A stretch of DNA of 64,000 nucleotides from Laetmonice hystrix (taxonomy: Eukaryota), in the NCBI GenBank assembly GCA_965235115.1, contig OZ249439.1, positions 1,550,001-1,614,000 of the forward strand, in the 5' to 3' direction. The position numbers were made by a program, and so were the translations under genes. Positions within the stretch are counted from its first letter, which is position 1, and each line of letters starts with the position of its first letter. Shown in pieces: positions 1-64,000 of this stretch. The notes beneath the pieces are model-generated. The model did no database searches. It was not told the origin of the DNA and worked only from the letters and a program-made list of their open reading frames with translations.

Positions 1-144
1 TTAGCTGTGCTGACTTACATAAACCTATTGCAGAACCGATAAATACAAACATGTAAGATAACAATTAGATGCAGGCTTTGAATGATGTAATAAGGTGTTA
101 ACCTTATTATCAGTGGGCTGCCTAGGCGCACAGAAAGGCTAACA

Positions 145-462
145 CTAACAGGGAGCATATCACCCTGAAACCTACTCTTGGATTAAGGTGGCAGTAGAGA
201 ACCCTCTCACATTCTGTACTAACAGAGAGCATATCACCCTGAAACCTACTCTTGGATTAAGGTGGCAGTAGAGAACCCACTACACATTCTGTACTAACAG
301 AGATTGAGGTGGCACTAGAGAACCCACTACACATTCTGTACTAACAGAGATTGAGGTGGCAGTAGAGAACCCACTACACATTCTGTACTAACAGAGAGCA
401 TATCACCCTGAAACCTACTCTTGGATTGAGGTGGCAGTAGAGAACCCACTACACATTCTGTA
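145..462. repeat. Minisatellite, 74-bp unit with shorter deleted variants
   Basis: The unit ctaacag(g/a)gagcatatcaccctgaaacctactcttggattaaggtggcagtagagaaccc(t/a)ctcacattctgta starts at 145 and 219. Truncated and full copies continue to about 462. Confidence 0.9.
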
Positions 463-779
463 CGGAACTTTTTTTAAACTGAGAAGTAGTCTGTGGAAGC
501 ATTAAGCATGAGTAAACACTGATAGCCTGACTAGAGAATTCAATATCCATGGCAGGGATGTGCCCACCCTGGGCGGAGCCGGGCAGGCCTACCCGGCACG
601 GATTTTGGTATTGTGACCTCCGTCGTACAGCCGAGAAATAATGAAGTCAGTTGGTGGTGAGCCAAGTGCAACTTGCGTGTGCTCACTTAGTGAAGTTGGT
701 CAGATTCAGCATAGATAGATCTATCTATAAAAAGGAGACCATGCTCCTGGAAATCTCAGAGTAAGACCCCGGAGATCTG

Positions 780-929
780 GGGTCCGTCTTACTAACCCGG
801 TGACGTCGCCCGTCAAAATGTCGTCAACGTTAAAGCAATGGGGCACGTTGCCAGAACGGGCGACATATTACCTAATATGGGCCAACGACGTCCCATTTGG
901 CGACGTCGCCGGCTTAGTAAGACGGGCCC
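780..929. mobile_element. MITE with ~31-bp terminal inverted repeats
   Basis: Left arm gggtccgtcttactaacccggtgacgtcgcc (780-810) matches the reverse complement of 899-929 at 28 of 31 positions. A degenerate second copy of the internal sequence lies at about 12091-12215. Confidence 0.8.
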
Positions 930-1073
930 AGAGTGCACGACACAGGTCGTTTTGTAAATGGAGGTCGTTGCATGAAAGGTCTTTAATTTATTTCACACTG
1001 TAGTGTAGAAGGTCCTGACTGCCATATGATAAAAGATATCTTTATAGCCTTCGGATGCCTGTATCACTCATTA

Positions 1074-1472
1074 TAGGGCGCCTAAGTCTCGTGACCTGGT
1101 TATGCAAATGACGTTAAATAGCCTCCAACCAGCTCGCGATAGCACCAAACGTGCGCCATGCGATTGTGACGTCAAAAAATTTCCCATAGGATTAGCATTG
1201 ACAGGGCCGACAGGCTTACAAAAACCAGCCCGTATATTCACAATCTAACTTTCTAAACTATAAAACAAACTTTATCCCAGAGTAAACATGCCAGCCATCA
1301 TGTATTTTAACGTTTAAATATTAACAGCGACTTCACTGCAGAATGAAAATATTTTACAGTTGACTGTCACTGTTCCCTATGGCCATCGCAATGTTAAACC
1401 AGCGAGGCTATCTGCTCCTTGTCCCGACAACGCGAAATCTCTTGAATTCTCGTGACATACTTAGGCGCCCTA
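1074..1472. mobile_element. Non-autonomous DNA transposon (MITE) with TIR and target-site duplication
   Basis: Perfect TIR tagggcgcctaagt (1074-1087) / acttaggcgcccta (1459-1472), flanked by tta on both sides (1071-1073, 1473-1475). It can also be read as GGGCGCC termini with a TA duplication, so PIF/Harbinger versus Tc1/mariner origin is ambiguous. Confidence 0.8.
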
Positions 1473-1923
1473 TTACAATTTATTGCTCTCTAATAATTAA
1501 CATCCCCTGAATCCCTTGCCCCCCCCCCCCACTTTGAAATGGGCGGGGGGCACAGAGTATCTTTAAGTTTAACCCCATCCCCCCTTCAGGAAAACTTGAC
1601 CGTCCCTGCCATATATGGTATAACCTTATTTTGCGTTTTAAAATGGGTCAGATCATACAGATGTCACTGAAATTTCAAAATTACCCAGGCCAGAGGAAAC
1701 ATTCCCCAGGTCCAGGACTCCCTCATTTGCCTCCGCCCCCCCCCCCCCCCCCCAGTACACTACACTAGACTAGAGTCTAGACTAGTAGTAGTAGTACTAC
1801 CACCACGCCCACTGGCCTTCCTATCCTACGCCCGTGCCGATGGTGGAACTGGAAGTCTAGCTGCCGAGATGACGGGCGGCAAGGCCTCAAAGCCAAGCCG
1901 GCAGAGGTGTGACAGAGGGAATC

Positions 1924-2760
1924 ATAGTCGATTCGCCCCAGGGCGGTTTCGACCCGGGTCGGTTTCGCCCCACAACCTAGTCGATTCGCCCCACCCCTAG
2001 TCGTTTCGCCCCACTCTCGAAGTCGTTTCGCCCCACACTTGAAGTCGTTTCGCCCCATCGATGATCTCGAAGTTAATTTGCTTCAGCCTAAGTTCTTTAA
2101 CCACACTGGAGCTTTTATAGTTAGTTGGTAGGCTATTACTAATACTGTCAGTCTCGTCTCCATGGGCCTTCGCCGCCACCGGGCCTCGGAGGGGAGAAGC
2201 GGGCTGGGCCGGGACGTCCTGGCACCCATTCGAAGGGTCGGGTGTCCGGGTCGGAAGCGGGGACTGGGTGGAGTGAGGCAGGCCGGTTGCCGGCGGGTGG
2301 CTGCGGCGCATGCAGGCTCACAATCCCGTCTAGGGCACTATAGGCCGATACGGCCTACGCGAACCCGGCTACAGACAGAGCTCCGACGGTCGTCAGCGGC
2401 TCGCTACCCGCTACCCGCTACCCGGCCGCCTGGCTGCCGGGCCGTGGAGGTGGGGAGCCCGGTACGGGCCGGCAGCAGCACGCGGTACAGAGCCGGTACT
2501 AGTTAGCAGCTCGCTCCGGGCCGGACGGTCGGCCTTAATTGGTCCACAAAACGACTTGTTTACTGGACTGGATAGTATCAAGACTCAAGAGACAATAAAA
2601 ACGTAGACTGATAGAATGATAGAGTCAGTTAGCGTCCAGTCTGGACTGGGGCGAAACGACTTTCTGAGTGGGGCGAATCGTCTTCTACCAGTGGGGCGAA
2701 TCGTCTTTCCGAGTGGGGCGAATCGACCGGGGCGAATCGGAAGTGGGGCGAATCGACTAT
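1924..2760. mobile_element. Inverted-repeat element with subterminal arrays of GGGGCGAA(A/T)CG and a GC-rich core
   Basis: atagtcgattcgcccca (1924-1940) is the exact reverse complement of tggggcgaatcgactat (2744-2760). Several tcg(a/t)ttcgcccc motifs lie at 1928-2056 and ggggcgaa(a/t)cg motifs at 2648-2756. Confidence 0.7.
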
Positions 2761-2952
2761 TTACCGACAGAGGCCAGTGCTGGTTACGAAACCCTGGTTA
2801 CGACTGGCACTCAACGTGGTAACGTGTCGATCATGAGTTCAGTTTCTATCTCTCGAGTAACCGAATGGTCTCTTTAGATGCGTATTTTCTCTCTAATAAT
2901 GAGGAAAGAAGAGATTACACTTTAATCTTGCAGATATAGTTACTTTACTCAC

Positions 2953-2989
2953 CAGTCGCACGAGTAAACAAAGTCCTCACAGACGCCAT
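2953..2989 (-). CDS. First coding exon of an unidentified gene, probably a mitochondrial precursor; the rest is unresolved and likely runs off the window start
   Basis: ATG at 2989 gives MASVRTLFTRAT+G followed by a consensus donor GTGAGT. The peptide is Arg/Ser/Thr-rich with no acidic residues, like a presequence. Downstream exons could not be assigned. Confidence 0.45.
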
Positions 2990-3370
2990 GTCGACCTGTC
3001 CGACGACTGCTCGAATGTCCTATACACTGAGGCCCTCTGTCGGAGAGTCACGAACAAATCGTGGCCACCAAGCGGTGACCCCCAGTACCTTCTCCCGGCT
3101 TGGTGGGGTCAAAGCAAAACATTTTAATATAGGCCTAGCGCCCTAAAGGGCCCTCTTAACTCAATAATGCTACGACTATTAATATTTGTGATTGAGAGAT
3201 GAGAAGGCTATATACTTTTATGAGATAAAAGGCCAAAATTGGTTGTATAACCCCTCGGTAAAACGGTAAAACCACGAAACGGAAGTACTCCATGACCATG
3301 CAGTTGTGGCATTCGGTTCACCTCGGAAGCAGTTCTTTCGTTGCTCCCGAGGTGACACATTTAAAATAAA

Positions 3371-6300
3371 ATGGCGGCAAAAGCACTGCAACACGTACTC
3401 GAGCTGCATGTTGAAGTACAAGAGAGATTCAACCAAAACATTCAGCATATAATTGACAAGGTATAATCTTTTTGTTTCTCCCTGTGATGTGTAGAGAGTA
3501 GAGTCAGTAAAGCAGGGCTGCGGTCGGGAGCACCTCATAGACATCACCTAGGCTAGGTTCCAACTTCCAAGTTTCAAGATTTGAAATGCTGCCTGGGAAA
3601 CCAATGCTGGTCATGGGCGGAGCTTGGATTTTTCAATTTTTTTCTGGGGAAGGGCCCCCAGACCCCCCGCCCAAGGTTTCACGCCTTTGGCGCTCCCATG
3701 AAATTGTAGGTCCCGTATGTTCAGTGCCTGTTTTCTTGTGTTGAGTGTTGTGCCTTGCTCTTGCCTTGGCTTGGCCTGGATTAGGCATCCTATGCTAGCC
3801 TTAGGCCTATGGCCGTATGGGATGGCTATGCCCACCTGTCAGATTTTTGTTTAGCTGCCTTACATTTTATTCTGTTTTTTTTTTCAGTACAGTGATCCAC
3901 ATATGCCATCAGATGTAATAAGTCTGGGAGACATGTCAATATGTGAAGACAATGGTAAGAAAACATTCCAGACATGAAGTCAGGGTTTCAACCAGAAATT
4001 TTTTTTTGGGTAGGGACCAATGCATCTGCTAAGGTGCCCACTTTGATGGGGCTCTCGCCCAGAAAAATTTGCATTTTTAGATGTGATTAGACACGTTTTT
4101 CCCAGTGTTGTTTGATTTAAATAATTTGATTTAGATTTAAATCACTGCAAAAAAATCGTGTTTTTTATTTTTTGGCCATTTAAAAACTTTTTTCATATTT
4201 TTCATATTCTATGTGCCACTTGCAGTTTGGATTAACATTTTTATAAATTCTTGCTATACATAAAGTAATTTTGGTTGCAAACAAGGCCCACCTTTTTAAA
4301 TGATTTCGATTTCCCGGTTAATAAACGATGAATCATGATTCTTGACTATGTTAAGCAAAACAATCGGGGAAAATTGCATCAAAATCAAATGTACAGTAAA
4401 GTTTCCAGCGTAAAAAAAAATCTGATTTAAATCCTTTTTTTTTTTAAATTACGATTTTTTCCAACCCTGGTTTTTCCTTCATCTTAAGCAATAGTTGTCT
4501 CATTTCATTTTTGTTCTGATTGAGACAGGTGCTCAGTTTTTGTTTTTTTCTTTTTCAGATAGGCTTTATTTTCAGAAGAGAAGAGGGATACAGTTAAAAT
4601 TTATTTTATTCATGTACTAAACTGCCTAATTGATTTTCATCGAGATGTGGCTGTAATTTGTGGAAATAAATCCTTGCTACGGCAATTAGATGTGGGGGAA
4701 TGACTAGTGGAGTAGTGGTAGGCCTAAAAATGCATATTCCGTTAAAAAATGTCACTTAGTAGCCTGACATTCTAATACTGAAAAAATTATTTATCACAGA
4801 CTTAGTATGTCAACATTGGATTTCAATTCTCCATAACCAAGTGATGTGATGTCATATTTTAGGTGAACTACAGGGAAGGAAAACGTTGCAGATTGGAAAT
4901 GCTCCATTACCAGCCACAGAAGAACACCAGGCATTCTTGGGTAATTTAAAACTTGTTTTTGATTTTTCAGTGTCGTGTCCAGAATCCAGAATGGTACTTT
5001 ACATGTACATTGGATAGCAATGTTTAAGGTTGAATACAATGTTATACATGTATATGACGAGTAGGGTACTAAAGTGACATAATAGGGAGATGAATTAATG
5101 CCAGTGTTGTTAAAAGTATATCAATGTTCATCTTATAACATGACTGTTTCTGTTGACAGCCAAGAATCCACATATGTCTCCTGCCTGGGGATGCTGTATC
5201 CATGCTGATTCTAATGACTCAATAACCTCGGTGAGAATAGTATTTTGAATAGAGGGAAAACCCACATGGCAAATAAGGTTTCATAGACCAAATGAAACAC
5301 CAGCATTTACCTCAGGGCAATAAATGCCACAATTACGTTGTCTGAATGAAGTAATTAATGCCGATGTGTGATGCCTCAGACGTTTACAAACATTTACAAA
5401 GACTGTGACTCCAAACATCGCGTAGACAAGGTCTGTGAGCAGAGTAACACGTAATGTTATGCAATATGCCGTGGTGTGCAGCATTCGGCTCTGATGAATA
5501 CACAAGTAGGAACCAGCGGCGTCACACATCGGGGGGTTACACGTTAATTACTTCATTCAGACAATTGTGGCATTTATTGCCCTGAGGTAAATGCTGATGT
5601 TTCATTTGGTCCACGAAACCTTTTGTGCCGTGTGGGTTTTCCGTCGCTTTAAGGATTTGTCGTTAGAAGCTTTCACCCAGACCTTTTCCACAGTGCTCAT
5701 TAGTTCCTGTAATTTTGTACCGGTAAGTTAGTAAAATAGACCATGACGTAGGCTACTCTGATCTTCTGAAATCATTGGAGAGGGAAGGTGAGGACAGATA
5801 AAAAATATTTAGTTTGTCTGTTATGAAAAAAAAAATTACTTCTTTGATTTCATTACAGCATTTCACAAATGTTTCTGGAAGAAGAATTCACGATGCTATT
5901 TCACCTGATTGTCACAAGGAACCCGAAGAACTAGCAGAGGAATTTGAGAGTAAGATATCTAAAACTAATACTATTACTAGTGAAATGTGTTTGTGTTGGT
6001 CTCTCATTACTTCATGAGAATCTGAGATCGGCATCTTTTAGTATTAAAAAGTCCATTATATAATTTATTGTCATATGAATAAAGCCAAATTTTTACTGTA
6101 TTAAAACAAGACTTTATCGACTTTTATTTTATAATGTATAATCATAACCACTTACCAGGTGAGAATTAGGATTTGGTAAACCAAAAGTAAAGAGTCATTT
6201 AACACGGGTTTTAATGAAGTTAGTAATAATTGACTATTTATTTATAATTCCTGTTCCAGAATTTCTCAGTGAAACCATGTGTCAAGAACTGAGTGATGCG

Positions 6301-9300
6301 GAATCCGTCAGTTTAAAATCTTCAGACACCGATGATGAAAGCAGTGATGATCTCGTGAATTTGTCCTCAGATAGTGAAGAATTTGTAACATTGAATTCAT
6401 CCAAGACAGTTTCCAATGGAGATCACTATTTGAAAGAGGAAACTAGCAACGGAAGTCAAATTTCATGCATTTCTCCAACATCAGATTTCCTTGAGATATC
6501 AAGCTCAGCATCAGATATCTTGGAAACTGGTGAAAGTGCAAACCAGAGCCTATTGAGATCTGTGGGAAATGATGTGAAACAACTTCAGACACAGTCCCTT
6601 GAGTACTGCATCTCCCAAACAGATCAGTCACCACGGACAGGCCAGTCACCATGGATAGGTCAGTCACCACGGACAGGCCAGTCACCACGGACAGGCCAGT
6701 CACCATGGATAGGCCAGTCACCACGGACAGGCCAGTCACCACGGACAGGCCAGTCACCACGGACAGGCCAGTCACCATGGATAGGTCAGTCACCACGGAC
6801 AGGCCAGTCACCACGGACAGGCCAGTCACCATGGATAGGTCAGTCACCACGGACAGGCCAGTCACCACGGACAGGCCAGTCACCACGGACAGGCCAGTCA
6901 CCATGGATAGGTCAGTCACCACGGACAGGCCAGTCACCACAGACTCCAAAGAGGCCGTTGACACAACAAATGTTACTGAGTTCTGGCAATTCAAGCAGAA
7001 AAAAATATGTAGTATTTGCCTCCTCGCCCAAGGTTGTCAATGTTGATACTGGACAAAGGATGGATCGGCTAATCTCTTCACCGGAGCAGCTGTTGTCTAA
7101 AACTAATAAGGAGGTAGACAGGTTTAAAAACGTGGGTTCTTCCAATGTGAAGCATACAGAAAGAACATCACAGAAGTCCATTTTTCACTCAGAAACTGAT
7201 CGAAAAAAAGGGTTCACACATAAAAGCCCAGTTGAAATGAAAGGGTTCGATCAAGTTAGAAGCCCACCAACTTCCAGCAACAGTCTAATACATAGAAGAA
7301 TAGTACCTAGTAGAATAGAAAATTTAGCTGTTGACCACTCCAATGTTGAAATTGTGGTTAATAACAATGATTTTCACTCAAGGCTTCAGAATGGGACCCC
7401 TAAGCCTGGGACAGCTGTGACTCGTGTTCACCCTGAAAGTGCCTATTGGCAAGCTGTTAGTGAAAAATTCCAAAATCTGTCTAAACTGGCGGGGGCTGAT
7501 TCACCTAAAGGATTCTCCAAACTGGCGGGGGCTGATTCACCTAAAGGATTCTCCAAACTCTTAGGCAGGAATATGTCCAAAGGGTTCTCCACAATGGACA
7601 AGACTGATTCACAAAAAGAATTCTCCAAGCTATCAGGCAGTGACACGTCAGTGGAATTCTCTAAACTGGCAGGCTCTTATTCTTCCAAGAGATTCTCCAA
7701 AATGGACTACACTGAAATGTCGGGCAGTGATTCCACAAAGGAATTCTTCAAACTGGATGGCACTGATTCAACCAACAAATATTCCAAACTGGATGGCACT
7801 GATTCAACTAACGAATTCTCTAAACCAGATGACACCGATTTTCCCAAGGTATCCTCTAAATTGTCAGGGAGGGAAATATCCAAGGAATTCTCCAAACTAG
7901 ACAGCAATCATTCACCCAAGGGATTCTCCAAACTTGACAGCAATCATTCACCCAAGGAATTCTCCAAACTTGACAGCAATCATTCACCCAAGGGATTCTC
8001 CAAACTTTATAGCACTGCTTCACCTAAGAGATTGAACAGCACGGGTTTCACCAATAAATTCTCCAGACTGTCGGGTAGTGATATGCCCAAGGGATTCTCC
8101 AAACTGAATGGCACTGATTCACCAAAGGGATTCTCCAAACTGAATGGCACTGATTCACCAAAGGGATTCTCCAAACTGAATGGCACTGATTCACCAAAGG
8201 GATTCTCCAAACTGAATGGCACTGATTCACCAAAGGGATTCTCCAAACTGAATGGCACTGATTCACCAAAGGGATTCTCCAAACTGTTGGGAAGGGACAT
8301 TTCTCAGGAATTCTCCAAACTGGCAGGATCTGATTCACCCAAGGGATTCTCCAAACAGGTAATCTCTGGGGAATCTGAGGAACCATCTATTGGAAAAGTG
8401 GAGAACTACACACCAACCAAAATGGAGATAATAAAAGCAATGAAACGAAAAATAGGTTTCTCGCCTGCCACTCAGGGTGATTTAATGCTTGGGTCAAACC
8501 CATCACCCAAAGGTCCCAACGGGAAGGGAAGACGAAGACGAAGTGAAGCGGTAGATGATGTTGTGGAGTGTCAGAATGAGCAAGATGATGTGCCTAGTAA
8601 TCCTGCAACCAGGAAGGCTGAACGTTCTTTACTGCTTACAGAGGATAATCTCAGAATTCACACACAAATTCTTGACAATCATGTCAACACAAATATAAAT
8701 GTCCATGACTTTTTAATCTCAACTGCCAAGCTGTCACCATCCTCAGAAGCCAGCAGGGTCACTGTCTGTCAGCCCCAGGGTGATCACAACAGGTCGCCCG
8801 GAGCTCAACATACACCCTCCAAACTAGGTCAAGTAGGTTTATCAATCCAAGCAGACCTAGGGGAAGTCAAACCAGCCAAGACACCAAAATCTCCTGACAA
8901 ACGATCTGTATCAGCATCAAAGAAACCTTCACTTGGTCTTGCATGTGAAAAAACAAGCACACCAAGGAAAACAAAAGGCCCCAACCTCAACATAAGTTGC
9001 ATTTCAGTGATCCCACAACAAGCTTCTGTGAACAGTGGGAAGGTCGTCGGACTGAAAACATCATTGGTCCAAGATGCCATTGATTTTTCCTCCAAGATGA
9101 CGGACAATATTTGCCTCGTTCCAGTACTTTCTCCATTAGATAAGAAAAAGTTATATCGTAAATCTGTGAAAAATAAATGTTACATGGATCCATCCACAGG
9201 AGCTTTCAGGAAAGAAAAGAGCCCAGGAAGTTCATTGAAGAATGAGTTAACAAATGTATTGCATGATAGCAGTAGGCCTAGAATAAGACACAAGGAACTT

Positions 9301-9681
9301 CTAACTCGTGAACCTGCACCACAAGTCCATCCGATGAGTCGGCAACTCCAACCCCAGAAAAAATACCAGCGACTTAAATCTACATCCTCTGAAGATGCCA
9401 ATTTAGGGGTTTATAGTCTCAGTGACACGTCCTCGGAAAGTAAAGACTCCTCCAATATAAAGCCAAGTGATGTGACTTTTGTTATCAACAGTAAGAGAAA
9501 GATTAACTATTCACCAGAAAAGGTCAACCCTGTGGGTTCTGCAAAGGACGTTGGAAGCAGCTGGAAGCTTGTGGCTGTAAAACGGGAGAACACTTCGAAA
9601 ACACACCAAGACTCCACAATCTGCCTCGGCCCTGAGCACTGTACAAAATCTTTTTGCTTTGTATGTTCATGTGGAAGTTAG
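3371..9681 (+). CDS. HJURP: Scm3/HJURP-family CENP-A chaperone candidate, 1272 aa, 6 exons
   Basis: Exons 3371-3460, 3888-3954, 4863-4940, 5160-5230, 5859-5949 and 6260-9681 are all GT-AG and phase-compatible (3819 nt). The N-terminus ELHVEVQERFNQNIQHIIDKYSDPHMPSDVISLGDMSICEDNGELQG fits the Scm3 motif (helix-IIxKY...D.(I/V).L...I.EDNG). The C-terminus is CLGPEHCTKSFCFVCSCGS. Family assignment is by motif recall, not a database search. Confidence 0.75.
6625..6948 (+). repeat. Coding 18-bp tandem repeat, (QSPRTG/QSPWIG) x17 plus QSPQTP
   Basis: cagtcaccacggacaggc and cagtcaccatggataggt units lie in frame within exon 6 of the Scm3-like gene. Confidence 0.95.
7477..8358 (+). repeat. Coding 36-bp repeat, about 23 copies of FSKLxGxDSPKG
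   Basis: Degenerate 12-aa units, with five identical FSKLNGTDSPKG copies at about 8095-8275. Confidence 0.9.
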
Positions 9682-10310
9682 CCCCCTCCAGAGACACAAC
9701 AATTTGTATATACTACACACTGAAACAGTGTTATGTGCAGTGAATTTAATTATTTGATCAAGTACTAAAGGGTAGAATTTTCACAATCTATTTTGTTGAA
9801 TTTGAGTCATTTCATTTTACATAATCCTCTAATCTGTGGAATGGAGTGCCCCAACCTGAAATAAATCCAACAGCTGCCCAGAGAATAGGAAACTAACCGA
9901 GTTGCCCACCCAAATTGACCCTGGATCACCATTCTTTCCCTGCATTAGTTAGGCCCAACCCATTACAATTAACGTCTCTCCTACAATGTATGGTGCTAGT
10001 CCTGGGCAATTTTGGGACCATTCATTTTGTAAAATCGGGGGATAAATAAAATATGTAGGCTGAGATCACTTTTTCACAAAGAGCACCCCTATACATGTAC
10101 TTCCTTTAAAATTAGGGCAATTTATTTATTTATTTAAAATTCAAAATGATCCTTTAATTTTAACGAAACTCGCTTCAGTTTAAATCATTCAATTTACCTC
10201 TGAGTAAAACTGCTTTTTTTTTTTTTTTTTTTTTTGTTTGCATGACTGCTACTGTGCTAGCACCTTGATCAGCACCTTCGCTGCACTGGCCTCTGTCGAT
10301 TAGTGATGTT

Positions 10311-10604
10311 ATGGGGCGGATCCAGGATTTTGGAAAGGGCGGGGGCGGTTTACCGCTTAGCAGTCTGAGGGTGAAGCCCGAGCCCTGCTACTAGGGGGTG
10401 GGGGTCTGGGCCCCCCGGACAATTTTGACCATCTAACTACGAGTCTCTGCAGACTGAAATGGCATTTCCTGCATTCTGAGAAAGCAAAAAGTTTGCTTTT
10501 ACAGTTTGCGAACAACAAAATTTTGCCTTTTTAAAATTGGTACCCTGACGACAGGGGCCCGGGGCCGCAGCCCACTCTCCTCCCCCCGGCCAAATCCGCC
10601 CCTC
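10311..10604. mobile_element. Degenerate G/C-rich MITE (GGGGCGGAT...ATCCGCCCC termini)
   Basis: ggggcggatcc at about 10313 and aatccgcccct at about 10593 are inverted. Related ends occur elsewhere, for example ggatacgcccctg near 56140. Confidence 0.5.
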
Positions 10605-10737
10605 ATTGTTTTCCGTTTGAAGCCCCCCCCCCCCCTCACTCTCTCTTTCCCCGGATAAAGCGGGATATAATGTACTATCTTAGCAGGTGCGATAAAAATA
10701 TTCTGGTTAGCTCCAGAGGTTTCGACATCGTTCTCAC

Positions 10738-10952
10738 CAGTGGCGTAACCGGGGGGGGGGGGGGGCATGGGGGGGGGGGGCATGGGGGGGGGGGGTGCTT
10801 GGGGTGCTCAAGCACGTACCCGCTTAAATCAATTTGCCAAAAAAATATTATTTTTTTGGTGCGCTTGTTGCCTCGTAAAAGCCGTAAAAATAAGACTCCG
10901 ACGTTAGTTATTTCCAGCACCCCCCTGGGTCCAGTTTCTGGGTACGCCACTG
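10738..10952. mobile_element. MITE with CAGTGGCGTA TIR, poly-G core and 5-bp flanking direct repeat
   Basis: cagtggcgtaacc (10738-10750) versus gggtacgccactg (10940-10952). CTCAC lies immediately on both sides (10733-10737, 10953-10957). Confidence 0.75.
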
Positions 10953-11236
10953 CTCACCCAAGTCATGTACCTGCAATTTTCCCTCTGATCGGCCACTTTA
11001 TGCAGATTTCTCTGTAGGCACACACGTGTTGGCGGCAAGTCGCTTGACCTCCTTTCTTCTCTCATCGATCCCACAATCCTCCCTGAATCTGCGCGCGCAG
11101 CATTAGAAATGGCACAGTAAATTCACGGCAGTTCAGGAGGGTGCCAAAACAATCCGATTCGGAGAGATTTCTCCCACGGTTCTTTATTTGAATCTGCTTT
11201 AGGGGAGAGATTTGGATAGGAACACAACACCGGGTC

Positions 11237-14200
11237 ATGAACAGTGCAGCTAGCCCGGTAAGAAAGTCTGCGCAGTGTCGATATTTCGTTAACAGTGGGA
11301 CCTGTTTTTACGGGGATGAGTGCCAGTTTCTTCACGAGAATGCTCGAATCCGCAAGGCAGATGGCCCAACTCCAAGTCATCAATCTGAGCCTGTAAACTC
11401 CGAAAGCGGAGGTAAGATTGGGGCCGACACTGGCTCCGGCAGAGACGATCGAGACCCTGCGAGGGTGGTAAGTTGAGGGTTGCTCCACCGTGTCGATCTG
11501 TCCGAGTACCGCGCAGCATATTGTGACCCCTCGCTGTGGTCGAGCGGGAGCTCAGTGACAGTGCGTTGTTGTTGACACGCCAAATGATAAATTAGTCTAC
11601 CATCTTAGACAGGACCTGGTTGTTGAAAGCCGCAACCTCACAGAGCCAGCTGTTGGGGATTCGCGTGTTGTATGCTGCGTGTTATTTCATTCCGATACAA
11701 GTTTTGAACTGGTTTTATTGTATTCTGCTGAGTCGCATGAGATGGTATTATTATTTCTCATCGGTGAGTTCAGAGTGAGGCCCTGTCTCAATCGGCATGG
11801 CCGGTGAGGAGTTCACGGGGGCAACTGCCGCAGCACAATGGTTTAGGCCCTCCTCCCCCACCCCCAACCCACCCCCGCACCACCACCACCACCACCCGCC
11901 CCAGTTTCAAGTTTGGGTACAACTACAAGACAAGTAGATCTACTACAACTGCAAAGCTCCATTGATTGGTCAACTCAAGTCAAGCCCAGTCAGTAACGTT
12001 AGAGACTAGAGGAATAAAGGGCCGCAGTCCCATTGTCTCAGATCGAAATGATGAAGATGGGGAAACTCTACCAGAACTCAGAGAAACCACGGGCCCGTTT
12101 CACTTAGTTGGCAACTTCACCAGTCAAAATGTCGCCAACGGGGCACATCGCCAGAACGGGCGACACATTACCTTATATGTTATATGGGCTGGCGACGTCC
12201 CATTTAGTGACATCACTCTTTCAACTTGATCATGATGAACATGAAATTTCTTGACCCCCCCCCCCTCCCCAAAAAAATCAATCACTCCTCCAATGAGACC
12301 AAAATAAAACTAGCCCTAACCCTAGGCCTGGCCTAACCCAAGCAATTTGTTTGGCATTGGTAATTAGTCAATCTAAGATTATCGCATTTAGCCGCTGCTG
12401 GCTAAATATAGGCCTACACTTCCATTTTTGTTTTTGTTTTTTTTTTTCTTTTTTTCTTCTGAATTCCTACCGGCAGGCCGTGGCTGTTGGCTTTGTATCT
12501 TCCAGCGCCTATTGGATCCGATAAATGGCAGAGCTATAACGTTATTGCTGGCTGTGGGTCAGAAATCTTCAAATTTGAGAATGAAGCAGACTCAGATCCT
12601 AAAGCAGTGGGCACTAAATTGGGAGCCCGGGACTACCAAAAAATAATACAGACAACCATGTTGATGATCTGCAGTTGTCCATGGGCTGATGCTGTTTTGG
12701 TGGAGAACTGAAGCATTGTGAATTAAAGATTTAATATTAACAGACGTTGATGATTATTGTTTTGGGTTAGTCATTGTTTGTTGGAAAAATTTGCATAATC
12801 ACATTCCTCATGGAAACCTTGAAGGGATCAAAAGATTCAAATAAGGTTTCTCAACTTTCTGGAATAAGATTACATGTATATTGCCTTTTTCTAACAGAAG
12901 TCTACCCTATTTTTGGGGAGTGTCAGAATTGGAGCCAGATTGGTCATGTGATACAGAGATTCCTGATCACCTAACGGAGTGAGAAGTACCTGGTAAGACA
13001 GCAACGATCAGCTTAGCAAAAGTTACATGAACCAAAGGATGGGAGTTGAGATATATAGAATTAATATCTGTCAATCAACCTGCAAACAATTTTAAGTTGC
13101 TGTTCAGTTGTGGTTAATTTCTCTTTCCAGTGATGTCGGCTGAAGGAAATAATGGTGACCAGTTTTTTAATGCAACATTCAGTGGTGGCCCAACAAATGG
13201 CATCACAGATTATCAACCGATGTATATGGTGAGTATTTTGCCTTATTGAATAAAGGTCTCAATGTATACATTTAATTTTCAGGATTTAGTAGGCCTGATT
13301 TATTAATGTATAAGGGACATGTATGTAAGTTTTGCTAATCAGAAAATTAATTAAAAAATTAGTGATACCTGGTTTGTTATTGACAGGGTCGGAACCCCGA
13401 TGCTTCAGAATTTGTTCCGAAATCCACAGTGCTCACGCACAGCTCCAGTACTCCATCCTTCGCCTCCTACACACAGATGGCAACACTAGGGGGAGGATCA
13501 TCCCTTACCACCCCTATGACACAGCTGCCCCCTGGTGAGTACAAAAGAAAATATACCTAGGGTCCATCTACTATAGGATGTTTAGTAGGTGAGGCCCATG
13601 AATGAAAACGAGGGATTGTTACCAGGTATTGCCCTGTTGTTGAATGATCAGACCAGAGTTATGATTATGGAGGCAGCAATGATCTCAAAGTAATAAAAAA
13701 TAATGATAAATATGATGTATACATCTGCAGCATAATATAACAACTTTAGAGTAGCCTCTTAAGGAGGTATGATCGTCACGTAGTTTGGGCCACTGCGCAA
13801 TGTTTGCGCACCGTCAGTCAGTTCGGACAGCTAGTTTACGACAGTGTAAGACTGGCTGTCAATATCCATAAAATTAGAAGATTATCACATTATTTGAACA
13901 CCACTCTCTCTTAAACGCCATTTTATGCACTATATAGGTATATATACAAATACAACTTGTCATAAGTGTGCATTGAATCCGATTACGACAACGCGATCGA
14001 GAGGGAACACGCGGCTGACTCGCGAGTGTCAGTGGGAATGGTGTCAGGCAGGGAGGTGCTCGGCGGGAGGACCGGCCGACCGGCCAGGCGGGTGGCGGCC
14101 TCCGCTCCGCTCTGCTCCCACTCAGCCTCGGAGGGCGGGAGATATAGGGCGACCTTCTTGAGGGCATACCAAGGCGGGGGGGGGGGGGGGGGGGGTTACA

Positions 14201-17200
14201 GGGTGTCGGTAACCCTCCTTGGGTCCAGCCTTAAAAATAAATTATAGACTTTTTTATATATCTAACCTTTATTGGAGCCACACAAGGGGTGCTGAATGCG
14301 GTCGAAGACTTTGTAACCCCCTCTCCCCCCCCGGCCACTTGGCAGGTTACGGCCCTGCCTACACCCCACCTACGTTGTCCAGAATTTCTTATGTTGTATG
14401 CTTGTTTATTTCGACTCTATTATTGGAGTTCTTAACTTAGGAAGCTTTTTCTAGAAGTTTGACAATATTTTTGATGCTCATCCCTCCTGAAATCAAAATC
14501 TGATCGCATTTTAATATTTTGTAATTTTTAGTATTTTTACCTTTTGTTAACTAAGTTATATGCCTTTTCGTCACTGGAATTGCTTATAAATCACTGGAAG
14601 ACGTTTCACTTTGATTTCATATGTCATTTGGAACGCTCTGTCAAAGAAATAATGAATAGAGTCTACTGTACATACATAAATTAAGATTCGGGCCAAATTT
14701 ACTGTTTTGGGTACCCGGTAGTGTGTACATAAAAGGGTGATATACCAAAAATTAGCATGGTAGCCATGTGATTTTTTTTCACGATCTGCTTCAATATAGC
14801 CCTGGCTATACACAGGAAGAAAATAGGGGATATTACAATATGAGAACATTGTTAAATTATAAAATTAACATAAAAAATACGTATTTTTTAATATTTTTAA
14901 ATTTTAAAAGGTCCAAGAAAAATATAAAAACAGGTAGAAACTACTCCAAATCGATATTGTCTTAAAGTTTGATGTGTCTAGATGACTTTGTGACAGAAGA
15001 AACATGTAAATAAAATATATTTGGGTGTCTAAATGAGAAAAGTCGAAAATATGTATATTTTGCCATTTTTTACACTCCTGAATATATAAATGTTGCCATG
15101 GAAACCAAATTAGGATGGTGACACATATATTTTTTTCTATATTTCGACTATCCTATTAGAGTAGTTGAATTAGGAAGCTTTTCAGAGGTTTTGCAATACT
15201 TTCATTTCTAAAGATCATACCTCCTTAAGGTTTTTTTAAATAAATGAAAGCATAGCAGTATTTTCAGGTATTAAAAGGCAGAAAAACCATTTATCCAGGT
15301 GTAGCACTGTCAGCTGGAACAAGTCCCCTTGGAAGTCCAGGTATGAGTCCCCAGGGGTCGCCACTGGTGACACGGAGGACGAGGTCACCCGTTCCAAGGT
15401 TACACACGAGTGTGGCAGCATCATCAGCAGCTTCTCTGGTGCAGGTCAGGTGGATCTTCATCAAGTTATGCCAGTATTTCACCTGGTTCAAATCTGGTAG
15501 ATTATATTATTGGTTGATTCTGTATTTTTAAAATTTTCTTACAGGTTTAAACCATGCATTTATTAATCTGTTCTATTCTGTGTGCGTGCATGCATGTGTA
15601 CTGTAAGCAGGAGAATGTAGGTGGTACGACCTACTTCTACACCCAAGATGAGATGGCCCCGACGAGCCAGAGTAACGGTGCCGGTGGAGTGGTCATGCCA
15701 AACTTCACCATGTACCCAGGGGTCCTGCCCCACGTGGCCCACATGAAACCCAAGGCCAACATGCCAGGATTCTTCATGCCAGATGAATTAAAGATGGAGA
15801 TTCTCAACCGACACGCCATGTCACTTGCTCAAATAGACCAAGAACACAGCCCAGGTAAGCCGTGGTGACATTCAAATAAAAACCACATGGTACATACACA
15901 AACCAGGTAGTGTTGAAATCTAAATACATTGTAATAATCAGGTCCAGAATGGGACACATACATTGGAATCAGGTCCAGAATGGGACACATACATTGGAAT
16001 AATCAGGTCCAGAATGGGACACATACATTGGAATAATCAGGTCCAGAATGGGACACATACATTGGAATAATCAGGTCCAGAATGGGACACATACATTGTA
16101 ATAATCAGATCCAGAATGGGACACATACATTGGAATAATCAGATCCAGAATGGGACACATACATTGGAATAATCAGATCCAGAATAGGACACATACATTG
16201 GAATAATCAGATCCAGAATGGGACACATACATTGTAATAATCAGATCCAGAATGGGACACATACATTGGAATAATCAGATCCAGAATTGGACACATACAT
16301 TGGAATAATCAGATCCAGAATGGGACACATACATTGTAATAATCGGGTCCAGAATGGGACACATACATTGTAATAATCAGATCCAGAATGGGACACATAC
16401 ATTGAAATAATCAGATCCAGAATGGGACACATACATTGGAATAATCAGATCCAGAATGGGACACATACATTGGAATAATCAGATCCAGAATGGGACACAT
16501 ACATTGGAATAATCAGATCCAGAATGGGACACATACATTGGAATAATCAGATCCAGAATGGGACACATACATTGGAATAATCAGATCCAGAATGGGACAC
16601 ATACATTGGAATAATCAGATCCAGAATGGGACACATACATTGTAATAATCAGATCCAGAATGGGACACATACATTGGAATAATCAGATCCAGAATGGGAC
16701 ACAGGTTAATGGCTATGGGTCCTATAATGCCATTTTGGCATATTGGTGCTCAGGTTTAGAAGGGACACATCTGGTTGATACGAAACTTGCCTACCAATGA
16801 ATGACAGCTCCCAGGGTACATGCGTTTACTGTTAGAAACGATTCCATGATGTACTTACTGGGGTGATAACAGTAGAAGTTGAGAATTTGCTATATGAGCT
16901 GTGGCAGTTTGCCTGACTCTATCTGTCTGACGTCACTCTGCAGACATTCCCCACGAAGTTGACAACTACACTGGCTTGTTCCCAATTGAGGCTCCTGTTG
17001 CAAATCTCTTACACAAGACTTCGACAACATTTGGTTATCCTACGTCATTGTACCGTGCCACAAACACTAAGGACAGCTTACCCTACTGCCTTCGCCGTGT
17101 TCATGGTGAGATGTAGTACAGTTTTTCTTTACTATGACTGAGACCAGATGTTTTCACAGTGGTTTGGGTCATTTTTTATGGGTGCAGATGGGTAGGAAAA

Positions 17201-20200
17201 AATGTGTAACCATAAAATCTATACTTGCCTGTCAGGCTTCAAATAATGGATCTTCATAATATCAAATTGTAAAGTCAGGTAACTCCCAGAGAACTGGCAA
17301 TTTAATATTTCTCGCCTGAATCTGAATTTGTTTTTCAGGGTTTCGGTTAGTGAATACCAAATGTATGTCAATCATCGACATCTGGAAGAAGATGTCGCAC
17401 TCTAACATTGTGCAGCTCCGTGAGGTGTTCACAACCAAGGCCTTCGGGGACCATTGTATGTTAATAAATATTATTCATGTTTTAGTTTTAGATGGAAAAT
17501 ACTTCTCGTCAAAAAGCCAGATGAAATAGTCAGGCTTTGTAATGCATCTCTGTATCACTTTCTGCCTGTGTCCTTCACATGGACCATTGTCATACAAATA
17601 GTGTCTACGTTAAAAACAAGGTTGTGTAGTAGCATACCAATTTTGATACACCCAGTAAGTTAAGGGAACGCAGGGTGTAACTGTCTTGTAATCTTTATGA
17701 CCTCATTATTTGGAGTACATTCATAGGTCGACTTTAAGAAGCCATTGGATGCAATCATGGTGTCATTAATTAACCCGGTGGTTTTTGTTGCAGCGATGGT
17801 TTTTGTGTATGATTATCACCCTGGCTCAGAGACGTTGATGTCACGACACTTCAGCAATCCTAGCGTACACATGAATGGTTACTCCAACCCATATAATCTG
17901 GATGGTAATGCCCGACCATTCAGTGCAGGAAAAGGTAGGCTTCTCACACACAATTTGTTAGGTATGATATCTGGTACTGGTAGCTCAGATCTGGATGTGG
18001 TAAGGCAGTATGAGATATTGATCCGAAATGTCTTGAGTAGTGTTTACAGTCAAGAGACCCAATACAATCCTATGGTAGCCAAGTGCAGTAGTATTCTCAA
18101 CTCATTGTGTGTTAAATTGATCTATTTTTATGAATGTATACCTTTTCCCCTTGTACCCACACATCTGATCTGTTTTTATGAATGTATATACCAGTATATC
18201 CTTTCCCCTGGTACCCACACATCTGATCTGTTTTTATGAATGTATATACCCTTTCCCCTGGTACCCACACATCTGATCTGTTTTTATGAATGTATACCCT
18301 TTCCCCTGGTACCCACACATCTGATCTGTTTTTATGAATGTATATACCAGTATATCCTTTCCCCTGGTACCCACACATCTGATCTGTTTTTATGAATGTA
18401 TATACCCTTTCCCCTGGTACCCACACGTCTGATCTGTTTTTATGAATGTATATACCCTTTCCTTTGGTACCCACACATCTGATCTGTTTATATGAATGTA
18501 TATACCCTTTCCTTTGGTACCCACACGTCTGAAGGAGCCAAGGTGTCGCAAGGCTCTGGTAGTGGTAACCGACAGCAGTCTGGGCTGTTAGCAGAGAGCC
18601 TGGTTTGGTCTTACATTGTTCAGTTGAGTTCCTCCCTGCGTACGATCCATGCCCAAGGTCTTGCGGCTCGGGTAATGGACCCAACCAAAATCTTGCTCAC
18701 AGACAAGTCAAGGTCAGTATATTTCTGTTGATAGCAAATTGTCAGCCATAGATGAAATTATATTAAATTATATGTTTCGTTGAAAAGACTTTTTGATGAT
18801 AGTTTTCCCAGGTTTGTAATTGTTTATTTCAGGATTCGGTTGAACTGTGTTGGAATCTTTGATGTGCTGAGTTTTGATCCCAACCAGCAGAACCCAATGG
18901 CCATGATCCAACATTACCAGGTAAACGTATTTGGCTGAATGCAAGAACATTTTGTGGAGTTAATCTCAAGAATGGCTTAAAATACTATCTAGCCTAGATT
19001 TAAGACTGGGTACATTTGGTAGTCATATTTAACTGAATTCTAACTGAAAAGGTCCAGTCTCCAAAAAAGAGAAAAGGCTAGAAAATTCTGACTTCCTGGC
19101 AACTGGGACTAGGCGTAAATGCACAGATTGGGTTAATCCCGAGACTTGCTACATATGTACGTCCTTGCATCTGGCTAGTTGTGAATGTTTGTCATGGCAT
19201 TGGAAGATTTGTGTATGGCTCAAAATAATGACAAGGCCAAGTTTGCCTGGAGTGCCCATAGCTGAAGTGGAGCTCTGCTCCTGGTTTTGAACAGTTTTGT
19301 GTTTTGTCATTTTCACCTGGGAGATATCTAAGAATTAGGACCAGCTGACTAGGACAGAAACATTCTGTTCATGATTATTGTGTTCTATGTAAGCATGACT
19401 TTTAGATAGACTAGGTTATCCTATAGCCTGTTCACCTACCTGTATGTAGGACAGCTAATTGTAGTTGACTGAAGTTGGAAGAATAGGTTATTTTTCTCGA
19501 TGCAGCAAGAAGACTTGGTTGCCCTGGGCAAAGTGGTGCTGGCACTGGCGTGTAATTCTGTCATTGGTATACAGCGGGAACACATACAGACTTCTCTGGA
19601 ACTCGTGTCAAGAAATTACTCTGCAGACCTCAAGAACCTCATTCTGTAAGCTTTGGTTCACTTCTCTGCAGGTAAAGAGTTGTTGGTTGTGTTATTTTGA
19701 GTGTAAGATTGTAAGTTTTCTCCCAGGGGACAAGGCACATCTTAAGGTATGAGGCAGGCACACTAGGAATACCAATTCACAGTCATTTTTCTGGAGATAT
19801 TTAAGTTGATCAATATGGTAGTTTGTAACAAAATATTTAATATGTTTAGAAAACGTGTTTACGTTTTTAATTGATGTGAGGAAGGGACATATCTTTGAGT
19901 AGCTTCAGGCCAGTAAGACGTGTTTGAAACACCTGTTTCAGATACCTGTTGACAACCCAGCAGAGACTTCGCAGTGTCAATGACATCATGCCAATGATTG
20001 GTGCACGATTCTACACCCAGCTTGATGCAGCTCAACTCCGTAATGATGTCCTTGAGAACGAGCTTTCCAAGGTCAGTCCTCCCCCCTGTCATTGTCTTTA
20101 CAAGTAACAATTTACATGTAGAAATATTATAATATTGTTCTGTTGTCTTATAAAAATTACTAGAATAAGTTTATATAAACTGTACATGTTATAATGGTCA

Positions 20201-21044
20201 GTCTACAAAATTCTTACATTACTTGGTTATTTAGGAGGTTGAGAATGGACGGCTGTTTAGACTCATTGCCAAATTGGGAATCATCAACGACAGACCAGAG
20301 TAAGTACTTTTAAAAGACAAGTAAAACTCTACAGATTTATTTGAAGGGAGATGGCTTGTCCTGCTAGGGTTGGCTGACGAAGGTACATCCTAGTTGTAAC
20401 CGTTGACAGTTCAAGATCATACAATTTCATCAAAAACAACAAGCATGTTGCAAGGTTGATACCTAAGCTTGAATCTCATGAAGTTGATGCTAGTACCCAC
20501 GGTTCAGTCAGGCCTTTCATCCTTTTTTATCCAAATGATGGTTCTCCTCAATGTTATTCTGATTTGCTGATCTTTGAATGTGGTAGACATGTCAGAAGTA
20601 GACATTGTGGTTGAGAAAGTTGTATATTTTCAGATTTAACATGGACCCAGCCTGGTCTGAGACAGGTGACCGGTACATGCTCAAACTGTTTCGAGACTAC
20701 CTCTTCCACCAAGTCGATGAGAATGGAGCACCATGGGTTGATACAGCTCATATTATCATGTGTTTGAACAAGGTGAAATATAATTGTCTCCTTCAATTTA
20801 TTGACATCGTCATCTCAATTGTGTTTGAAAGCTTGAAAGAAAATAATACAATAATGATTACTGTTGCTGAATGTGTTTTATATTTCAGCTTGACGCTGGC
20901 GTACCCGAGAAGGTCTGCTTAATGTCGCGAGATGAGCAGAGCGTCCTGGTGGTGACGTATGCTGAGCTCAAGCAGTGTTTCGAGTCGGCTGTGGCCGAGA
21001 TCTTGCAGTCTGCACAGCAAAGTGCCAACACCTCATACTCCTAG
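11237..21044 (+). CDS. PAN3: PAN2-PAN3 deadenylation complex subunit PAN3, 15 exons
   Basis: Exons 11237-11411, 13131-13228, 13387-13534, 15299-15444, 15608(or 15611)-15854, 16944-17105, 17339-17455, 17794-17934, 18535-18712, 18833-18920, 19506-19645, 19942-20071, 20235-20299, 20634-20772 and 20889-21044, all in phase. The protein has a CCCH finger ([20 protein letters not shown]), a PAM2 motif (NPDASEFVP), [10 protein letters not shown], a pseudokinase domain ([35 protein letters not shown]) and the C-terminal [21 protein letters not shown]. Confidence 0.97.
15924..16703. repeat. 34-bp minisatellite, about 23 copies, PAN3 intron 5
   Basis: Unit aataatcagatccagaatgggacacatacattgg, near-perfect. 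Confidence 0.97.
18119..18531. repeat. ~50-60-bp minisatellite, 8 copies, abutting the PAN3 exon 9 acceptor
   Basis: Unit tgatctgtttttatgaatgtatatacc(agtatat)ctttcccctggtacccacac(a/g)tc. The last unit runs directly into tgaag|GAGCC. Confidence 0.93.
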
Positions 21045-21554
21045 CGTGTGGAGAAGTCCCCAGGTGTTGGGCTCTAACGTCAAAGGCAGCATTTGATGGT
21101 CATCGGGGCGGCGCCACATTCTGCTACTTGTTGACCACCAGAGGCCGCCCCTAGTTCAGTGTGTCGCACACTGTTCCTGCAGCCCCACAGAACCTAATTT
21201 GTGTCCGTTGATGGCAGCCAGTGGCTCAACTCGCACCATGACAAGCTTTGGACTAGGACAGAAGGAACCTGCCATCCACAAGTAGAGGTCTGCTTAAAAA
21301 GACCATTTAAGTGTATATAATCGTATTTGAAAGCCTTCGGGCGTTGCTGTTTTGGGAATATATGAGAAAAACTCAGGTTGATTCCCAGTGTACCACGACA
21401 TACCTACACAGGTCTGCAGAGACAGCGCCAGACGCGACCATGGCATCAGGCACCTTGGCAACCCTGTCAACTGTTGCTAAATTCTGACAAGGACCCTCAT
21501 CCCTTTTTGTCCTGTTGGATTTTAATTTTGCGTGGAGCTTGTAAAGTTCTATCG

Positions 21555-21586
21555 ATTATTATTATTATTATTATCATTATTATTAT
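21555..21586. repeat. (ATT)n microsatellite
   Basis: gattattattattattattatcattattattat downstream of the PAN3 stop. Confidence 0.85.
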
Positions 21587-24500
21587 GGTGATCTTCGAAA
21601 CATACATGTAAGTTGGACTCTGAAAAATCACATACCACAGACAGTAAGACATACATGTGGTGGATTTATTGTCACAGACTTAGGATTGTACATTTTGAAG
21701 ACGTGGAGAGACGATGAGAAATATTGTTGTTATAATGGTGCATGTTTATTTTTATCGAGATACTTCCATAGAGTGTGTGAGAGAGAGAAATGGAGAGTGA
21801 GAGTGCAAACATTTTTGCCGCAGTGTCCACCTGAATGTGTGTACTTTGTGTGGATGCCATTACAGGAAAGCATTTTGAAGATTTTTGAAAGTCTGCTCAG
21901 AGGCAGATTGGACACTGTTGTTGCTGACTTTGAGTCGTCAAGAATTGTCCACCCCACCCTGACCCGGTCCGGTCCTACGTTTGATGGGGGCGCGACTATT
22001 CGAGCTTGATGAAAGATCTGATCATGACAGTAATCATGACCCAACACTGTTCACTGATGTGAAGAGGTCAAGTTCAAGGTCATTAGTGAGGGCAACGAGG
22101 AGAACTCTCGGCCTCACCTTTTGTTGTTAGTCCATGGTCGCCTTTATTCATAACAAGACTTTGGTTGGATACGCAGACCGTACTTGGAGCAGTATGTTAG
22201 CTGTTGAAAAGATGCGTATATCAGTGTGGCGAGCAAGGAGTGGACACTGCTGAACCTCCCCCTTCGGCTTCACCCCGGGCAAGTAGCACCCCCTGACCAT
22301 AGGAAACCAGGAAAGGAGGATGCCACCTACGTCAGCTCCAAGGATCCATAGTTGGTTTATCTGCACCAAAATCTATGGTCAACTATTCTCACAGAGTTAC
22401 CATGCTGAGGGCCTGGCATAACACCTGTCCAGTTTTTTTGGGTTTTTTTTGCTTCAGTCCACTGATGAGCTTGCATCCTGATTATCGTGGAAGGCGATCA
22501 GTTAGGTGGAAGGTGAAAAAGTTAAGAAGTTTGCTGAAAGACTAGCACCAAGGGTGCAGTTGAAAGGGTCACAAAATGTATCATTCGTGGGCACCGAGGA
22601 GGTTTGTATGCTAAGTCATGGCAGAGTATTTAAACAGGGTGTGTACGCATAGGTGTGGTATCCAGCCAGAGTGTGTTGGTAAAATTATTGTCAGTGAGTG
22701 AGTACAGTACAGAGCACTAACAGTTGGTGGATATAGGAGTGTTGAGTGTAATGGCTCCACGTTGGACCAAGTGCTGTAAAGTTACCATAAAAGTTTTATA
22801 GAAATTTTTTAGAGAGAAATATTTTTCAAACTTGTTGTTTCAAGAACCAGTAGCGGTGTGTCTTCCTGGGGTGCGGTTTCTCAGCATGTCGTTAGTTTGT
22901 CGTATCGTTAACACCAATGTATTTTCAATGGGGATTTTAATACACGACAGGATAACGATGGATGGGAAAGGCACCCCTGATTCTCTGTGCCTCAGTCAGG
23001 TGCAGATACCACAGTTGGAAATCGAGAAGCAGAGAAGTTACAATGTCAGAAGACGTTACTTAAATTGCAACCAGAATCTCATATTTTTTTATAAGATTAA
23101 GTTTTGTATCTGTGACCGTTGTACCGGGTTAAAAGAAACCACTGAATTTCTAAAGGCCTCGCTGCCTGTATGATGGCTGCCTCCCGTCTTTAGGGAATGT
23201 GGAAATTTACAAGAGTGAGTTGTCATAGAAACCAACACTCCACAGACCCTAGACCCGTCAGAATTGAGAGAGTTGAGGGTTGCCTGTCTGAGTGGCTTCT
23301 CTTTGGTTTATTATGCCGCTCATCTTACAGAACCTGAGCACTTTTTCCCATTATATTTGTGCCTTGAAATGTTATAATTATGGCAATGGAACTCATGCAT
23401 TGATTTTAATTCGTCCCAAACGTTTTCAAACACCTTAGAAATTTTCATTCTGTTGCCTGTTTCAATTACTCAATTTCAAATATCAAAAAGAGAAGGAGAA
23501 AGTTTGGAGTACCATGGACTGAGAAAGTGTTGTCCTGACATGGTGCCTCCCCCCCCCCTCCTGGCCTAGTTTATATTTACCTCATGCTGTATAGTCCCTC
23601 GTTGAATGAATCCAGCAAGTTGAGTAGACAAATACTATTCAGTGTCCTTTCGTCTGCAGAAGACGTGGATCAATTATGATCAAAGATAGTGTGGTGTCCA
23701 TCAATCCGGTCCATGTCAAACGTATAAACTGACTTTTATCAACATTTTCTTGCCCACAGGTAAATTGAAAAAACAAATCCCTGTAAAAGGAAACATAAAG
23801 TTTATTCTTTGGTGAGTTGGGAGTTTAGGATAATTAGGAGGTTTAGAATATTGGGAGAGTGTGTAATAAGCAGTGCCTACGGCCGGCGCCCATAGATAAA
23901 TGATGATTACCACACAGACAAACAATCCAGAGAGAGATGAGAAGCACCATGTTGTAGGGTGTAGGAGAGACAGCAGCCAGGTCTAGATTTGATCTCATCT
24001 TTACGGCTCCTGAAAATGCTTAAAAATTATTTGTCATTTGTATCAAGGCAGCAAAGACGCACAAATACTATGAGTTTGGATTATTCAAATTTGAACTTTG
24101 TTAAAAATGATTCTGAAAATTGAATAAGAATTCTAGAAATGTGAAAGTCATTCTTTATGAAATAAGGCTGGAAGAAAATGTTAAAGTGCCAAAATGAGTA
24201 TAAGTTTTGTATGTTTGCCATGACTTTGTGCAGTGGGATTGGTGGTGTTCGCATTGAATGGTTGAGTTGTAAGACGCAGCGAGCCGACGTGGGGGGGTTG
24301 AGACGGTGGGCGTTAACGACTTGATTACATGGCAGGATAAACTGGCTTTGCTCATCCCTGTGGACATAGTTTAAAAACAATATTGTCAGAGATACTTGTG
24401 TAATAGCTCGCTGTGAGGGAGGAGGCTGTAATGAGGTGATCGGGGTGATTTCTGAGTGTGGTTAGTATGGAAAGAACACACGACTGATAAACTACCATGT

Positions 24501-25367
24501 ACCAGGTCGTTTACTGCTGCATTTCGTCTGCCTTCTGTGGTTATAACCTGTTGTGTCATGGGTCGAGAGTATGCTAAGATTTGTTTATCGTGGTATGAAA
24601 CCCCGGTCTTGACATGATTATGTTGGTAGAACATGCAGCTTCAAACATCATGGACCGATAATTAACCTATAAGATAGCACACAAGGTCTTTACCGTTAAC
24701 TTGTTGGCACAACAGATGGTGTGAGAGAAGGACATCGGGACCGTTTGTCGGAAAAATGTGGAAATCGTCAAAAAAAAAGGATATCGAAATGTGTTGGATG
24801 ACAGAATTAGTGATGATCATGTTTAAAAAAAATGGTGCAATGAATAGAAGTAAGGATCCGGAGAGTGGGGGGCAGAGTAGTTGGTCAGAGTACCGATTTA
24901 TATATATTATATACAAATAATGTGGCGGAGGACGACGCCGCTCCCGCCCCCTGGGTGTAGATACTGGTACTATGGGGTGGAACGGCATTCGAACCGAAGA
25001 ACAGTTGCAGTCACGATAGTGATATTTTCATGACAATAAAACAACTTTGCATTCAGCCTTGTGTCTTTATTTTATGTCTATATAAATCCAAATATCTCTA
25101 CCTTATACAAACACCCCCGTTTACATTTGTTATGTCCTGAAATTGCCTCTCTTTATAATCGCATTAGAAGAGTTTAACCTGGTAAAGACCAGCGTGAAGG
25201 AAATGGAGGGGGCGGCAGTGTGGCCGGGTATATATCCATTTTAGTTTGCTCCCCCCAGGTGGCGCCATGGGATAAGTGCGCCTTTGATTGGTGCTGACAC
25301 CTAGTGGACTGATCGGTAACCTCGCTAGCAGGTGCTCGGCCGGCGAGATTCAGGTTAGAAGGGAACG

Positions 25368-29525
<4,158 letters not shown>

Positions 29526-32153
29526 TGCGAGGGAAGGTTATCTTGTCGTCAGGTGCTTCAACTCCAAATTATTGATCCTCCTGGACACCCATCCAGCTTT
29601 GTACCTGAGTGAACACCTAGCAATACAGCTGTACCAATAGCACGTTTACCAATACAACTGTGCTGGGCACCTCACCACCAGTAGCACATCAACCCATTAC
29701 AGCTGTATTGACAACCAATACAGCTGTGGTCCTGCACCTACAGCTGGACTGGTTGGGACGTCATCTCAGCATCCCGTGTTTGATTGTAAATGTATTACCT
29801 TCAGGTCACGTGGGCTTGAACTGGGTGCATGAGATTCCAACCCTTACTGTACACCTTTATGATACATGTATTGGTAAGTGCACTTGCCAGTACTTGCATC
29901 ATGTCAGTGGCCCTCTAACCATACAGCTGTCCAGTTATTCGACTCCCAGCACAGCGGAATCTCCGAATAGAACATCTGCTGATGCAGCTGTTTAGAGTGA
30001 AACAAACGGCTGTACTATGGCATTATCGCATATTGTTGGGTTTGATCACTGATGCATGGATAGAATGGTTACAAGTCTGGTTTGATGACATCAGAGAAAG
30101 AGTCAGAAGACTTCAGTGATACTAGACTTAGAGTCAGAAATTTCTAGTTCCCCATAAAAGTCAGCATATTAACATACGAACATCAAAAGGAGTTTCCATT
30201 AATTTGATTAAAAGGACAGTCTGTGAGAAGCCTACTCCATACGCTGTCAATGGTACTTGTAACACTGCAACTACATGTACATGTATAACATTTACAGTAG
30301 TCAACAGGTAAGTATATACGGCAGGAAACAAATTCCACACAGATAAGTTATTAATGTTAAATATATTATCACAAAGATCAGATTTATTAGTATGTTGTAT
30401 CACTAGGGTAAAATTCATGAGATTCTACAGCTAGTTCTGTAACTAGCTGACCCCACACAGCAGTAGATAGTTAATACGTCATACTCTGTGATGTTGTGTA
30501 GTTAATTACGTCATACTCTTTGTGGTGTTGTGTGTATTCATGGTACATGCAAGATGTATTATCCTTGAGAAATGTTAGATCAGAAACATGTACAAAGGTT
30601 TGATAAAAGATCAGTGTTATATAAGTGAGATCCTGTACAATCTTACTCCTGGAAACAATGAGTTGTATATGTATGTTGCCGTCATTTGTAGAGCTTTTCT
30701 AATGCCTCTTCCAGATTAATTGATCTCAGTATGTTCCTTCCTGCCCTATTATCATTATCATGCCATTTAATGACGTTTCCGTACTTTTTAAGAAAAGTAC
30801 CAATAATCGTAATACTGTAGATCTAAACATAAAGTTCTAATTGGACTGCAGCCAATAAACGTGCCATATAATAGGTATTCAAAGACACATGCTTAAAGGA
30901 TTTAAAGGGTGCTTATTGTTTGAACGAGTCAGATGGTTTTACGTTTTGGTTTTCATGACCCATTTTCACATATATCTCAAAGTTACTGTTGGCAAAAGTG
31001 CGTCTCAGAATTAAATAAAATTCTCACCACCAACACGTTCTCTCTCTCGAGTTTTTTGTTACATGTCAATACACATGTACTCCCATTATTCAATCATATC
31101 TCTACCACCCAGTGTTCACATTTTCCAAAATCTACAGCTTCTACACCAACATCCAGTCATGTGTTACATTTGTCGATTCGTTGAGGGTCTTCAAATGGGA
31201 TATTATCCTGCGTAAAAATTTCTGAATTCATTAGTGATTGTGTACATCGCTATATCAAAAAATTTTTTAAATGTGGCGTGCTGGCATAAGGGTGGATTAA
31301 TAAATAATATACATAATGGATGGAAAATTTATTTACAAGTTTTGAAAAGAAAAATATTGCTCATGCCATTTTATCCTATACTATATGTCGTACAGCTGTA
31401 CAATTTTATTAATCATACCTGCATTGGGTAGAGAATATCAGCTCGGCTTCATACAATTTTTAGCAATGCAACAGTTTATCACAACTAATATACATTTCAT
31501 GTTATGTTGATAGACATTACCACTCAGCTTTATCACTTGACTAAAATTAATTTCTCTCAGTCATGAAACAGGTATATTTGTGACAGTGTTGGTGTACCAT
31601 AACTGGCCATACACCAGCCATCACAATGTGCCACTATGATCACTCAATGAGACAATACTGAACTCCTTGCTTCACTCACTCCCTGGTGTGTCTTGTTTGG
31701 ACATCCTGCTTGTAGATGTTTAATATATTGAAACCACACAACTTGTTTCATCATCAAAGTGGGCACGTCTGACGTCCTTAGTCATGATACGTCTCCTCTA
31801 TCCGTCTCTGGCCCATATGATATAGTGTGACTATGGGGACTTTCCTTGACCTTGGCACCTTTCTCCTACAAGGCGACCGTCGTTGACTGCCGTGTCCCCA
31901 TTGACTCAAATGTATGAAGTTGTATAAACGTACGACTCAGCATTACACTGGCGGATTCTCCACTCTTGACAGTGTCAGTGTTGTCTTTAGTCTTTACGCT
32001 TGCGTGATTTTCCCAGGCCAAGTCCAGTCGTCATGACGAATACCGTACTCCGATGTAGTTTATTATTGTTTAAATATACGACCATTCACTGTCTCACTCC
32101 TTTACTTTAGTTCACACATTATTGCCAATATTGGCCAAGACCGAGCGACACAC

Positions 32154-32402
32154 TCACATGTTCTTAGAGAGCATCTGTTTAAAGCGATTAGTGACTTGCA
32201 TTGTGGTGTCAATGAACCTGCCCACACAGTTGGTGATGCACTGCTCCGTGCGGTAGTCCATCTTATCCCGCGGCCGGTCCATGCACGTCTCCCAACACGT
32301 GTCCGTTAACTTGTGGATCGTGCTTTGTAATTGAGCCTTCTGTTGCTCCATTGCAATGAACTGTTGGAGTTCTGGGTCCCCACCCGCACTCTGCTGCTCC
32401 AT
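32154..32402 (-). CDS. TIMM8: Mitochondrial import small Tim chaperone Tim8, 82 aa, single coding exon
   Basis: MEQQSAGGDPELQQFIAMEQQKAQLQSTIHKLTDTCWETCMD...EQCITNCVGRFIDTT, with twin CX3C motifs and typical Tim8 sequence. Confidence 0.96.
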   Translation of the reverse strand: MEQQSAGGDPELQQFIAMEQQKAQLQSTIHKLTDTCWETCMDRPRDKMDYRTEQCITNCVGRFIDTTMQVTNRFKQMLSKNM

Positions 32403-32569
32403 AACTCAGTGGATGAGAATTTCCTGTCTCTAAATATACCTATATTGTCGCCTTAGTTCTAAAGGATTCGCCCTGAATACACGTTAAAAAGTCGCCGGGT
32501 CCCTTGCGTCCTTGACATTGACGGAGCCTCGGTTCCGCGATAGCCTATAAGGTATCAGATAGCAAAATA

Positions 32570-33520
32570 AACCCCTCGAATAAGTTTGGAAACTTGTTGT
32601 TAGTCGCTTTTATCTCGGTTATCTTTGGCCTGGTTATATCATGTAATATCAATGGAAAGCTCATTCAGTGTTCTTCACAACGACACCAGATACTAATAAT
32701 CACTTGTTTCAGGGCTCAGTAACTCTGATGCGGGTGGGATCTAAAAAATGTGCACAGAACAACCAGGCTCTAACAACCATCTCTCTATCAGTAACAACCA
32801 GCTCTCTAGACTCTATCAGTAACAACCAACTCTCTATCAGTAACAACCAACTCTCTATCAGTAGCAACCAACTCTCTGTTAGTAACAACCAGCTCCAGTA
32901 ACAACTAGCTGCCTATCACTATCAGTAACTACAGCTCTCTATCAGTAACAACCACTTTATCTGTAACAACCTGCTCCCTATGTCTATGATCAGTAACAAC
33001 CAGCATCAGTAACAAGAAATAAACGAGACATATTGACAATTTTACGTTTTATTCTTTGAAAATTGCCAATAGGTCTTGTTTATTCCAAAACAAAATCAAC
33101 CAACCCTCTCTCAGCATCAGTAGGCCTAACAACCTGTTCTCTACCTGTAACATGCCATGTAATAATTATGTCTTGTTAAAAAAAGTTTATTTCTTGCTTG
33201 TTCTATGCTGATAGGGAGTTGGTTGTTAGGCCTTGCATGGCTATAGTAGGCCTATAGAGAGCTGTTACTTACTCACGGAGGTTGGTTTGATATGTTGAGC
33301 ACTGGATTTGGCAAATTTGGCACATTTTGTTTAGACCCCACCCGCATTCACAGCTGCTCAGAGTTAGTGAGCCGTGAAAGAAGTGATTATAACATCTAGG
33401 TGGTACTGGTGTCGTTGTGAAGAGGAATAAATGAGCTTTCCATTGATATGTGACATGACTGCACCAACCGAGATAAGTGACTATAACAACAACAAGTTTC
33501 CAAACTTTTTTTGAGGGGTT
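32570..33520. mobile_element. Pair of ~190-bp diverged inverted repeats enclosing a tandem array (foldback-like)
   Basis: 32570-32753 aligns with the reverse complement of 33320-33520. Shared blocks include agtttggaaacttgttgtt, tatcaatggaaagctcatt, cttcacaacgacaccag and gcgggtgg. Confidence 0.7.
32775..33013. repeat. Degenerate ~21-bp tandem repeat (ctctctatcagtaacaaccaa)
   Basis: About 9-10 copies lie between the inverted arms. Confidence 0.85.
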
Positions 33521-33992
33521 AATTTGCCTGCATTCCAAAACAGCGTTCGCTGTAATCTTCGTATAGCCTACATTATGTAGATCTATGCAAAATAATTGAA
33601 AATTCTGGGAGCCGGGTAGGCTTACGCCTGCTTAGAGTAGCCTTGATGGGAAATTTGAAACCAAAGACCGAGGGCTAGCTGGTAGCAATTTGCTGGTAGC
33701 AAAGATCCTGTGCGTGTGAACAAGAAGCTTTGACTTTATAAATAATCAATAATGAAAACAGAGTGGCCATAGTTACGTCACAGTCACTGAGTCAGGACCT
33801 CATTGGCACGGTAATTAAAGTGTGGAACAACACGCTTATATTTTGTTTGTCGTTTCACATTTGGTCTGTTGAGGATAAGCTCTCGACCCAAAAAGTCATA
33901 AAACTACGATCTTTAAAAGAAAGAACATCGTGAACATGACCGAGGGCGAGGGCAGTGAAATTCAACGACCAGGGAAAGCGCCGTCAGCGTGA

Positions 33993-34262
33993 CACGAATC
34001 CGTGATTTTGGCGCGTTACTAAGCCAACCTTAACTATGACGTCAAAATAGGCCTACTAACCCAGTTACGTCACAGTCAAGAAACCCAGAATGCCTCACTG
34101 GCACGGTAACCAAATTATGTTGCCGGCCACGAATCCGTGACTTTGGCGCGTTACTAAGCCAACCTTAACTATGACGTCAAAATAGGCCTACTAACCCAGT
34201 TACGTCACAGTCAAGAAACCCAGAATGCCTCACTGGCACGGTAACCAAAGTGTTATAATTAT
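33993..34262 (+). promoter_or_regulatory. 135-bp tandem duplication in the CNBD2-like promoter, each copy with a full CRE (TGACGTCA) and a TTACGTCA variant
   Basis: Copies start at 33993 and 34128. TGACGTCA lies at 34037-34044 and 34172-34179, about 170-310 bp upstream of ATG 34350. Function is inferred. Confidence 0.55.
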
Positions 34263-34349
34263 GTTGCCGGCCAAGGAGGGGCAGAGAATAGGCCTGTTTA
34301 AGAACCCCAACCTACACCAAACAGCGAGATGTAAAAGATCCCGGTGAAC

Positions 34350-37300
34350 ATGGCTGAAGACGACCACGTGAAGCTGCCAGATATCAATGATCCGAGCAAG
34401 CAGACCGTGCAGGCGACCCGCCGCAGACCCACCATCATTGGAATCGACGATTCCGGCACCATCCAGGAAGCCGTGCTCCCAACAGATGGCGGTGACGACG
34501 ATGATCCCCCGCCATCCATGCCCAACAAAAAGGAGGAAAAAGGCATGACCCTGTGGGACAAACTGAGTCGTGCCTCCGAATCGGATACTTCGACCTCCTC
34601 CAAGCCTAAGGTAGCCTACATATAATATTATTATTTCTACCAGGCCAAAGACAATGCCCCCTCCCCTTTTTGTTATATGCTGACTTTTAGCGAAGTCATG
34701 CCTTATTAGTTTACGCACACCTTGGGACTTTGGCCGCCACATCGTGATCGTCGACCCATCCCCTACAAACGCGCCTGTATTTATTTATCTTTTTTTTTTG
34801 TCTGTTTGTCTGCTTTTTTATTGCGCATTAATCCATAACAAAGTACATAAACAATGAAAGTAGTAAAAAACTGTAGAATCAACCCTGTTACAACGGCCTT
34901 AATTTTCTATCCTTCTTATCGTAGCAGCTCCCCTCCCCCCGGACTAGGATTCTGAATCCGCCCTCCCCAAAATAAAAGTATAACGTATCTGGAAGTCAAC
35001 TTTAAGTCTATAGCATTCTAGTATAGCATAGCCATATAAGCCCCACACGTGTACGGAGTCGCTTTCCGTCTCGGGGGCCGGGCGGGGGAGCTCCTCAGAG
35101 GACATTGCATCTTTGTAAAGCTCTTCTCTGATTAGTGAATGCGTGCTTGGTGTGTTTAGCCGAGGCGGTTCCTACGCCTGGCCCGCATGGTCCGCACCAA
35201 CCTACAGTGGGCCCACGACATGCACAACAAACACGAGGAGGAACCCATGTTTGTGGTGAAGAACGTTGGAGGTGACCAGACTGAGCCACTCACCTTCAAC
35301 GTGGCCAACTTCAGGGTCAGTCACAAAACATACGGCGGCCTGTCGACTCGTGTACGCCGCCTCCTACACAAACACCCGTTTGAGAGGAGCCAATCCGACC
35401 TCCGCGTTCTTACAGTAAGCACATTCCCCACAAAATCCGATCTATTCCATTTTCAAAGGCGCCGAAACTCGGGGCAAAGGGGGTCAATGTCACCCAACTG
35501 TCAACCTTAGGAGATTGGCCCTCTAGCTGGGGTTTAGAACTTGTTTGAAGTCGAAGTTTTCCGTTAACCTAATCTGTAATTGTCACAGGTCCCTGCCTCA
35601 TTCAGTTGGTAACAATTACCATATCTCAGTTTGTAAACCAACGACGCTGACAAGGCCCATCCATACCTTCACGCCTCCTCCCACCATATCTAAGCATCTC
35701 TCCGGTCGGCTGTCTGTTCCTGTCTCAACCAGGACGTGATAGCCCGGCTGAAGTGTTTCAGTAAGTACTCGACGGCCGCCAAAAGGGAGCTGGCAGGGAT
35801 CATTTTCTACGACTCCTTTGACGACGGTCGGGTTGTGATCCAGGAGGGTCACGTGGGTGTGTCCTTCTACTTCATTGTCAGTGGTACTGTGGTCATCAAG
35901 GTTCAGGAAACGGAGAAAGCTACAGGTAGGCATGGTAACCTGGTGGATAAAACTCACAGGTAGGCATGGTAACCTGGTGGATAAAACCCACAGGTATAGA
36001 TCTAGGCATGGTAACCTGGTGGATAAAACCCACAGGTATAGATCTAGGCATGGTAACCCGGTGGATAAAACCCACAGGTAGGCATGGTAACCCGGTGGAT
36101 AAAACTCACAGGTAGGCATGGTAACCTGGTGGATAAAACCCACAGGTAGGCATGGTAACCCGGTGGATAAAACCCACAGGTATAGATCTAGGCATGGTAA
36201 CCTGGTGGATAAAACCCACAGGTAGGCATGGTAACCTGGTGGATAAAACTCACAGGTAGGCATGGTAACCCGGTGGATAAAACTCACAGGTAGGCAGGGT
36301 AACCCGGTGGATAAAACCCACAGGTAGGCATGGTAACCTGGTGGATAAAACCCACAGGTATAGATCTAGGCATGGTAACCCGGTGGATAAAACCCACAGG
36401 TAGGCATGGTAACCCGGTGGATAAAACCCACAGGTAGGCATGGTAACCCGGTGGATAAAACCCACAGGTAGGCATGGTAACCTGGTGGATAAAACCCACA
36501 GGTAGGCATGGTAACCCGGTGGATAAAACCCACAGGTAGGCATGGTAACCTGGTGGATAAAACCCACAGGTAGGCATGGTAACCTGGTGGATAAAACCCA
36601 CAGGTAGGCATGGTAACCTGGTGGATAAAACCCACAGGTAGGCATGGTAACCCGGTGGATAAAACCCACAGGTAGGCATGGTAACCCGGTGGATAAAACC
36701 CACAGGTTGGCATAGTAACCCGGCAGAGAAAACCACAGGTAGGCATGGTAACCTGGTGGATAAAACCCACAGGTTGGCATAGTAACCCGGCAGAGAAAAC
36801 CACAGGTAGGCATGGTAACCTGAAAGACAAAACCACAGGTCGGCATAGTAATACCGGGTACACATACCGGGTTTTTGTTACTCGGACATTGGTTGGATGA
36901 TTGACCAGTTATGCTGTGACTAAGGCTCATGTAAATATTCTATAACTGTACATATTATGTACGAATAAATGATATAGTATTAGTTAAGTAATCAGTGGCA
37001 CAAAGTAAACTTTTGGTCTACACCCATTAGGCCGACGATTTAATCAATACGTTGGTGAACTGGCCGAGGGCTCATCGTTTGGTGAACTGGCTCTGCTCCA
37101 CAATATCAAGAGAACAGCAACAATCATCTGTAAAGGTAAGGCCTAAACCAGCTCTTCCCTCTACTAGTTACAATTAAAATAAGAAAAGGGAAGACAAAAT
37201 TCACTGCTTGTCCATAACTTTTACTAAGTTTTTAAAAGATACTTTAATAGTAGTTATACCACCAATATCCCAATGTATACAACCATACTGATGACTTATC

Positions 37301-40300
37301 CTTTGTGCGTGCATCTGTGAGTAAGAGAGACAGAGACAGAGAGGCAGAGAGAGCGCNNNNNNNNNNNNNNNNNNNNNNNNNNNNNNNNNNNNNNNNNNNN
37401 NNNNNNNNNNNNNNNNNNNNNNNNNNNNNNNNNNNNNNNNNNNNNNNNNNNNNNNNNNNNNNNNNNNNNNNNNNNNNNNNNNNNNNNNNNNNNNNNNNNN
37501 NNNNNNNNNNNNNNNNNNNNNNNNNNNNNNNNNNNNNNNNNNNNNNNNNNNNNNNNNNNNNNNNNNNNNNNNNNNNNNNNNNNNNNNNNNNNNNNNNNNN
37601 NNNNGTTGTTTTAACCAGGCCCGTGTGAGTTCCTGCGGGTTGACAAGGATGACTTCGTGGCGGTACTGAAGAATGTGACGACGGGCGAGTACCACGCGCG
37701 GCTGATCTTCCTCCGGGATGTGGCTCTCTTCAACGATTGGTCGGACCAGGAGCTGAGGGCCATCAACAACATGTGCCGGAACTCAGAGTACCCGGCCAAC
37801 CACGTGAGTACCCGACCAACCACGTGAGTACCCGGCCAACCACGTGAGTACCCGGCCAACCACGTGAGTACCCGACTAACCACGTGATATGTTCCTGGAG
37901 AGTGTGAGCGGTTCCTACTGAGTGCCTTTCCTTCTTCTTGATTCTATGCTGATGTTCTTCCCGGGTCTGTATCTATGTAGGTGTATGTGGATTTCTGTCG
38001 ATACTCTCTGTGATGAGCCCGGGTCTGTATCTATGTAGGTGTATGTGAATTTCTGTCGATACTCTCTGTGATGAGCCCGGGTCTGTATCTATGTAGGTGT
38101 ATGTGAATTTCTGTCGATACTCTCTGTGATGAGCCCGTGTTTTGGTCCCTACCCCCAGGTGATCTTGCGTTACGACCAGCCACAGAATGACAACGTTTTC
38201 TTTGTCTTCACGGGCGAGTGTTACATCGTGCGGGAGGTCATCCTTATCCGGGAACCCATGCCGTTTGGTGGAGTCAAGTTGCTCCTCCCCACTGACCAAC
38301 AGGTACCTATACCTCCCTACATTACGAAATTTTCATGACCGTGGGAACCCTGAAATAATCAGATTTCATCGCCTCAGGATCATATAATGGTTTTAAAAAG
38401 GAATCACAAAAGTACGAAGATGACTTACTTACTTTTATTTACTAAGTCGTCCGTACGACTTCCTCACCTGTACGACTTACAACCCCGTACGTACGTGTTT
38501 GTACCTGATGTCATTGAGTTTGATTTGGACCCATGTGACGGGTGTGTTTGTACCTGATGTCATTGAGTTTGATTTGGACTCGATGGGTGTGTTTGTACCT
38601 GATGTCATTGAGTTTGATTTGGACCAATGTGATCGGTGTGTTTGTACCTGATGTCATTGAGTTTGATTTGGACTCGATGGGTGTGTTTGTACCTGATGTC
38701 ATTGAGTTTGATTTGGACTCGATGGGTGTGTTTGTACCTGATGTCATTGAGTTTGATTTGGACCAATGTGATCGGTGTGTTTGTACCTGATGTCATTGAG
38801 TTTGATTTGGACTCGATGGGTGTGTTTGTACCTGATGTCATTGAGTTTGATTTGGACTCGATGGGTGTGTTTGTACCTGATGTCATTGAGTTTGATTTGG
38901 ACCAATGTGATCGGTGTGTTTGTACCTGATGTCATTGAGTTTGATTTGGACCCATGTGATCGGTGTGTTTGTACCTGATGTCATTGAGTTTGATTTGGAC
39001 TCGATGGGTGTGTTTGTACCTGATGTCATTGAGTTTGATTTGGACTCGATGGGTGTGTTTGTACCTGATGTCATTGAGTTTGATTTGGACCAATGTGATC
39101 GGTGTGTTTGTACCTGATGTCATTGAGTTTGATTTGGACCAATGTGATCGGTGTGTTTGTACCTGATGTCATTGAGTTTGATTTGGACTCGATGGGTGTG
39201 TTTGTACCTGATGTCATTGAGTTTGATTTGGACTCGATGGGTGTGTTTGTACCTGATGTCATTGAGTTTGATTTGGACCCATGTGATCGGTGTGTTTGTA
39301 CCTGATGTCATTGAGTTTGATTTGGACTCGATGGGTATGTTTGTACCTGATGTCATTGAGTTTGATTTGGACTCGATGGGTGTGTTTGTACCTGATGGCA
39401 TTGAGTTTGATTTGGACCCATGTGGTCGGTGTGTTTGTACCTGATGTCATTGAGTTTGATTTGGACTCGATGGGTGTGTTTGTACCTGATGTCATTGAGT
39501 TTGATTTGGACCCATGTGATCGGTGTGTTTGTACCTGATGTCATTGAGTTTGATTTGGACCCATGTGATCGGTGTGTTTGTACCTGATGTCATTGAGTTT
39601 GATTTGGACCCATGTGATCGGTGTGTTTGTACCTGATGTCATTGAGTTTGATTTGGACCCATGTGATCGGTGTGTTTGTACATGATATCATTGAGTTTGA
39701 TTTGGACCCATGTGATCAGTGTGTTTGTACCTGATGTTATTGAGTTTGATTTGGACCCATGTGATCGGTGTGTTTGTACCTGATGTCATTGAGTTTGATT
39801 TGGACCCATGTGATCGGTGTGTTTGTACATGATATCATTGAGTTTGATTTGGACCCATGTGATCGGTGTGTTTGTACCTGATGTCATTGAGTTTGATTTG
39901 GACCCATGTGATCGGTGTGTTTGTACATGATATCATTGAGTTTGATTTGGACCCATGTGATCGGTGTGTTTGTACCTGATGTCATTGAGTTTGATTTGGA
40001 CCCATGTGATCGGTGTGTTTGTACCTGATGTCATTGAGTTTGATTTCGACCCATGCGAAGGGTGTGTTTGTACCTGATGTCATTGAGTTTGATTTGGACC
40101 CATGTGACGGGTGTTTTTGTACCTGATGTCATTGAGTTTGATTTGGACTCGATGGGTGTGTTTGTACCTGATGTCATTGAGTTTGATTTGGACTCGATCG
40201 GTGTGTTTGTACCTGATGTGTTTTAGCTCAAAGCAATGATGGTCCAGACTGAGATGGAGGACCGCCGGGTCACCGTCCACAACAGGCGCCCCGACCGCCG

Positions 40301-41325
40301 CCTCTGGACCGTCTGTGTGCTGGGCCGCGGGAGTTACTTCGGCGTCGGTTAGTATGCCAGTTACAGCAGTGGTTAAATGCCTTACGTAGACTGGTTCTGT
40401 CCACAGGGGTGCGTTTCACAAACATTATTATCGTTAAAATCTCCATTGAAAATACATTGTTGTGAACGACACGACAAGCTAACGACAGGTTGTGAACGCA
40501 CCGCTGGGGCCCGTTTCACGAACGATGCATGATGTATTTCTCGTATAGCCTAGGGATTTAGCTCGTATTAAACCAGGGTCTGCGCCACCGATGGCTCGTA
40601 GTGAAAGGACCCCCCAGATATTATAGATCCGTAAGGAAATAGGGCCGTGCATTTTGTATACTCTCCTTTTTAAATATATTCGCTGAGTTTGAATGTAGAA
40701 TGTTTTGTGTACCCCACCAGGTGAAAACATGGATTCCACATACATTATCACCAAGACAAAGGCTGAGCTCATCCAGGTTCCCAAGATCCTTTTCGCCAAG
40801 TACGGTCGGAGTAAGACACTGGATAGCATGCGTGATAACATCAATAGATGGCTTCCTGATAACAGGGTTCTCTACCAAACCTACTTCAGTCACCAGAAGT
40901 GGAACAAATACAAGGTTACTTACCTAAACTCCTCTCCACGACCTCAGCTTTCTAGGGTGCAACCCAGTTATAATGTGTGGCTCAGACTGTTTCATATTAA
41001 ACCCTTTCTATCGGGGTCAGTCCAGCAGTGTAGCTGCCGTATTCATAATGACGAAAAATCAAAGCGATCGGTTTACTGTCCTTTCAAGACTTTTGTGTTT
41101 TTTAAAACCATTCCGGTAAATTTTAATCGTATAGACCAACCAGTAATCACACTGCAGTACTACTAACGCCATCTGTCGTTATGGAGTGAACAATTTGCTT
41201 TCTTTCCACAGAAAAGAGTCGTTGATGAAATCATCCAACGTCAGGCCGTTGCTACGAAAAGCAAGCCATCCGATGTCCCCCTGGTGGTGAGACTCGAAAA
41301 CAGCATGAACGTTAACTACGCCTAA
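34350..41325 (+). CDS. Cyclic nucleotide-binding domain protein (CNBD2-like, two CNB domains), 523 aa, 9 exons
   Basis: Exons 34350-34610, 35160-35414, 35733-35925, 37031-37135, 37619-37803, 38159-38302, 40227-40347, 40721-40914 and 41212-41325 (1572 nt, in phase). Motifs include VVIQEGHVGVSFYFIVSG, GSSFGELALLHNIKRTATI, CEFLRVDKDDF and LGRGSYFGVGE. An exon hidden in the N gap cannot be excluded but is not needed for phase. Confidence 0.85.
35921..36860 (+). repeat. 34-bp minisatellite (~27 copies, four with an 8-bp insertion) starting at the exon 3 donor of the CNBD gene
   Basis: Unit caggtaggcatggtaacc(t/c)ggtggataaaaccca. The first copy is the real donor ACAG|GTAGGC. Confidence 0.96.
37357..37604. 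other. Assembly gap (248 N) next to a (GA)n-like run
   Basis: Run of N preceded by gagagacagagacagagaggcagagagag. Confidence 0.99.
37786..37885 (+). repeat. 20-bp repeat x5 spanning the exon 5 end and donor of the CNBD gene
   Basis: gagtacccg(g/a)ccaaccacgt units. CAC|GTGAGT recurs at 37804, 37824, 37844 and 37864. Confidence 0.92.
37960..38137. repeat. 58-bp tandem repeat x3
   Basis: cccgggtctgtatctatgtaggtgtatgtg(g/a)atttctgtcgatactctctgtgatgag starts at 37960, 38018 and 38076. Confidence 0.92.
38493..40219. repeat. 45/49-bp minisatellite (~36 units) with 139-bp higher-order periodicity in its 5' half
   Basis: Core gtgtgtttgtacctgatgtcattgagtttgatttggac followed by tcgatgg or c(a/c)atgtgatcg. 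It ends a few nt before the exon 7 acceptor. Confidence 0.97.
40408..40502. mobile_element. Short MITE-like inverted repeat element
   Basis: ggtgcgtttcacaa versus ttgtgaacgcacc (reverse complement ggtgcgttcacaa). Confidence 0.55.
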
Positions 41326-44300
41326 ATAACTGAAGTTTCCCTTCATATTATATCATTTTGTCAGGCTCTTTGTCCACGTTTCACCTCCATCAAATTCTAA
41401 ACGTCTATATTTTCGTATTGTGCCTGGTGCAGCACATCAAATAAATTAATTTTTATCCTAAAGGCACATTTTTCCCTCTTAATAGAAACTGACCCTTACC
41501 AACCCGCCACGATCCATTCAACTTGGGATTGCTTGCTAGGCGTAAACAGGTCCGAATTGAAAGCGTCACTTTTCCCCAACGCACGTATTTTTAATGGGCA
41601 TATATTAGTAGGGAAAGAACCAATTACCATTTACATTACCCCCCCCCCCCCCCCACCCGTAGTTGTAAATATAACGTATTTAAAGGAAGGAAATGGAATA
41701 TTTTCGACTCGACTCATGCCCATTTATTGAGATTCCTTCTTACACAATCACGCTACAATGTTCGATATGTTTGTCGCACGGTGGGAAGTCATCACGCCGC
41801 TTGAACCAGATCGAACGTCTTCCGCCGTTCAATGACGTCACAGCATAATGACGTCATACGATCTCGTTCCACTGTGATCTTGTCTGCAGTGCACCTCTCG
41901 CTATCCTAAACGTTTTTTAAACTTAACAGTTCGAATAAACCAGTAGATTGCTCCCTGATCTCGACATGCTTTTGCAACTTCAAATCGACCCCAAAATTAT
42001 ACATGTTCCATCCATATTATCATTTAAAGGACACAACATGATTCGGAACCAAACAAGAAATATGTTGTTTTCTAACATAGATACAAATGATCCATTCTGT
42101 AATACTGCCTGTAAAGATCATTCCAATTCGACAACAGCCGCCCTACGAAAATCTTCAAAGGGATAATGTGGTTGGTTGTGCTGGTATTGTGATCTTGCCC
42201 CCCCCCCCCCCCCCCCCCCCCCACCCAACGAAATGTTAACTACATAATGGGACCTCCTTACACAAACAGAAAAACCATCATTTTTGTAAATGAATCTAGA
42301 TACATGTAGATCTTTTCCGCCACCTCAGCTAAGATGGCCACTCAGTTTACCGCGTTTTCACTAGCTGTACGAGCTCCAGGGACACGCAAAGACTGTTCGA
42401 GGCATTTTTAAATGTTTGGGTTGTAGCTCGTATGACACCTGTGTCTCATACGTGATCGCCATTAATACAACTGATACGTCCTATCACGCCAAGCACATCC
42501 TTCAGCGAAAAAACTCTTCTCCAATATATGACTAGGCCTATAGATGTAGAAGATAATTATAGCACCTTATGTCCTATACTGCCGGAAGAGATTGGATTGC
42601 CACCTACAGCATTGGTAGGAATATTTGCACAGAATTATTCACGAAACGAAATGGACAGGGGTTCCACCCCCACCCCCTATTAACAGAGATTTATCGACAT
42701 CCAACGCTCGCTGCTGCTCAGGGACAGTGTCAGTGCGTAGACTCTATACGGGTCAATGAGTACGAGTTTATGTTTTATATAAATGTAAATGTAGAGTAAA
42801 AGGTGTCTCACAATTTCTGGGTATTATCAATGGAAATTAATATTACTCACATATATATATACTTCTACATTACTTAAATCCAACTTAAAATAATATTCAA
42901 AAAGAGTACATAGGCCTATAGGCCCTCATGTAAATTTGTACATAAACTTCATAATAATTCTTCAATAAATTTTGTATTTTCTACAAGCATTAAACACTAT
43001 TTGTAGTAAAAACCATTTTCTAATCTAAATACATTTTTCGATATAAACATGTTCAACAAACATCACAGCGATTGATCAGACACTCTGACGGATTTCTAAC
43101 AAACATGACGTCACAGACGTTTATGACGTCACCCCGTAATGTGACAGCGCAGTCGACGCCGTCACAGCTCTGCTTGGAGAGCTCGACGCTCTGCTACCGG
43201 CTCTCAGCCCTGAAAGTGGAAAGGAAAGACCAATTTATTGTCCTGCACGAGGTCATGAATCAAACCTCTCCCCGACCAGGTCTTATTGTGCGTACATGCC
43301 CTATAAGCCTGGTCGTCATAACATGAGGAACTTTCATCACACAAACGTTTCCAAACAGCTAAATGGAAGGACGCAATACCAGCAGGAGAATGAAAGCGTC
43401 TCGTTTTTAATCTGACACACCTTATTATGGCGAAAACATTCATTTTTAAGGCTATCTTGAGACAGATTTCCATCAACATGTAGATCTATAACCAAGACGC
43501 ACTATATTAGAGCGAGAAATGCTAGCTGGGGGATGAATGCATAATGTTTTGATAGTAACACACAAAGATGTTGTATGAATAACAGTATAACAGTAAATGA
43601 CTCTATACTATGACATTTACAATCTAAGCTGTCTACTAATGCAAAACGGTACGCAAGGAAAGTAAATGCTAACTCAATTTCTTTTAAATAGGCCCCTATA
43701 TAACTTAAATTCGAACTTAGTTGGTTTAGTGTTGTTTAAGAAAATACATTTTGCCTGTCTAGGGTACCATTACCTCCTAACTCTGTTAACACAGCATGCA
43801 TGGAGGTCTGCATCATCCTCCTTTAAATAGTGTAGGTTTAATGAAACATTCTATCAAAGTCAGAATATATATACAATAAAGATTTTATAATTAAGGTAAG
43901 TTCACAGCAAGCAGTGAACTCACAGAGCGGTTCAGTTGCAGATTCTTGGCCTTTCACGATAAACAAGGTCGAATCCTCTGGACATAACGAATTTTATCCC
44001 AGGCTTGCATTTGTTGTAAGATTGAGGAGATTTAGACTCTTCATTTCATACAAGCTCTCTTAATTGTAGGACACCGGATATTTTAATAACATGAGACTTG
44101 CTAACTGAGCAATCCAGACAATTTATATGGTCGTAACTGGTGCTCTAGGTCAGCTGGTAATCTGCTGTTAGTTTACTTACTCTGAGATCCATATCGTAGA
44201 CGGGTTACAAAAGCAGGCATGCAGATCGACCTTATCTCTTGTCGTAGCATAGCTGCTTGACTGGCATTTAATTTTTAACTTAGTTTGTTATACGCAAACA

Positions 44301-44989
44301 CACCCAAAAAAAATGACGACACAAGCGTTTCGTGCTCGACTTTGCATCCTGCTACCTGACGTTCTTTAGAAAGTGGTTTTGTTTCGTTCAAATACAGCTT
44401 TTTCAAATTTGGAAATGATTATACTGTCACTTTAGGAATTTGTCGCTGTGCAAGTTCGAGTATGGAGCGCGGGTTTGAAGCGGTGAGCACGGTAAGCAAA
44501 TGGCTTTACACACAAGCAAACTGACAACAGCGGCCATTACGTAGCGTTACGTACCATTACGTACCGTCACGTAACGTTCCGTCCGACGCAACAAGCGCAG
44601 CTCATGCGCGGAACGTCACTTTCGATCCTTGAAACGAGGCAGGGTTGTCAAGGTCAAAATATGATCAAAACCCAAACTTTATACAAACCTGATCACTTAT
44701 ATTTACCACACGATGCAAGCTTTATGATGATAGCATCGCACAAATTGCGTTGGTATGTGTGGGTCACATAGAAAGCCTGCTGGCTAAGCAACACTTAAAG
44801 AACGATATAGGTCTCCTACACATTCATCGCGTTATCGATGAGGGCTTGGGGATTTATTGAATTCATGCTGCTAATTCCAGCATGACGAGCCAGGACATTA
44901 TGGCAGCAAAGACAAGATCGTGTTTTAATTGTCAGCTGCAAATCTTTACAACCAATTTGAGAAAATACCCGCTATTCTCCTCAGCCATT

Positions 44990-45175
44990 TGCCATGCGCA
45001 GCAGACATGCCATCAGTTTGATGTGCACGTCAGCCATGCTGTGTTTTGTGCCATCAGTTTGCTGTGCATGGCAGATATGCTGTGTTTTGTGCCATCAGCA
45101 TGTTGTGCACATCAGCTGTGTTTTGTGCCATCAGTTTGATGTGCATGGCAGACATCCTGTGTTTTGTGCTATTAG
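44990..45175. repeat. Degenerate ~40-bp tandem repeat
   Basis: Recurrent gccatcagtttgatgtgca...ctgtgttttgt. Confidence 0.8.
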
Positions 45176-45736
45176 TTTGTTACATATACGTATAGGCTCC
45201 CTACGGCAGACATGCATTGTGTCATCGGTACATGCAGTCAGACCTCACCGTTCAATAACCCAGTCGTGCTCTCCTCCCTACCCTGTCAGTGGAAACTGGT
45301 ATCACATAATTCACAAACACCTGCGAGACGCGTTCTCTATGGCTCAGGTCACGCCTCAATATTGACATCAATCAGGACAATGCAAACGCTATTTTGACGC
45401 TTCTACGTCCAGAATAGACAAAGTAAGTACAGTACGAGTAACTCCGTATAGTGCTGGAACAGGGGGAAAGGGATGAGGAGAACTCTCAAACTGGAGGTCC
45501 CTCCCTACAGGAGCATCGGGTCTGGTCTTGCCCCCTCCCCAACACTGAATGTCTTACTACCCCTATGCTATCTTGAAGAACTATACCTGTCGCGATCATC
45601 AAGCCCGCTCGCCTCGTAGAATGCATTTTGTCCAAGGATTCCAACAATTCAACAAAGTCCTGCTTTTTCTGAAGATCCTCGCTGTGACTAGATCTATTTC
45701 TACATCTCAGATTTACTCAGTCTGAGTCTGAAGGAG

Positions 45737-48700
45737 TTACTCACCACTGAGCGAGGATTCGGTCCGGCGAGGGCTGGGGGACCGGCTCCTGGCCCGGGAC
45801 AGGGACCTGGACGGACTCAAAGATCGGGACGGACTCATGGACCGGTACGGACTCGTTGACAGGCTGGGGGTCTTGGCAGGTGACGGGCTCCGACTGCGAC
45901 GTGAGGTCTGGAACCGAATAGGGCGGGTGGTCATGCAACGTGAGGCTGCCAAGGGCCCGGTCTAAAATTAATCTCTCCATGGGAAATGAAGTTTTCATGT
46001 TTTTATGTTTACACCCTCCTTCCTTGAAAGTCGCCGTAAGAGATATTACAGATTGATATTATGTTCCAACGGTTCTCCATCGTCCGTGAAGATGTTTGGT
46101 AATATATGACCGGCCCTGGCTTGGATCAAACGTGTCAAACATAGTGAGGACGGTCAAGGTGAAACAATCATTACTATGTGTGTGACTGCGTGGGTGAGAT
46201 TCTATTTTTACTTGACAAGGCCGACTCACCAATGATGCTCCGCGTCGGGTGCAGGCCTCACCCTTGACGACCACACGAGGCCCCTGCATGAGGCACGGCC
46301 AAAGGTGATGGTTGACCAGTGGGGCTGTGTACTCCGAGTCATAGCTGCGCCGGTACCTATACCACAGACACAGATAATATCAGGTCTGAAAAAAACATCT
46401 AAAACTTACCCAGGATATACAGGTCTAGACCTTTGAAAAATACAAGCATCCGAAATGCATTTAACACTTTTATACGTGTGTTCAAATATAACAACATAAT
46501 ACATATAGCACCGAACCCCAACTCCGCCTCCCTAAAAAGTTTTTTCGCATTACAATTAAATGACCCTAGGGAAAATGCCATCGAATCTAATGCAGGAACT
46601 CGTGATCCAGCCTCCTTCACGGCAGCTGAGTGACTCACTTGTCCTCATCGAGAAGCTCAGCGTCGTTAGCGAACGCGATGTCCATCGAGGTGGTCAGACA
46701 GCTCATGTTCCACGCCAGCTTGCAGGCCTCCCTGATGAATGGTTGGACCACCCCGTAGGAGGCGTCAACCAATGAGATGCGCGGATTGCGGTTCAGAGCT
46801 CGGATCACATCCTGGAAGGATCAATGATATCTGCCTTTACACAGAAACACAGCCACGTTATGTGAATATTTTCCCGAGGACCCCTCCCTCCCCTCAGCAG
46901 AGGAATCTTACCTTTGGCCAGGATTTTGGGAAACGGGGAATTTGCTGTAGGGGGGTTCGACATGGTGAATACAGAATGTTCCATGGGGAAAAAGAAAAAT
47001 CGGTTGCCAAGGAGGGTTTAACCCCTCTAAACCAACCCCCAACCCCCCAACCCCCCACTGTACAGTAGGGGATAGAACCAGGAGGACGGTAACTTACCGT
47101 GACCAGGGCGGGAAGATCAACCAGGTCAGTGTTACGGTTGATATAATCCTGTACAGCCTCCTCCAGCGTCTCAGGCCCCATATGACTGGTGGACAGACTG
47201 CTGCGGACCTTCAGCTTCCAGGAGGTGAACGCCATCCGGGCCACCGAGAACGCTTCCTAGTGACGTCACAAATAACCCTTACTGATGCGGAATTATGACA
47301 TACAACGAGCCCCGACCCATGGATGCGCTTGTGATAGGCCTATATAGGCCTAGTCAAAGGGGAGAAAGCCCCTAAAAATCGTCCAGTGATGCATGGACCC
47401 TCCCTATTTTAAAAAATGGTTTTACGCTATAGATGACGGTCTAATGTAGTAAAGAATGGGGTCTGATTGACCATGACGGCGGGGCCCTCACCTGCATGAT
47501 CCCGAAGATAATCCTCTGGTTGTTCTCAAGGTCGGACGAGTAGGCCCGCAGGATGTCCATAGCGTCCAGTCGGTCCTGGGTGAACATGTCGTTGAACCTC
47601 GTTATGAGATTCTGTTGACGGACGCGCTGTGTGACGTCATCGGGTGGGAAGGGCGACGCAGGACGCGGCAAGGGCAGCGAACGGTACGGGCTGAAGGATA
47701 CCGGCTCCACCTCTCTGAGATCACCCAATACCCACAGATTTAGCTCATGTTTAATCATGACACACGCAGTATAATATATGCTATGCGCTAGACATTTTTT
47801 GGCGTTCATCAGAAAATAATGAATTGTCTCTTTAAACCCGCTCTACTCGTATTGCTTCTCCTTTCGCATGTCTGGTGTAAGTTATTAATGGTTAGGTACA
47901 ACTGCCCTTTATTAAAGTAAAACTGGACAAAACGGTGCTGGAGATTTGTTAGAAAACACTAAACAGAGGAGTGCAAAAAGTGACTAGGCCTAATAGCAAT
48001 ACCTAGGCCTATCACGAAGATAAATAATGTGATAAAATATTACAGAAAGATTGTTATGAGCGAGGACGTCATAGGCCTACTCTTAGCAAACTGTAAGAGT
48101 GAGTTCCAGTGCAAATCAAATGTTAGACCCGCGGGAAAGTACATGTTGAGTCAGTGTTTGAGACGTTTTGAGGTAAAGATTAAATTAAATCAAACCGCCA
48201 CAAACAAGGGAAGGTTAATAAATGTATAATTCATGCCACAAGTTAATAAATTATAATACATATATTGCTTAAGACTTACTTGATTGTTTTCTTTGACTTT
48301 GGGCTAAATCATGGAGAGCAGCAAAATTATTATTTTAATAGTAGGCTACCCTAGGGCCTAACCAGGGCTTGAAATAACTTACTGCACAAAAAATAATAAG
48401 TTTTTACGAGCCCAGCTTGTTTCTCAATCCGATCATTACACAGTTAATGTGTTTCACGGTATCATTACGTCGTAAAACAAACCGCACAATGTCAAGTAAA
48501 GGTCATCTTACCCGTTCACGAGCGCCTCACGTCTTCCCGTCAAAATTCCGATATCTTCCCGTAGGTGGCGCACCTGTCGCTCGTAGTTCTCCACCAGAGA
48601 TGCGCGCGCACGCAGGGAGGCAACCTCGTCCCCAGTACTACGCAGCCTGCTCGGAGGAAGACACAAATACTAAACCATGTTTGATATAAATTACATGCCT

Positions 48701-51700
48701 TCAGTAGGCAACAGTGGCGTTGAACGTAGGCTAAAACTTTCTCAAAGTTTCCCTGATATGAGTCAGTGATGTCATAACAACAGGAAGCCTTAGACCTAGG
48801 GCCTACTTGTTTTTGAGGTCCCGAACCTCCATCTCAGTGAACATCTTGTCGCTGGCCGAGGCTCGCTGTGAGGCTCCGAGTTCATCCTTCGTCTCGTCAA
48901 GACTGAAACAAGTTAGAAGTAGATCTGTGTCTAAAACTACACATATCAATACTTCAAGAAACTGGGAGCAATTAGTTCTCTTCATCAAAGTCGATGTGCG
49001 ACGGACAGTCTATGAAGTCATTTTATAGTGAACTTACGCGGCCTTAAGTTCGTCGGCCTCAGCCCTGGAGCTGGAGAGATCTTCCTCCAGTGCCTGCAGT
49101 GATCGTTCGTACATGTCCTGGATTTCGTTCATCTCCCGGTCCTTGGCCGCTACCTCGGCCATGGCCGTTAGACTGGGCTCTGGGGACGCTGCTAGGACGC
49201 CCGACCCAAGCCATGGTAACAGGCGAGTCTTCAGGGTGCTGGCCCCGCCGTACACGCCACCTGGCGAAGGACAACAAAACTAGAAACTACACGTCACAGG
49301 TACGTCATTTACGTCATTAGACCGGAAACAGTCCACTCGCCAGATGGACTATTACGTCATACTCGCTGTGATGATGTGCTTATAGAAAATATAGAACTCT
49401 CCTCATCTTTCTTCTTTTGTTAAAACTTGTATAGGCCCTACATGTATACTGATAATTAAAGTCTCACACAATACAAACTAACGTTATTTTCAATGCTGGT
49501 CAAGCCCCTATCAGAAGAGGTTCAGATATTAGGCCTACTATAGTTAGGGAGGAGGCACACAAGTAGGCTAGGCCTACATACTGGCTAACACTCTAGTCTA
49601 GGGCGTGGGGGGCAAAAATAATTGATACAGTCATGAGGGCCCAGGGGGCATGTGGCCCCTCAATCTCTCCCAGGGTTCACCGCGCCGGGGACGATGGCGC
49701 GGATTCGCCCGCGCGGTGAACCCTGGGAGAGAATGGTGGCCCCTTGGTCTCCCTCTTGATCCACGCATGCGCAAACATTGATATGCCCTCTCGTTGCCAA
49801 TTTAGACCCGAATTTAATCTTCGGCACCTACCCCGGTGAAATTTTGCCCCAAAAGTAACCCCCCCCCCCTAGGCCTACTGTTTTAGTTGCGGGCTTACTC
49901 GGCCCTTTGATTCCAAACGTAGCTACCAACACATTCTCAGATCCCACCCCTACACTGTTTACAACAGTTAAATCCCCAGTGTAACGACCTCAGCCTGTAC
50001 ACGCCACACCTTCCTCGTGTGTCTGTGATCTCTGACAGAAGTTCAGGATCTAATCACGCAACATCTGTTTGTTTCCGTGGTTGACCGGGACCAGGAAATG
50101 GCGCCTGTAAATCTACGGAAGCTTGGAGTCTCCCAGCCTCAATCGATACACGTTCTACACACCGTATCTATAATAAATGAGGATCCTGGACCTCCAAATG
50201 AGCGGTCCTGTCATCAGGTTTTCGTCATACATTTCTTGGTGTCGTTTACGAAAACACCACCATCTGATCCCCATCATCATGGGATCTTAAAAATAACCAG
50301 ATGATGATGCTTCAGTGTCAAGCTGCAACTCTAAGATACCAACATCCTTACACTTCAGGGTCGAGCGACCATCGGGGGAGAATCCCCAGTTTCCCACGAT
50401 GATTAATTAATGATCAATTAATTGGGCAGTCGACCTACCAGGTCACGTAAACATTCTGGGTGAGAAAATTCAGTGAAATGATGTGCCGTGTCGATCCGTG
50501 AATTGATTCTGGCTCTAGCCGTGTCTTCATGACGCCATGCAATGCCTTGGAACATTAGGAGGGGGTGGGAGGGGGCTTGGAGCCGTGGTATGCTGAACCG
50601 GATCGGCGGGAAGCAGGAGGGGGGGGGGGGTGCATAGAAGTTTAAAGAAGTGGATTTTGAAGAGTAATACAGCGGGGGTCTTTGTCGGATGTTTTGAGTT
50701 GTGAGTTGAGCCACGGCCAGTGTCCTCCATCCTTTATGTGCACACTGGATCCAGGTATTGATCTATACAACTTCGCTAGACCTCGGTTAACGTAGGAAAA
50801 CCTTGGCAGGACCACGTTATAATCATCCCAATAAGTACGATATATAATAAGTAGTAGAGAGCTGAGAGTAGTAGGACTGCTTGGCACGTTTCGAGGTGTG
50901 CGGTTTGTAATGATCCTGTCAATGGACACAGTTGATCAGTGACCTAACCCGCCCCTTCCGTGTCTACTGCCCGAGTCTCTCCAGGAACCGTTCCGACCCC
51001 GCCCACCCCCAGCGTCCTATACCTGGTCGGGTTGATACCCCTGCCAGGTGAGCCAGTACACCGGTCCTAGGACCCCCAGGGGGCCGAGTCTGTCGATATG
51101 GTCAGGAGAATTCAGTAACTGTGTGCCAAACCGGAAATGACTGTCAGCCTTGTTGTCAGTGTGAGTATGGTACAATACAAGTGTTTGGTACTGTTATACA
51201 AAATTGAACTCTTTCTTTTATGTCATGTCTAATTGCCAAACCTCAGGCCACCATGCAGGACATCAGCCCATGTCCCATATTATTCCCACGCCTCACACCC
51301 CAAGCCCATGTGACATAACTTACCCTCAGCCGCGGAGAGACTGAGAAGTTTGAAGAGCTGCCCTTGCACGCGGGCGTTCAACTCGATAATCTCGCAACAT
51401 CTCGCCACATTCTGATCACACGAGTTCACCTGAAAGATATAATACAAATTAATTAATTAATTTATTAATTAACGGTTCATTGTCATTGCTTACTAGTATT
51501 TTTACGGCCTTGTGGGAGTCTATAAAAATTACTTCTTGAACAACATAATCTGTAATACACAACTCACTTCAATACTAAGGCCGTCTTACAAAGTACCACT
51601 CCATTCACCAAGACTCTGAAGTGAAGCAGCCCTTTAAGGAAATACTTGTAGCTAAAATGTTAGAATTTACCGCAGGTATGAATGAAGGTGCGGTAGACTT

Positions 51701-54700
51701 TCAAACGACAATAGCCGTTGGGCGGCATGCTGTTGTACTGGCAGGCCGAGTTGTGTAATCATGGCATGTATGCAGGAGTCCTGACATGCAGGACCCCGCA
51801 CCGCTCACCCCACTCACCACTAACCAGCCCCATGTGGTCTGTGGTTGTTGAGGTATCCACCATAACGAGTTGGTGACCCCCCCCCCCCCCCCCGGTCAAT
51901 CCCTGACACTTTAATCTTTAGGTGACAGCGGGTGGTGTGTATATGGAAGTCTTAGTTAACTTTTGTACACTTCAATATAAACTGTCACCTTAATTTCGTC
52001 TACGACCTTTTGTCCATGTGGGGTTGGTAATATAAACTTAATAAGAACCTTCACATAAAAATCCTTGGGTTATTATTGCTTACTCTCAATGTATGCTTAA
52101 GCAGGAACCAAGTAGACTATTAGTTTCACCTCCTTTTTACTGTGGCCGAAAAGTACAAACATTCTCGGCTGGAGGAGTTCGATCCTCGGGTCACAAATTT
52201 CGCTACTCGGGTCGTCGATTTCAATCCTCGCCTCGCAGATTTCGGTCCTCAGGTCAATGTTGCACAATGCGCCGCCAAGGATCGACTTCTGATTCGAGTA
52301 GCCAATTCTGCGAGCCGAGCTAGTAACATTGAACCCGAGTAGTAAAATTTGTGACCCGAGGATCGAGTGACCAGTACAAGGTCACAGAAACCGCTGGTAA
52401 ACTGTGCGGGAGGTAAGATCAAGGCGTACGTATAGGTGCTCCAGCCTGTTTTAAATACCATAGGTAACTGCATGGCAGGTGTGGGTTACCCCTTGCACCA
52501 ACAGAAAGGAACTTCCATTTATGAGAAGTCACGTCGACATGCGGTGGGCTGACGTGGGGTGTGACCAAGGTGTTGCTCAACGGTGTGTTCTCTGGAAGCT
52601 ATACACCAAAACAGGACAAAAGTTCCAATCTCTAGGCCGACCATTGCTCCAATAGGTGGGGCAGTCATTACCAACGTCACGGGAAGGGGGAAAACCTGAT
52701 AACCGGTCTTTGATTAAGCGGGGATTAGGCTAAAGTAGCAGGCACCACCACCTTTTTGTCGTCCTCAAGTGCAGTCAACATCTCTAATACACCTGTTGAG
52801 TTACTAACTGGGTTTTATGCCATGGTGAACACATGACCTTGTCATTTTGGCATCATGAAAATGCGTAAAAACCCATGCCGGCCGCCAGTTTAATTTGAAA
52901 GCCTTTGCATCTTTAGAGCCTCTACATGAAATCCATTCCTCTAACTCGCGTTTTGACACATTGAAAGGAAACTTATAGAGATGTCATTCCAGCAACTTGA
53001 CACATTGAAGGGAGACTTATAGAGATGTCATTCCAGCAACTTGACACATCGAAAGGAGACTGTCATGCCAGCAACTTGACACATTGAAAGGAGACTTATA
53101 GAGATGTCATGCCAGCAACTTAGGGCTTATAAATCGACCCTAAACTTTGCAAGCCCAGATCGGAGTATTCAAACACACTGGCAAAACACTGACACAATAG
53201 TGGGTCTGCCGACTACTTCAGGACAACTACAAACGGCCGGGGACGACTGTAAATGACAGGGGGCGACTATAAACGGTAGAAAACGGCCATAAATATGAAG
53301 ATTGCTGATACCGACTTGGTGTCATGGTGCCACCGACTGGTCATTTAGCAAAATCTTGACCTCCCCTGATCTGATGATGTATAGAGGTCAGACAAACGCA
53401 GGCGGTCAAGTGTTCACACCTGCCCATTCCTCACCAAACGACGCGTTCACACTTACACAGATCTATATACACAACACCAGGCCTTTCAACCAATCCTGTA
53501 GATACTGTGCCCAGATACCGTCGTGTTCGGACAGGTTCCGTGTGTGAATGTTCAGCACAAAGGGGTTGCCGCCCCACCCCCTCCCCTCCAGAAAACCGAT
53601 TCTTTAACATTTGAAAGTAATTGCATAAGTTCAGGATAAACTGAATTGATTTCTTCCTCAAGTGGGCCTTCTTTTCTAATTGAATCCCTCTCTGACTGGC
53701 AAAGCCATTAATTGTTCTACAGAGAACAATTCACCCACACAAGCCATAGAATGGTTCAAAGACACGGCGGGATGGGGGATAATGATCTCTGTAGTAGCGA
53801 GTCTCTGAGATCACAGCGACCGAAGGTCCTTATATAGCGGCAGGATCATCACTCTAGCTCTGTCAAACCATAGACCTATAAATATTTCCTTTCTAGGTCT
53901 ATGGTAGAACTACGTCCTGGTGCAGCTCAAAAACAACATCAAGGAGACAACGAGAGAATGCTTGTGATCGCAGCCAGTGTCGGGTCGGGTAGCTTGGTTC
54001 CCGCCTCCCGTGTAGGTGGCGCTAGGCGCGCACGCGGAACAAGGCTACGGGTCGGGTCGGTTGTCCGACAAAGTGTTCCCGCTCCCCCTGGCTGGCCCCC
54101 CACGTGGCCGCCACCCCCCCCCCCTCTCCCGGTCACGGTAACCCAATAATCCCCAGTCCCTCCTGTCAATGATCCCGTATCGATTCACCACGGGAGCCAA
54201 CCACAGTGGACCCTTTGGAGACTCACCCATCCGGTGAAGTGCAGCGTGATATCATGGTTATAATTGGGATATCATAGACAGTTATCATTGGGTATCATGG
54301 TTATCATTGGGTAGCATGGTTATCATGAATGCCCCCAACACGGGTCTATACCCAACGGGACAGGAATTTTTTTAAAGTGTCTGCATGCCTATATAGGCCA
54401 CAAACCAAGGTTGGGATATCGACACGGACCTCCAGATGGCAAGGAGGTCGTCAGCTTTGGTCGGGTTTGGTCAGCTGTGGTCGGGTTTGGTCAGCTTTGG
54501 TCGGGTTTGGTCAGCTTTGGTCGGGTTTGGTCAGCTTTGGTCGGGTTTGGTCAGCTTTGGTCGGTGTTGGTAACCGGTGCTCCCAGGCAGGAATGTCAAC
54601 AAACTGGGGTAAAATGCGATCATAGTTTTCAACGTCCAAGCATGAATGGCACGTTTGCTTGTCCAGTTTCTAGTTACAAGTAAATCGAGACATATATTTA

Positions 54701-55563
54701 GATATAGGTCGTTGTAATATGATATAGAACCCTTGCAGGTGACGTCAGCAATAGGATGCGTGCGCAGCTTGGGTGCAAAAAAAAACAAAGAAAATGGGTT
54801 GTCCCGCCACCTGTCGAAAACCCTACTGAAGTTTCCGATTGGTGGCTTAGCCGCCTACGTCACCAATGTTTGTAAACATGCAAGGCGTCTATAGGGCCTA
54901 TTTCTTTGTGCATATCTCTGGAAAATGCGATGCAATATAGTTTCCCTTTAACCCGCCCTTAACGCATGGGGTTTAAAGGCCTACAAACGTTTACCACTGC
55001 AGTATTTTCATTATTGGCACTGATTAATTTCGCGGGTATGTTAACATAATTGTCTATTCCTTTAAAGTTCACCTGGCGTGGGAACATTCACGACATCTGG
55101 TGGCTGGGCACGGTATTGCTATTTTCTATCGAATTCAATGTTAAATTGATAAATCTTTGCCCATCATTTTCTCGAAAATGAAAACCTTTTATTTCTAATG
55201 TACGCCTATTACTTTGAAGCTTATACCATGACTATATCTCCAAAAAAAAATTATATTACTTTTAATTTTTGGGTCTATCACGCCTATTTAACTTTAAGTC
55301 CGACCTCTTCACCCGAGCGGCCTTGACCCCGACAGGGGTCGACCGCTGCAGCAAGTCGGAGCAGGCCATCGGTCAGGCGGGACTGTCTACCTCCAGTCAG
55401 CCCAGATCGCGTCATTGACAACGCCATGAACACGTGGTAATCAATGAGTAAACCACCAGATAAAAACACTACATACCCGGTACGTGTCGAGCCAAGCTTC
55501 CAACTTTTCCTGGAGGATGGTGAACGATCCCAGGTTTACCAGTCTTCTTAAACTCTCCGACAT
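45737..55563 (-). CDS. SPATA18: Mitochondria-eating protein MIEAP/SPATA18, about 517 aa, 10 exons
   Basis: Exons (minus strand) 55563-55477, 51429-51324, 49260-49038, 48902-48807, 48646-48512, 47714-47492, 47256-47098, 46811-46639, 46356-46230 and 45961-45737 (or a donor after 45745), all in phase. Motifs include [100 protein letters not shown] and an RSRSPSP tail. Confidence 0.93.
49664..49732. repeat. Perfect 22-bp-stem hairpin with 25-nt loop
   Basis: tctctcccagggttcaccgcgc (49664-49685) is the exact reverse complement of 49711-49732. Confidence 0.9.
52179..52366. mobile_element. MITE-like element with 34-bp inverted arms
   Basis: tcgatcctcgggtcacaaatttcgctactcgggt (52179-52212) matches the reverse complement of 52333-52366 at 32 of 34 positions. 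Confidence 0.75.
52953..53121. repeat. 44-bp tandem repeat, about 4 copies
   Basis: gacacattgaaaggagacttatagagatgtcattccagcaactt units; one copy is internally deleted. Confidence 0.88.
54448..54565. repeat. 20-bp tandem repeat x6
   Basis: gtcagctttggtcgggtttg. Confidence 0.93.
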
Positions 55564-56477
55564 GATCGCTCCCGGTCTACACAACCTGGTCTGACCGATC
55601 GGCACGTCGATAACGCGCTCTGTCCGAGCAGCAGTAGCAGATCGTCCTACAGCGCCTGCGCCTCACAGTTCACCTGGTCAAAGTCCGGCTCGCGCGCGCG
55701 GATTAAACCATGAAGTCGAAAGCTTGGAGGTCTGCGTAAACTATGGCTTAATAACTGTGACCTTAACTAGTAGCTGCCATGGGATTATGGTAGGCTTAGT
55801 AACGGCAGATCGTTAATCAGTAGGTTAGGCCGCATTGTTTAGTGCCACCCTATAAATGAAACTCTTGGCGTATCTAGGAGGATTTCCATGTAGGCTATCC
55901 TGGGACGCCCCCCCCCCCCCTCTCCCACTTAAAAAAGATTCCTGGACATTTTTGTAAAACAGGGGTGTAAAAAGTTGCATTATTTTAACCAAAAGAAATC
56001 TTCATATTTCCAAACAAGACGTCCTGAGATTGCATTATTTGATGTCCTTTTTTTTAATATCCCAGAGGCGCATGGCTGAGGTCATCTCTGAAGTACCGAA
56101 ATTCAGCACCCCCCCCCCCCCCTCCCCTTAACCAATTTCTGGATACGCCCCTGCTTTGATAAGTAGGGCCTATATCAGGAATTGTCTGGGTCAGGGAGGA
56201 GTGGGGCATGTGCATGCTGCGGGGCCGCGGATGATGTCCGTATCATGATTATGACGTCACGGTTGCCAGGCATATCATTGTGACGGAGGGTCCTTGTGCA
56301 TTGTGACGGGAACGGTACTTGTGCATTGTGACGACATCAGACGATGACTTACGACACTGGAACTATGACATCACAATATAAGATTATTCAGGTCAAAGAG
56401 CGACCGTCATAAAGGACGATTGACATCGGCTCTTGAATATGACGTCATATTTGTTTGTGACGTAACAATACAGGCAG

Positions 56478-56492
56478 GTTGCCTACAGTAAC
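56478..56492. promoter_or_regulatory. RFX X-box consensus match
   Basis: GTTGCCTACAGTAAC fits GTNRCC(N0-3)RGYAAC. It lies between the divergent SPATA18 start and the SxIP gene. This is a motif match only. Confidence 0.4.
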
Positions 56493-56959
56493 CTCAGTAA
56501 CATAGATCTATGTTTATTTCACTCGAACCAAACAAACCGCGGGGGTGACCGCCATCGGCGACTGTCCACAAGTAAATTGACAAAACATTAGTGTGTTTAA
56601 AGGGTAAGTTGATTGGTGATTGACCTGTTGGTTCCTCACAAACAAAAACCTGTTTTTGTTTGTGAGGTTTCCCCCGAATGTTGTAACAGCCGTCTGAGGG
56701 TTGAGTAAAAGGGTACACCTGGCCACCTGAGGAGGGGTATCCATGATATCAGTTGGCCTGGCTGAATTTGAGTCACCCGTAATATATAGAGGTCCACAAT
56801 ATCTAAATAACGGGCACTAGATATGCCTACATGCCTCTGCCCTGGAATCTGGAGCTTGAAATCCAAAATTGGGGAATTGTCCCGGGAAAACTCTACCTAT
56901 TATAGACTAATGTCCCCCAGAGGGTCCCAAATGTACGTTTTCCGTCCGGTCCTTGTCAG

Positions 56960-58328
56960 GCCGGACCATTCACAGATCATCTCCAATGAAGGCGGCCTGG
57001 CCTGGTACTGTCGGTCCGTCTGGAGGGGCGGCTCAGGGCAGCGGTCCGTCAGTGGTAGGGGCAGGTCCGTCAGCAGGGACCGAACCATCAGCCTGGCTGC
57101 CGGAAAGCTACAATCGACTTAAGGACAGAGTGAGGTAAGTCTGCAATGTCGGGAGGCTTGGACCCGGCTTGGTGTCGAGACGGGGACCCGGCTTGGTGTC
57201 TGGAGAGGGGAATGCACATTGTCAGTAAAATTTTAACATAACGAGACAACCAGCAAAGAGTCAGTTGGACGCCATAATGATCATGCAGCGTTCTCCATCG
57301 ATTCTCTCTGTTTACAAAGCAACGGCTTGGTGGTTTCTGCCTTTCGATTTCTTTAAAAGAAATTGCTCAATAATTCATCAAGATTATACCAATGCCTGCT
57401 ACTAATTGCGGGTCCCTAATTCTGCAGAACGATGGAGGGGGCACGCCTGTCCTATCTGAACCAGCAAGTTGCATCCATTAAAGCGCTGGTTCAGGAAGGC
57501 AAATCGGCCGGTCACCTCCTTCCGGACATGGTGCGATACCTGAGAGACCTCAGGGCGGGAGGTGCCCTGGTCAGAGATCCGACGAGTAGGCCTACCACCA
57601 ACATGATGTCGGATCCGAGACAACCCCCGTCACCGGTACAGACAGAGCGGCCGAGGTCGATGGCCCGCCCCCGGACTGCCCCGCCCCGCTGCGGTATCCC
57701 GGTCCCTCGGCACCCAGCAGGGGACAGTGGCTGGAAGCGCCCGGTACACGCGCCCAACAATCCCACAGTCTGTAAACCAAGGCCTAAGAACAAGTCGAAG
57801 ATTCCACGTCCCACACGCCTCCCCCAATCCCGCGCAAACAGAGGTCGATCGTCACACGTGACCGTGCAAACAGCCAATCGCGTCCATGGTATATCCAGAC
57901 CTGCGCACGCACCCCATCAAACATCGCCAGCCCCAATCGTGGCCGGATCGCTGACTGAAACTAAACAGTTCCTAGACAAACTGCAACATAAATATGGAAA
58001 CTCCAAAACGGCGGACGATTTGGCAAGAGGCCTACAGGACAATGAATGCACGAACAACCCCAAATCGGACTCCTTATCACAAACCAAGGGGAAAGGTTCA
58101 TCACGTGCGGGTTTGCTGGCCACATCAAAGTTGGTTTTAACCGGAAGACCATCTAGAATCCCTGTCCGCGTTTCTCTGACCTCTGACCCGCCAGGAAAAG
58201 GTACCCGTCAGGGAAAGGTCAAGGAGATCAAAAAGTCGGTTTCAAATTGCACCAAATCTGCATCTTCACGTGTGATGGGTTCCCGCATTCCCATCAGGAA
58301 ATGTGTCTCTTTCCTTGCCGTTTCGTAG
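56960..58328 (+). CDS. Unrecognised basic, Pro/Ser/Arg-rich protein with a short predicted helical segment and multiple SxIP motifs; 5' end uncertain
   Basis: Exon 56960-57134 (cag|GC...GTGAG|gtaagt) splices in frame to exon 57428-58328, a 298-codon ORF. A possible start is ATG 56986, or an unlocated upstream exon. Confidence 0.65.
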
Positions 58329-59484
58329 TTCTCTCTGGCTTATACATGTATGTAGATCTATAGATTGACTCATCAAAATGTTTATAAACAAAAGAAACTG
58401 AACCACTATACAATAAAACGCTACAAAATGAAATTTTATAAAATGTACTCGAATTAACATTTGTTAACATTAATAAAATAATGCAATCTAAGAATGCATC
58501 AGACGTCATTTATTTGCAAAGTTAGCTTCCTCTTTATATAGCTCTTATTACGCAACTTATTTAAGGCACTAAATCCAAGAGGGGATCTTCCCGTTTATGA
58601 ATTGTACGATATTATTGGTTGAGTATACGAACTGCATACGGACGTTTTTATAAAAAGGGAAGGGCTGGGTCGGGGCAAAAATACAACACTTAAGTATTGG
58701 GTGAATGTACATTTAATGCGAGAACAATATTATCACAAGACAATATCATACAGTGGCAAGTCGAGACGGCCCCCTAGTGGCGCCTCAACACACCAGTAAC
58801 ACCTACTAACGTACCAAATCAAATTCCTCCCATTCGTCTCTAGCCACGTCACGTCATTCGCCAAACATGATCGCAACAAGGTCACGTGACTACTTGTGTT
58901 TTGTCGAGGTTTTACATCATACTCGTTCGGTTCCTAAACGTAATCGATAATTATCGCACTGCGATTTGCTCCCACGCTTGCCACCCAGATACACCAGTGG
59001 TGCCGCCGCCTAGCGTCAGCTTCGTGAATTATGGCTCGAGATTTTGTCAACAGAGGGCGTGTCAGGTGGTGTTTGCTCATTTTGTTTGACGTTTAACATA
59101 GGAGGGACAGTTGCCCCTTAACAAGGAACCACGGGGCAAAGAAAATCCACTTCACATACAATCACAATTGTACCAATTTAATATTCTACCTGTCATTTAC
59201 ATTCACGACATTTCCTCATAATATATACCGCTACATTTAACAGTAGATTTCTTTGATTTAGGAAATTCCATACGCTGCACTGCATTTGCGTCTTTTCCCC
59301 CATACAATGACCTTTCATGACTCTATACAGAGATTACATCGGTCAGGTCCGCGCCCTTTGTACCAACATCAGGTGGACTGTTTGAGTGACGGCCAAACGT
59401 CAGCCTTGTTATCAGGGTCACATATCAATATCAGTTGGTGTCATGTGACAAGATATTGTCAGATTTGATGTTAGTTGAAACCAG

Positions 59485-59634
59485 GGCCCGATTTTTCAAA
59501 AATTCCCAACTTGAGTAAAGCTTACTAACAGGCCTCTGATTGGTTGGTCTGCTTAGCCCTTCTAATCAGAAGCCTGTTAGTTTACATAAAAAGTAAACTT
59601 TACTTAAGTATGAGAATTTTTGAAAAACTGGACC
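59485..59634. mobile_element. 150-bp MITE
   Basis: ggcccgatttttcaaaaattc versus gaatttttgaaaaactggacc, plus an inner inverted pair taacaggcctctgatt / aatcagaagcctgtta. Confidence 0.75.
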
Positions 59635-61002
59635 GTGTTGTTCTGACACGGTGAGGTTGGGGGTGGAGGTTGAACGACGGTGAACACTCAGCCGGTGTGG
59701 GCTGTAGTACACTGACCGTAGACCAGGACTTTGACACAGACACGCTGCGTTCACATCTACCTACATTGTGCTCCTACCAATAGTTGCTGTACGCAGAACA
59801 TTAACCAAGGAAACCAGCATAATGAATACCACATCCGCTGCGGCCAAGGGAACACAATTTGGCTGGGTTTCCTGTTACTTTTCAAAGTTTGGTTCTCTCA
59901 AGTTTTTTTCCCCTAAATCCATCTATACACATTTATTACTAAGATATATTCTACACCAATGGATCTGGGACTGTATTTTTACATTGCAGTTCATTTAACA
60001 ATTTCTTACCACCTAGAATTAACTGAAACTGTACTTTGCTGCATGAGATGGGATAATCTGGAGACAATATGGAATTATCCACAGACTTGGTTTCTGCTTG
60101 GTTGGGGAGAGAGTGGGGTATAGCTTATCACGATAAACTCTGACCAGACAAAAAGATTTAAACAAAGGATTACCAGGAGGTGCAAGTACAGCCCATAATG
60201 TACACCAGTGTTATGTATCATATATATCCAGGACTGTCGCATCAGTTTGAGGGCGCACCATTTAAAGAAATCAAGTACACTTCATACAATATAATAATGC
60301 TCCATCATCACCGAGTTGGCTCTCAATGACACTGTCCTATACATTAGCTTCAGAACATAAATACATTAAAAACCAGTCCAAGACAACCAGTTTCCCAAGT
60401 GACACATCGGGGCATGATACATAAACTATCCGTCAGGTGGTTAAACTATTTGACCCATCATTGCAAGTTCATTATCCTGCATAAACGGAATGTTGAAAAG
60501 ATGTGACATAGTCTCCGTAACTAGTTTTAAGCTTGTTCGGGTAATATATCAATTCATTAATCTCTGTGCTCATTTCTGCCATTCATGATAATCCGCTCCC
60601 GAGATGTCGCCAGCATCGATGGAGGTCACCAACTTTGTAAGCCCTCTTTATACAGTATTCTAGTTCTAAATAACGGCTATTTACACAGGTTTTGTCTCAT
60701 TGTTTGAAGGTTGTCTTTATCTTTCCCTCTATTAAATGTCACTCTTATCCAAACTTGTGCATGCTGGTGGTTGAGAACTATTGTTGTCTACTATTGTAAG
60801 TTTCCTGCATATATTTTTACAAATGTGGAGGGCATATTTCTGACAGATTTAGCTTTGTACCTTGACTGCCAGTTTGTACACCCAGCAGACTACGCTCAAT
60901 CCAAAAGACCTTAATGTGTTGTTCAAATTTGTGACTGTCACTGTTACTATCTCGAGTTGTCCCAGTTTACTCTTGGAAGCAGCAGTCGGCCCTGCTCAAC
61001 GT

Positions 61003-63978
61003 CTATTTTGTTGACAAGATGAGAGCCACAATGAGTCCGTAGAGACCCAACACTTCAGCAAAGATGAGGATGAGGATCATGCCGACAAATAGGCGAGGTT
61101 GCTGAGCGGTTCCTCTAACACCAGCATCCCCAACAATTCCAATAGCGTAACCTGCAGCTAGACCACTCAGACCCACACTGAGGCCGGCTCCAAGATGAAC
61201 GAAGCTCCTGCAATGATAAAAGAAAATTAGCATTCAGATTGCTATCTTGAATTGTGACTTTCTGCAGCGGTTTAACACAGGAATAAAATAATAAGGGGGA
61301 AAGCTATTTTGGCACAAAATAATGCCTTTTAGGAAGAGAAAAATGAGATTATGGTAAAAAAAAACACGTCACAGATGCATCTATATTCCGTTATCATTCC
61401 TTCAGGTTTAGACACTGATGTTTTGTACTGGTCCCTCAGAATCAGTTTTAATCACAATGCACCTGCATGTTACACAAACAACCCCTATCTGCCAGTCAAT
61501 ATATACTACTAGAATAGGACAATGTCACATCATATTGCAGCCATTCAACCTGCTTGTCCTGGGATATACAAGTGTTATTTTACATGTAAGCCTGCCTCTC
61601 CTAGTTCGTTTATCTGCACCATAACCAGACGGCATCCAGAAAAGATCTTCTAGGGCTTAACTAAACTAGTTTCATCATGTCTTGTCCCATTATTCAGAAA
61701 TGTTTCATGCATCATGTAATATTAATAATTATAACATTATTTAATAGCTCCTTTAGCCGAGTCTCCCATTGTGCTCCAAATATAATTTTGCATCTTTTCG
61801 AGGGACTACCTAGTTTACATTATGAAAAAAAATTGCAGAGATTGTCAAAATTTGTCAAAAATTGTCCAAATTTGAGCCAGTTTGTAAGGCTTGACGGCCT
61901 GTCATACTCACTTGTACAAGGTGTATCCTGTAGCACTAATGTTATTTGCGATGAGTACTGCTACAACCAAACCATAGATTGCTATGATACCAGCCATGAC
62001 CACGGGGATGATAGACTTCATGATGAGTTCAGGCCTCATTACAGACATGGCTGCAATGCCTGTACCAGACTTTGCCGTGCCATATGCTGCTCCCAAAGCT
62101 GTAAATAGATTAACAATTAACAGTCAAACTATGTTTGTAACCAGGGTGCCCACTTTTATGCTGACAAAATTCCAGGATTTTTCAAAGTATTTCAGTAAGT
62201 ATTACAATGCTTCATTACTCTTAGCTTCAAATACTACCATGTACACTACTCAAAAGTTGAACGGTTCAACTTAAACTTTCCCTTCTGGCCACACCACCCT
62301 TTCAGCCTAACAACCTTTCAATCCGAATTATTAATAACCAATGGTTTCCTAAATAATATTTCAAAATACTTAAAAAATACTATTTTTAATGATTCAATAT
62401 TATGAGGTGCTAAGCTGCCATAACTGTCATTTTTCCAGGATTGCTAATTTTTCCAGGTCTTTTAAGGGTGGTGTGAACCCTGGTAACTATGGAAATCCTA
62501 GAAATACTTATGGCAAGCATTGTTTTAATACACATATATCAGCATCATGTTACCATCTCTTTGATAGTCGTGTCACCCGTATTAGACAATCATGAGCTGT
62601 TAGCTTAGTTATGTAATGTCACTAATGGCCAATCTGTCACAAAATCTATTATAGATGTCGTTAACAACACAGGGTTCAAAACACAACTTTCCATTAAAGC
62701 AAACACCATTTCACAAGATTGAGCTATAGGTTTAAGGCCGATTTATAGTCTGTCGGCCGACCATCGCTGAACGTTTATAGTCTAGCGATCCGGCCTTTGA
62801 CCGACCGATCGCTGGGATTTAAGTCTGCGTGAACTTTGACCTGACGTCGAGTGATGGTCGGCCCATGGACTATAAACCGGCCTTTAGTCGATTAATTTAC
62901 TACATGTTGCAACTGATAATGTCCATAGACCTTAATTGACAAGCCAGTCGGATGGTCCAGTGTACATGCATATGTTGGTACATACATGTATATGTTTGTA
63001 TTGTAGGCTGTTTGTCTATTTGGTGACAAATTGGTGTTGTATTACCCGTACCATTAATTCACAACTTGTATAATACATGGCCAAATGTATTCCTCCAGTA
63101 TAAATAAAAGACATAAAAAAAACTATCTCTCATTTCAATGACTTCAAAATGTAGATATGGCCTTAGACTACATAAATCAATAAATTAAAACCTAGTCAGA
63201 AATGGAGAAATCTAGGCCTAATTAAATTCAACATTCCAGTTGCCTGTTGTTTCTATGAAGCGATCCCCTACCCATTTGAGTAGACAAACCATTCATATAT
63301 CAGGAAGTTTACACCTTGGTAGGTGAGAGCCATCACAGTCACACTGGTCATGTGATGAAGGCACTGAAGCCCATCGGCATCGCATCTCATGACAATGACA
63401 AGTCTTTGGCGGTCAATAAAACAAAAAGTTCGCCAGATAAAACCCATAAAACGAGTTTGATATAAACCTGCAGCCACGACTGTGTACTAAACAGTCTACA
63501 GATCAGTATATCAACCAAACAAAGCATCCTTGACTTTGACAGCCCCATTTGATGCGGTGAAATGGCAGCCATGATTGGGCCCAACCCTCTCCCCTGGCCT
63601 CGGTCGCTTGGACCGATTTTCAGCCATCTTCTACCCGGCTTCCAACGATCACAATCATTTCGGAAGTTTTTCAGCCGCCAAACTCCTGTAAATCTGTGAA
63701 AGAGTTCTTCTTCCAATCGACAGGCATAAAGTGGTGAATAAATAATTAGCGGGGCGCGGCACCGGTGTACATGATCGAGGGAGAGTGTGGAGCCCGATTT
63801 GCTGTTCTTGGTCGGGTCGGCCGATTCGTCACAGCAGCAAGCCACCGACTGACCGAGGAAGCACTCGCTTGGGAAAAATCTGGCACTCAAAATATATATA
63901 CTCACCGCTGAAAACCATTGCGGAGGAAGCACCGATGACACCGAAAAATGGTGTGTAGGGTGGAATTTCATCTCCCAT
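61003..63978 (-). CDS. ATP6V0C: V-type ATPase 16-kDa proteolipid subunit c, 154 aa, 3 exons
   Basis: Exons 63978-63906 ([24 protein letters not shown]), 62098-61912 ([11 protein letters not shown]...[26 protein letters not shown]) and 61207-61003 (...[30 protein letters not shown]), 465 nt in total. The proton-binding Glu is present. Confidence 0.98.
62735..62883. mobile_element. 149-bp PIF/Harbinger-type MITE
   Basis: TIR aggccgatttatagtc / gactataaaccggcct (15 of 16 match), with TTA on both sides (62732-62734, 62884-62886). Confidence 0.82.
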
Positions 63979-64000
63979 TTTGACGTGTGTATTTTTGACG

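What the first reader, a model, noticed from the sequence alone, without database searches (positions are those of the whole stretch)
3371..4940. Scm3/HJURP-type CENP-A-binding domain hidden across three small exons
Seen: exons 1-3 splice in frame to MAAKALQHVLELHVEVQERFNQNIQHIIDKYSDPHMPSDVISLGDMSICEDNGELQGRKTLQIG. None of this appears in the ORF track, which only shows the low-complexity last exon. Known: the Scm3 domain of fungal Scm3 and vertebrate HJURP is an N-terminal helix ending in II/LIxKY, followed by a D-x-(I/V)-x-L strand and an (I/V)-x-(E/D)-x-NG turn. As I recall budding-yeast Scm3, it reads roughly ERH...E....W.NIISKY......GDLVDL.TGEIVEDNGH. This protein matches that spacing almost position for position (E, H, E, II, KY, D, L, I, EDNG). 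Inference: this is an invertebrate CENP-A deposition chaperone. The family diverges quickly and has been hard to detect outside fungi and vertebrates, so the locus is likely annotated as uncharacterised.
Basis: partly seen in the sequence, partly recalled or inferred. Interest (0 to 1): 0.92.

Follow-up and report, generated by a model that had tools for sequence, protein, structure and literature searches.

The report
Protostome HJURP/Scm3 CENP-A chaperone gene
This is a real, transcribed six-exon gene whose first three small exons join to form the Scm3 domain that loads the centromere histone CENP-A; it is a correct reading, but it is an ordinary orthologue of a family that a 2026 paper already showed to be present across animals.

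Summary
Exons 3371-3460, 3888-3954 and 4863-4940 join in frame, with exons 5160-5230, 5859-5949 and 6260-9681, into a 1272-aa protein. All introns are GT..AG. One contig of an exon-only, RNA-like public run carries all five junctions.

The spliced N-terminus hits Pfam Scm3 (PF10384) at 35.1 bits against a cut-off of 24.3, E 1e-8, over profile positions 2-50 of 53. No single exon hits anything, and a six-frame scan of the whole genome with PF10384 finds nothing. The only solved-structure hit is human HJURP. The family hallmarks are present: a 28-residue amphipathic helix ending in K-Y, an acidic and hydrophobic segment after it, and D-N-G-E-L (DXGXL). KY and DXGXL each straddle an intron.

The genome encodes a CENP-A-like H3 variant and has a mir-2 cluster, which marks it as a protostome.

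The novelty claim does not hold. Hollis et al. 2026 (PMC13322267) report Scm3/HJURP orthologues across Metazoa, including a mollusc and an annelid.

The rest of the protein is polar. It carries two lineage-specific tandem S-P repeat arrays and a C-terminal four-Cys motif that is conserved in one related species. The co-fold with CENP-A/H4 could not be run.

The parts
3371..3460 (+). Exon 1 (start codon; residues 1-30). It encodes the amphipathic helix of the scm3 domain and ends in K30 of the KY motif.
   Evidence: The helical hydrophobic moment is 0.50 against 0.19 +/- 0.09 in shuffles. 24 of 30 residues are identical in relative P0003. The exon is single copy in the genome.
3888..3954 (+). 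Exon 2 (residues 31-52 plus the first base of G53). It encodes Y31 of KY, the acidic and hydrophobic segment, and I-C-E-D-N.
   Evidence: Joints 3460/3888 and 3954/4863 are in the RNA-like contig.
4863..4940 (+). Exon 3 (residues 53-78). It completes the D-N-G-E-L (DXGXL) motif. The Pfam match ends at residue 57, which is base 4876.
5160..5230 (+). Exon 4 (no recognised domain).
   Evidence: Joints 4940/5160 and 5230/5859.
5859..5949 (+). Exon 5 (acidic, no recognised domain).
   Evidence: Joint 5949/6260.
6260..9681 (+). Exon 6, including the TAG stop. It encodes about 1140 polar residues that are probably disordered, with 51 S/T-P sites in the whole protein.
   Evidence: The only Pfam hit is a repeat-driven Cementoin match. 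It is 29-31% identical to the relative's ORF P0008.
6625..6944 (+). Tandem array of 17.8 copies of an 18-nt unit, encoding 17 G-Q-S-P-(R-T/W-I) hexapeptides.
7723..8356 (+). Tandem array of about 18 copies of a 36-nt unit, encoding 12-residue repeats around D-S-P-K-G-F-S-K-L. A short related array lies at 7483-7559.
9622..9678 (+). C-terminal C-x5-C-x4-C-x2-C motif (C-L-G-P-x-x-C-T-K-x-F-C-F-x-C-S).
   Evidence: It is conserved at the extreme C-terminus of P0008, although that region as a whole is only about 30% identical. It has no Pfam or PDB match.

Best explanation
The locus is the Scm3/HJURP orthologue of a protostome animal, that is, its centromeric-histone (CENP-A) deposition chaperone. 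Residues about 4-57 form the scm3 domain and are encoded by three small exons. The domain consists of an amphipathic helix of about 28 residues ending in K30-Y31, a short acidic and hydrophobic stretch, and a D-N-G-E-L turn. [quoted passage not shown] That would hold one CENP-A/H4 dimer away from DNA and from tetramer formation until it is delivered to the centromere. The remaining 1200 or so residues are polar and fast-evolving. They probably carry the recruitment, DNA-binding and cell-cycle control functions, through many S/T-P sites, short conserved islands and a C-terminal four-Cys motif. What is shown here is the gene structure, its transcription and splicing, membership of the domain family, single-copy status, and the presence of a CENP-A-like gene in the genome. 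What is inferred is histone binding, specificity for CENP-A over H3, centromere recruitment and phospho-regulation.
For: The gene model has GT..AG introns and is in frame. All five junctions lie in one contig of an exon-only run and are absent from the DNA runs. Pfam Scm3 PF10384 scores 35.1 bits against a cut-off of 24.3, E 1.1e-8, covering profile 2-50/53. Each of the three exons alone gives no Pfam hit at E<=10. The six-frame genome scan with PF10384 gives nothing, so the signal exists only in the transcript-confirmed join. The only PDB hit is HJURP 3r45_C, aligned across R-F..Q..I-x-K-Y..P..V. The hallmarks described in PMC13322267 are a helix of about 25 aa, KY, an acidic and hydrophobic segment after KY, and DXGXL. 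All are present. Exon 1 is 80% identical in a relative, while the C-terminal region is about 30% identical. This matches the reported pattern that only the scm3 domain is conserved. A four-exon H3 variant lies at G000:C1:66479172-66482090 (-). It has a divergent tail and an L1 loop three residues longer than in H3, and its best PDB hit is S. pombe Cnp1. Exon 1 is single copy.
Against: The HJURP match by single-sequence search is weak (E 1.9). No Scm3/HJURP protein from another phylum was retrieved for a reciprocal search. The vertebrate HJURP_mid and HJURP_C domains are absent. The start codon itself is not covered by the RNA-like contig. The library type of run X4 is not on record.
Confidence: 0.88

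Rival explanations
1. The protein has a true scm3-type domain but has been repurposed, or is not the main CENP-A chaperone. It might be a general H3/H4 binder or have a germline-specific role, with another protein loading CENP-A.
For: Binding specificity was not tested. The bulk of the protein is lineage-specific repeats with no similarity to known HJURP regions.
Against: Exon 1 is single copy, and no other scm3 signal was found in the genome, although a six-frame scan is weak for split domains. Across opisthokonts, scm3 proteins co-occur with CENP-A (PMC13322267), and a CENP-A-like gene is present here.
Confidence: 0.06
2. The resemblance is due to chance. On this reading a short amphipathic helix followed by KY, in a long low-complexity nuclear protein, happens to score against a 53-position profile.
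For: The domain is short. The phmmer hits of residues 43-76 to bacterial repeat proteins (P0001, P0004) show that this stretch can attract spurious matches.
Against: The E-value is 1e-8 and the score is 11 bits above the curated cut-off, over nearly the full profile. KY and DXGXL are both at the expected spacing. HJURP is the only PDB hit. The N-terminus is far more conserved than the rest of the protein.
Confidence: 0.04
3. The transcript is a non-functional or decaying gene. It would be spliced, but the long repeat-rich reading frame would not be under selection.
For: The C-terminal region diverges very fast, and the tandem repeat arrays are nearly perfect, which suggests recent expansion.
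Against: The reading frame is 3.8 kb, has no internal stop and spans six exons. The relative has the same architecture, with an intact 1241-aa last-exon ORF and conserved islands and ends. Fast evolution is the norm for HJURP (PMC13322267).
Confidence: 0.02

Closest known systems
Metazoan Scm3/HJURP orthologues described by Hollis et al., Sci Adv 2026 (PMC13322267). Examples are Biomphalaria glabrata KAI8798300.1, Capitella teleta ELT94853.1, Priapulus caudatus XP_014675948.1 and Paramuricea clavata CAB3982230.1.
   Same: It has an N-terminal scm3 domain with a KY-centred motif, a long polar remainder of variable length with no homology outside the domain, and a CENP-A gene in the same genome.
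   Different: Those sequences could not be fetched here, so no direct alignment or tree was made. This species' gene has no named or annotated counterpart in the protein collections searched. It carries two tandem S-P repeat arrays and a C-terminal four-Cys motif, which the parts of the paper read here do not mention.
Human HJURP (scm3 domain solved with CENP-A/H4, PDB 3R45).
   Same: It is the only solved-structure sequence hit. The aligned core is R-F-x-x-x-x-Q-x-x-I-x-K-Y-x-x-P, at 9 of 31 identities. In both proteins the domain sits at the extreme N-terminus of a long disordered protein.
   Different: There is no HJURP_mid or HJURP_C (HCTD) domain. By my own recollection, the segment aligned to the vertebrate T-L-T-Y region reads D-M-S-I. 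D-N-G-E-L follows it, and I recall that form as being closer to the fungal one.
Fungal Scm3 (S. cerevisiae, K. lactis, S. pombe; PDB 2L5A and 2YFV as cited in PMC13322267).
   Same: It belongs to the same Pfam family, PF10384, which it passes above threshold. The DXGXL signature, said to be ancestral to fungi and animals, is present. The title of Folco et al. 2024, cited in PMC13322267, shows that S. pombe Scm3 has a cysteine-rich domain needed for centromere targeting, and this protein also ends in a Cys cluster.
   Different: This protein is much longer. Any homology between the Cys motifs is untested, because that paper is not held. No AT-hook or Myb hits were found.
Drosophila CAL1.
   Same: It is the protostome CENP-A chaperone, now regarded as a diverged Scm3/HJURP orthologue (PMC13322267).
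   Different: CAL1's scm3 region is too diverged for standard searches, whereas this protein passes the Pfam threshold directly. No similarity to CAL1 was tested here.

Membership tests
Scm3/HJURP (Pfam PF10384 scm3 domain) | Profile match above the curated gathering score over most of the domain. | tested here: met
   35.1 bits against 24.3, E 1.1e-8, residues 10-57 on profile 2-50/53. Single exons give nothing.
Scm3/HJURP (Pfam PF10384 scm3 domain) | An alpha helix of about 25 residues ending in the KY motif. | tested here: met
   Residues 4-31 contain no Pro or Gly. Their helical hydrophobic moment is 0.50, reached by 0.16% of shuffles. K30-Y31 are present. The helix is inferred from sequence only, not from a model.
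Scm3/HJURP (Pfam PF10384 scm3 domain) | An acidic and short hydrophobic segment after KY, plus the DXGXL motif (PMC13322267). | tested here: met
   S-D-P-H-M-P-S-D-V-I-S-L follows KY. D51-N-G-E-L55 fits DXGXL and spans the exon 2/3 junction.
Scm3/HJURP (Pfam PF10384 scm3 domain) | A cognate CENP-A (CenH3) is encoded in the same genome. | tested here: met
   A four-exon, 177-aa H3 variant lies at G000:C1:66479172-66482090 (-). Its L1 loop is three residues longer than in H3, and its best PDB hit is S. pombe Cnp1.
Scm3/HJURP (Pfam PF10384 scm3 domain) | Forms the scm3-type helix-strand complex on CENP-A/H4 and prefers it to H3/H4. | not testable with these tools
Scm3/HJURP (Pfam PF10384 scm3 domain) | Localises to centromeres and is required for CENP-A loading. 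| not testable with these tools
   This needs experiments.
Vertebrate HJURP architecture | HJURP_mid and HJURP_C (HCTD) domains downstream of the scm3 domain. | tested here: not met
   hmmscan of the 1139-aa last exon at E<=1 returns only Cementoin. PMC13322267 states that these regions are restricted to vertebrates.
Trappin cementoin repeats (PF10511) | G-Q-D-P-V-K transglutaminase-substrate hexapeptides in a secreted protein with a WAP domain. | tested here: not met
   The 49.9-bit hit is caused by 17 G-Q-S-P-R-T / G-Q-S-P-W-I repeats, which have no Lys. No WAP domain was found. The N-terminus is the scm3 helix, not a signal peptide.

The most novel reading that the evidence does not exclude
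The conserved C-terminal C-x5-C-x4-C-x2-C motif may be a zinc-binding module for centromere targeting or DNA binding. Together with the S-P-K/S-P-R repeat arrays (SPKK-like minor-groove motifs that CDKs could switch off), it could be a metazoan counterpart of the cysteine-rich domain of fission-yeast Scm3. Such a counterpart has not been described for animal HJURPs.
Probability: 0.15. Interest if true: 0.5.

Novelty: new member of a known kind. Interest (0 to 1): 0.3.

Why it matters
The finding gives this genome a correctly spliced, transcript-supported model of its CENP-A chaperone. No named or annotated counterpart of this gene turned up in the protein collections searched. Exon-by-exon scans miss the domain because both hallmark motifs are cut by introns. 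It also adds one more protostome data point to the recent conclusion that Scm3/HJURP is retained across animals. The pair of this gene and the CENP-A gene on contig C1 can be used for centromere mapping in this species, for example by CENP-A ChIP. The pair can also be used to study chaperone-histone co-evolution. It does not change any current view of the family.

Tried and rejected
I did not resend them to any other remote tool and did not split them to get round the rule. There is therefore no structural evidence.

2. The search for homologous proteins with the last exon found nothing, because repeat words swamped the search. With its non-repetitive C-terminal 442 aa it found only P0008, from one related species. 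Searching from P0008 found only P0008 itself.

3. phmmer of the N-terminal 91 aa against 1.84 billion representatives found one true relative, P0003. The six other hits listed are multi-stretch matches to residues about 41-76. The two I inspected (P0001, P0004) are repeat proteins and I judge them spurious.

4. The look-up of encoding contigs for P0003 listed the gene layout but returned no DNA, so exons 2 and 3 of the relative could not be compared.

5. The six-frame PF10384 scan of the genome gave nothing, as expected for a split domain.

6. The Atlas feature search of the C-terminal region returned only sub-threshold resemblance (0.79) to disordered nuclear proteins such as BRCA1 and TICRR fragments.

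7. The PDB search with the C-terminal 60 aa returned nothing.

8. The paper on the S. pombe Scm3 Cys-rich domain is not held.

9. The supplementary tables of PMC13322267 are archives without readable sequences.

10. Recruitment partners in the genome gave only weak exon-level hits. These were a SANTA exon at 26.5 bits, a CENP-C cupin exon at 27.1 bits (below its cut-off of 29), and Yippee/Mis18-family exons that cannot be told apart from YPEL genes. I treat these as context, not evidence.

Full report
**Observation**

The sequence at 3371-4940 contains three short coding segments with canonical splice signals.
- Exon 1 is 3371-3460. It starts at an ATG in the context aaaATGg, 9 nt after an in-frame TAA, and ends before gtataa.
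- Exon 2 is 3888-3954 (ttttcag| ... |gtaaga).
- Exon 3 is 4863-4940 (ttttag| ... |gtaatt).

They continue in frame through exons 5160-5230 and 5859-5949 into the long exon 6260-9681. The CDS is 3819 nt with one terminal stop, and the protein is 1272 aa. In the mechanical ORF list only the last exon stands out, at 1155 aa. The first three exons sit in ORFs of 31, 24 and 28 aa.

**Transcript evidence**

Four public runs of one study hold the last exon. When laid on 3200-9190, three of them (X1-X3) cover exons and introns alike, so they are genomic DNA. The fourth (X4) has depth only in the bins that contain exons. One of its contigs, 414 nt long, carries all five predicted joints: 3460/3888, 3954/4863, 4940/5160, 5230/5859 and 5949/6260, each with GT..AG ends. 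None of these joints occurs in the DNA runs. There are two caveats. The library type of X4 is not on record, and the contig starts at about 3424, so the ATG itself is not covered. The identical N-terminus M-A-A-K-A-L in a related species (P0003) supports the start.

**What it is**

The spliced N-terminal 91 residues match Pfam Scm3 (PF10384) at 35.1 bits against a curated cut-off of 24.3. The E-value is 1.1e-8, and residues 10-57 cover profile positions 2-50 of 53.

As a control, each of the three exons translated alone gives no Pfam hit at all at E<=10. A six-frame scan of the whole 627-Mb genome with PF10384 also finds nothing. The signal therefore exists only in the join that the transcript confirms. 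This validates the domain and explains why it is hidden.

The only hit among all solved-structure sequences is the scm3 domain of human HJURP. The hit is 3r45_C, with residues 17-47 aligned to 27-57 at 9 of 31 identities, including R-F, Q, I-x-K-Y, P and V. The E-value is weak, at 1.9.

**Hallmarks**

Hollis et al. 2026 (PMC13322267) describe the scm3 domain as having four parts: a helix of about 25 residues, a KY-centred motif, an acidic and short hydrophobic stretch after KY that contacts the CENP-A targeting domain, and a DXGXL signature. All four are present here.
- Residues 4-31 contain no Pro or Gly. Their helical hydrophobic moment is 0.50, against 0.19 +/- 0.09 for shuffles, and 0.16% of shuffles reach it.
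- K30-Y31 follow the helix.
- S-D-P-H-M-P-S-D-V-I-S-L comes next.
- D51-N-G-E-L55 fits DXGXL.

KY is cut by intron 1, and DXGXL is cut by intron 2, within the Gly codon.

**Relatives and rate of change**

A full HMMER scan of 1.84 billion representative proteins with the N-terminus found one true relative, P0003. It is exon 1 plus intron read-through from an ENA assembly, and 24 of its 30 exon residues are identical, with all differences conservative. The same 358-kb contig carries a 1241-aa ORF 6 kb downstream, P0008, which is the counterpart of the last exon. P0008 is only 29-31% identical, with many gaps. A few islands are conserved:
- T-P-x-K-x-E-x-I-x-A-M-K-x-K-I
- L-T-x-D-N-L-R-I-H
- T-S-T-P-R-K..I-S-C-I-S-V-I-P
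- L-G-V-Y-S-L-S
- the last 20 residues, C-L-G-P-x-x-C-T-K-x-F-C-F-x-C-S

A conserved scm3 domain on a fast-diverging, polar remainder of variable length is what the 2026 paper reports for animal HJURPs. No named or annotated homologue was retrieved. Exon 1 is single copy in the genome.

**Partner and context**

A Pfam histone scan of the genome finds large tandem arrays of canonical histone genes, an intron-containing H3.3 gene and a frameshifted H3 pseudogene. It also finds one divergent, four-exon H3-like gene at G000:C1:66479172-66482090 on the minus strand (L031 5173-8091). Its 177-aa product has an unrelated Ser/Arg-rich tail. Its L1 loop is three residues longer than in H3 and contains R-W-Q. 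Its best PDB hit is S. pombe Cnp1, marginally ahead of H3. This is the expected CENP-A.

Exon-level hits to a SANTA domain, a CENP-C-type cupin (below its cut-off) and Yippee/Mis18-family domains exist but are weak.

Six mir-2 hairpins above the Rfam threshold lie within 3.2 kb on C7. Another first-stage note calls the genome lophotrochozoan. I did not test that.

**The rest of the protein**

Serine makes up 15.7% of the residues, and there are 51 S/T-P sites, 30 of them S/T-P-K/R. Two tandem DNA arrays encode 17 G-Q-S-P-(R-T/W-I) hexapeptides (6625-6944) and about 18 twelve-residue repeats around D-S-P-K-G-F-S-K-L (7723-8356). The hexapeptides produce a Pfam Cementoin hit, which I regard as repeat mimicry. 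The repeats have no Lys, and there is no WAP domain or signal peptide. No HJURP_mid or HJURP_C domain is found, in line with these being restricted to vertebrates.

**Mechanism**

The following is inferred, by analogy with the Scm3 and HJURP complexes as summarised in PMC13322267. The N-terminal helix binds along alpha-2 of the CENP-A targeting domain, and the following stretch binds along L1. This shields one CENP-A/H4 dimer until deposition. The disordered remainder mediates recruitment, through Mis18-complex and/or CENP-C pathways, together with DNA contact and CDK-dependent timing. None of this could be tested.

**Novelty and verdict**

The reading is right, but the premise that the family is nearly undetectable outside fungi and vertebrates is out of date. 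PMC13322267 (July 2026) reports Scm3/HJURP orthologues in most metazoan lineages. These include a mollusc, an annelid, a priapulid, a flatworm, a cnidarian, a placozoan and a sponge. This protein passes a stock Pfam threshold once spliced. It is a new, unannotated member of a known kind.

The features that might repay a closer look are the conserved C-terminal four-Cys motif and the S-P repeat arrays. A Cys-rich domain is needed for centromere targeting of fission-yeast Scm3, according to the title of a paper cited in PMC13322267 that is not held here.

I put the probability that this is the HJURP/Scm3 orthologue at 0.88, and the interest at 0.3.

Noticed in passing
window 5245-5652 (intron 4): A MITE-like element with 90-nt terminal inverted arms (89% complementary), plus an inner pair of perfect 21-nt arms. 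The word depth in the DNA runs exceeds 100,000, so it is one of the commonest repeats of this genome.
   Followed up: partly
window 3600-3800 (intron 1): A second high-copy stretch, with word depth of 2,000-6,000 in the DNA runs against about 60 for the flanks. It was not characterised.
   Followed up: no
window 6625-6944: Seventeen G-Q-S-P-R-T / G-Q-S-P-W-I hexapeptides give a 49.9-bit Pfam Cementoin (trappin) hit. I judge this to be repeat mimicry, not homology.
   Followed up: partly
window 9622-9678: The C-terminal C-x5-C-x4-C-x2-C motif, noted separately by the first stage (s1-313669), is conserved in the related species' ORF P0008. It has no Pfam or PDB match.
   Followed up: partly
L031 5173-8091 (-) = G000:C1:66479172-66482090: A four-exon CENP-A-like H3 variant of 177 aa. 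It has a Ser/Arg-rich tail and an L1 loop three residues longer than in H3, with R-W-Q.
   Followed up: yes
G000:C4:36.53-36.63 Mb and G000:C20:7.16-7.20 Mb (L001-L027): Tandem arrays of canonical histone genes. The C4 array has a period of about 7.4 kb and at least 13 units with identical H3 and H4 copies. A second array, with a period of about 6-7 kb, lies on C20.
   Followed up: no
L033 (G000:C8:13059615-13059964): An H3-derived pseudogene with a frameshift and a scrambled N-terminal tail. L032 (G000:C1:7.667 Mb) is an intron-containing H3.3-type gene.
   Followed up: partly
G000:C7:14714597-14717755 (-): A cluster of six mir-2 family hairpins above the Rfam gathering score within 3.2 kb, which marks the genome as protostome.
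   Followed up: partly
P0001, P0004: Repeat proteins with units like D-L-L-L-I-E-D-S-A..N-K-K-R-V-Q-V-G-N-L-P match residues about 41-76 of the protein. I judge this to be chance similarity of a short acidic-basic pattern.
   Followed up: partly
window 2162-2822: A G+C-rich stretch just upstream of the gene, with overlapping Arg/Gly-rich ORFs on both strands. It may be a CpG-rich promoter region or a repeat.
   Followed up: no

Follow-up and report, generated by a model that had tools for sequence, protein, structure and literature searches.

The HJURP/Scm3 gene and its surroundings

The window analysed here, 64,000 nucleotides of Laetmonice hystrix DNA, contains an HJURP/Scm3 gene at 3371-9681 on the forward strand. 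Reading the DNA upstream of its cysteine-rich end and joining the exons gave a gene of six exons, with an in-frame product of 1272 residues (Table 1).

The stretch is present in four public runs of one sample, available as contigs and not as raw reads; three of the runs are DNA-like and the fourth, X4, is RNA-like. A 414-nt X4 contig contains the three joints that link exons 3 to 6, each of them with GT..AG borders. The joint 3954>4863 was also assigned, on the basis of the loose end of this contig. A second X4 contig spans 8257-9772 without any joint and runs across the stop codon. Thus, the TAG that closes exon 6 is the true end of the frame and is followed by a 3'UTR. These RNA-like contigs, from one sample, show that the gene is transcribed.

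Table 1. Features of the HJURP/Scm3 gene, its neighbourhood and a related metagenomic locus. L004 is the locus of the animal orthologue and P0001 the open reading frame (ORF) of the orthologue's last exon; L006 and L007 are metagenomic contigs. Positions without a contig name are those of the window.
Feature	Position	Strand	Description and basis
Exon 1	3371..3460	+	Start codon and first half of the Scm3 domain, read from the DNA; 75% identity to L004 exon 1; within the HSP to the Pfam-positive Scm3 stretch of L006
Exon 2	3888..3954	+	KYSDP...ICEDNG core of the Scm3 domain; its end is carried by the loose end, at 4862, of an X4 contig
Exon 3	4863..4940	+	Joint 4940>5160 in X4; 59% identity to L004
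Exon 4	5160..5230	+	X4 joints on either side; restores the reading frame
Intron 4 element	5245-5652		90-nt terminal inverted repeats (5245-5334, 5563-5652), 89% complementary
Exon 5	5859..5949	+	X4 joints 5230>5859 and 5949>6260
Exon 6 (last)	6260..9681	+	3.4 kb; acceptor joint 5949>6260; ends with the Cys tail and TAG
Exon 6 before the tail	6260..9621	+	Mostly low-complexity; two lineage-specific repeat arrays, few conserved islands
In-frame arrays in exon 6	6625-6944 and 7723-8356 (also 7483-7559)		18 nt x 17.8; 36 nt x 17.9
Exon 6 islands shared with P0001	6265-6321, 8413-8469, 8635-8691, 8959-9015, 9385-9441		12-14/19 residues each
Core Cys4 motif C-L-G-P-E-H-C-T-K-S-F-C-F-V-C	9622..9666	+	C-x5-C-x4-C-x2-C; proposed zinc knuckle
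Last four residues S-C-G-S and TAG	9667..9681	+	Fifth Cys at 9670-9672, not conserved
3'UTR	9682..9772 at least	+	X4 contig reaches 9772; X4 depth drops after 9768
ORF fragment with CCCH-type zinc finger	11237-11476	+	About 1.6 kb downstream of the HJURP stop
TAF11 (metagenomic)	L006:1402-1797 / L007:2331-3299	-	Pfam TAFII28

The identity of the gene comes from its N-terminal part. Residues 20-68 of the spliced product (..IIDKYSDPHMPSDVISLGDMSICEDNGEL..) align to residues 129-177 of a metagenomic protein described below (contig L006), a stretch that Pfam scores as Scm3, with a pairwise E-value of 8e-7. An N-terminal Scm3 domain (PF10384), a family characterised by a helix, a KY motif, an acidic/hydrophobic strand and D-x-G-x-L, is recognised from this alignment. 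On this basis, the gene is an HJURP/Scm3 CENP-A chaperone. The split of the domain between several exons hampers direct profile searches: exon 2 of the orthologue (L004) taken alone does not reach the cut-off against PF10384 (E 0.003), and for the same reason a six-frame PF10384 search of the species' own genome returned no match to the gene; its controls were silent too.

The long last exon is mostly low-complexity. Its 18-nt array encodes QSPRTG/QSPWIG and its 36-nt array SPKGFSKLxGTD; P0001 has no such arrays, so both expanded recently and only in this lineage. A spurious Pfam 'Cementoin' match on exon 6, which we discarded, is due to the first of them. The islands shared with P0001 read LxETMCxExSD, PxKxExIxAMKxKI, LTxDNLRIH, TSTPRKxxxPxLxISCISVIP and LGVYSLSxxxSES. 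As candidate linear motifs, they might be phosphorylated or might bind partners such as Mis18, Mis16 or CENP-C. We found none of the five in the metagenomic Scm3. In-frame insertion alleles occur at 8472 and 9034 (+CAG and +GTGGCT) in further contigs from this sample. Several non-synonymous SNPs fall in exon 6, so that the disordered body of the protein is polymorphic, while the variants in the tail are synonymous only.

Two further observations were made around the coding exons. The element with inverted repeats in intron 4 has a word depth of ~1e5-3e5 in the DNA runs, against ~60 in its flanks, and looks like a very high-copy MITE-like transposon. Downstream, the ORF fragment with the CCCH-type zinc finger is probably an exon of a neighbouring gene.

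The cysteine-rich tail and its conservation in an animal orthologue

The sequence at 9622-9678 (+) reads TGC CTC GGC CCT GAG CAC TGT ACA AAA TCT TTT TGC TTT GTA TGT TCA TGT GGA AGT and encodes CLGPEHCTKSFCFVCSCGS, followed directly by the TAG at 9679-9681. These last 19 of the 1272 residues hold 5 of the 18 cysteines of the protein. The chance of at least five cysteines in a given window of 19 residues is 6e-6, and ~0.007 such windows are expected over the whole protein. An earlier note on this DNA had proposed a C-terminal motif C-x5-C-x-K-x-F-C-F-x-C; the reading of the DNA and the unspliced X4 contig through the stop confirm both its presence and its spacing.

Then, we searched for relatives of the C-terminal region. 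An exhaustive phmmer search with the last 250 residues against 1.84 billion representatives matched a single protein or cluster, P0001 (E 5.5e-14). A second protein, P0002, is its 99%-identical twin. They come from two ENA assemblies, and each corresponds to the orthologue's last-exon ORF. The locus of P0002 (L004) shares the six-exon layout of the window gene, and its Scm3 exons are 72-75% identical. The other searches are to be read with their sensitivity in mind. Word-indexed protein searches with regions 740-1139 and 1050-1139 of the last exon returned only the query, as did one with region 975-1241 of P0001, the index and the E-values of short regions limiting sensitivity in these searches. 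When the C-terminal alignment was used to search the JGI metagenomes, no relative came up, whereas a looser hand-made motif pattern did match. The ESM Atlas gave no usable match to the tail.

The two animal genes differ strongly in their last exon, with 27% identity overall. Conversely, the tail of the orthologue, CLGPGKCTKAFCFLCSSTS-stop, is identical to that of the window, CLGPEHCTKSFCFVCSCGS-stop, at 13 of 19 positions. This makes it the second-best conserved among the 1121 windows of 19 residues (binomial P 2e-4, the window having been specified beforehand). Seven of the 13 kept residues are encoded by synonymous, different codons in the two genes, the position of the stop codon is shared, and the 3' flank beyond it is unalignable. 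Identity above the 27% background, synonymous codon change, a common stop and an unalignable flank together indicate that the tail peptide is, at the level of these comparisons, under purifying selection. The three polymorphisms found within the sample in the last 130 nt (9552, 9654 and 9669) are all synonymous.

Conservation of the motif in orthologues had been set as a test that could refute the earlier proposal, and the motif passed it in one orthologue lineage. The comparison also narrowed the description of the cluster, which had been given as four or five cysteines. Four are kept in the orthologue, while the fifth (in C-S-C) is replaced by Ser in its terminal S-S-T-S-stop; the five-cysteine version was thus dropped. 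This leaves C-x5-C-x4-C-x2-C as the conserved core, or, with its other residues, C-x-G-P-x-x-C-T-K-x-F-C-F-x-C.

A metagenomic Scm3 gene ending in the same motif

To search DNA collections, the core was written as a 45-nt degenerate pattern with 20 fixed and 7 two-fold positions, which corresponds to a chance of 7e-15 per site. The pattern was absent from the 596 Gb of bacterial and archaeal genomes scanned (~1.2e12 sites; 0.008 matches expected). A 27-nt pattern for the nine-residue core CTKxFCFxC occurs once in the 627-Mb genome of the species itself, and this single occurrence is the tail. Among the contigs of JGI metagenomes, the 45-nt pattern matched two, L005 and L006, which carry variants of one gene. 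The same gene is also present in a third JGI sample and in an ENA assembly (L007/L008).

On the N-terminal side, the ORF of L006 at 318-1145 matches Pfam Scm3 with an E-value of 1.2e-10 (41.4 bits; cut-off 24.3). An intron of 86 nt at 1141-1226, with GT..AG borders, joins this ORF in frame to the last exon, which ends CHGPGECTKAFCFDCMMKTS-stop. The metagenomic product has 295 residues and ends ...ACHGPGECTKAFCFDCMMKTS (...QQACHGPGECTKAFCFDCMMKTS-stop). The motif, CHGPGECTKAFCFDC, lies five residues before the C-terminus, the protein closing with M-M-K-T-S-stop. Between the two gene variants, the intron differs by several substitutions and a 2-nt indel, and the last exon by one synonymous change. 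The greater variation of the intron compared to the exons supports the gene model. The other contig, L005, differs in its first part (L005:1-~330; first ~830 nt of the reverse complement), which shows no relation to L006/L007/L008 and does not contain the sequence coding for the Scm3 domain. A chimeric contig or a rearranged allele could account for this.

A blastp comparison of the two complete proteins, that of the window and the metagenomic one, gave exactly two significant HSPs, one on the Scm3 domain (E 8e-7) and one on the tail (E 4e-5). The four cysteines and the G, P, T, K, F and F of the core are invariant in the window, in P0001/P0002 and in L005/L006. The match of the tail was selected by the pattern itself, so the informative part is the Scm3 domain, which was not selected for and yet lies on the same short protein. 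The co-occurrence of the motif with Scm3 domains in other taxa had been the second refuting test of the earlier note, and a metagenome scan based on the motif only led to one gene, which codes for Scm3. Thus, the window gene, L004 and the metagenomic gene (L006/L007/L008) all encode the module on one polypeptide with the Scm3 domain and C-terminal to it, and the proposed two-module architecture, an N-terminal Scm3 domain plus a C-terminal cysteine module, is common to very distant lineages. In this comparison, the animal side is represented by one orthologue lineage and the non-animal side by one lineage.

The source of the metagenomic gene has a GC content of 53.5%, a short intron and a compact genome. 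The compactness is seen from a single-exon gene for TAF11 (TFIID subunit; Pfam TAFII28, E 1e-27), which converges on the metagenomic Scm3 gene and lies only ~110 nt from the stop of the latter. The nearest Atlas clusters to the metagenomic Scm3 are ascomycete and basidiomycete Scm3 proteins. For the TAF11 neighbour they are of plant, oomycete and basidiomycete origin, and the nearest PDB entry is human TAF11. We take the organism to be a microbial eukaryote, probably a fungus.

Proposed metal binding, centromere targeting and origin of the module

Four cysteines in a stretch of 15 residues, with a G-P turn following the first and a final C-x2-C knuckle, would fit a Zn(Cys)4 site. General knowledge of small metal knuckles is the basis for this assignment: the four invariant cysteines would hold one Zn2+ in a single tetrahedral site, and the Cys4 tail is probably zinc-binding. 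Once folded, the knuckle could expose the invariant Thr-Lys and the two Phe (T-K, F-x-F) as a binding or recognition surface. The N-terminal Scm3 domain would carry CENP-A/H4, and the tail would help to deliver the loaded chaperone to centromeric chromatin. Structure prediction and profile searches added little to this picture. AlphaFold2, run on a shallow tail alignment of five rows, gave a pLDDT of 49 and no confident fold, and a homodimer prediction for the last 40 residues with two Zn, run without controls, scored 0.01. A Pfam search with the last 127 residues (E up to 10) returned only spurious LTD and DUF4692 matches and no catalogued zinc-finger profile, and a PDB sequence search with the tail returned nothing meaningful.

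Among known systems, the closest is the CYS (cysteine-rich) domain that Scm3 carries in fungi. Aravind, Iyer and Wu are said to have described it in 2007, in large Scm3 proteins of fungi, as a 'novel cysteine-rich metal-chelating cluster', and Folco and colleagues, in 2024, reportedly found that the CYS domain binds zinc in vitro and is essential for the localisation of Scm3 in fission yeast. To our knowledge, this domain has been described for fungi only. In both cases the CENP-A chaperone that bears the Scm3 domain also has, C-terminal to it, a cluster of conserved cysteines, and the metagenomic Scm3, itself probably fungal, ends in the identical core C-x-G-P-x-x-C-T-K-x-F-C-F-x-C. The difference is in the host protein, fungal there and an animal HJURP of 1272 residues here. 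Two features expected of a CYS module are found in the tail: invariant cysteines at fixed spacing, in three lineages and under purifying selection, and a position C-terminal to the Scm3 domain. The tail may thus correspond to the published fungal CYS domain, to which it is likened by description. In view of the literature on the Scm3 CYS domain (Folco, Aravind), the likeliest function of the tail would be that of a zinc-stabilised targeting module, taking the CENP-A/H4-loaded chaperone to centromeric chromatin. Coherently, the title of Folco et al. 2024, a work to which PMC13322267 refers for conserved DNA binding, states that the cysteine-rich domain of Scm3 'ensures centromere targeting'.

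The retroviral-type CCHC zinc knuckle (zf-CCHC, PF00098, C-x2-C-x4-H-x4-C) offers an analogy only. It has a similar size (14-15 residues), holds a single metal and has aromatic and basic residues beside the ligands, which in CCHC contact nucleic acid; the tail, however, is Cys4 without His and has C-x5-C-x4-C-x2-C spacing. Since no Pfam profile matches and the ligand spacing differs, the tail was assigned neither to this family nor to other catalogued zinc fingers. In vertebrate HJURP, the C-terminal repeats HCTD1/2 (R1/R2) bind Mis18 and dimerise. Like the tail, they are a C-terminal part of the chaperone outside the Scm3 domain, and they are responsible for centromere delivery (PMC13322267), but they are long helical repeats instead of a cysteine cluster, and their sequences show no detected similarity to the tail. 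Short conserved C-terminal modules are also known from CAL1 of Drosophila (CENP-C binding) and NEFR-1 of Caenorhabditis, which are otherwise fast-evolving Scm3/HJURP orthologues. These motifs are lineage-specific and are not described as cysteine motifs (Hollis et al. 2026), whereas the tail of the window is shared with a non-animal Scm3. The text of Hollis et al. 2026 and its accessible supplement do not mention a cysteine tail; a cysteine motif is not described in Pidoux 2009 or in reviews either. On account of its absence from Hollis et al. 2026, we rate the tail as a fungal-type CYS module that would be new to animal HJURP, the fungal Scm3 CYS domain being already known.

That a very distant eukaryote, probably a fungus, has a Scm3 protein with the same terminal motif is most likely explained by inheritance from an ancestral opisthokont Scm3, and the Cys4 module of HJURP/Scm3 seems, on present sequences, to predate the animal-fungus split. 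Our main reading, to which we give a probability of about 60%, is that the tail is a minimal Cys4 metal-binding knuckle, held by Zn2+ and directing the protein to the centromere, which forms a second conserved module of Scm3/HJURP and most likely derives from that ancestral protein.

Common descent has to be weighed against convergence, in which the motif would be a conserved feature of annelid-type HJURP and a microbial Scm3 line would have gained a C-terminal Cys4 knuckle independently. The motif is short (15 residues), the metagenome match was picked by the pattern itself, and metazoan HJURPs have little in common outside scm3. The C-terminal regions of Scm3 are also said, after Aravind and colleagues (2007), to gain and lose DNA-binding modules. 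Against this, 11 of the 15 positions are identical, the non-ligand G, P, T, K, F and F among them, the placement is the same, 4-5 residues before the stop, and even a variable position agrees between P0001 and L006 (CTKAFCF). Moreover, the pattern is absent from the ~1.2e12 prokaryote sites and has no second copy in the 627-Mb own genome. We therefore consider convergence unlikely. The chemistry of the site raises a different alternative, slightly less likely still, that the four cysteines are ligands of an iron-sulfur cluster, or a redox or disulfide switch, and that there is no structural zinc site. For Cys4 sites in proteins that handle DNA, an initial assignment to Zn has repeatedly given way to 4Fe-4S, as in the CysB motifs of B-family polymerases. 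A span of 15 residues with a C-x2-C knuckle is, however, the usual spacing of small zinc knuckles and would leave very little room for a cubane cluster, and the fungal CYS domain, as noted above, reportedly binds zinc in vitro.

Two other explanations appear highly improbable. The superficial likeness of a cysteine-rich extreme C-terminus could suggest a lipidation signal (prenylation or palmitoylation) or a C-terminal degradation signal. Lipidation was rejected because CaaX, CC and CXC are all missing at the true end, whose terminal residues are S-x-x-S; in addition, the conserved cysteines are at -5, -8, -13 and -19, the one nearest to the end is not kept, and the protein is a nuclear histone chaperone. 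Equally remote is the idea that the tail lies outside the main product, as an alternative 3' exon or a chance ORF end. The transcript evidence consists of contigs from one sample, which leaves some room for it, but the RNA-like contig is unspliced from 8257 to 9772 through the stop, and the orthologue keeps the tail, its frame and the stop position, the codons of the kept residues differing only synonymously.

Returning to the metal-binding targeting knuckle, a broader version of this reading can be proposed tentatively, although we hold it to be less probable than its opposite. The Cys4 tail could be an ancestral opisthokont centromere-targeting module, recognising a feature of centromeric chromatin or DNA directly, which was kept in annelid-type (spiralian) animals and fungi and lost or replaced in vertebrates (by Mis18-binding repeats), in flies (by a CENP-C-binding domain) and in nematodes. 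If true, it would represent a targeting route independent of lineage-specific adaptors.

Scm3/HJURP evolves fast, and for a long time most animals were believed to lack an orthologue. According to the survey that detected these orthologues (Hollis et al. 2026), they have essentially nothing but the scm3 domain in common. A tail of 15 residues could serve as an independent orthology marker that is easily searched. If shared by descent, it implies a two-part ancestral chaperone, with a histone-binding head and a metal-binding tail, and may help to date the swaps of vertebrates, insects and nematodes to other targeting devices. In spiralian animals, its four cysteines, T-K and F-x-F would offer a mutable handle on how the centromere is found.
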